Part shown: piece after piece, positions 1 through 64,000 of the stretch
How positions within the stretch are numbered: the stretch's first letter is position 1
Layout of the letters: the number at the start of each line of letters is the position of its first letter
NCBI RefSeq assembly: GCF_003704095.1
Contig: NW_020846086.1
Coordinates: forward strand, 124,001 to 188,000
Direction: 5' to 3'
Origin: Pocillopora damicornis
Lineage: Eukaryota
DNA length: 64,000 nucleotides
Made by a program: the position numbers and the translations under genes
The notes under the pieces: model-generated
Told to the model about the DNA's origin: nothing
The model's input: the letters and a program-made list of their open reading frames with translations, nothing else
Database searches by the model: none

Positions 1-380
1 TTGGACTAAGAACATCTGCCGTTTATTCTTTTCAACTGCAAATAGCAACAAAACAACAACTGATCCAAAACAATTATGAATGTTCTCTTATACAGCAAAT
101 CGATAAGAAATAATTTAAATGGCATTTTCAAATATGTTTCACAAAAACCACATTTATCTTGGTTTCCTTATCAGCCATTGCCAATTGGTCACAGTTAAAC
201 TATGCACAATTATCCCACATAAACCAACTGAAAAATAACTGCTCCTCCCCCACCCCACCCTCCACCCCCCACCTCTGCCAGAAAATAAAAGATTTGGTTG
301 AGAAGTTCCCAAGATATTGCTGAAAAGTCTCTGAACATATGAAACTTCCAAGAGCACCATCACTCTTAGGAGTCAAAGAG

Positions 381-592
381 TTAACCCTTTAACTCCCAAG
401 AGTGATTAACATGTAACTTCTCCCTGTAATATCTAAACATTATCTGGCAAACAGGTCATGAGAATATTCAAACTTATCAAGTAGAAGTTGTTGTCTTGAT
501 CTAACACCAAATTTTTGTAACTTATTTACAAGAAAATATGTGGCAGCCATAGGAGGGAATTGACAATCAGATCTTGGGAGTTAAAGGGTTAA
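381..592. mobile_element. piggyBac-type MITE, subfamily A
   Basis: TTAA-CCCTTTAACTCCCAAGA ... TCTTGGGAGTTAAAGGG-TTAA; interior similar to copies at 57002 and 58540. Confidence 0.85.
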
Positions 593-598
593 ATTTAC

Positions 599-3500
599 CT
601 GATGAGAGGGCAAAGTTGTCAATAAGGATATTCCAAGCGGAGAAGGACATAACCTGAATTTCAGTTGATGGATCTCGAAATCCCTAAAAGTAATATGACA
701 ATTTAAATAATTAGCTGTCTTAAGACTTGACAAATATTGCTCAGTGCAACAAAAGAAAAAAATAAAGTTCTCATTGGAGTTAAATCCCAACAGGAAACAA
801 AACAAAATTACTATACCTGCTCGACAAGCTTTAGTAAGTCATTAATCAAACCGCCTCCTCTGTGCAAGGTCTGCAGAGAACAAATAAGATGTTAAACAAA
901 AAAATTGTTGATTAGCGCTGATATCTTGATAATTTTCTCAACTCACCCAACCTGCCTACCAAACCTAGATCATTCTTGGCAATGAATTTGTTAATTTTTT
1001 TGTATTAATAAGAAGTGTGTATTGAACTCAACAAACACAACTATAATTCACATGATTTAAAGATATACGTATACACGATTGTGCCCTGCCTTGCAGTACA
1101 TCTCAAAAGTACGTTGATCGTCTTAATTTGAAACTCTATTCTCATTTAAAAAAAAAAAAACTTTTGACAATCAAGGATACAAATTAGAGGATAGAGAATT
1201 GAGGATCAAGAAACAAGGATTCAGGATCAGGGATTAAGAATCAAGGATTGATAGCCCTACTGTATGTGTGCTTGGGCCATATTTTGTAAGACAGAACATT
1301 TTAATCACCTCTCCAAGAATTTGAACGATGCAACACCAACACTTGAGCACATATAATCCTTTCTTTTCTGAACACATTTTGGGAAACTCTTTCAACAAGC
1401 ACTGGAAATGAAGAAAAATGAACAAGACAGCTGTAAATCTGGCTCTTCATATGTCAAATGAAAGTTGAATATTTTTATACAGTATTAATTTTTACTATTA
1501 GAACTGAAGATTTTGCTGAAATCCAGGATATACTGAGTAATGACATCCATGGGATCCTGGCTAGAATTTACCTAGGAGAGGCTACCTCCTACAGGTGGCA
1601 CATATCTATTACCATTAGAGACACAGTGACTCTCATATTGTATTGCTATATATATACTTCAAACAAAAGAAGGGAAAGCATGTGGATTTAAAGGAATTAT
1701 GGATTGAATTATTTCTAATTTTCTTAGGAAGGAGTTCAAAAAATATCAACTTACTCCTTTCAGTAGAGGAAGAAGAATTTTTATCACTCTTTCTTGGGAG
1801 GACATCAAGTGTTCCAATCCAGCATACATCACCATTGATGCTCTCTCACACACCTGAAAATAGATGAAAACCAGCTAGGCTTAAAACTTTACAATGAGTA
1901 TTGTTCTGCCAGCCAAACTAAAAAAGGTGGGATCATGTGCAATTAAGGAGGTCTTCACCAATCAATTGGGATAATAAATGGGTGATTATATCAGTCTGAA
2001 GTCAATTGATGTATCAAGTGATGGTTGGCCAATGTTCAGATGACCGACAGTCTTCTAAAATTCAACTAAAAAGTTCTACTTTTTCAGGCCAAAACTGGTC
2101 ATGTAGTGCCTCTTACAACTGCCTAAAATTGCGGGAAATTCTCAAAAATTTAATAGGTAATAGGGTTGTTGTACCAGTTTGAAAATTTATTTTACCTGCT
2201 CCCCTTAAAATAAGGGAGAAGATTACATTTAGTTTGCCAATGGTTAACCGAATCTTGACCAATCACTGAGCCATGGATAAACCAATATATTGACCAACTA
2301 TCAGCTACAATCAACCACAGCTACATACAGATCATTGAATCCAAAAAAGTTATTGCAGTGAACAGCAAACTATGTAAATTGAACTCTGTACCTTGATGGC
2401 TGAGCTAACCAGCAGAGGAAACACCAGCTTTGCCCAAGAGTCTACTGTCTTGATCATTTCGCTCTTTGGAAGCTGTTGTAGAAGCCTACATTAAATAAAA
2501 ATTTAGAGTTACTGTATTAATTATTGGAAATCTTGCCTTTAAGGTACAACTCTCCTCAATTTATTCCATACAATGACCTGGCTAGGGTTTCCACCATGAT
2601 CTTTAAGCCCTAAGATCAGTGGAATATCATTAATCCTTTCACTCCCATAAGTGACGAAACCAGAATTTCTCCTTACATCATCAATACAATATCAAGAAGA
2701 AAAATGATGAGAATAAAGGAAAATATATCAACTAGGGAATTACAAGTTGATCCAATACCAAATTCTCTGAAACAACATCATAAGAATTATATGGCAAACA
2801 GTAATAAGGATTACTAATGAGATCTTGGGAGTGAAAGGGTTAATAAGGAAGAACTTTGCTGATAAAAAACACAAAGGTGATAAGCAACTATTATCTAGAT
2901 AGTTTAAATGTCACTAATTCTGATCTGTAACTAATTTACAGCATTTAATTGTCAGCTTACAGAGAGTATATGTAATATATTGTACCTCTCTATCACACAA
3001 AGAGCTTCATGATCCACAGTTACAGACTGGAGATCCTTTGTGATAACTGATTCCAAAGTAATAAGAATGGATTCCAACTAAATTGAAAACAAACAATACA
3101 CCAAATGAATAATCTTTCCAATCAGTATCACAGTTATGTAAGAAATCTTAAAGGGTTAATATCTAATCTAAAAGAATTAGAATTCAGTCAATACCTTAGT
3201 ATTTACAATCCCACTGTGTAAATTCTGTTTAGCAAGACACCACAATGCTCGAGTGCAAACTCCTTTATCCTCAGATTCCTGTATTCTTGTCAAAAGACCT
3301 GCCAGAGGATTTCTTGGGTTAATGCTGAGATTCTGATAACACTTAATTCAGTCAAGGCAGTTGAGGCTTATGCAATTTAAGAAAATGTTTAAAACAAGAG
3401 TTTAAAGCTATTTCACTTAACAAAATTTTTGCAAGAGGTTGTTTACAATTAATGCCGAGATTCTAATAACAACAAATTTAATCAAGACAAACGAGGCTTA

Positions 3501-5665
3501 ATACAATTTTAGCGAGGCTATTAAAAAATAAATACAGTTGTTTCATCAAATGAATGTTATTAAAGAGGATTTAGTCAGAGGACACTGTCAGGCACTTTTA
3601 TGTCAAGTGCTTTCCTTTAAACCTGTTTTTTAGCGTCATTGGCACAATTGATCATGGAAGCAATTATGCATATAATAACCTACCTTGAATGAGAACTTGA
3701 CCATCTGACAAGCAAATTGAACTGCAAAAAGACATTGAAGATAATTTTGATTCATTATGATTATCAGAAACATTACTTCAACTGACTGAGTGAACAAAAA
3801 TTGGACATGACAAGCTATGGATCAATAACATTTGTGAATGCTAGGTCCAATTAATATGCACGATGAATAAGACTTTGGACTCATCACAAAGACTGGAGGG
3901 ATGTTAACATCAGATGTAAATTCAGATTGTAAGACCCATGATGTTTCAATGTACCATTTACCACCTTGCACATACCCAGCCATATCTTGGGTGGATGACA
4001 AGGGTACAAAGTATACAAAGAAACCCTGGAGAGTAACTCCTTAAGTTTGCCAGCTTTCGTTTTCTTAGATACATGTACAACCCTATGTAAGTATTAGGAC
4101 TGCACTATAAACAGAAGTTCAAGCACATTCCTAAATGTAAAACTGGTAAGAGGGTCCCCTGTACTTTTGATCTGAAGCGTGATCGGGCAATTTCTTTTCT
4201 CAAGAATCATGATTTGACTTTTTCCTTAATTCTTTAATTGTAATTAAAGATGACAATATCTTTTCATCTCCATGAGAACAAATGTTTTTTTTTTAAATTT
4301 AAATGTGACCCATGAATAAAGAGCTGGGTTATACCTGATTTGTGGACCATTATGTTTTGTGTGATGAATTTTCCACCATTTTTATGTTTTGGCTATACAT
4401 GGACTTTATATGGATCAATAAAAGTCATAGAACAGACTACAAATGGTTCTTTAACAAATAAGGTAAGACAGTAAGTTATCTTTCATCACATAGGACTAGT
4501 CAAGGCCAGAAAAGGAAAAATTAATTCATGAATTTGTCTTTCTAATTTTTATGTAACGTGGTCATCTCAAATTTTACACAAACATGAAAGAATTCTGGAT
4601 ATTATTTGTGATGGGTGAAAAGGCCAAATATTTTTAAGAGACTGAGTTTCACAAAGGAGTATAGGGGACCCTCTAGTAATACGCAAGATGGCTGTACTCA
4701 TACCTGGCTATTTCCTCTTGGTAGAGACAGTGACCAAGTGCTTGAAGTGATGCTTGGCACAGATCTGACTTATCAGACTGAATATCTCTCTGTAGAAAAT
4801 GACACACCAGAAACTGTTGCAATAATGCTTGAAATCTGAACTCATAATAATCATCCTGACATACATAATGACTTTTTCATTTCTAATGTTTGTTTACAAT
4901 CTTTAATGTCCAAGCTGCTACCTGAGTTATCAAAATAGATTAAAATTAAATGCTCATGCAGAAACTGGCAATGCAACAATTCATATGTTGTGTATAAACA
5001 GCATATGGTATTACCCAAGTTATGTGTGTATGCTTCTCCCTTGACACCCTTTCCTGTTGTCAAGAGAAGAAACATTGTATGAAGAAAACAGCAAAAGACA
5101 AGGTCTACTTACCCGAAAGATCATGACAACTCTTTTAATTAGATTAAGTAGCTCTTTGACAAATACATCTTCCTCCTCTCTTAAGCGCCTGGAAGGAAAT
5201 TTCATGACAATTACTGTTTAAATCTTGTTGCCTTTGTGAATGTAGACGAAGAGAACCGAGTTCTTACATGAATCATTCTAAACATCACTTTCATTTCCTC
5301 ATAAAACTTGTATGTAGATTATTGACCTGTGAACAAGGAATTTCTTAAAACGCCACAATAGAGAAACACCCTTGAGACTGACTCTTTGTAATAAATATGG
5401 GTCTAAAGTGTTAAGCTTCAAACGTTAACACACTCTTTATTTCGATCCTATTTGATTTTGATGGCAAAGTGAAGATGGTCGCCAATCGGAAATAAATTTC
5501 CAACAGCTAATACTAACAGTTTGAATTTAATACGTAAACATACTTCGTGACTTACTCTGTCATTCTTAGATAAGCATCGACTTGATCATCACTCGCCGCC
5601 ATGTTGTCTTCGAGAATGCGAAGAAGAGGTTCGAAAAGCCCTTCGCATTCCGGTATAGTTACCAT
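599..5665 (-). CDS. RIF1: Telomere-associated/replication-timing protein RIF1, N-terminal HEAT-repeat region (11 exons; gene continues beyond window start)
   Basis: GT-AG exons joined in frame: 5665-5556, 5188-5113, 4789-4704, 3721-3684, 3298-3195, 3077-2986, 2485-2392, 1853-1755, 1401-1309, 870-817, 683-599. Peptide MVTIPECEGLFEPLLRILEDN..QVDAYLRMTE..ASLQALGHCLY..CTRALWCLAKQ..VDHEALCVIERLLQQ..WAKLVFPLLV..YVLKCW..LGETLHRGGGLINDLLKLVEQGFR..AWNILIDNFAL is colinear with recalled vertebrate RIF1 (PLLETLEDP..QTDAYL, AALQALGFCLY, RTRALWVISKQ, WAKLVIPLVV, LGRTLHRSGSFINSLL). Confidence 0.95.
2630..2843. mobile_element. piggyBac-type MITE, subfamily B
   Basis: TTAA-TCCTTTCACTCCCA ... TGGGAGTGAAAGGG-TTAA; interior (CAGAATTTCTCCTTACA..TCAATACAATATC) shared with copies at 17039, 51638 and 60790. 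Confidence 0.8.
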
Positions 5666-5949
5666 CTTTTTTCCCTCTAGAGATGTTCCTTGAAATATCA
5701 AATCTATAGATTCTGCAGCAAAAGCAATAGCAAGGTCACAAAAAGCCAGGCTTGATCGCAAACGTACCTAAGTTGAGATCATCAGTGAAATTGCAAGCGT
5801 CCATGTTCGACGCGTGTACTGCAACGACCTCAGCTTATTTGCAATCGCAAATTGCTTACTTGCGATCTCATGCTAACAAAAAATCCAAGTGTCGATCTTC
5901 GTACCGTATCAATAAGTTTCCTAAATAAGATTTCACTCGGAGAAAAAAT

Positions 5950-6480
5950 CATCAAAGGCTTCTAATAACTCGTAGTCTTTATCGCTCAGAGGTATCAGAT
6001 CGATTCTGCCGCGAAGGTTTCTCTGCAAATCGCGCCAAAGTTATGATTCACCCCTCTGATTGGCTCCTAGTTCTCAACCAGAGCTTCTCGGCAAGAACCA
6101 TTACATAGAGTCCTGGACCCCATATTAAAATATTAAATGATCACAGGGGCTTCTCAGCGGTCAATTGAACGTCTGCGGATGTGCGCGCAGCGGAATGGTG
6201 TGTCTGGTGTGCCTTTTTAAAGGGTAGGTTGACTTAAAAGGAGTTGTACAAATCACAGAAGCCAGTTAGTCACTGGTTTTAAAAAACCCATAGCTTTCTC
6301 AGTGTAGCTCAAAGCAAAATGGTAAATAAACAGGCTACCGTTGTAAGTGCGTCTTGTCTTGGAAAAGTACCACGATTACCTCTTCTCTACTTTTGCTTCC
6401 TTTTAAAATTTCTAAGAATTTTTTTTGTGTGGGAAAGTGGTTATTTCTTGTAATTGGCTTTGCGCGGGGAATCGGTGCGC
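5950..6480. promoter_or_regulatory. CpG-rich RIF1 promoter with E2F and CCAAT elements
   Basis: CGCGCCAAA at 6031-6039 (TTTGGCGCG on minus, E2F consensus), ATTGG at about 6059-6063 and TTTGCGCGGGAA at about 6459-6470. CpG density rises sharply relative to the gene body. Confidence 0.5.
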
Positions 6481-6921
6481 AGCCAGCCAAAATTGATACC
6501 TCAGTGCATTTTGATCGGGACACGCGATCAAACTCGTGAATATATCTTGTGTTCACCGTTTTCCGAGTTTTGCGGTAAGAGTAACGAAGGTTTCCCTACA
6601 CACATGCATGCACATACATTAATCCAAATGATTGGGGAAAATATACGTCAACCAAAAGGCTAATTAATATTGCAGCCCAACTCTACACTAATAAACAGTC
6701 AAACAATAAGTCATGTCATAACCTTAACATATATAATATGTGATTTATTTCAACTCCTGAATTAACTTAACAAATCCAAGGTTGAGTTACTTTTGCTTAA
6801 CATAAAAAATCTTCGAAAAAATCGAAGGAAATACTAGATTAATAGTTTGCGATCACGCAAAGCAGACTACATATTGGAAAAGATAGTAATCACTAAGACG
6901 AGACAAGGAAAGTACAGATTT

Positions 6922-7206
6922 TAGAGCAGTTTTCAATTGATAATCAAAAGTGACCCTGGACTGGGGGATTGCTTCGGTTCTGCTTTACCCCGGTAAGTGA
7001 TTGGTCTAAAAAATGCGTGCTACTGTCTCAAGCAATCAAATGCAAAACTGAAACGGATCCCAACTTTGGGTTACCCGCGTCTTATAGCCGAGTAGGTCAC
7101 CTGTTTTTACTTTGAGTTCTCATTGGTTAATGATAATGTTAACCTCTGTTCTGATTGGTTGTTGTAACTACTTTGGTCTTCACTTTTCGACACTCAATTG
7201 AAAACT
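6922..7206. mobile_element. MITE-like element
   Basis: Inverted termini AGTTTTCAATTGA (about 6928) and TCAATTGAAAACT (about 7194-7206). Confidence 0.55.
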
Positions 7207-9674
7207 TACGTATGATCTTCACAGGGCGGACAAAGATTACATAGGAGGAACCAGTTAAACTTTCTTCCAACTGTAGATGTCTAGGATGCAATAAATATGT
7301 CCAAGTTATTTAAATGAACGGCTAAAAGTCGTCAGCTGGTGTCTCTTCTTTGACCGTTCAAAAACTCAGCTTAGTGCGAACATTGCTTAAGAACGAAAGC
7401 AAACAAACGAGAAAGTATAATGATTTAAATATGATAGCTTAGAAAAGACATTTCATTGTTGTGCCAGCATTCAAAATTCCTGAGTAAAACCCTTAACTGT
7501 CATCTTCGTTTGTATTTCTTCTGGATAACTCAGCACTTCAACTTCTAGGACCCACTAAGTATTTTGCAATTTCTCTCTTGAATAATTAAAGAATTTGAAC
7601 ATATATAAAGTTAACATCTTCTACAGAAACCTGCTTATTTTGACACTTCAGAGATTGTAGGGATTAAGTTCATCTATAATAACAAAATAACCAAACAAGT
7701 TAAGCTTTCACTTTGCACTACTGCACAGTTGGTATCTCTACTTCTCCGAAGAGACGTTTTTCTACCAATTAATTTTAACTTTTAAGTAATAACATGTCTT
7801 TCGAAAAATAGACACTGATGATGACTGATTGCTAAAATAACCAAACTCTTTCAATTTTTTTCGTTTCCATGCTCAATATTTTATATTTTTGAAGTGAAAT
7901 TTTGGTAACCTATGTTATCGTAGCTTGTAGTAATTATAGCTCGGATTAGTATATACTAAGACAGTGGATAGCAACGAAGGTCCATTCCTCTAAAAAAAAA
8001 TTGGGTAAATCTGCAATTCACAAGCTTAAACTAGTTGCATTTATCATTTAAGGCTGTAAAATCAATAGTTGCCTAACTGTGTGTTTATTTGTGCCCTTTT
8101 TTTATGTACAGCATACAATGCAAGTGATATTTCAATACATAATACTGTCCAGCAGAAAATTCTAGTGCTTCAAGAAAACATGTTCATTTACTTCCCATCA
8201 TGGAATTGTAATGTATAGGCCCATGCAGTGTGCAGTGGAGGAGGGGGGCACTTCAAAACAGGGGAATATCAGAGGAGAAAAATAAGGTACATATGGCTTC
8301 ACTCTTTGTCAAGAAATTACCCTTTAACTCCAAAGATCCAATTGATAATTCTTCCTTCTAGCTGTTACACATTTCCTTGCAAACAAGTCATGAGAATTTG
8401 GTTTTCTTCCTTCAAGCTGTCACACATTTCCTTGCAAACGAGTTACAAGAATTTCCTTTTAGATCAAGATAACTTCAACCTGATAAGTTTGAATATTCTC
8501 ATTATCTGTTTGCTGTCCTTTTTGAGACTGAAAGAGCTCTGCGGTAATTCACTATAATATCAAGTGAATAGTGCCTTTCAGAGGTGATTAGCCAAATACT
8601 AAAGAGCAACCAAAGAGCAACACACCGCTTTCTGCTTTGCTCCTGATAATTAAGTGGTAAATACACCAATCAGTAAATGAGCCAGCTGTGGTATAAAAAA
8701 AGTGTATCAACGAAGTTTGGTTTGATATGTTTGAGGTGCTAAAATAACAAGTTTTGTGGCTGAAAAAAAAAAAACTAATATTAGAAACAAAAAAACAATG
8801 AAATTGGCTTTATTTCCCCAACTTGCGTTAAGAAAGGCCCCTCTCCTCCTTGCCTAACATTTCAATGAAAACTTTTGATGGATAACTACTATAAATGTGT
8901 TTTTCACTGGGATAATACACACTGTATTTTACACAAACACGTTTACAGTTCCAGATAATTGCTAGAGATACACCATGCTCCCACCACCCTCCACTTTTTT
9001 TAAACTCATTTTATGATCATTTTTTTCAGCTGGGTTAAAAAAAGGAAGTTTTTGTCTTATCTTTGCCATGTAATAGCTATACTTTCTTGTCACTTTGGTT
9101 CTGACTGCGACAAATGTATTGTCAGAAGACCAACTTCATGTATTTTGGGCATCAGTTTACCTTTTTCACAGAGGTACCAGTCATATCTGAAGCTGTTCGA
9201 GGTCATTCAAAAAATTTACAAAAATGTTTGGAAGAGTTGTGACACAACCTTACCTTCAGAAGTCTCCCTTCTAATATGACATCTTCTAGGAAGAGCAACA
9301 TCAATTAACAAGGATTTCTCTCCTCTTTGACTGGCTACAGCCTTTATGATAAACTTCATTCATATTTACGAATGAATCAGCCAAGGCTGTGAAAAATGCA
9401 AGTTTTCTGGTTTTCATCACGTGTGAGCAATTATTGGTCAGCAGACTTAAGGTAGCATGAGATTACATTTCTGGTCTACAAGCCCGAGATTCACACTTGA
9501 GACAAAAGAGTTTGCAAATAAACATTGAACTATGCACAAAATTTTTTTTAGAAGAAGTTGTATATTTGTCCACATGGCAGTCAGGTGTAAGTAAAATTAA
9601 AGAAAAGGCATACAAGCTGTAACCTGGATATCATTTGTTGGTAACAGCTCTTTGAACTTCAGTCTGTAAAGCCA

Positions 9675-10719
9675 TCACACCCATGCTTCAGAATTATTTC
9701 TAGAAGCACCATCACTTGATGATGTCTGACCTCTCTCAGTGTCTTCCACAGCTGAGCTGTTTGAAGACTGCTGTGGACGTGCTCTCTGCAATAAAGCCAC
9801 ATCGACTCCTCGGACAACATTGTTGTTTTCAGTTGTGTAGCATTCAACTACCACATTTTGATTCAGTGCTGCCCATCGTTTGGAATATTGTTTAAAATGC
9901 TTCAAACTATCAAAGTACAAGCCACCAACAGCTAGAGCAATGAATAAGCCATTCACCATATAAGCAAACTTTACTTCTTCTGTTGTACGTTCAGCAATTG
10001 CAGATGGAGTAGTGCTGACACGAGACCAGATGATCCATGTGACAGAAGTCAAAAGCATTGTTGCAAATGCAATGAAAAGTCCTATGTGTAGCCATCCCTT
10101 TGTACTTACTTCAGGAAAAGACCACTGCAGAAAGAGGAGTGGAAAAAAATTGAATATATGAACAAAACTTTTAGATTTTTAAATAATTCTAAGGCTGCTA
10201 GAACCATCATAATTTTAAATTCCCTGACGATTCATGAATGATGGTAGCCATAATCTATAAAACTCTTTACAACAACTTGTAGATTACAACTTACGTCATT
10301 GACAAACTGGCCTGCAAGGATCATGCCATTATGTTAATAGGATCTTCACTAAATAAATTTAAGTTTTACTTGTTAATTGTTACTCTGTTATTCTACTTGT
10401 TGTACACCTCAAAAACATGTTGGGGTGTTATCCAACCATGCCATGCCTTAGTAAGTGTCAAAAGATACAGTATGTCCTTGGCCTACCCCTACCCCTCCCC
10501 CTGACAAAACTAACACCCCGTTCACACCAGCAAAACATGTTTTGTTAAACTCGTTTTCATTGAATGAAAATTATAAACAGAGAACTGAAAAACTTGATTT
10601 TCCATTGGATTCAAGTACTTGCTAACTTGCATTTCCAATGTGCTACATTCAAGTCAAAAATATTCGGTTAAATAGTTTCTATGAAGAAAAAAAAAATTAA
10701 ACTGTGTTTAACAAAACAA

Positions 10720-10750
<31 letters not shown>

Positions 10751-13700
10751 GGGGCATAAGATTATCATAGGGGATATTAGGACACTTGGTTTCATTCTGA
10801 TACTAACAATGATTCATTCAGTCTGTTCATCTGGGGTGATAGTGGTGCTAAAAATGACAGTTCATAATGACTAACATTTCAAAAAGCCTCCCAATACATC
10901 CATGAAAGTTATTCTTACTATATGCTAAACATTCCTCACAAGTTCATTCTGAGAATTTGGTGGTGGATCAAATGGTAATTCCATTCAAAAGTTTGAGAGT
11001 AATAAACAAAGAAAAGTTTACTGTACCCTCCAAAAGCACTTCACACTTTCCTTCCTAGTCTTGAATTTAAACTTGCATAGCTCACAACTCTGATGTCCAG
11101 ATTTTGAAACCCAGTTCAGTATACAACTCTGATGAGCATACTTTACAGTTCCAGTGCATTTGCATGGTCGTATGAGCTCTTCATCCTCACTGCCACCATG
11201 ACAAATGCGGCACATTAAACCACAGCTCTCCCGTAAATCTGTAAGTTTGCTGAGTGATGAAGAAATGCTAGGATCCCTAACACTTTTCTTAAAAGGCTTA
11301 ATTGTAACTCCAACACTTTCCAACACTGACACAGAACTACACTTTCGCACTATTTTGAAGTTCTGGTTTTTATCCCTTGGCAACAACTGAGACTCCTCAT
11401 TTGCACTGTTTGAACAGATTGAAGTCAACAGTTGCAAGCTTTGTGACTTGAATTTCATTTCACCCATTCGATCATCAAAGCTGTTCTCCTGAATCACTGG
11501 CCCCTGTTGTGAGCAGAAAAAGTAGAAATCTGTTGAACCTGGACCATTTCCTTTGTCCACCAAATAGTGTGGCTGGCAGGTATAACTTGGAGTTTGCTCA
11601 CAACCATTGTAAGATTCCTTTACTTCTGGTACTTCTGATACATCACACTCTGAGTCTGCTGACAGCAAAAGTGGCTCACTTGCCATACCAAGCTTTTTGC
11701 TGGAAAAGGAATTTGGCTGACTAACTTTACTGCCAGTAGTGTTGTCCTTCTTGTTCAAACTTGGCAAACTTTTGGAGAACAGCTAAAAATACAATTTAAA
11801 CAAAATTATTCATAAGAGACTACACAGAATTTTCAAACAACCAGATAAATATATATATACAATATTTACTTGTGTATAAGTCAACCTTTTATGACCAAAA
11901 ACTCAGCCCAAAAAAACACCCTTGACTTATACATGAGCCATACACACAGACCTGACCCAAGTAATTCAAGAAATTAGCATAACAATTGCATCAAGTCCAT
12001 TTGGAAAACTGAGGTTACAAAACCAGTTCCACCTATGTTCAAGTATGGTCAGTTTTCAGTGCATTCTTCATCAACTAAAAAAGTTTTAAATAATAAATTT
12101 CAAGTGGCTTAAATGCAAAGCTATTGGAGCTGATTTCAATTGTGTGTTCTGATCTGTAAAGCAAACATTTTTTCTTACAGCTTCAATGCTATTTACAGTG
12201 CTGAACTTTCATTTTCATCGAAGGATTTCAGTAGCTGAGTGACCTGGCTAATGCTGAGCTCTCATGTGGTCTTATTTGTTATGCGTGATCCTTTGAAGCT
12301 CTTTGGTGTTCCTTTGGTCTACTCAATCTCCTTTCAAACTCAACATTAAGATAAAGGTTAGTTAAATGTAAGAAGAGATCATTTTCAATGAAATTTACAA
12401 AATTTGGTTAAATACTTCTTTTAGCAAATCGAAGTGCTCGTATATGCTTAAATCATGGTGATATAAATACAAGTGCTAATAAATTTGCAGCACACAGTTA
12501 CAGTTTGCTCTCCAGTTTTTAATTTTTTAATTCCTCATGTTTTCAATACATTCTCAGAAATAAGAAATTAACTTTTTGGGGAATTTCTATTGGTCTGAAT
12601 TTTACCTCAGTCTTTAACTAGAAATGATGAAAAATCCAATTTTTGACCTTGAACCAACATGCAACAAAATAATGTCTCCCATCTGGAACTTGTTTTCAAG
12701 TATGGGACTCATCCATAGTTAGTAATGATAAGAATGCAAATTGCTCAGTCAAGTTATTGGGCAACTGTGTCTCCATTTCATTGACTGGGCCTGAGTTGAA
12801 TATACTTTGGTGAATGAAAAGGTAGCAAAGGGGGATCCTGATACTGTTTCACACACTTATTTTAAAAAAAATTACTGTGTCATGTATATAGAAGGGAAAA
12901 GTTCAAATCTCTCTTCTTGTGTGTTAAAAGTTTCAGAGAAATCTTGAGGATTCATTAAAAGAAAAACAATTTACAGGTTATGAGTAATGCACGAGGCAAA
13001 TCACATCTCATGCTTGCTCGTACATGTAAATTAAAAAATCATACTTGCCTTTCAGTAAAATTAATACTTCACAACACAATTTTGGCCCAGATCACATGTC
13101 ATAAATACACTCTTTGCCACTTTTGAATAAACTTCAGTGACTCAATTTATACTAGTATGTTTTTCCAACTCAAATATGATTTCCAATTGGGGAAACATGT
13201 CACATGCCATGAGTCACAACTCATGAACTTTTGACTTGCATGTGATCAGCTTGTCTACCTAAAACAACATCACATTGTGTGCTAAATGGCATTAAGGAAA
13301 TAATATTTTAGAAGGAGTGGCCATTTTTTAAGTTGGGAGGGATATCAACACACCTCAGGAAGGACTCTATGGGAAACAGTGAGTTCTTGTTTCCCTGAGA
13401 CACTAAGTGTCCCCCAAGGCAAACCTAGAGGAAAATTGAGGATCTGGAGGAAACAAAATTCACTGTTTCCTTTGGGGTCAGTCATCAAGAGCTAGATATG
13501 ACACAGTTTAGAATAAGATATGCATCATGTGAGGTATATTGTTGATATGACATCTGAAATGAGTCTAAATCAGGCTATGATTGTTATTTTTGTCTAAAAG
13601 TGTTTATTGACAATTTGGATGGAAATCAATGACCCAAAGCAATTCTTCAATATCCTGCTGGTCTCTGAGTGACAGTGCAGTACATTAGTTTACCCAATTT

Positions 13701-15004
13701 TATTATTTTCACTTTCGAAATGTGATATGCAAATTCAATTTGGTTACACAAGAGTAAGCAACTCATTTTCCTCCAAAAGGTCAACAATAATGATCTTAAT
13801 GTAGAAACTACATAATCTGTACTAAAATAAAATTCATAGCGAAAGGAATACCAAAAATACAAACTGAATGTGGTTTAAAATAAATGAAATTAGAACCAAG
13901 AAGAAAATTTATATCACAGTCACAATGTGTGTATTTAACATTTTCCTTTGTGTTTCTCCACAAATAAAAGCATGGTTTTGTACCCTAGATGAATAAATTT
14001 CAAGTGACTTAAGTGGGTAAAAATGCACAGATTAGACCCTATAGCCATTTGAGACACTCCTTTGAAATAAACGTCACCTACCATTTTAACTGCTTGGTGT
14101 TCCGACTTAAAAGGAAAAAGTCTGCAGCTTTCGACAACTTTGAGTTTACTGTCAAAACATTATTTCAGATGGTTCCTTTTTTCCCACCATGCTTGAACGA
14201 TTTAATTCCGACCTCATTCGAAAACAGAAGTTTGATAAACATCCCCTACACCTGATTGGATTCAGCAAGGGACTTTTCCCTTTACAAGAAGCGAAACTAA
14301 TTATTATGAAGCGAGTCAAAGTTTCTAGATTCTTTACCACAAAAATATTTCCTTAAAATCTTAATGAATAAGGAAGGCGCACTGGAAACTTATGAGCATG
14401 ATAAATACAGCAAAATAAATGAGACATGAAATATAAACATGACTATATATTGTGTTCGCATGATTAAGCATAAAACAAAAGAGAAACAGCAAATTGCAGC
14501 GAACTGGTTTGAAAGAACCACTGGCGATGTGCTCAGGCAAACGTCTCTGGCATTTCCGCCGTCTTAGATAAAATAATCGTTTCAAACTTACAGACTTTGA
14601 ATCCATTGTTACCGATGTCAGCATAAAATGTGAACAAGCTTGTACCCTGTTGCTGTCAAATTCCACACAAAGGCGATTTGTACACAGCAAGCAAGTCCTG
14701 TGCTATTGTTGTGAAACGTAGTTCAAATGGTCTTTAGTATTCCTTCAAAAGAACAGAAAGGAAATTTCAACAGTCAAATTATGAATTATGGAGAGAGTTC
14801 GAAATTTATGAGCGCTCACACGCAGCTGCCAACCATCCGTATGCACATTTAAGAGCATATTTCATTACAAACCCAACACAATGGTCGTTAAGTTCAGTGA
14901 GTAAACTCACTTAAACACCATTCTAAAGAAATGAGTCTAGTTGTAATACGCATATTTAAACCCCTGCTACTCACCATTTGTGTTAGACTTGAGGGCGAAA
15001 GCAT
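9675..15004 (-). CDS. Membrane-associated RING-CH E3 ubiquitin ligase, MARCH4/9/11-like
   Basis: Exons 15004-14975 (MLSPSSLTQM), 11782-11027 and 10124-9675, phases compatible. RING-CH motif CRICHGG..PCKCTG..HQSCILNW..CELC, two hydrophobic helices (TSVTWIIWS; MVNGLFIALAVGGLY) and KRWAALNQ, resembling KRWQAVNQ of MARCH4/9/11. The short first exon is less certain. Confidence 0.9.
10515..10756. mobile_element. MITE with CCCCGTTCACACCA...TGGTGTGAATGGGG termini
   Basis: Terminal inverted repeats are visible; a second copy in reverse orientation lies at about 20730-20956 (shared GGATTCAAGTACTTGCTAACTTGCATTTCC). Confidence 0.7.
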
Positions 15005-16399
15005 AGCGAGTAATTACGGCGGCCAAAGCCGCACATTTAAGCACAAAGGCTAAACATGGCGGTCAAATATTTTGAAAAGCAATCGCCTTTCACGGGGTTC
15101 TCATGTGAAAGCGTTCACAGATATCACATGAAATCCCCGTGGATTTTGTTCTTTTAATTGAAAAACGAAAATTAAGTTGTACCTTACCCTTCTTTACTTC
15201 GGTCAGTCTCAAAATCTCGAGCGAATCTCACATTCTCGGCTGTAATGTGATCACGCATTCGATAATGGACCGAAACTGAGTACGTATTTTCGAGAAAAAA
15301 ACAATCTCGCCCGCTCAGTCGCTGCAGGCCCCCCCACCTCCCCCACTAATTCATATATTTGTCAACTTACATGTCACGCAACAATTGTGAACTGCTAACT
15401 CAGGCGGAGAGGACGAAGAGCGCTTCATAACACAGCAGGGTCAATAAAGGCTCAGCACTGACATTCAGTACCACAACCGCGCCCCAAAAGATAAAAGGAT
15501 AGCCCCTTCATATCTGTCTGCGTTTTAAGAAATATTCGTCGGACTGGAGAAATAAACACTCAGTAAAAAGCAGGAGCAAAAGCCTATCATCGACTTTGAA
15601 GGAAAAGGATTGGCTATTATAGTGATGAATTATGCAAGACTTGCGTGATTTTATGTGACGCTGTCTCAGATAGTTCGATTATAACATAGTAGCAAATTTC
15701 TTTGAAGTGTGTTATTCGTGTATTTCACCGCGACTGTCATTTCCTTAGAGCACTCATAGTGAATTTTTACAAAATAAGTGTCGTAAGTGACAGATCTAAC
15801 CTATCAGGTTACAATACTATTTAAATGCGGGTTGAAAAACAAATGTTTGTTATCTCACGTCTTCATTTTCGAATATCGATCTGGAAAAAATTAAAAAGTT
15901 AACTTGCGGATTATTTTCTTATTTCAACTTGGGAGAGCGTACCTTTCGTTTGCGTGTTTTCCATGTTTTAAAAGCACCTGCTGTCATTTTCGCCATTAAC
16001 TCTAAATCCAGGAAACATCGAAATAGTATAATTTTACGTATTCTATTTGCGATTATTTTTTAATGTGGTGTAAAAACGCCCAAACAGCTCATTATATTTT
16101 TAAAAGCCGTGTAGACGGGAAGTTGGAAAACGCGACATCATTGGGCAATTGATTATTTCACAAAGGTAGGGAGATCGAAACAACTTAAACGGGTCAAATT
16201 TCAGATGACAGTTAAAATTAAAATAGTAAACTTTAGGCTATATCCTGGTGTACCGGTTAACCAAAATATGTCCTGGTGTGCCGGTTAACGAAACTTGCGT
16301 GACATCGGTCAATCGAATGATAGTGTGACAGCTAGATAATTTGATAAGTAATGAATGCTTTGATAATAAAATGCAATAAAATGCAGGCATTGGTTCATT

Positions 16400-16560
16400 T
16401 TTGGGTTATTTGGGTTATTTGATATGTTTGGATCTTTTGAATCAGTTAGGTCATTCGGGCCAGTTGGGTCATTTGGGTCACTTAGTTCACTTGGGCTTGT
16501 TCACTTGGGCCAGTTGGGTCACTTAGGCCAGTTGCGTCATTTGAACCAGTTGGGTCATCA
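16400..16560. repeat. Degenerate 9/18-bp minisatellite
   Basis: Iterated GGGTCA(T/C)TT and GGCCAGTT units. Confidence 0.75.
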
Positions 16561-17038
16561 GTTATCCATAAACCAGGTGAATTTTAATCGCCGATTTCCC
16601 GCCACAATCACTAAAAGACAAATGCTGACCTTGGCGCCTGTTAGTTCATTCTGGCTTTTCCCGCCATCAAAGAAGCTGCTCACAAAAGTTACATAGTTAG
16701 TTTTTCGATATTCGGTATATCATGGACAGTCAGTATTACTTTTGTTTGTAAAACCTTTAATTACGGACGATGGCAGGTTTAAAACGCTAAGGAGCGAGTC
16801 TATGGGGCCGTGTTTTATGTGGCTGGCTATTTTCTTCGTGGAACCAATAAAATAGAGAGGTGACAATAGGCTCAGACAAGCGAATATGAACAGTTTATAT
16901 TATTTTATCGCAGAAGATTACGGGGAACGGTACTGATAAAAAACCGCAACGATTGGAGTATTGTAGAGGATATATTCCCTTGATGTGCAATAGGATTCCA
17001 GAAAACGTTATCTAACTGTCCTCATCGAAATACTTGAT

Positions 17039-17269
17039 ACCCTAACTCCATGGAGTGACCGAGACAGAATTTCTCCTTACAATATCAATACGATATCAAG
17101 CAGACGAGTGATGAGAATAAAGGGAAAATATCATTTGGGAGTTAATCAGCTGATCCAACACCAAATTCTCTGAACTAACATCATAAGAGTTGTATGGTAG
17201 ACAGTAGAGAGAATCACGGCTAAAGAAATCTTGGGAGAAAAAATGTTAACACTGAGGCGACATGAATGA
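17039..17269. mobile_element. piggyBac-type MITE, subfamily B (eroded ends)
   Basis: GACAGAATTTCTCCTTACAATATCAATAC interior; right end TCTTGGGAGAAAAAATGTTAA. Confidence 0.7.
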
Positions 17270-18021
17270 ACGCAGTTCAATGAGGTTTTAGCACAAGTAG
17301 TTTTAGGTTGTTTTGTTTCATATAAAAGTGGTTTACTTCTAAAAAAAAAGGGTATAGAAATCTGAAAAATGGGCAAGGGTGTTATGAGCATCCCTCACAG
17401 AATCACTCGAATTTCCGAGAACTTTACAACTTCTTGATTGGTTTCAGTTCGATTGCACGCTATTAGGTCAGTATCTCTTTCAGCCTGAACACCAGCACGT
17501 ACGTTCAATTACAGACGTCACATTGAAACTCGTTGTCTTTTCAATGCAGTCTCTAGTACTTCTACATACTCAATAACTATTCAAAAGAAAGCTGATTATC
17601 GACGCTCTCTCCAGCTCCACTAGGCCTGCATACTTTTTTGATAACTGGGAAAAAACGAGCATTACAATTTTTGCACTCTTTTTTAATGAAAGTTGCACTA
17701 CTAGCATAATCAGCATATATCAAGTGTTTTTGTTGGAAACTTTACCAAAGTTAAAAAATTTTCAAGTTCGGTCGACAGTTCAGTCTATTTTCAATTCAGC
17801 ATTGTCTTGGGAAAAGAAGAAGGTTACCGAAATACTGTGTCATTCGTCGTATAGAGGACTGGAAACACCATAAGTACAGAATGCGTTGGTTCCAGTTCCC
17901 GCTTTCACAAGAAAAAAATGGCAGTAGCTGGTTCTGTTTTTCATAACAAGTATCTCACTCAAAATAAAGAAGAAGAGTGTCATGCTCTATTAATTAACAG
18001 TAAATATCTAACTTAGACTGA

Positions 18022-18053
<32 letters not shown>

Positions 18054-18537
18054 CACACCATAGGAGAAAAATAGCATAATTTCCAAAACGAGCATAATTT
18101 TGAGCATGATTTGAAAAAAATCAAGCATAGCTGGTGACATGATAGGGCTTACAGGCAACAGCCAACAGAGCCTGCCTCGCCCCCAAGTAGCTAAGGAGTA
18201 CGGTCAGCGGATAGCGCCATGTGAAAATGCCGGCGCATGTATTCTGTTACTTTTGATCCGGGAGATTCCACCAACAGGCGACTATGGCGGAAAAGTGGTG
18301 CTACGAAGCGAAAAATATTTGCCTTGCCTTGTGAATTTATTTAAGGAGTGTTGAACTAAGCAAAGCAGATAATTAGGATTTCCCTGCCGGGCTCCTTCGT
18401 AGAAAAACTACAAAACGAGCGGACTTAATGTGTACAATTTGTGGAAACAGATGTAAGTTCTAGTGTTCAATCCAGACTAGCTGATTGCTTAAAAGTTGCC
18501 GAGGAAGGTGTGTGTTTGTGTGACTTCATCGTTCAAA

Positions 18538-21500
18538 ATGAGCTCAGCACACGGTGGCAGAAGGAGACCGCTTACAAGGACAACTTCTTCTTCAGAAGAC
18601 CAGGCCTTAAATCAAATTGCTCGTGAGGTAAGGGATAATTTGTTCTTAATCTTTTCAACGTGAATTTTGATTCGTGTCGGGAGACTCACTTACTGGACCA
18701 GAAATTTTAATGCTGACGAAGAACTTATGATTTTTCGCATACTGCCGAGTAATTGAACGCTTTTGTTATGGCTGTTTGGTTCGTTACGGATAAGTTTTCA
18801 AGATTCAGTCTTTCCTGAATTTCTTGGCGTTTCAGTTCACTCGACGTACATTTCGTGTACATGAATGATGTCAATTTCTAGTGACAGTTTTACATTAGTG
18901 GAGCAAGTCACGATTTTCCGGTGGCTGTGGCACTCACTGTTGAACACATCCTAAAAATAGTTTCGAGTCGAAAGTTTATTCTTTTCATTTCAGTTTTGCT
19001 TCTTTGTCTTCGCTAGCGTCGGGTAGTTCCCGAGTTTCATAGCTTTCGATAACCTAGCGTTTATCTCTTGCCTGTGGCGCCGGGGCGTGTTGGTGTTGTT
19101 TATTATTTACGATTGCTACCACTTTGACTTTTTACGGTGGGCGGCCACCCAAACCATTTCCTGTGTAGATTCAGTACGTTCCAACTATTCATGGTTTACG
19201 TTCAGCTGCTTTTTGAATCAAGTAACTTTTTAATCGCTAAAGGTGTTCATTTACCGTTAGTCTTTCATTAGATTTTAACCGTTCTACAAGTGATAAAAAT
19301 CGTCGCACTTCAGTTTACTCCGGTTTTGAAATGACAATCAAAGTCACTGATATTGGAATTAAAACCATTCTGTCGATGGAGCAGTTAACTCTTCAAATTG
19401 CTTGTATTTGGTGATGAATTTGTAGGTTTAGCAAGTTACACTTTCAATTTGAAGCACACAGAATTGTTAATAGACATGTAGACGAATGCATCCTTTTGAA
19501 ACCAGAATAACATGTGTGTGAATGTTTATCTCATGTAAACACAATGCTTTTAAATATATTTTTCTTCATGACAAAAGATAAATGGCAGTGATTAAAGAAA
19601 AAATGAGATAGAAGTCCTTTTAAACCCCTAGTTTAGTCACTTTGCTTGTTGTCAATAGCATTCTTGAAACATTTCCTTTGGTACTGACAGAGAATTTGCC
19701 TTGCAATTGAGAACTTCTCTATTTTGATCATTTCCTTCATTCTGATGACTTAAGCATTGATACTGTAAAGAGAGATTAGATTCCTGTCACTCTTAGGGGT
19801 TGAATGTTTAAGCTGATGTTGTTCTCCTGAAAGTTGACATTATTAGTGCAGTGATGAGAGGGTTCACTTCCCAGCAGTTTGGCCCAGGTTTGGTTCAATA
19901 ACCCACTGTCATGCAGGATTTTCTTGAGGGTAGAAGGCAAATAAGTAATAGTTGGTGGCCAGGTTATCATGAACACCAGGCTGTTTTGTCAGATTATGCA
20001 GAAGTTGAAATGTCAGTTTAAATGTGACCGTGAAAGGCAAAACGGTCAGATGACAAATGGTTTACTAACAGTCCTTGAAGTGTTCAAACGGTTTGCCTAA
20101 CCATTCGAATGGGTGAATAAATTATTTGAACAGTTTAGTCAGCCATTCAAATGGATGAGTATGAACGGACAGGCAAACCATTTGAATGGTTGAATAAAAG
20201 ATTTGAATGGTTTGCTCAGCCATTTGAATAGATGAGTAAAAGTTTTGAACAGACAGACAAACCGTTGGAATGGGTGAATGAATTATTTGAAGAGTTTGAT
20301 TAACCATTCAAATGGTTTGCTTTGCCATTTGAATGGATCAATAAAACGGATAATGTCGAATGAACTAGCAAGCCATTCAAACAGATGAAAATATTATTAA
20401 TCTGTATGATTGGTGGTACAATTGGTTCACCAATCATATAGATTAATAAATTGCTTACAGGATTTGCAAAACCATTCCAAGTGCATGGCTTGATCATGGA
20501 ACGGGCAATGTTGCTGTGTATTGTTTTCATTTAATTTGTCGTTGTTGTCAATTTCAAGGCCTTTATTCTCACAATCAAAAATGGAGATTTTCAATTTCTC
20601 ATCAAAAAAATGTTATCAAAAAAATCAATGCTCTGCTGATAGACCATAAACTGTGGGCCACTATGTACTTGATTTCATTAACTGAAATTACTGAGATATG
20701 AATGCCATACAAATGAGGAAAGTAAAACCAAAACTTGAACGTGTTTTAAAGTTGTTTTGTTAAACAAAGTGTATTTTTTTTCTTTGCAGAAACTACTTAA
20801 CCTTATATTTTTTACATATATTTAGGGCATCGGAAATGCAAGTTAGCAAGTACTTGAATCCTTTGGAAAATTAAGTTTTTCAGTTCTCCATTTATGATTT
20901 TCATTCAAGTAAAAACAAATTTAACAAAACATGTTTTGGTGGTGTGAATAGGGTATAAGTCATGGCTAGAACTGCTTTTGATGTTGCATGATATTGACCT
21001 CACAATAAAAAAAAAATAGTAATGAAGTTAATTTGCCTGGACAGTCAATAATTTGCTAACCTGTTAGATATTAATCTTGCCTTTAATAGCACGCCAAATT
21101 TTCTCTTTTCTTCTGACGACTCCACTGAAAACTTTGCAAATACTAATGCTTTTAAACATTTCAGTTTGTTCCTATCCAATCACTGTTTTCCATGGGTTCC
21201 ATCTGTGTTACTGGTACCCAGCTCTTGTTTTGTGGAAAAGAACTGCAGAAGTTTGAGGGTGCAAAGGTGCCTTTGTTCCTCCACTTTCAACATTGCTCTA
21301 CTTCCTTCACTTTGCTTGGTGAATAGTTCTCACCGTTTTTCTCTGCCAATTAGAGCAATTTCCTTATTCAGTGAAAATTTTCATGACTTAGAAATGACTC
21401 TTTTGCAAGTGCTTGCCTATTTAGTTCCTAACATTTTTAGTTATTGTCTGAAACTGTTTGTCGTCATGGTTTAAAATGATAGCTGAGTTTATTGTTTGTC

Positions 21501-24500
21501 TCACAGCTTAGTCACATAGATGTGGATCGCGACATTTCAACCACTATGCTGAGTATCTGTAGAGAAATGAGTGAAATATTCTCCTTTTGTGCAGATGAAC
21601 AGAACAGACATCAAACTGTTGAACGGATGCTGCAGTTCTCTGAACGGACACCTCTAAGTGGTGAACAGTTGCAAAAACTATTTGAATGGATGCTAATGTA
21701 TTTCAAACAGATATGCAAACTGTTTGAATGGTTTGTCGAACGCTTTGAACAGATTTTTTTTAGGCATTTGAACAGAAAACGAATAGATAAAGAACAGTTT
21801 ACCCATTCAAACAGATAACTGTTGATGTCCATTTTACCTTTCTTGGTCACAAATGTGTCACTTGTTCCTTAAAGTTTCCTTAACTCTTTGAGAAAATTTT
21901 GAACATAGTATTGATGCACATGCTAAAACCTTTTGCTGGTAAACTATATATTCAGTTCCACTCAAAATTGGTTTATTGGCCAGTGCACAAATTTCTTTGA
22001 TGTTATTTGATTTTTTTTGTGATACTGTTGTTAACATACAAAGCACTGAATGAATTACGCCACCATATATTATTGACCTTTGAGACATTTATATACCTCA
22101 GCATAATATTAGATTGTCAACCCATGAGAAATTGGAAATGTCACATTATAATTTAGGTTTTTATGGTTATAAGTATTGGTTTCATCTCTTTAGAATTCTT
22201 TACCAAAGTATATACGATTATGTGAGACCTAAGATTTTTTTAAAAAAACAGTTGAAGATGTATGTTTCTCAACAGGCGCATACCACTCTCTTTATAGTGA
22301 TTAATAGTATTTCAATATTTTGTGCTAGTGTTGAGCTTGTAAATTCTGTATTAGGTCTTTTAAGGGAGCTGCTTAGGTTTACGGACTGTTTGAGATCTGG
22401 TTGCAAACATAGCATGAGCTTTAAAAGTGTCAACATGCAAAACAAACATGGTGGCTTGATATGATTGTATGATTGTTATCTGAAAAGGTGTGTTAAAAAC
22501 AGTTTAACACTATACAGTTTTTTTGTGATGGAATCTAGGGTTTTCAGTGACTGCACCTATAATATTCATAGGTTTATACAGGGCATGAAATTAACTTTTT
22601 TTTCTGATAGCCACTTGGCTCCTAAATTCTGCAAAGTAGTAGCCAATTCAAAAAAAGTTGGTCGCCATTTTCAAAGAAACAAAATCTTTCTTTACGCTGT
22701 CAGCATTCTAGATAGACCCTCCAAAATTAAGTTAGGGAAAAGGACACTAGGATGGATGATATACAATGTTCAGGCTTATCTAAATCCAAGATGGTGTCTA
22801 GTTATCGATCGAGATGCATGTGCTATGTTTTGGAAACAAACTTAACGAGGAAGTTTGCCGCAGATTTATCTTTGCAAATTTTTTTAATTCACTATATCTC
22901 TTGGTAAGGTTATGATGAAACATTCTAGTTGCCAATTTGGCGACTAACTTTCAGGATTTGGTCACCAAAGTGAAAAATGTAGTTGCATTGGCGCCTGTAT
23001 TAGGTGCAATTTCACGCCCTGTTATAGGAAAAGATTACCAAAAGGTGGCAGATTCGAAAGTCTACGCATGCTCAGATACCGATCTTGGCAAAGTTCTTTT
23101 CCATTACGTCATGTTTTGCAACAAAGAAAATAGGGATCTTTTGAGAAAGATTTATCCTTCAATGAAATTTCCTAAGATTTGCTGAACCATCAAACATATT
23201 TGTGCCCTTTCTAGTGCCTGTTGATAAATACAATTCATAGAGGAAGGAAATAGAAAATTGCAAATGGCAAGGAAACTAGCTTGGTAAATCTTATTTTTCT
23301 TGGCTTTTAAATGATCAGCTGGACAATTTTCACAAATTGAAAACTTTTAGAGATTTCACCAATGCAAATTGAAGAAAATCAAAGGCAGAACCAAATTATC
23401 ACTGGCGAGCACCTCCCTTTGTGTAGCCTTAGCTTAATAAAAAAAATCATTTTGATAATATTGACTACAGCAAACAATAGTCTGAACCTTGCTCATTGCC
23501 TTTTGATGGCTTTTAGTGATCTTGAGAAGCAAAAAAATAAAAATTTTCTAGAAAAACATTTCACTGGTGCACATGCCAACATTGAGCAAAATCCCTATGG
23601 AGGAGAGTTTAACAGTCAATAACTTCTTGAGTTCATGATCATTTCCCTCATTTTCATGACCTTAATGGTTAATTTAGGTCTGATATTGTAAGGAGAAATT
23701 AGATGCTTATCACTCTCAGGAATTATAGGTTAAGGATGGCAGACCTATCTGTCTAACAGCTCTTCATGACAGCTCTGGTCATGTTTGTCTGATTGCATTT
23801 TTGGATGTTTTTTTTTTCTTGGTTTCATTATTTGCTGAGTATATGTTTGTAGAAATCATCATTATTTATAGATTGTAGACTATTCATGTTTTGAATTTGA
23901 CTCGTATATTGAGTATTGAATTTGGTTGTGTGTGTGTGTGTTACAGGCAGAGGCACGTCTTGCAGCAAAAAGAGCAGCCAGAGCAGAGGCAAGGAGTATT
24001 CGTCTGAAGGAGCTTGAGCTTGAAAGGCAACAAGAAGAAGGAGGAAATGTTAGTCTTGATTGAAATTTACTTATTATTTAAGTACTTTGCAACTAAACAT
24101 AATAAAACTCTAACCAAAGGTGATAAATTTCAATTAGCATAAAGATTGCTGGAGGTAGATGAAAACCCAACAAAAACACATTCAGTTGACTTGAAGTTGT
24201 AGACATGTAGCTATGGGAATGATAGGAAATTAGATAAAAGATTCCCTCTGTTTCTAAATTTACAGGTTGATGATGATGAACAGGCTTTAAATGAGGAGCC
24301 ACCCATCCCACCTGCAAGAAAGAAGGTACACTGTAGATACACTATTTGTGAGAAAGTGAAGGTTATCAGCCGTAGTAACAAGTAGAACAACATCAGTGCT
24401 CCAAAGGGCAGCCAAGTTATTTTTCTTTTTACAAAAGTGAATCTTCCCAAGAGTTGCTGATACAAATTCACAGCCATTCTTTACTTTAACCTTATCTATG

Positions 24501-27500
24501 AAATTTTCAAATGGCAGTTTGTCAGCCAACATAACTTCAGAAGACCTCCAGGACTCTTGACAAGTCTTTTCTCATAAATTAAAACTGGCTTTGCCACATG
24601 TTCATGCATACGTGGATGTTGGTGAAAGACCACACATACCTCTTATTTTATAAGCTAAGCAGCATAGTTACCTTGTCTGACAATGTCCTTAAAACCTAAT
24701 TGCAAATTGGCAACAAGGTTTCCAAATCAAATTTTTTTAATGAATCACAGGAGGAGGAAGATTTATGAAGAAGCAAATTGAACATGTTGTAAGCTAGATC
24801 TCTGTGATACAATGTAACTGGATTGTTGAAAAAAGTATAATTCACCCTTTTGTTGTCACTATACTATTGTGCTTTACTTAGTCATAGTTTTTAGCTTTAA
24901 TTTCCTCAATTGTTTCCATCTTTGCAAAAGAATCCAGTGGCAAGATCAATTTCTACAGGATCTTCAAGCCTTAGTACTGTTCAAAGAGACCAGAGTATAG
25001 ACATGAATGGGCCATTGGTGCCAGAGAAGGTTTTAAAAAGTCTTCAGGTTTGTGATCATAGTTTTTTTTCTTTTTTTTAATAGAAGAGTGGACATCAGAG
25101 CTGATGATGTCGAGTTGATGTTTTATAGATCAGAATTTCCAATTTCAGTAACTACAATGTAGCTTTCCCTTTTCATCACCTCTAAAAACTTTTTGGTAAA
25201 CACCATGAAAACATTTGACCTTCTGGTAAGTTATCTCAACAATGAACATGAGAGCAGGCCTTGTATTTTTTGAAACACACATGTTTTTATTTAAATGATT
25301 CTGCTTTGATAAAGGGCTAACTCTTGAAATCTCCCCTTTGGAACTCTTTATGGTGGCCAATTTAGGTTATCAACCCAGTTGACAATACTGAATTACCTTG
25401 TTTTATTTAACCCAAGATAACCAGATTTTGGAAATTAAGGGCTCAAAAGTCACAATTAGTTGTAACAAGGGGAATGTATTTCATCACTTCATTTGTTGTG
25501 TTGATATTCAGGAAAACCTGAAAGAAATTGAAGATAAGTACAGAAAGGCAATGGTTTCCAATGCTCAGCTGGACAATGAGAAGCAAGCACTACTGTATCA
25601 AGTGGACTGTCTGAAAGACAGGTACTTATGTATGGTAGAGATTGTTGTGCATGTCCAGGAATAAAGTCAGTGATTGTGTAAACAGGATCAAAAAAGTTCT
25701 TTTTTGATCTACTTAACAATGGTTTTATTTGATATCACATTTTAGACTTGTTGAAGAGGAAGAGATTTCAGGTGAAGTAAAAGCTGAATTCAAAGAAAAA
25801 GCAAAGGTAATTGCAGAGACAAATTAAAAGGCAATTTAGACTTTTAGAGGTCGTTTTCACCAAGTATATATTCAGTAAAAGTTTGCGGAAAAAGGCTCAT
25901 ATGCAGGGTTCAATATTGTGACCAGCTGTTCATCAATGCAACTTAGAATTTGATGTTGGCAATCAGCATTTGATTTCTGGTTGTCAGCAGGCAACCAACT
26001 CGATGTCTTTCAGTGTTCTCTATGTAAATTAGCTCTTTAGAAGGAAACTCTTCAGGTGCTTATACACCCAGCTGGTGTTTGTTGAAGAGCAAGAATGCTC
26101 TACATAAAGAAATGTATCTAAAAGTTGAAGTTTTTGTACTTCCCTGTGAGCTAAAAGATTTCACAATCAAATTTGTTCCATCTGGCAACTGAACCAAAAT
26201 GTTTTGATAGCCCTTTGGCCTCCTGCTAAAAAAGTTAACTTTGTTCTTTGGTTTGATGTTGGCGTTATATTTCTTCTTATCAAACTTTTTAAATTATTCT
26301 TTTTTCAGGTAAAGCTATCTGATGGTTATGAATTCTCTGTTTCCTTTTCAGGAATGCAGTAGATTTGAAAAGACCATAAAAAGCAAGGAAGAAGAAATTC
26401 AACAACTCAAGGAAGCCATTGAGTTTAGAGATAATTTCTTGGCGGTAAGAAGTCTGTAATACATGTATAAGATTGTTTATAAGATTTTAAGACAGTGTGC
26501 TTTCTCTCACGACAAAACATGGCTTTAGCAGAAAAAAAACTAGGATTTGAAACAAATTTTGTTTCTGCAAAAACATATGAACTGTGTTGCATTGTCAACT
26601 TCTCCATGAACTAAGAAATATCCCAGATAGATGTTAAATTGGATGTTATTTAGTTGCCTAAAGTTTGCTGTTCTCTCTGTTTTAATTATAATTTTCCTAG
26701 TAGGCATTACCTTAATCCATTTGACACCTTAAAAGCCGATAATTAGCCAAATGATACCCTTTTTTAAAAAAATTATTTATATTACACTTGCATTCCAATT
26801 TCAAATTATTTTCTCTTGCACCCTTTGCCACAATGCTGTGGCACATGTGCTTGAATCTTTGTAGGGTAAACTAATGATTTGTTGTTGTCCTTTCAGGAGC
26901 GAGGTCTTTCCTTGTACGAAGATCAGGTTCTGAAGGATGGTGAGGATGATGAAACTAGCACAGTTAGTTTAAGGGATGCTCTCAGTTTGGCCGTGCCTGA
27001 TGAAACATCTTCAGGTATGAATTGTTAGACTAGTGCTAGACCTTAAGATAGTGTTGAGTGGTTCCTGCATGACTTTGTCAGACAGACTTTTGCCTCCATC
27101 CTTCTCAGTTTTTCTTGTTTTTAAAGAAAAATTAGGTGTTCCCCTGTTTAGAAAGTTAATTGAAAAATGTTGCACAGTACTGCACAAGACCAATTTATGT
27201 ATGAATGCGGTGAGATCATTGCTGCTGAGTTATACAATGATGAAATCTCACGAAACAGAGTTTCTGAATACATACATGTAATTCAAACATTTATAAGAAC
27301 TAAGGATTCACTTGCTGTCGTTGTTTTTATTTTTCTATCATTTATTCAGATCGAAGCAGTGTATCTGAACCACTAAAGAGTCGTTCAAACAGTCGGCGGC
27401 CATCTTTGTCAGATGAAAAGGATGTTTTAGTTTTACAGGTGCTGAAAGGTTTTTTTNNNNNNNNNNNNNNNNNNNNNNNNNNNNNNNNNNNNNNNNNNNN

Positions 27501-27711
27501 NNNNNNNNNNNNNNNNNNNNNNNNNNNNNNNNNNNNNNNNNNNNNNNNNNNNNNNNGTTGTGGCAAGTTTTCGTTGCTCTTATTCTATTTCTCTCCCTTT
27601 TTATTGCAGCTTCGTAAAGCTCAAGATGAAATAGGCGAATTACAGACCGTTAACGATCACCTTCAGAAGAGATTCGATAAACTAAAGAGCAAAAGAAAAG
27701 ATGACACGTAG
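18538..27711 (+). CDS. LRRFIP2: Leucine-rich repeat flightless-interacting protein (LRRFIP1/2 homolog), about 313 aa
   Basis: Exons 18538-18627, 23947-24048, 24266-24325, 24931-25047, 25512-25621, 25746-25806, 26352-26444, 26897-27014, 27350-27438 and 27610-27711, all GT-AG and in frame. Motifs [65 protein letters not shown] and C-terminal [12 protein letters not shown]. An N gap lies in the last intron. Confidence 0.95.
20040..20385. repeat. Degenerate tandem array of CC(A/G)TT(C/T)(G/A)AA(T/C)GG quasi-palindromes
   Basis: Repeated ccattcgaatgg, ccattcaaatgg and ccatttgaatgg; related array at about 21595-21815. Confidence 0.7.
20730..20956. mobile_element. Second, reversed copy of the 10515 MITE
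   Basis: GGAAATGCAAGTTAGCAAGTACTTGAATCC is the reverse complement of the core at about 10607-10636; ends in GGTGTGAATAGGG. Confidence 0.7.
22579..23021. mobile_element. Non-autonomous DNA transposon with CAGGG termini
   Basis: CAGGGCATGAAATT ... AATTTCACGCCCTG; no clean 8-bp target-site duplication seen. Confidence 0.65.
23300..23592. repeat. Dispersed repeat, copy 1 (LRRFIP intron 1)
   Basis: Aligns by eye to about 30467-30714 (GGCTTTTAAATGATC, GCAAATTGAAGAAAATCAAAGGCA, TCTAGAAAAA..AACATTGAGCAAAA). Confidence 0.75.
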
Positions 27712-29719
27712 TGCATGTAGAAATAGTTTTGTTACTAATTCAGGGAACATTTGTATGTCGAATTCAATGAACAGAACCGACATATCCAGTTTGATCTGAG
27801 GCGAACAGGCCTGTTTGTGCAATAAAACAACATCGGTCGTTATCACTTCCCGATGAGTTTTGCCGTCATTAACTGTCACTGTCATTGTTATAGTTTGTCT
27901 GATTGGCTGGAAATAGTTAACAAAGTGCCTCAGAAGGTTAACAAAATAGCAGAGACAGTGATTGATGAAAAATGACACCTGAGAGTACCATAGAAGATAA
28001 TTTTATATGCGCGAGGTTATTTTATATTTTCCAACGTGAGATAGACGCATTTTCGTAAGGGAATGTTTAATAACTCGAGGGAATGGTGTGGAAAACGTAA
28101 TGCCGTTTGTGGCTTACTTACTTATGACTTGCAGACCATATTAGTAGATATGAAGCTATTTTTCCACAAATAGTTTCCTTTCAGTTAAATAGGAACACAT
28201 AATGCCTTTTGACCTGGCTTTAACAGCATTTTGATCGCTTTCAATGCGTAGTAGTCAATAAACCTGGTATTCAAGCCAAAGTACGGAGTGGAAATTATTT
28301 TTACAGGAAAAAAATTGTTGTTTACTTAGTGATTAGTAATTGTTAATGAAGGGAAATTTAAAGGTTTTCTGAGTATAACCGTTTTGCTTCTAGGAATTTT
28401 AAACACGTAGTTTTCTTCGATAGAATCAATACATTGTTTCATTGCTGAGCAACAGGAGACGAAAATGCACAAACTTATCGGCTGGAACTGCACTTGATAT
28501 GACACCAAATTCTCTTAGCTAATTGAAATGAAATGATTCGCGACTAGCGGGGAGTAANNNNNNNNNNNNNNNNNNNNNNNNNNNNNNNNNNCTCTCTCTC
28601 CAACACAATCTTTTTCATCACAGCTATTGCTTTCTAGAGGTGTCATTTGACGAAATGGCGAGCCACTGCATCCCTCTCAAAAAATAACTAGTTTACCCCG
28701 ACATCCCTCCAATACTTGTTATTCATTTCAGTGGTAATTATTAGCCGTAAGTGCAGCAAGAATGGCGGTAAAAAGAGCCTGATTAGCATATTGCATCATC
28801 CAAGTTGATGACGGTTGGAGTCCATTGAGCATATCTGTATTTGTGTGCCATTTCGAATTGTCTGAATATTAACTAAGCGATCGGTTTTCAAAGTCCCGAA
28901 ATTTTTAACCCCCTAAGTTCAATAATTTTCACTTCTGTTAAGCGGTTGTGGTCATGTTTGACCGAGCCCCAACGGCCTGTTTGTATTGTCTTCCACCTGT
29001 ATTGAACGGTCACTTACAGTGGAATCACACAAATAAAACTAAGAATAATCTTTCGAGTAAAAAAGATCCCATGTTTGTCTCCGAAAATCAATTTCAGANN
29101 NNNNNNNNNNNNNNNNNNNNNNNNNNNNNNNNNNNNNNNNNNNNNNNNNNNNNNNNNNNNNNNNNNNNNNNNNNNNNNNNNNNNNNNNNNNNNNNNNNNN
29201 NNNNNNNNNNNNNNNNNNNNNNNNNNNNNNNNNNNNNNNNNNNNNNNNNNNNNNNNNNNNNNNNNNNNNNNNNNNNNNNNNNNNNNNNNNNNNNNNNNNN
29301 NNNNNNNNNNNNNNNNNNNNNNNNNNNNNNNNNNNNNNNNNNNNNNNNNNNNNNNNNNNNNNNNNNNNNNNNNNNNNNNNNNNNNNNNNNNNNNNNNNNN
29401 NNNNNNNNNNNNNNNNNNNNNNNNNNNNNNNNNNNNNNNNNNNNNNNNNNNNNNNNNNNNNNNAGACATGATCATCTTTACTTATATACATTCTGTTTTA
29501 AAATCTTAGCATATTAACAAACTGATCCTATTTCTCCGTTCCTTCATGGCTTATGGCTTATACTTTATTCTTTCTATAGAAGTTTTATTTTAAGGAGCAG
29601 TTATCTTTTTCTTCACATATTTTAGTTACAAATTTCACCAACTACATGATCATATTACTTTAATGGAATCGTTCACTTGTTAACTATTCTTTACAACTAG
29701 CACTTTTGGGTTAACTGGG

Positions 29720-31760
29720 CTAGAGAACTCTTTGGCAAGCAGTTCCCATGGTTCGGTTACAAGAGATATCGTTCCAACGCTGTTCGCTAGATGGCGAGGA
29801 AAGACCGTACATGTGACCACATGGCTCAGAAGCATTTCCATTCGGCTCACCTGGAGCCCAATTCTTGTAAACTGGAACTGAATGGTCATACCAGTAGAAA
29901 TCATTCGCTGTTGAGTTCCACTTCAGCCCAATCCGAATATAGTTCACAGACGGAGCTTGCCTTGTTGCGAGGTCCCAGACGAACTTGTTCTCTTCGGCGC
30001 TGTTAATCTTCACCAGTTCCCCTTTAAGGCCGCGGCAGAACGTTTGAGCTTGGAGCCAAGTCATAGCAAAGTCATTGAATAAGTAACAGTTATTTTTGAA
30101 CAAATTCCATCCTGTTGGACAGACTAAAAACGATTTGAACATTTAGTAAAAATCAACAAGTTGGTAGGGAACGTCTTTTATACGTGAAAACCTGTAAATG
30201 TCTTAACATTTATGAAAAATAAATAGTTCCCTGTCTCCCCGAAGGCCAAAGAACCAATTCGTGACCGGCAGGAGGCTCNNNNNNNNNNNNNNNNNNNNNN
30301 NNNNNNNNNNNNNNNNNNNNNNNNNNNNNNNNNNNNNNNNNNNNNNNNNNNNNNNNNNNNNNNNNNNNNNNNNNNNNNAAAAAATTCATAAGGCTAAATT
30401 TGAGATAGAGGAAGTAAACAAAAAATTACAAATAGCGAGGAAACTTCCTCAGTAACCCCTATTTTTTCGGCTTTTAAATGATCGGGAGGACAAATTTCAC
30501 AAATTGTGGAAATTTTGAGAGATTTCACCGTAGCAAATTGAAGAAAATCAAAGGCAAAGCCAAACAGTATCGTTGATGAGCGTCGCCTAAAACAAACGAT
30601 GGTGCGAACCTGGCTCATCGCCTTTTTTATGGCTTTAAATGACCTTGAAAAGCAAAAACAAAACATATTCTAGAAAAAACATTACGCTGGCGCGCGCGCT
30701 AACATTGAGCAAAAACCTTTTTTTCTTGATTGAATAGCATTTTGAGTTGCGCCCACAGCTAGCAGGTTCCTCAAACGGAAATAAAAAAACTCCCTTTTTA
30801 AATAAAATAATTGAAATGAAAAGAGACCAAACTTAGGATAAATTGATAACTGTACTCACATTTTTCACAATGTTTCCCCTTGTAGCCTGAATGACATTGA
30901 CCTCTCTTTGTTTTTCCGCTGCGCCGGAGGGAGACATCAATGCACGAGATCTAGAGTCATAAATGAACGAGTCAAAAAACTGTTTCATAGGTAGACTATG
31001 CAATGATGTTTCGATAAGCTTTATCACGTATTTTTTCTTTACCGAAAATTCATCTCAGGCCCCTTGCAGTCTTTTCGATGCGATGCGCTCTTATCACTTT
31101 CTATTTGTTTCTGTTGATCTTTCAGTCACCTCAAAACTTCAAGAATTCGGTTTTCTTAATATCGTGGAATTCTTAAGTTCACATGCACTTTGCGTTTGGC
31201 GTTAGTTGAAGTAAGGGGTCAGCACTGGACTAACATAATTCCTATGGGCACTCCAGATCTAAGTTACTGACTCTAACAAGCTTTTGTTGTACTGACTTGA
31301 GGCCGAAATGTAAACAGGCAAACCAACCTGTAAGGAACCATAGTATATAGATCCTTTTTCCTGTTTGAAATCATTTGGTTTCAGCTGCCGTGAACTGTAG
31401 TTCATCTCACAGACGCGGTTTTTCGTTTTGTTTCCAGGTCGGATATTGAATGACTTGCAGTTCTTGTTATCACTTCCGAGGCATTGCAGGTGGCATTCAA
31501 AGTCGTGAGAAACATTAACGGTACGCAAGACATGTCCAGTTAAAACACGATCTAAAATGCAACGAGAAAGAACCGTCATTATTGAAAAATAATAGAAGAG
31601 AAACAAAATTGGAAATGATGTGTTTTAAATCATACTTACCAGCTTGAGTTTCAAATATGCTTCCGCAAAATTCTTTGTTTGCCTTCGAATATGCATTTAC
31701 CAGAAAACTTTGGAGAATCACAATGATGCCGTGGAACTTCTTTGGGGACAAAACAGCCAT
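29720..31760 (-). CDS. Secreted PAN/apple + reduced EGF-like + C-type lectin protein
   Basis: Exons 31760-31640 (signal-like), 31551-31328 (PAN: ECHLQC..CKSFN..CEMN), 30950-30860 (ISCIDV..GQCHSGYKGKHCEK) and 30123-29720 (CTLD: CPTGW..CY..WLQAQTFC..IGL..WAPGEPN..C..WNDISC). Splice phases 1, 0, 1 are compatible. Confidence 0.88.
30467..30714. repeat. Dispersed repeat, copy 2 (lectin gene intron)
   Basis: Same orientation and shared blocks as 23300-23592. Confidence 0.75.
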
Positions 31761-34095
31761 AAGAAAATATCCACTTGTTTCTCTTTCGAATTTCAGACGA
31801 ATTTCCAGAACTTGTCGTAGATGCCCTGACGGCTATGACGTCTCATTTTTTATTCATGCGAATTTTAAACGGTCGGGGGTGATTCTCAAAAGGGAAAGGT
31901 TATTTAATGGGTTTTTCCGTGTTTACATAGCTTTTTTTAATTTCGAGTGGTTTTGGGGAATACATCACAGGTTACTGAATTCAAGTCGCATTTGATGGTT
32001 TGTACAACTTTTGAGATTTTCCCAACTTCCAGAGTGCTTAGCCGAGGCCATGTATTAAACTCGCAAAAAGTCCTGTGTTGCAAACTTCAGATATTTCTTA
32101 AAAATAAGCGCAAATCTAAAACGTTTTGAGTTTACGCACTCCAGTGTAAATTAATACATTTCTCGACTGATGAAAATGCCCACGCTTTCTTAAATAATTT
32201 ATCCAATTTAGCACACATAATTCCTCAGACTAACCTGTTGTATACATAAGAGGCGTAATTAAAAATTGAAATGATGTGCTTTATAGGAAACGTAAATGAC
32301 ATCAGCTGCAGGATAGAATAGCTAATAAACGAATGGCATGGCCAAATTATAGACGGTTTAGTTTTTCTTCATGAAACAGAACACCCTAAACATGAATAGT
32401 TTAGCCAAATGATAAACGGTCTAGTTGCCCATGTCGAGTTAGAACATGAAATTGTGAAATGGACTATGGGTGGTGACGGCCGCCCATAGGGAAATGTATG
32501 GTAAACGGTTAATCCGACGTCTAAAAATCCGATTTTAATAAGAGATTTTCGCTTTTTCGCCGCCCTTTAATCAGAAATGGATTTGGGTAATGCTGATACA
32601 AGGGAAACGGAAGTTTTTGTAATAACTATAAATCGCCAAGGAATAACTCAACTAAGCCATTCCAGTTTTTTGTACGTGTGTTAGGTCTACTTCTAGTGTT
32701 TTTCGTGGCTTGATAATACAAAAGAACGTTAGAAGAGCTACCTTGAGGCAGCAGGAGATTGAAATGGCGTGCTTGGGCATTAAATATTATTGCGGTACAT
32801 TAAAGTGATGATTGCGAACGAATCAGCGTTGATAATCGGCTCAAAACTGAACCCTTTCTTCTGTGACGTTGAGTGATACAAATTGTTCCCTTAAGGAGCG
32901 ACGCACAACCGATGATATGTCTACAGTTTCTGCCGGAGTTCGCTTGATCTTGCCTTTCCTGACAAGATCCTTCCAGGAGTTCGAGAAGAAAAGTTGCAGC
33001 TCAAAGACTTTTGAATTTTTTCAAACAAACTATCACTTGAACGAGGGATTTCCTCATGTTTTTACCGCGTATTTAATCCTTTCAGAGTGCAACAGCTTGG
33101 TAAAAATAATTTCCATCTCCGTTGACAACGGCTTCTCTCCTTAAAGGAGGTATATTTTCAAACGTCGTAATTTGTTTGTTGAATACGTTAACAAGCATGA
33201 AAACAGGCAGTACGTGTATAAATACAACTGAAAAGACTGAAATGAGTTATTTCCTAGTGGTTCCTGGCTAATTTTGTAATATTTCGAGACCATTACGCGA
33301 TGACGATATTACAATGGACCTTACGCAAGGAGAGAAGTTTTTTTTTTGGACCAAAGTGGCAAGGTACTCTGCAGTTACTCCAAACTTTGCCCTGACACGA
33401 CGAGTTCCGTAATCGTGATGTGCTATGCAAAGTCAGAAACGCCTAGAAATGTTAAGTCAGCATCGCCATATAGCTGACGTGTGTAGTGAAGGAAAGTGAA
33501 GGACCAGATTAGTCTCGTACCCAGGTCCCACCGCGTTATTATAACCGACTATGCCCGGAAGGGTGGACGGGAGCCGGCCCAGTGGAAAAAAAAAAAGGAG
33601 CTGTCTGTTTTGTTTAATAAATAGGTGTTGCCTCTCGTTGACAAATTTATTGGATGACAAGAATCGTGATTGACGTTAATTCAATAGATTGATTAAAAAG
33701 CGTGAGATTATTATGTTTTAAGTCAGTTTTTCAGCATAATCGAAGTGAGAAAGAAGTTATTTTGTTATCGTTTTTCTGTCTCTAAATCCGCTTACCTGGA
33801 GAATCTGCTAACCCGTAAAGTGAGACTGTTGTAACGAACCGCCGCAGAAGTAAGTTTATATTGAAGTTTTTTAATTTAGTTACAAGATAAAGACTTGATT
33901 TGCGTTTGTTCTAATTGCGAATTATAAATGTATTTCTTTTAGATCGAATAATTATTAAAGCTTGGCTTAATATTATACGGTTTGTGGTGGTCATTTGATC
34001 TAACCAGTTCCAAGTAAGGAAACATGTCCGGTCCTACCCCTCCCACGGCTCTGTTATCTTTTCGCGGTCCTTCGATCATGACTTCGAGATTATCC

Positions 34096-37000
34096 TAGCC
34101 TGCAGAGCAGAGCAGGCGTAATTTTGGCCAGCGAGTGCTAAGTAATTTCATAGCGAATATTATGGCCGCCATCTTTGATTTTAATGGCAGCCACNNNNNN
34201 NNNNNNNNNNNNNNNNNNNNNNNNNNNNNNNNNNNNNNNNNNNNNNNNNNNNNNNNNNNNNNNNNNNNNNNNNNNNNNNNNNNNNNNNNNNNNNNNNNNN
34301 NNNNNNNNNNNNNNNNNNNNNNNNNNNNNNNNNNNNNNNNNNNNNNNNNNNNNNNNNNNNNNNNNNNNNNNNNNNNNNNNNNNNNNNNNNNNNNNNNNNN
34401 NNNNNNNNNNNNNNNNNNNNNNNNNNNNNNNNNNNNNNNNNNNNNNNNNNNNNNNNNNNNNNNNNNNNNNNNNNNNNNNNNNNNNNNNNNNNNNNNNNNN
34501 NNNNNNNNNNNNNNNNNNNNNNNNNNNNNNNNNNNNNNNNNNNNNNNNNNNNNNNNNNNNNNNNNNNNNNNNNNNNNNNNNNNNNNNNNNNNNNNNNNNN
34601 NNNNNNNNNNNNNNNNNNNNNNNNNNNNNNNNNNNNNNNNNNNNNNNNNNNNNNNNNNNNNNNNNNNNNNNNNNNNNNNNNNNNNNNNNNNNNNNNNNNN
34701 NNNNNNNNNNNNNNNNNNNNNNNNNNNNNNNNNNNNNNNNNNNNNNNNNNNNNNNNNNNNNNNNNNNNNNNNNNNNNNNNNNNNNNNNNNNNNNNNNNNN
34801 NNNNNNNNNNNNNNNNNNNNNNNNNNNNNNNNNNNNNNNNNNGAGCCACGAACTACGGTGAATGATTTTCATTCCCATTCTGAATTTTCGGCGGTTGCAA
34901 CTTACGCGATCGCTAATAACACTACTTTAAGAGGATTTTAATCATAAACCGACAATACTCCCACCGAACAGAAGCCGAAAAAAAAAACTTCTCGAAAATA
35001 AAGACAAAGTAGTCGATATGGTTGCATGGTCAGTATTATCAGGCCTTTTTCTTGCTTAACTATTTGGAGCGGCGATTAACGCAAGGGAGGTAGTACGCGC
35101 ACTCAAAAGCGAAAAAATAAAACTGCGGACTAGATTCCCTCTAAAGGTTCGTACCTAAGAAAATAAATGCACAGGCAAGTTAATTTTTTCGGTCAGCAGA
35201 TCATGAGAACGCGTATCTTCGAGTGTCACACAGTATCGAGAGTTTTACGAGTGAAGTTTTGAGGCTTGTGTTAGAAGTTTTTATCAACGTGAACAAAATT
35301 ATCTGCGTACGGATCACCGTGGAAACACAATAGTTTCAATTATTCAACCTTGCAATTGTGATAACAATGTTTTTGCCAAATTTAAACTACACATTCTAAA
35401 TATGCCTGGTCGATAAGATTTCTGGTAGGACATTTTAACTTTGTATTCTGTTTCAATACTCTATCATGTGAAATCAGTTACATTTAACTAATTTTTATTG
35501 TGTCACCTTTTCATAATTTCAGTATTTGTAAAAGGAAGGAACATCCAATTGAAAGAGGACGTGTTGAGGCTTCAAACTCAACTTAAAAAGTGTCAAAAAA
35601 ATCTGACGTCTACTGAAAAAAAGGAAAAACAAGTCAGACACAAGCTAAGGGGGACAAGATCTGCTTCTTCAAAGCTAAAACAGAAATTACAGGGCAACAT
35701 TTGCTCATGGTCACAATGGACACAACCAAAGGACCTTGATGTTTATGGCTTGTGTCAGATACATGCAACATGCATCTTTGTTATCATATCAAAAGACACC
35801 TGTAGCATTACATCTGATTTTTTGTTCAATTGTAACCCCCAACAAACTTCATTGTCTCTCCAACTACACTTTCTGACTGGAATGTTCTTTTGGGTGAAGC
35901 TGACAAACTAATTTTACGCAAGCGCTTTTCAAATTCCAAGTATGATTTTCATCTCTGGAGTGATGACTCCCACAAAGGAGGAGAGGAGAGGCACGTAGTG
36001 GGTGTTCACACCTGGTGTCCCTTAGAGAGCAAGCCACGAGCTTATGTCTTTGCAAACAGCCTAACAGCAAGCAGGTCTGGAAAACACCAGTCTGATGTAG
36101 ATTACCATGTTGTAAAAAATGAATATGATATTACCAATGTTTCAGGGTTGGTTGGGGACGATGCCTCTACCCAAAAGGGAAAAGTAAATGGTCTTTTAGC
36201 TAACAATGCCAGAATTTTTGGAAAAGAGATGTTTTTTGTAGGATGCTACCCACATGTACTAAACATTATGCTGAGAAGAATGTGCCAGGCTGGGTTTGGG
36301 GCCAAGGGTGACATGAGCAACCCCCATGTCTTACAATTACTCTATAAAATATCTTGGCTCCATCATGAGCGTCCAAGCCAATGCAAAGTTATGTATGTTT
36401 CTCTTGGTATTCTAAGTAAAGAGCCACCCCTTCCCCAGACATTCATAGACACAAGGTGGACATATTATCATGAAACTCTCCAGTGGTATCTTAAGTATGG
36501 AAAAGCTTGTTTACAGCTTGCTGAGTGTCTCCTTGAAAGATTGCCAAAATCAGATTGCCACCAGACTATTTGGCAAGATGTCATTAAGCTGAGCTCCAGT
36601 CTTATGATTCAAGTTGAAATCAAGTCTTTGTTTGAATTCCTCGATAAGTTTATCATCCCATCTCTGAATACATCCCAAGCTAGTGATGCAGAACTTGGAT
36701 TCTCCAGTGGTTACCTAGCAAGGTTATGGCCAGCAACTGTTCTGAAGCACCATGAAACTTTAAGTAAAATGTTGATGTCTCCTGCAGAATATTTTCCTTT
36801 AACATCACAACAGGTGAAGATGTCATTGAAGGACCCAGCAGCTATCAACCACTTTCACAAACAAGTGCAGAGGCCAATGTTACAAGAAGCAATCAAAGTA
36901 ATCAAAGATCATGGAGCAGAGTGGTTAACTTTTCCCAAGTTGTTTGGAATGGGAGCTGATCAGAGATACCAAAGTCCTTTCTGGTATTCAGTTTTAAAGC

Positions 37001-38563
37001 TTCTTGAAATTCCAGTCAGATCTGAGAATCAACAAGAAAAGTCAGTGAACAATCTCTTTCATGTACATGGACAGAACATTCTAACATTGCTGTCTAAGGA
37101 TAGAGTTGGATTGATTAAATGGGCCACTCTTTGGAAATTGGTGGAACCACAATTGCTCAGTGAGATCAAAGAAATTGCTTCATCACCACACAGCTCCCTC
37201 ATAAGTAAAGAAGCCACTCCAAACCTGTTTGAGTTCTATGCCAAGCACATTTTCAGTCTTCCAGTTAGCAATGTTCTTGCTGAAAGACAGTTCATTCTTT
37301 CTCAACTGTATCTTAATAACATGTCAGAGTTGTCAAAACAGGCCTCAATCATACTTATTGAAAATATTCTGCATAGTGGAAAAACCAACACCAGGACCAC
37401 AGAAGCAGCGCGTGAAGTTCACGAAGAAAGAATGAAAGATTAAACCCAAATGCTCACCACAGACGTTTTGCAAGAGGCAAGAAAGAACCTAAACAAGATT
37501 AGANNNNNNNNNNNNNNNNNNNNNNNNNNNNNNNNNNNNNNNNNNNNNNNNNNNNNNNNNNNNNNNNNNNNNNNNNNNNNNNNNNNNNNNNNNNNNNNNN
37601 NNNCAATCCTCTACATTCAAAGTGCCCAAAAGAAATGAGCATTAATTTGACAATCGACACCAGTCAAACATCATCTCCGTAATCCGTAGTAAGTACCAAC
37701 GAGTACCCGAGAAGTGATTGATAAATTGTTCTTGGTTCCTGTTGACGATTAAACCGGAGTTCACTCTCAATCTCGAGTGAGCGATATTGAAATTAGGCTA
37801 ATTGACCCTTTATCACCAACACACCCAAGATAGGGGTCAAGATAACTTAATTTATATTCTTACCTCGTTCATTGTGCGCTTGCTGTACTTTCGAGCTGCT
37901 CTGAGTACATTTCATCAATCGATATATTTCACTCCTCCATGGTATCTTGAGCGCGCGTCAAAAAAATGTGAATAACTTTCAAACGAACAACGATGGACTC
38001 CAAGACTCAGTTTGCCTTGAAAACACGATGCCCACTCCTAAACTTGTCCGTTTTGAAATTCCAAATAATAAACACCACGCGCAATGAACGACAAAACAGT
38101 ACGAAAAATTAGAATTTCTACCACTTAGTCGATGAAAAGGAAAAAAATAAAACGGTAGAATCTTCAAATTCGTCGCAGTCTTCCCGGTTTATGTGTTAAA
38201 CTACCTGAGATTTCGTGTTTTGACAAGATATTCAACGGTAAAGTTTCAAAAGATTTAAGGAGAGAAGTAAACACAGGAGAGGGCCTATTCTGCGCCTGTC
38301 TGAAATTTTCCTTAACTCACGTGCATACGCTGTTCCGTGAGGCCTTTAAGGCTGGGGAGAGAAAAAATCTCTACCAAGAGGGCTGTCGACGGTCAAAAAT
38401 AAGGAGAGGGGTGGGGGTAGGGGAGTGAAGATTACTTTCTCCCCTCCCCCGCCCCCCACCCCCACCGTTCACTCTAACTGCAAATCAGAAATGACCGGTT
38501 GAATAAACGATCGCGAGCTTTTAGCGTTAGCTTGCACTAACAAGATGCCTGCACTGCAGGCTA
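34096..38563. mobile_element. Segment bounded by TAGCCTGCAG...CTGCAGGCTA inverted termini enclosing the transposase remnant
   Basis: Left end tagcctgcagagcag(agcag)gcgt at 34096; right end atgcctgcactgcaggcta ending at 38563. No clean target-site duplication and two N gaps inside. Confidence 0.5.
35498..37503 (+). pseudogene. Decayed hAT-like DDE transposase
   Basis: 517-aa ORF 35890-37443 with acidic motifs WSDDSH and VGDDASTQ, CxxH (CYPHVLN), DTRW and LPVSNVLAERQF (hAT C-terminal PxS..ERxF). The upstream coiled-coil segment (35498-35911) is in another frame. TAA at 37441-37443 is followed by in-frame coding-like sequence running into an N gap. Confidence 0.7.
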
Positions 38564-38999
38564 GACTATCACAGGTAACCCAAATTAATTCACAGTATGC
38601 AAGTGTATGTCAGGAGCCCATTCTCCTGTGCATGTGTATATATACATAAAAACGTAACGACTGATGGATTTTGAATCGGAATTTCAAAAATGTTAAAAGT
38701 TTATTCATATGATAACGACTTGGATTTACTAAAGAGAGAAGTTAACTTCTCTGATTATGTTTTCTGGTAATTTGGGTTACTTTTGTGATCCTATCGTTCC
38801 AAAAACTTATCTTCCCATACAGTGAAAAGGAGAATACATAACCAATGTAAAAGCACTTGATTTGAGAAATTTCCTCAGAAACTTAAAATATCTAATAAAT
38901 CCCATAAATCTCGAGGTTACGTAATACCCTTACTCCAACACAGGTGTCTAAACTTGTGAAACATCAAGCGTCCTCTTGTACATCCTTAGTCCAAAGTAC

Positions 39000-39145
39000 A
39001 TAATCGCCTCACATGTTAATCACTGCCTCATTCATTCTTCGCACGTGAACAGATAAAATTGACCAATCAGAAATGTGGAAATAGCTTTTCATTGAACTAC
39101 GTCACCCCTAGGGATCAAAACAAACGTGGAGTAAATACATAGTAG
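39000..39145 (+). promoter_or_regulatory. Proximal promoter of the intronless gene
   Basis: CACATG 39010-39015, CACGTG 39042-39047, CCAAT 39063-39067 and CRE-like TACGTCA 39098-39104, all within about 220 bp of the ATG. Confidence 0.5.
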
Positions 39146-39227
39146 TCGCGTGTTCGGACTTTGGTATCCTAGTGAGCGGGTTGAGAATTTGTACGTGAGC
39201 GCTATTTGGAGGGAAAATCAATTTGTA

Positions 39228-40196
39228 ATGGATAATCTGTTGGACGATGTGGTACAGGAGGATACCTACAAGATCCACAACGATTTCTTCAATTTTTTGG
39301 ATTTAACAAACCGACCGAACATACCGCTTATCGAGGAATACTTTAGCCACCCTAAGGCGCGTCGCGTGCGTGAAAGTAAAACTATCTTGAGTCCAAGTTT
39401 GTCTGAATTTAATAAAGGCATCAGGAACGGTCGATATTTATCAAGTGAATATCACAATGAAAGAAGAATACAGAATGCTTTATGGAGAGATTGGTGGCGT
39501 CAAACTCGTGCTCCCTTCCACGCTATTGTGAAAGAAATCCCGAAGGGCGAGGACATCATTGATATACGAGGCAAAGATATTGGCGATTTTCCGACTGAAT
39601 ATACTATTTCAGCGTTAAGACCTCATGAAATTCCTGTGGTAGGAACATACGTTCATAAGGACATAATTCCTGGATTCGCTTATAGAGTTCGCCGAAACGG
39701 AACAAGCGATTACTTGTTCGACGGCAAGGCACTAGTATTACGAACCATCGGAAAAGGTTATGGTAAAAGACTGACCTTTCACAGTGATGCTGTTGAAAAC
39801 GATAATTTCTTCTGGTCGGACAGTAACCCAGATGAAGGCTTTGCCTTCTCAATCCAGGTAATTTTTGAAGGTGATAAATTCGACGTTTTGGATTGCCACC
39901 GCCGAAGAGTGGCAGAAACTCAGTTGATCACCGTTGGTGATAAACAAGAAATCAAGGAAGTTTCGCTTCGAAAACGCGAGATTAACATGTTCATTTCGGT
40001 GAAAATGAAATGTTCTCTCAAATTTGCATCGCTTGACCATGTGCCGGAACATCTCCGTGGTCAAGTGGTCGATCTACTAACCTCTGGACGCGCCTTAAGC
40101 CAGAAAACCTTGTCCGGCTGGAAAGCAAAAACGGTGGAAATTAGAAATGTGCACATTCCTGATTTGGGGTCTTGTTGCTTTCGTTCTTCCGCTTAA
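39228..40196 (+). CDS. Intronless uncharacterised protein (about 322 aa)
   Basis: Uninterrupted ORF of about 1 kb, first ATG at 39228 (MDNLLDD). Globular-looking composition, promoter motifs directly upstream, AT-rich downstream region with AATAAA at 41201. Confidence 0.85.
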   Translation: MDNLLDDVVQEDTYKIHNDFFNFLDLTNRPNIPLIEEYFSHPKARRVRESKTILSPSLSEFNKGIRNGRYLSSEYHNERRIQNALWRDWWRQTRAPFHAIVKEIPKGEDIIDIRGKDIGDFPTEYTISALRPHEIPVVGTYVHKDIIPGFAYRVRRNGTSDYLFDGKALVLRTIGKGYGKRLTFHSDAVENDNFFWSDSNPDEGFAFSIQVIFEGDKFDVLDCHRRRVAETQLITVGDKQEIKEVSLRKREINMFISVKMKCSLKFASLDHVPEHLRGQVVDLLTSGRALSQKTLSGWKAKTVEIRNVHIPDLGSCCFRSSA

Positions 40197-51827: not shown

Positions 51828-54800
51828 ATCCAAATCCAGTTGATAACCTCAGGGTAATTTTTCTTAATGTCAACTTTGTTTAAAAGCAATTTGACTTAAT
51901 TTCCCTGCTCCTATAAGTACTGAGAGGCCCTGCTGAGAAGTTTGTATATCTATTTAGTAATATTCTATTTTTGGTTATTCAAGAATTAGAGAGAAAAAGG
52001 GAGACCAAATTGATATTGACATTGAAAGGGCTTTTAAGTACAACCAATATTTGCAGGAGAACAAAAGTTTTTTCTTCTAGAACTTTCCTTAAGTAAAGAA
52101 ATTGAGAAGGAAATTGCTGAATAATTAGGGGCAAAACATCAGGACATTGTTGTCATGACTATCAGGATCAGTGAAAGAAAATGCTATTGGGTGGTGTTAA
52201 ACTGTGGTTTTTAATTAGATCAGTGTTCATTTGTTCTGTTGTGTCTTGAATAATGATAATCTTTGAAAGAAAACAGTGAAGCGGATTTTACTACTGTGGG
52301 AAAACAGAGCAGTATTGTTTGACTGTTTGCAAAGCTCCTGCGATACCTGTGAAGGGAAATTGTGTGTCTCTATGCTAGCAAAACACGCACTCTGTAATAA
52401 ATATAATAACATTTCGTCAGTTGTCACTTAGGTGGTTTGCTTTAGCAGGATTGGTATTTACTCTGGAAGGATGTAAGACTGTCATCTTCCTAGTATAAGT
52501 TTATAATGCTAATACCAATCAATGTGCAGCTGTGATTTTGACAGCAGAGATCATTCCATATGCCAAAAATACTTCACATTTTGTCTTTCATTTGGCAGTG
52601 GGTTATCTTTCTTACATGAACATCTATTAAATATTTGAACAAAATGACAACAGTGACCAGCGGCTTATGAAAAATATGCAGTTGTTCTTTGAATTGTATT
52701 GTTTTGTTTTGGTTGTTTTGTGTTAAAGAAAAAAAAAGACGGACAAATGAGATCTCGCTTCGGGACTTTGAACTTCAATCCGTTATTTAACGCCCGTTGC
52801 CTTATTGTGCGGCTAATGGCATAATACATTAAAGCCTTTGATATGGAAATTTAAGGCTGCAAGCCAAATAATGAAAGTCGAACAATTAAAAAGTTACTGC
52901 CTATGATGCAGATCGCTTCACAACGGTTAATTTCAAATTCTATATTAGTGTAAAAAGGGCGATTTCATCGATAAAACTCCAAATTTAGCTGTTACACTTG
53001 ACCGTTGGTCGGATTTGAGATGTTTATGATTGCGGAAGAATTAAAATTTGTCCTCTTTTCAGAGGGAGTGTGAAAAGCTTGCCAGGGTGCGGAGAATTTT
53101 TAAGCTTGATCAATACGAGATTATTCCGTTACATCGTGTAAATTATTCCTTTGAAACTTTAGAAACTACCAATACGGATTTTAAGTTTAAACTTTCATTT
53201 AGTCTAGATTTTGAATACATATATTTCTTTTGATGAACAGTAATTTCTGCTTTCGTAATGAGCTGGTGCAACAAGTGCTGATCAAACAAAAGTTTCTCCT
53301 GCCCTCAGACAAGTCAAAAGATCATCTGAGTACTGGCAAAAATTGCTCGCAGTTTAAAAGAGTAAACGATTGTTGTTCGGTGTGGGTGAAATCCGTGGCA
53401 TCGTCGACTCGTTAAATTTCGTACAGCGCTGTTTGGAAATCACGAAGAGTTTCCTGCTATACGTTTCATGTCCCTTCGAAGGTAAGAAGTTGTATATATC
53501 GATTCTAGGATCGTTTGTGGTGGACTGATAACGTTCGCATTGCTTAATTTCTTTCATCTCCAAGCGCCCGCGACGTGTTATTTTGCAAGCTAGCGTTCAA
53601 ATTTCAATGGAACAAGTAATGCAATGACAGTCCCCTTGTCTGCTGGAAATGTGTGAAGAATTTGTTGCAAGCTCGTGCTAATGAGTGGATTAATAGCGTT
53701 TCGTCTATAAGCTAATGTCGCCAAGTTCAGTTCTAACGTCAGGGTGGTACGAACCTTCGGCTTGAGGTTTCTTTGTGTGGATTCGTAGACAACGTGATAT
53801 GAATAATTATTGAAATGGTTTCCTTCAATTCTGTTCATTTTAATGATAGAGAAAATGCTATTAACGAAGATAAGAACTTAAACTTCTCTTAATGTGTGGA
53901 AACCCATACCGATGAATATATTACGTGCTTCCTGTCGGCGCGTGGAGATAGTTTACACTGAATCGTTCAAACTCTGAATATGATTAGATATTCCGCGCTC
54001 ACGTTGTTCAGGGACAGCCGAAATGTTGCCTGAGTTGTAATTACATTACTTTTCTCAAATCTGAGGGATATTCATGGCGACCCGTCGCGTTTAATACTAA
54101 GTGAGACCGATCGCTGAATCGCAGAGAGGTTGTTTATATTGTAAAGTACCTTTGTTGCCCTTTTAGTGGTTGTGATATTGGCTGGCAATGGCATGAAACA
54201 TGCTTCTCCGTTTATTGTCGCCACGCTGAGTTTCTTTCTTTTAATGGAATCGATCAAACGTTTGCACCTAGGAGTTTGATGGTTTATTTTCCATGGCGGT
54301 CTCGCTGAAACATTTCTCGTTCGGCAAGAAGCCAAGAAAATCCAGCTTGTTTTTTTGCGGAAAACCATTTTTGTTGTTTGTTCAGAGGAAAGTTATTTCT
54401 TGCGATTTCCGCTGATTGATACTTCAGTCGTAGAATTTTCTTCGTTTGCGTTCGGAATTAATCGCCTTATTATTGTGACTCGTTATTTTTTTTTCATCTC
54501 CAATATTTGGGCGGCATATTTTCTGATGTTACTGTTTGTTTTTTATATTTCATAATACATATGTTTGTACTTAAAATCTACCATGCTAGAATTTTCTTGA
54601 ATAACGTGGAGATAAAATTTTAAAAAATGAGCAACTTTTTTTGGTCAGAAGCTTTCTCACCATTGTCTAAAATTATTTGTTAAATACAATTATTCAGCAA
54701 ACCTTTTATTTAGTGGCCCTAGATGACGTTCCCGCGAAATAAATTGTTACTTATATTTTGCAGCTTTATTTTGTCTGCTAAGATTAAAATTAATTGGAAG

Positions 54801-56322
54801 CATATACTTAAGTTCTAGAAATATCCATCCCACTCCTTGTCTGATAAAAACAGGTTATTTGAACTTTCTATCCTGATGTAGAGAACAATTTGCTATTTTG
54901 GATTCCATTTCCTTGTGCCTGTCATACTGTAGCATAGCATGTCCCCAGTAATGCAGGCAATATTTAAACACCTGAGAATGCTGATGAAAATTGAGTAAGG
55001 TAGTTGAGACTCGCCTAGGCATGATGATTTAATGAAAATGATTTGAAATGTAAGATCAAACAGATATAGAAGCTTATAATTACATGCATACTTATTATGC
55101 TTGATATGCAAGCATATTAAAATTTTTTTTTGAATAAACTAAATGACATTTATAAAAAAATAAGTACCTGTTAGTAAAGTTGAAGGTTTCATAAATTTTC
55201 ATTGCATTAAATTATAGAAAGTTATCTTCAAATGGAATTTTAAGTTTGGTAGCCTATATGATTGTTGAATGATCTGTAGAAGTTATTCTTGAACACAACA
55301 GGAAAGCCATATTTTTTAAAAAATATCACACATTCCGAAGGTGATGGTAAAAGGTGAACAAGATTATTATTTTAAGACATAAATCTACATTACTAAATAC
55401 AAGTCTTCAGATAATTATCTATATTCAGACTTTTTTTTCTCTGTTCTGTAATGTTTTGATGAGGACTGAAATAACAGATTCAGTGATATGAGAGGGATAT
55501 CAGTGTCATTAAACATTATTGAGTTTTAAATTAATTTTTGAGGTGAAAATTAGTGGGCCAGTGAGCCAGTCAGATTCATTTCTAGTCAAGTGGTATGATA
55601 AAGAACACAAATGTATTGCTTTGGGAAAACTAAAATTTAATTAATTAAGCAAAGGATGGTAAGAGTAGTACTTTATTATAGAGAGGCCATGTTTTTACAT
55701 GCATGGCCTATCAAGCTTATACTTATGATTATTAAAGAGCCTTTTAGATAGCAATCTGTTTTGAAGTAGACGGCATGTCTGAGAAGAAGAATGTTGTTAA
55801 TTAAATATGAATCCTGCCATCTCTCGAGTTGTCTTGTTTTTACGGAGTCCCTATTTGCATCAGAAAAGCTGTATTTTGTATTCTTGGCAAAAAATCCTCC
55901 ATGGAATCATAACAGATTTTCTCAGTAAATGTAGGTTACATTTTTATCTTTAGCAACCTCAAAATTTTTTCTTTTCATCACAGTATTTATGGAAGGTGTT
56001 TTTATGCGTAATTAATATATTTTTTACACAATGAAAAGGCAGTGAATCATAGAATTGAAACTTGAGAACTGAAAATTTAAATTGCAGTATGTAATGCATA
56101 GATTTGGTTTGGAAAGGAAAGAGATGTCATTCCAGAATGTGTAAATATTTTTGAATTGACTATGAAATCAATATTTGCATTTGGAGTGTAGTAGGAATCC
56201 TTAATTATAAAGTAAACATTATTATTATTATTATCATCATTTTCACAATCATTTAACTCAAAGGTCATAAGAAGATACTAAGAAAGATGCTTAAAGTTTG
56301 CATCATATTCTTAATTTTACAG

Positions 56323-59300
56323 ATGAGACCTGCAACATATGCAGTGCTGCTGTTTCTTGTGGCAGCAGTGTCTGGTGTAAGAGGAATAAACAGCACAGTA
56401 AGCCAAGGTGTAGGAAACAGTAGCTTACAAACCAACCTTAGTACCACGGTGATGCCGATAACACAGGTCTCTACAGATCTGCCAGTCAATGCTACTGATA
56501 CTACTCCAGGGATAAAGAAGGGAAAATGCTATGACTTTGATGTGTTTGTCCTGAATAACCAACTCAACATACCTTACACTGTCACATGCTGTATTGCTGT
56601 CCTCTGTGGATTTTATCTGATTTTATTTGGTGAGATAATCTTCAAACCTTATATTATGTTAGTATTGTAAGGATAGGAATAATGATCTATAGTTGATGAA
56701 TGGTTTTAAGTACAAAGATAACTGTACAAAAGTTTTGCATTTAATGGAATGATTTTTCACCATCATGGAAGTCTGGAGATAGAAAAATTTTGAGATGGAT
56801 AAAGATGATAACAATTGCATATTTCTAATGTAATTTCCCACTTAATGAGGAATATGCAGAGGAAAAATGATGCAAGAAATTTTACTACGCAAATCTAAGC
56901 TATACAGAGGAACTATCAACAAAAATGTGACTTGGTAAGATTGCTCCCCCAAATAAATTTCCGTAAAGGCCAGTGAGCCTTAGTGTTGAGAACATGATCT
57001 CTTAACCCTTTAACTCTTAGTAATGATTGACTAGCAACTTCTCCCTATGTTATCCATACATTGTCCACTAAACAGGTAATGAGAATACTCAAACTTAACA
57101 GGTAGAAGTTTTAATTTTGATCTGACATAAAATTGTCATGACCAACTTACAAGGAAGTGTGTAGCAGCTAGAGAGGAGAATAAACAATCAGATTTGGGAG
57201 TTAAAGGTTAAAGAATGTAATATAAATAGTATTTTATATAATCACTAAGAAAATTGGTGAGTAAGAATGAGGGAGTTTACCCTACCCAGCATTTCAGTCA
57301 AACAAAATACAGTGAACTTACATTACATCATAAAATATTATTCAAGGTCATTTGGACTATTTGTAATTTGGCATTTTCTTCATTGGCAGGTTACAGATTC
57401 TTCAAGTGCAGCCTTTTCCTCTTGGGATTCCTACATGCCACCTTTGTCACTTACGTCATCTCTATAAACCATGCTGACCTGCCTATGTGGGGTATTGTTG
57501 CCGTCAGTGCAGCTGTTGGAGTATTCTGTGGTCTTTTGACAATGTTCTGCTCATACTGTGGTCTATTCCTGGCAGGATTAGGTCTTGGATTTTTCATTGG
57601 TGTAGCCATATTTTTTGTCATCTCAACATTTTACCATGTGACTCTTGTGTGGATACCATTTGGGGTTCTCCTTGGCTTAAGTTTGATCTTCAGTTTATTG
57701 ACATTAAGATGGCAGAAAGGATTCTTCATTGTGGCAACGTCTCTCATTGGTGCTGCACTGATAACAGGTGGTGTGGACTATTTCACTGAAGAGTTTGTGC
57801 TTCTCAATTACACCCGACAGCACATCATGGCAGGTGATGTCCAGGTGGAGTGTTGGGTGACGTGGATCATCCTAGCAATATGGCCTGTCATGTTCATCCT
57901 TGGAAATGTGGTGCAGTTCTGTAAAACAGGAAGAAGTTTTAGTCACAAGAAAAGTGAGTTTAAAGTCATTACAACAAATTACTTTTTGATGGAAACAAAT
58001 AAGGATTTGCTTAGCAAAAATCCCTCAGTTACCCGTGATCTAATATCAAATTTCCCCTTTGATTCACATGCATTTGGAAGGCAAATTAATAGAAGAATCT
58101 ATCAGTCATTCAAAAGTGGCTTAAAAGTTGGGCTCTTAATCAGTGTTGAAGACACAGTTGACGTAAAACAATAGAGGACAAAAATACCAATTGAGAGAAC
58201 AATAAGTTTATGAGCTGGTTTTTTATTATTATATATGATTTTCATATATCTACTATCATTATTCATCAGCTTGTGATCTGTTGACTTGAACTAATTGACA
58301 TGTCTTTTTCCTTTCAATGTATCAATAGAAATATCTTTGTCAAAATTTTTTGATTTTTTAATAAGAAGTTTTTGTTATTCATTTTGTAGGATCAGACTCT
58401 GTCTCTCTCCAAGGTGAAGATAAAGCCATGAAGAGATACCGCAGCCTCAACATGAATGGCGATGTTGTTGCTAAGGTTAGTGAACAATAATTATCTCTTT
58501 GAAATACCAGTTATACATTAGATATTCTTGTAACATTGCTTAACCCTTTAACTCCCAGAAGTGATTAACATAAAACTTCTCCCTACAATATCCATAAATT
58601 CTTTACCCAACAGGTAATGAGAATATTCAAACTTATCAGGTAGAAGCTGCTATCTTGATCTAGCACCAATTTCTCATAACTAATTTACAAGGAAATGTGT
58701 AGCAGCTACAGGGGAGAATTAACAATCAGATCTTGGGAGTTAAAGGGTTAATACATGTGTAATCACAACAGACAGTTAAAATAATGTTTTAGCTCCACTC
58801 AATTTCAACTCTGCTGTTGATTCACCACAATTCTATCTTCAAACTGCAATTTTGATATTCTCTAGAGGGAGCCTATTATGTAAAAGCCTTGTAGTGTCTC
58901 ATGGGCTTTCATGTTGCTATCTTCAGTCTTAATTTGCTTTTTCACAATCGCAATTTGATAGTTAAATTTATCATGAAATCAACAAAATAATATTCAAAAA
59001 TAAATTGAGGGGTTTACAGCTAATTGGATGGGGGTGTGAGAATAACAATCACACATATAATGCTTTGACTTCTTTTGTAATGATTGAAAATGATTGAAAA
59101 TTCCTGCTTGACCACTACTGCAGGAAATTAACTAAAGAATTATACTACAGGTGCACTGTCTTTTACAAGAAAATATGAACTTAAGATAGTGCCTTAAGGC
59201 ACCCACTAATTCTTGTAAGAGCACAGCTTCGACAACTATGAAACGCATAGCTTGTTAGGTTGTAGAAAAATTGTGGGTTTAGAAGCTCTCTACCTTTTTT

Positions 59301-59584
59301 CAGAGATGCTGACCATACATGTTCATACAATTGTGTTATATCCAAGCTGTGAATTTTGTAGATAAATTTGTTCTTTCCTTACTTCAAATATTTTACCAAC
59401 TTAACCCAAATTTTTTTGTTGGAAAATATTTTAATTGATCCAAGGATAAAAAATGACTGAATTATAGCAAACAGAAGTTTTCTCAACATTACTCTGAGAT
59501 GCATCAATAAAATTTGTTCTCCTTTTTTTGTTGCAGTCCTATTATACAAAAGATGAAGATGAAAGACGTCCCACTGAAGTATAA
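56323..59584 (+). CDS. TMEM198: Transmembrane protein 198 (DUF4203/TM7S3-TM198 family)
   Basis: Exons 56323-56629, 57390-57953, 58390-58475 and 59537-59584 in frame. Motifs LFGYRFFKCSLFLLGF, GVFCGLLTM, ATSLIGAALITGGVDYF, CWVTWIILAIWP and NGDVVAKSY, matching recalled TMEM198 (FFGYRCFK, NGDVLSPSY). Confidence 0.92.
57002..57211. mobile_element. piggyBac-type MITE, subfamily A
   Basis: TTAACCCTTTAACTC ... GGGAGTTAAAGGTTAA in a TMEM198 intron. Confidence 0.8.
58540..58751. mobile_element. piggyBac-type MITE, subfamily A
   Basis: TTAA-CCCTTTAACTCCCA ... TGGGAGTTAAAGGG-TTAA; closely similar to 381-592. Confidence 0.85.
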
Positions 59585-60789
59585 TATTTTAACTTCCCAA
59601 AAACTCACTTGTGCAGCTGAACTAAGACAAGAAATTTGCAGTCTTCCAAGTTGACCATTGAGTTCTCTGTGCTGAATCTGGAAAGTCTCTCTGCTGATCA
59701 TGCATTTTTAGTTTTAGGTTCAATGATTTTGGTATTACCTTAAATAACCTGTAGACTGAGTCTTTCAAAGCCTTAAAGTCTTTTCAATCATAACTTTTTT
59801 TGTACATGCATAGGTGACTATGATTATGAGACTTAACCGACAGCTCATCAACATCTCATCAAGCCCCTTGTCTTGGAGCAATTTAAGAATTGTTTTGCAT
59901 TTCCTCCGTTCACTATAAAGCTGTGGATTAGTCACCATAATCTATGTGAACATAAGTAAAAGATGATATAATTCAGTGAATGACACAGGCGTACTCAGGA
60001 AAAAAAGATCTGAGTGCTCCCTATAAGAGCTAAACCTATGACCTTCCTATTATGTAATTTAGAAATGACCATGTTCATTTTACAATATGTTAACATGATG
60101 CGTCAATCAACTTAAAGCTTCAAAAACCCCTCACCCCTCTCTCCAGCAGCACTCTGGCATTATGGCATTTTAACTCAAAATATGATGTTAAAGTTTCAAA
60201 TTGATTGGCACATAAGAAATCCATAGTTTGCAGGATGAAGCATGTGCATTATCATGAAAAAGGTGCCAGGGAGTTTCAAAGTAATTTTATGATTGATAAA
60301 TGTAAATGTGTGATCATATAGAGATGATGAGGAAATTTTGATGCTGATAGACATGAAAAAAATAGGATACTTCTAACAGTTCATGTACAGCTTCAAATTT
60401 TGTTTACAGTCTAAAGTTAAATCTGAAACTATGAGACAAGGTTGTTTGAAAAGGATGAATGTTTGAATCTTACAAGTTTTTTTCCTATAATGAAATCTTT
60501 AAACATTGTATTATTTTGTCAACCTTGGTAGACAGGTTTCTTTTGATTTTCAACCTCTATAACTTTTATCTGAGATGGTTGACATTCATGAAGGAATTTT
60601 TTAGTTTTATTGCAGCCAGGAATGAATTTTATGTAATTTATTTGTTCAACAAACAAAGGAACAGCCAACTATGAGTGAGTATGTACAAGGAGTGTGGCTA
60701 TTGATATATTTTTTCGTAGCATTATGTATAGAGTTAGATTCATTAAACTGTAGATACATTCCATCAAAGAGTCTGTGGTGTTGTATTTT

Positions 60790-60999
60790 TTAACCCTTTA
60801 ACTCCCATCTGTGACCAAGACAGAATTTCTCCTTACAATATCAATACAATATCGAGCAGACAAGTAATGGGAATAAAGAGAAACATCAATTTGGGTATTA
60901 AGTTGATCTAATACCAAATCCTCAAATCTAGACTGACGAGAAATACACGGCAGACAGAAGGGAGAATTACCATTAAGATCTTAGCAGTTGAAGGGTTAA
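60790..60999. mobile_element. piggyBac-type MITE, subfamily B
   Basis: TTAA-CCCTTTAACTCCCA ... AGTTGAAGGG-TTAA with the subfamily B interior. Confidence 0.8.
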
Positions 61000-61671
61000 T
61001 ATTTGGGCTGTTGACTTCGCACAATACATAAAAATCGTGAATAATTACCTTCCAACAAATATATAGTCATCCAACAACGTAGAATAATTATTGGATGCTA
61101 TTTGCATGAATTATGTGTGGGAATAGCAGACAAATTATTGGTGCAAGGTGAAGGCTGAGGCAAATCTTTGATCTGTGAGACTGACAAATATGGTTATTTC
61201 ATATTTGATCGCCTAGCTGTTTTTTTGCAAAATATTCTCTGTCATTTTCCCAAAGGCGAGCATAGCCACAAGGAGGCAAGATGTTACTGTAATATATTGA
61301 CGTTTAAGGAGGGATCTTCAAGGGTAAAAACGGAAATTAGGATTGGCCATGTTTTTGCTCTGGGAAAATAGGATTTAGGTCTCTGGAATTAGAACACTTA
61401 CAGGTCGGATGACAGTCATCTTGCGCGGACCNNNNNNNNNNNNNNNNNNNNNNNNNNNNNNNNNNNNNNNNNNNNNNNNNNNNNNNNNNNNNNNNNNNNN
61501 NNNNNNNNNNNNNNNNNNNNNNNNNNNNNNNGTCCTGTAAACCCAAGCAACTCATGCCTATCACTCTAACCATAGTGGTTTGTTCTTGTTCTGTACTGTA
61601 TTTGCTTGATAGTATAGATAGATTGAGTTTTTGTTTTTATTAAAAAATAAAACCCTATATTAAGGTATGGA

Positions 61672-61835
61672 GTGGTATGTTACAATCAGATCACTGCATT
61701 TGGTTATGTATCTTGCACCAATCAGATCTATGCAGTGGGGTATGTTTCATGCACCAATCAGATGGCCGCAATAGGATATATATCTCACACCAATCACATT
61801 AAAGCATTGAGGGATGTTTGCACCAATCAAATGTC
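61672..61835. repeat. 36-bp minisatellite with CACCAATCA core
   Basis: CAATC at 61683, 61719, 61755, 61791 and 61824 (spacing 36, 36, 36, 33). Confidence 0.8.
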
Positions 61836-62000
61836 ACGGTGTTGTCCTTCATGTCAATGAGGTCATGGAATTAGGGTGTCGCAAAGTGTTGCAGTAGAAC
61901 CAACTCAACATTGATGCACACTAAGAATGACAACAACAAAGAATTGTGAGCTCATCTATCCAGTAAATGGAAAACATGACTTGCATGTCTTTTATTTCAG

Positions 62001-63503
62001 GACTGCGGAGTCTTACTGTGGGTTTAAGTGTCCATTGTAGTAGTTCAGAACCAGGAAGGGAAAGGACAAAAGAACTAAAGAAGAAGATGAAGTCGTAAGT
62101 TCTTTAATTAAAGTAAATTCAAAGAAAAAATTAACAGCTCTCGTAGCTTTATTGGGTAGAAGACGGTAAAAACAAAGAAAACATATAATGATATTACATG
62201 ACTCCTTTAGCTTTATTGTGCTACAAACACAATTGGCTTTCTTTTTCAGCTCTCGAAATAAACAGGTCATTCTTGATTCTTTTTGAAGTGAATATGTTGG
62301 TCACTATGTTGGTTCCAAATAATGAATTTTCATCAGCAGTTCACACATATGATTTTCACATACTCACTGTCACTTCACAGGTTTATTTGGGACCAACATA
62401 GTGACCAGCTCCCAATTGGCTTGATAGCTCAGTTGATCATGGGTTTATGGGTTGAAATCCCATACAGGGCTGATTTTTTTTTTCAGGCCTTATTTTCACT
62501 ACTGCTCAAGTAGTGTTCATTACTGTGAAGATTGCTTTCATATTTATGTCTTTGTCTGCAGTTCATATATATGATTTTCATATATTCACAGTCATTAATA
62601 AATCCTTCATTGACCAATCTTGTCCAGTCAAGATGGCTGGAAATTAGCCTTGTTCCTTTTTTTGGACCTTGACCTTGACTTTGTCCTTGATAGAACTTGG
62701 CAAATATTCAGCCATGTTGACCTCATGTTTAGTCAATAATGCCAATATAAGAGAGACTGACCTTTATCACAGTAAGCATGCAAACATTTCAACATGTTCT
62801 TTCGCTGGGAGCACATCAACTAATCCTACACAGTGCAGAATGTTGAACAATTGAAAATAAAATGTGCCAGTTAGCAAATGATTGCAAATGCTTGATTTTG
62901 AAAAGTTTCTGCCATGTTTTTTCTTTATCAGTCTTGAAAATTGACTTTTGCTTACTTACTTATACTAGATTCCACAGAAAATCTTTGCATTACCTATACC
63001 AAAAGCATTTATTTTACATTTTTTCAGGGCCAAAGACCAAGTAAAAGAGAGAATAGATACACTATCTGCCAGCATTAATGCACCATCGGCCCCCAGTGGA
63101 GATGTGGTGGATACTGTAAATCAAAATGGACATCTTACAACTGAAGACCAACTTGAGATATTATCACATGATGATGGAAATCCATGGGAAGATGTCAAGG
63201 AATTATTGGTTCTGGAAGACAGTAAGTACATGTTAGTAGTATGTGACACTGTAAATTGAAAGTGCTTTCCAAGATGATTTTTTAACTGTCATGACTGTGC
63301 AGACTTGAGAGAAAAAGGCAGAAATTGATTTCAATCTAGATTCAATTGTTTAGCGTAAAAGTGAACAGATGTGTCTCATTCACTGAAAACTTTTCTTTTC
63401 AACACAGGTGTCAAAATGTTTTTCGTCAGTGAACAAGGAGGTGTCACAACACTCTCTCAACCTCAAACTCTACGTGCCTTTCAGTTTGTCAATCATAAAC
63501 CAG
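62001..63503 (+). CDS. SPART: Spartin (SPG20), partial: end of the MIT domain and start of the downstream conserved domain
   Basis: Exons 62001-62094, 63028-63221 and 63408-63503 in frame: LRSLTVGLSV..PGRERTKELKKKMKSAKDQVKERIDTL and ELLVLEDSVKMFFVSEQGGVTT..TLRAFQF. Colinear with recalled spartin (HLLRGISI..PGWESARQMQQKMK..VRTRL; ELILIPNGVQIFFVNPAGEVS). First exon not found (possibly in gap 61432-61531); the gene continues past the window end. Confidence 0.8.
62334..62596 (+). mobile_element. tRNA-derived SINE-like repeat with terminal direct repeat
   Basis: A-box TAGCTCAGTTG (about 62423), degenerate B-box GGTTGAAATCC (about 62450), and direct repeat GCAGTTCA..ATATGATTTTCA..ATA.TCAC at both ends. 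Confidence 0.65.
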
Positions 63504-64000
63504 GTAAATCTAAGTTTAAACATAATGCATAATACATGTCATCATAGTATGACAAATGCTTTCAGTGTCACTGAGCAGAGATATAACACTACATACTTCA
63601 GCAATGTAGTTTCACACTTATCACAGTGATGTCCTTTTTCAGAACAGGTTAATGGGTGGAAATCTCACAAGGAGTGATCCTGTGGTCCTCCAGGGTTTTG
63701 TTAAAATTTTAATTGCTGAGGCATCCTTATCATAGTAGCCAGGTCAAGTTAATTTAACCTAGAAGTGAACTCCATGATATCCACCAAGCAGAGGTTCTAC
63801 AGTAAATAAACAGTTCATGAAGAAAACAGAACTGTCTTGAAGCATGGCTCAAGAACCAACCTCTCCACCCCCACTTCCCCAACAATCTGGAGATACAAAT
63901 GGCTTCCATTGCCTGAATTTTATCTTTGCCCAAGTTTCATTTCACCTCGTAAGACATTTGTTGACTTAAATTCAGGTTTTTTTTGTTTATGGTGCATGCT

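Follow-up and report, generated by a model that had tools for sequence, protein, structure and literature searches.

A ChREBP-like helix ahead of two predicted beta-barrels in an undescribed animal protein family: a locus of the coral Pocillopora damicornis

Background

The described systems closest to the locus presented here are the MCRIII (alpha2) helix of ChREBP and MondoA (PDB 4GNT, 5F74, 6YGJ and 9GCP), which carries the pattern RxxNxxWRxW, and the proteins of Pfam family PF08550 (GATA_AreA), which we take to be one family with fungal DUF1752 and of which yeast Reg1 is an example. According to PMC3323566, the Mondo invariants of this helix are R121, L122, N123, N124, W127 and R128, and 14-3-3 binding is abolished by R128A and W130A and not by N123A; ChREBP carrying N123A or I126A is inactive, yet still binds 14-3-3. 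PMC7414219 describes W127 and R128 as lining a phosphate/AMP pocket shared with 14-3-3, and I120 as a hydrophobic contact. For Reg1, a preprint (bioRxiv 10.1101/2025.06.23.660305) reports that five missense mutants tested all kept 14-3-3 binding, that alleles losing 2-deoxyglucose sensing retain it, and that W165, a residue needed for this sensing that lies 8 residues before DUF1752 (173-204), blocks induced recruitment to AMPK when changed in W165G. Because such mutants keep 14-3-3 binding, a module of this type can matter for other partners.

Here we describe a gene of P. damicornis that lies in a window of 64,000 nucleotides (contig NW_020846086.1, positions 124,001 to 188,000, forward strand), to which all coordinates refer. 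The original prediction, made from the letters of the DNA, was of an intronless orphan with a Mondo-like regulatory helix fused to an unrecognised domain.

Results

Gene structure and transcription

The open reading frame (Table 1) contains the sequence stretches quoted in the original prediction. Pfam and NCBIfam scans of the 322-aa protein gave zero matches. The predicted absence of a bHLH-ZIP agrees with the translation and the Pfam scan; a DCD is likewise absent (no Pfam family; C-terminal part predicted all-beta), and the protein as a whole matches no characterised family, as had been anticipated. Contigs span the reading frame without a joint in all four RNA runs, which come from at most four studies, as a single contig in X1, X5 and X7 and as overlapping contigs in X9. 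Their 5' ends fall at 39134-39175 (three runs) and their 3' ends at 40970-41154. At 41.8-42.5 kb three RNA runs show no coverage, whereas a DNA-like run carries on through the interval; this speaks against carry-over of DNA. The gene is thus intronless in its coding part, as predicted, and not in its 5'-UTR, where an intron seen in X1 only connects an upstream high-copy repeat with the gene. Three protein queries of the P. damicornis genome found no paralog beyond this locus, a search that spliced or distant copies could escape.

The exon spliced to the gene in that one RNA run is a very high-copy short repeat at 38345-38563. CACGTG, CCAAT and TACGTCA elements, listed without a chance control, stand at 39042-39104, just 5' of the RNA contig starts; the E-box upstream of the gene is single and not a tandem ChoRE. 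Elsewhere in the window, a 535-aa open frame at 35836-37443 (+), with no NCBIfam match and no Pfam match over its last 404 aa, is likely a transposon: the stretch around it is multi-copy, with a DNA depth of 435-1550 vs 185, and related copies occur in the RNA runs. The minus-strand intervals 45373-45831, 31259-31624, 29720-30142 and 43882-44520 hold a PAN-domain exon (Pfam E 2.2e-8) and nearby, by eye, a second PAN-like, a C-type-lectin-like and a Cys-rich exon. Exons at 11018-11782 (-), 50091-50690 (+) and 57242-58174 (+) look like those of a RING ligase of the MARCH type, a phosphatase akin to PHOSPHO1/2 and a membrane protein akin to TMEM198.

Table 1. Features of the gene in window coordinates
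Feature	Position	Strand	Basis or remark
Coding sequence, 322 aa	39228..40196	+	intron-free inside; one genomic copy found
RNA contig span	39134..41154	+ (taken from the reading frame; contigs strandless)	RNA contigs
GT..AG 5'-UTR intron	38575..38943	+	one run only (X1 joint 38569-38939, cut +5)
N-box, residues 16-35	39273..39332	+	conserved in anthozoans, eroded in the lineage of this coral; short helix predicted
ChREBP-alpha2/DUF1752-like helix, residues 78-91	39459..39500	+	profile, motif and alignment matches
Conserved core (small beta-barrel by prediction), residues 113-212	39564..39863	+	conservation, fold prediction
Second predicted barrel, residues 213-320	39864..40187	+	SH3/Tudor-like with long hairpins

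Family distribution

Far from being the orphan that was predicted, the gene has homologs across many animal phyla. A first search returned 42, with full-length ones including Acropora, Nematostella and Actinostola, and a profile search yielded 271 representatives after clustering at 50% identity, of which 150 are listed. The C-terminal domain, which defines the family, is found in cnidarians, amphioxus, hemichordates, annelids, brachiopods, molluscs, flatworms, priapulids, arthropods and a unicellular holozoan, and is doubled in insects, krill and a springtail. Among 19 representatives looked up were Branchiostoma, Ptychodera, Owenia, Capitella, Lingula, Nucella, Priapulus, Gordionus and Macrostomum, as well as another Nematostella gene and Chromosphaera, a unicellular holozoan; no vertebrate occurred among the named matches. 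Since the same architecture is present in amphioxus, hemichordate and annelid, the special link to symbiosis that had been suggested is unsupported. A tree built by a quick search only, with 78 domain rows drawn from 68 selected proteins and with weak deep branches, places the gene inside a group with all named cnidarian rows (SH-aLRT 99).

Records of the family are named "uncharacterized" or "hypothetical", save for two automatic labels that lack Pfam support. No literature was found for six gene identifiers, and among the titles listed none connects ChREBP with DUF1752 or describes this protein family. The ESM Atlas gave no usable match for the coral protein or a beetle-type relative. The family is undescribed and widespread, is without a Pfam model, and combines a regulatory helix of known type with a new body.

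No longer, fused relatives appeared among 1905 candidates, which is a weak test. One 844-aa record (P0291) has the domain fused to F5/8 domains and may be a gene-model join. Members of the gene's 90% cluster are 322 or 327 aa long through a linker indel at 39555-39565, and the linker there is about 10 residues longer in more distant corals. A possible presence of the domain in a product of the Drosophila Limpet locus that lacks LIM (Limpet/Prickle PET-LIM proteins) was not confirmed: no match carried that name, and Pfam found no domain, PET and LIM included, in the 120 listed insect relatives or in the other relatives scanned. A transcript class without PET and without LIM is described in PMC6337844.

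The C-terminal domain

AlphaFold models the C-terminal part confidently as all-beta, and the conserved core folded alone reaches a pLDDT of 93.7. Near-invariant in this core are G149, Y152, R155, G177, Y178, R181, F184, D198 and G204. When compared with 48,161 chains using VIA-align, both halves returned mostly small beta-barrels (SH3, Tudor, Sm/Hfq, KOW), with scores within background. The best match was the UvrD/PcrA Tudor domain (Z 5.2, rmsd 1.9, 53 aligned); the conserved core matched CgeA (Z 4.6, rmsd 2.9, 64 aligned) and then RimP, LSm and Hfq, none of them above Z 4.6. Foldseek against PDB and viral libraries gave no match with E below 0.001, a null result that does not establish a new fold, and PDB searches by single sequence and by a 131-row core alignment found no sequence match. 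Relative to described small barrels, the coral domain has no match above background and no sequence match to a solved structure. Based on these models, it is predicted to consist of two barrels of the SH3/Sm/Tudor type with no close solved relative. The near-invariant Gly, aromatic and basic residues suggest a binding surface, and the role of the barrels is probably one of binding and non-enzymatic; they could also be an enzyme.

The N-terminal helix

All 30 aligned anthozoan-type homologs share R80, Q82, W86, R87, W89 and W90, and 27 of them have N83. Mean column conservation is 0.90 over residues 78-91 vs 0.53 and 0.75 in the flanks, and as judged from the alignment the helix is under selection. 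Anthozoans keep the motif RxxNxx[WF]RxW, and in amphioxus, Ptychodera, Owenia and Lingula it stands ahead of the same domain; the original prediction required an R..NA.WR.W motif to be kept among orthologs, and the helix is conserved among them across phyla. Of 381 proteins compared, 87 carry the motif, near-duplicates being frequent. Its strict form is found in 12 of 150 listed representatives, many of which are fragments, and would therefore be dispensable in many lineages. By chance, 3 of 76,200 shuffled proteins contained the motif (3.9e-5 per protein), so that about one chance match is expected per 25,000-protein proteome. It marks 17 of the 78 tree rows, scattered across several branches, and the simplest reading, with deep branches weak, is that the helix was present in the cnidarian-bilaterian ancestor and was then lost many times. 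Insects and molluscs have different or degenerate N-terminal helices; an insect N-terminal pattern occurs in 53 of 119, a count that lacks a chance control and is given no weight here. In Chromosphaera (P0277, residues 159-417), the anthozoan profile reaches the helix region with WW in register and R, N and R absent, possibly a degenerate helix outside animals. AlphaFold places a helix at 73-94 (pLDDT about 47-54) within a low-confidence N-terminal part.

The region around the helix has fared differently in this coral. The N-box has a column conservation of 0.83 (residues 18-35). Compared with 19 close relatives, the coral protein is divergent at 17 of the 62 N-terminal columns that are conserved, five of them one deletion, vs 1 of 13 helix columns and 6 of 120 domain columns; N-terminal departures number 0-5 in 18 of the other 19 rows and 23 in one. 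In the coral protein D88 stands where 27 of 30 rows have V or A. In this lineage the helix has been retained and the region around it has eroded. The anthozoan N-box gave no profile alignment to the bilaterian W box described below or to Mondo.

Residue for residue, R80, N83, W86, R87 and W89 correspond to ChREBP R121, N124, W127, R128 and W130. Of the MCRIII invariants, four are identical, L122 is conservatively L or I, and N123 is replaced, by Q in 30 of 30 anthozoan-type rows and by Q, E or A across the family. All 30 rows have the equivalents of W127, R128 and W130, which ChREBP needs for 14-3-3 contact; in amphioxus W127 is replaced by F. At the I120 position every one of the 30 rows has R or K, the coral protein R.

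A profile of 30 anthozoan sequences searched against 177,635 PDB sequences gave four matches at E up to 10, the top three being ChREBP (E 0.39-0.68). A second profile of seven sequences without anthozoan rows (three from amphioxus, one each from Ptychodera and Owenia, and two others) again ranked ChREBP as the top three in the same set (E 0.98-1.9). All of these matches are below significance and cover the helix only. PF08550 was the family matched by most members, at the helix in 14 of 30 homologs (best E 0.045, below significance); against its curated cut-off of 20.9 bits, the homolog matches, reported here by E-value, are weak. The coral protein itself had no PF08550 match, and the top PF08550 match in the genome had no clear motif. 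The predicted resemblance to ChREBP alpha2 and to DUF1752 is thus upheld by profile ranks and residues, and a significant Mondo match was not found (best E 0.39 in PDB and 0.045 in Pfam), an outcome that the original prediction had named among those counting against it. With E-values of this size and about one chance match per proteome, the case for ChREBP rests on the identity of the kept positions.

The wider likeness to Mondo that had been proposed does not extend beyond the helix. Regions II-III are not matched as a whole, the 196-aa ChREBP chain aligning only at 116-140, and the proposed link through ILSPSLSEF is not conserved (S55 and P56 kept in 16 of 30 and fewer than 14 of 30 rows). 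The P104/W106/F109 group at Mondo spacing and MCRI, II, IV and V are absent from the coral protein, which instead has an unrelated barrel domain fused to the helix. The PF08550 proteins differ too, in that the coral family is animal and not fungal and the host protein is another. In ten bilaterian-type proteins, a WxxW/Y/LxxL/Y box stands 21-33 residues before the helix, as a pattern match at which the profiles stop short; coral Mondo has WKNF at 15 residues. This box recalls Mondo W106/F109 and Reg1 W165, and these tryptophans may be equivalent.

The genome's own Mondo gene (loci L003, L010 and L011; G000:C1472, about 494-507 kb, minus strand) was identified from exons with the helix and conserved flanking N-terminal regions; its bHLH exon was not located. 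On coral Mondo the family profiles align to the helix only, with scores of 12-14 bits; the set searched was not a blind one. The gene described here is not a Mondo family member.

Discussion

Starting from the observed gene, its expression, the family range, the helix conservation and the residue match to ChREBP, we propose tentatively, at somewhat short of an even chance, that the helix docks in 14-3-3 by way of a bridging phosphometabolite and governs how accessible a binding module is. The helix would dock in the 14-3-3 groove without phosphorylation, like that of ChREBP, and a metabolite carrying a phosphate is predicted to link the two. Docking would thereby tune the availability of the two predicted beta-barrels, which likely bind a protein or RNA partner, and the protein would act after transcription, a placement suggested by its lack of a DNA-binding domain. 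Docking in 14-3-3 is supported by the positions kept in the family, which match the ChREBP residues needed for 14-3-3, and by the variation at N123, where N123A is harmless to binding. Further support comes from the place of W127 and R128 at the phosphate/AMP pocket, the ranking of ChREBP by both profiles, the PF08550 matches and the retention of the helix in this lineage. Weighing against docking are the E-values below significance, the chance match expected per proteome, the lack of a Pfam match in the coral protein, the rarity of the strict motif among the representatives, R or K at the I120 position, the coral D88, the F of amphioxus and the Reg1 mutants that keep 14-3-3 binding; for a ligand of the barrels, the fold matches reach Z 5.2 at best. 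The genome encodes 14-3-3 genes with visible basic pocket residues. Two 14-3-3 genes are adjacent and intronless (L012 and L013, G000:C2648), and further copies, spliced or broken, lie on C2811 and C2929.

Another reading retains the same old Mondo/DUF1752-type module and gives it another partner, a phosphatase or kinase as in Reg1, or makes it an internal lid on the barrels; we consider this possible, if on the unlikely side. Another partner would fit the PF08550 matches, the Reg1 alleles and W165G, the ChREBP N123A and I126A proteins and the bilaterian upstream box. However, the best-kept residues are those ChREBP needs for 14-3-3, and the profiles do not reach over the box. The lid is at odds with the AlphaFold model, in which the low-pLDDT helix has no confident packing on the barrels. 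It is doubtful, and to us distinctly less probable, that the helix is a family-specific Trp/Arg amphipathic one, serving membrane, RNA or self-association, whose likeness to ChREBP arose by chance. The E-values would allow it, designed armadillo repeats score equal to ChREBP against a 24-aa peptide, and insects and molluscs have other or degenerate helices; but the cross-phylum invariants fall on Mondo invariants, and two profiles built from different sequences both rank ChREBP first. The intronless coding part and common helix could also recall a truncated or retrocopied Mondo/ChREBP, an origin that is highly improbable and already contradicted by the presence of a separate Mondo gene that has the conserved regions upstream and downstream, the lack of a bHLH, and a C-terminal domain that is unrelated to Mondo and present in a unicellular holozoan.

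Conclusions

Beyond the proposed 14-3-3 docking, we offer as a speculation, which we think unlikely in its full form, that the helices of ChREBP/Mondo, fungal DUF1752 proteins (Reg1) and the coral family are one ancient phosphometabolite-gated 14-3-3 docking module. The coral family would then be a third, non-transcriptional arm sensing sugar phosphate or AMP, one that predates the cnidarian-bilaterian split and acts via a tandem beta-barrel of undescribed function. If the helix has been kept since the cnidarian-bilaterian ancestor in a second animal family, its docking mode would be a reusable module, and the family would offer a small, soluble test protein for how the helix senses sugar phosphates or AMP.
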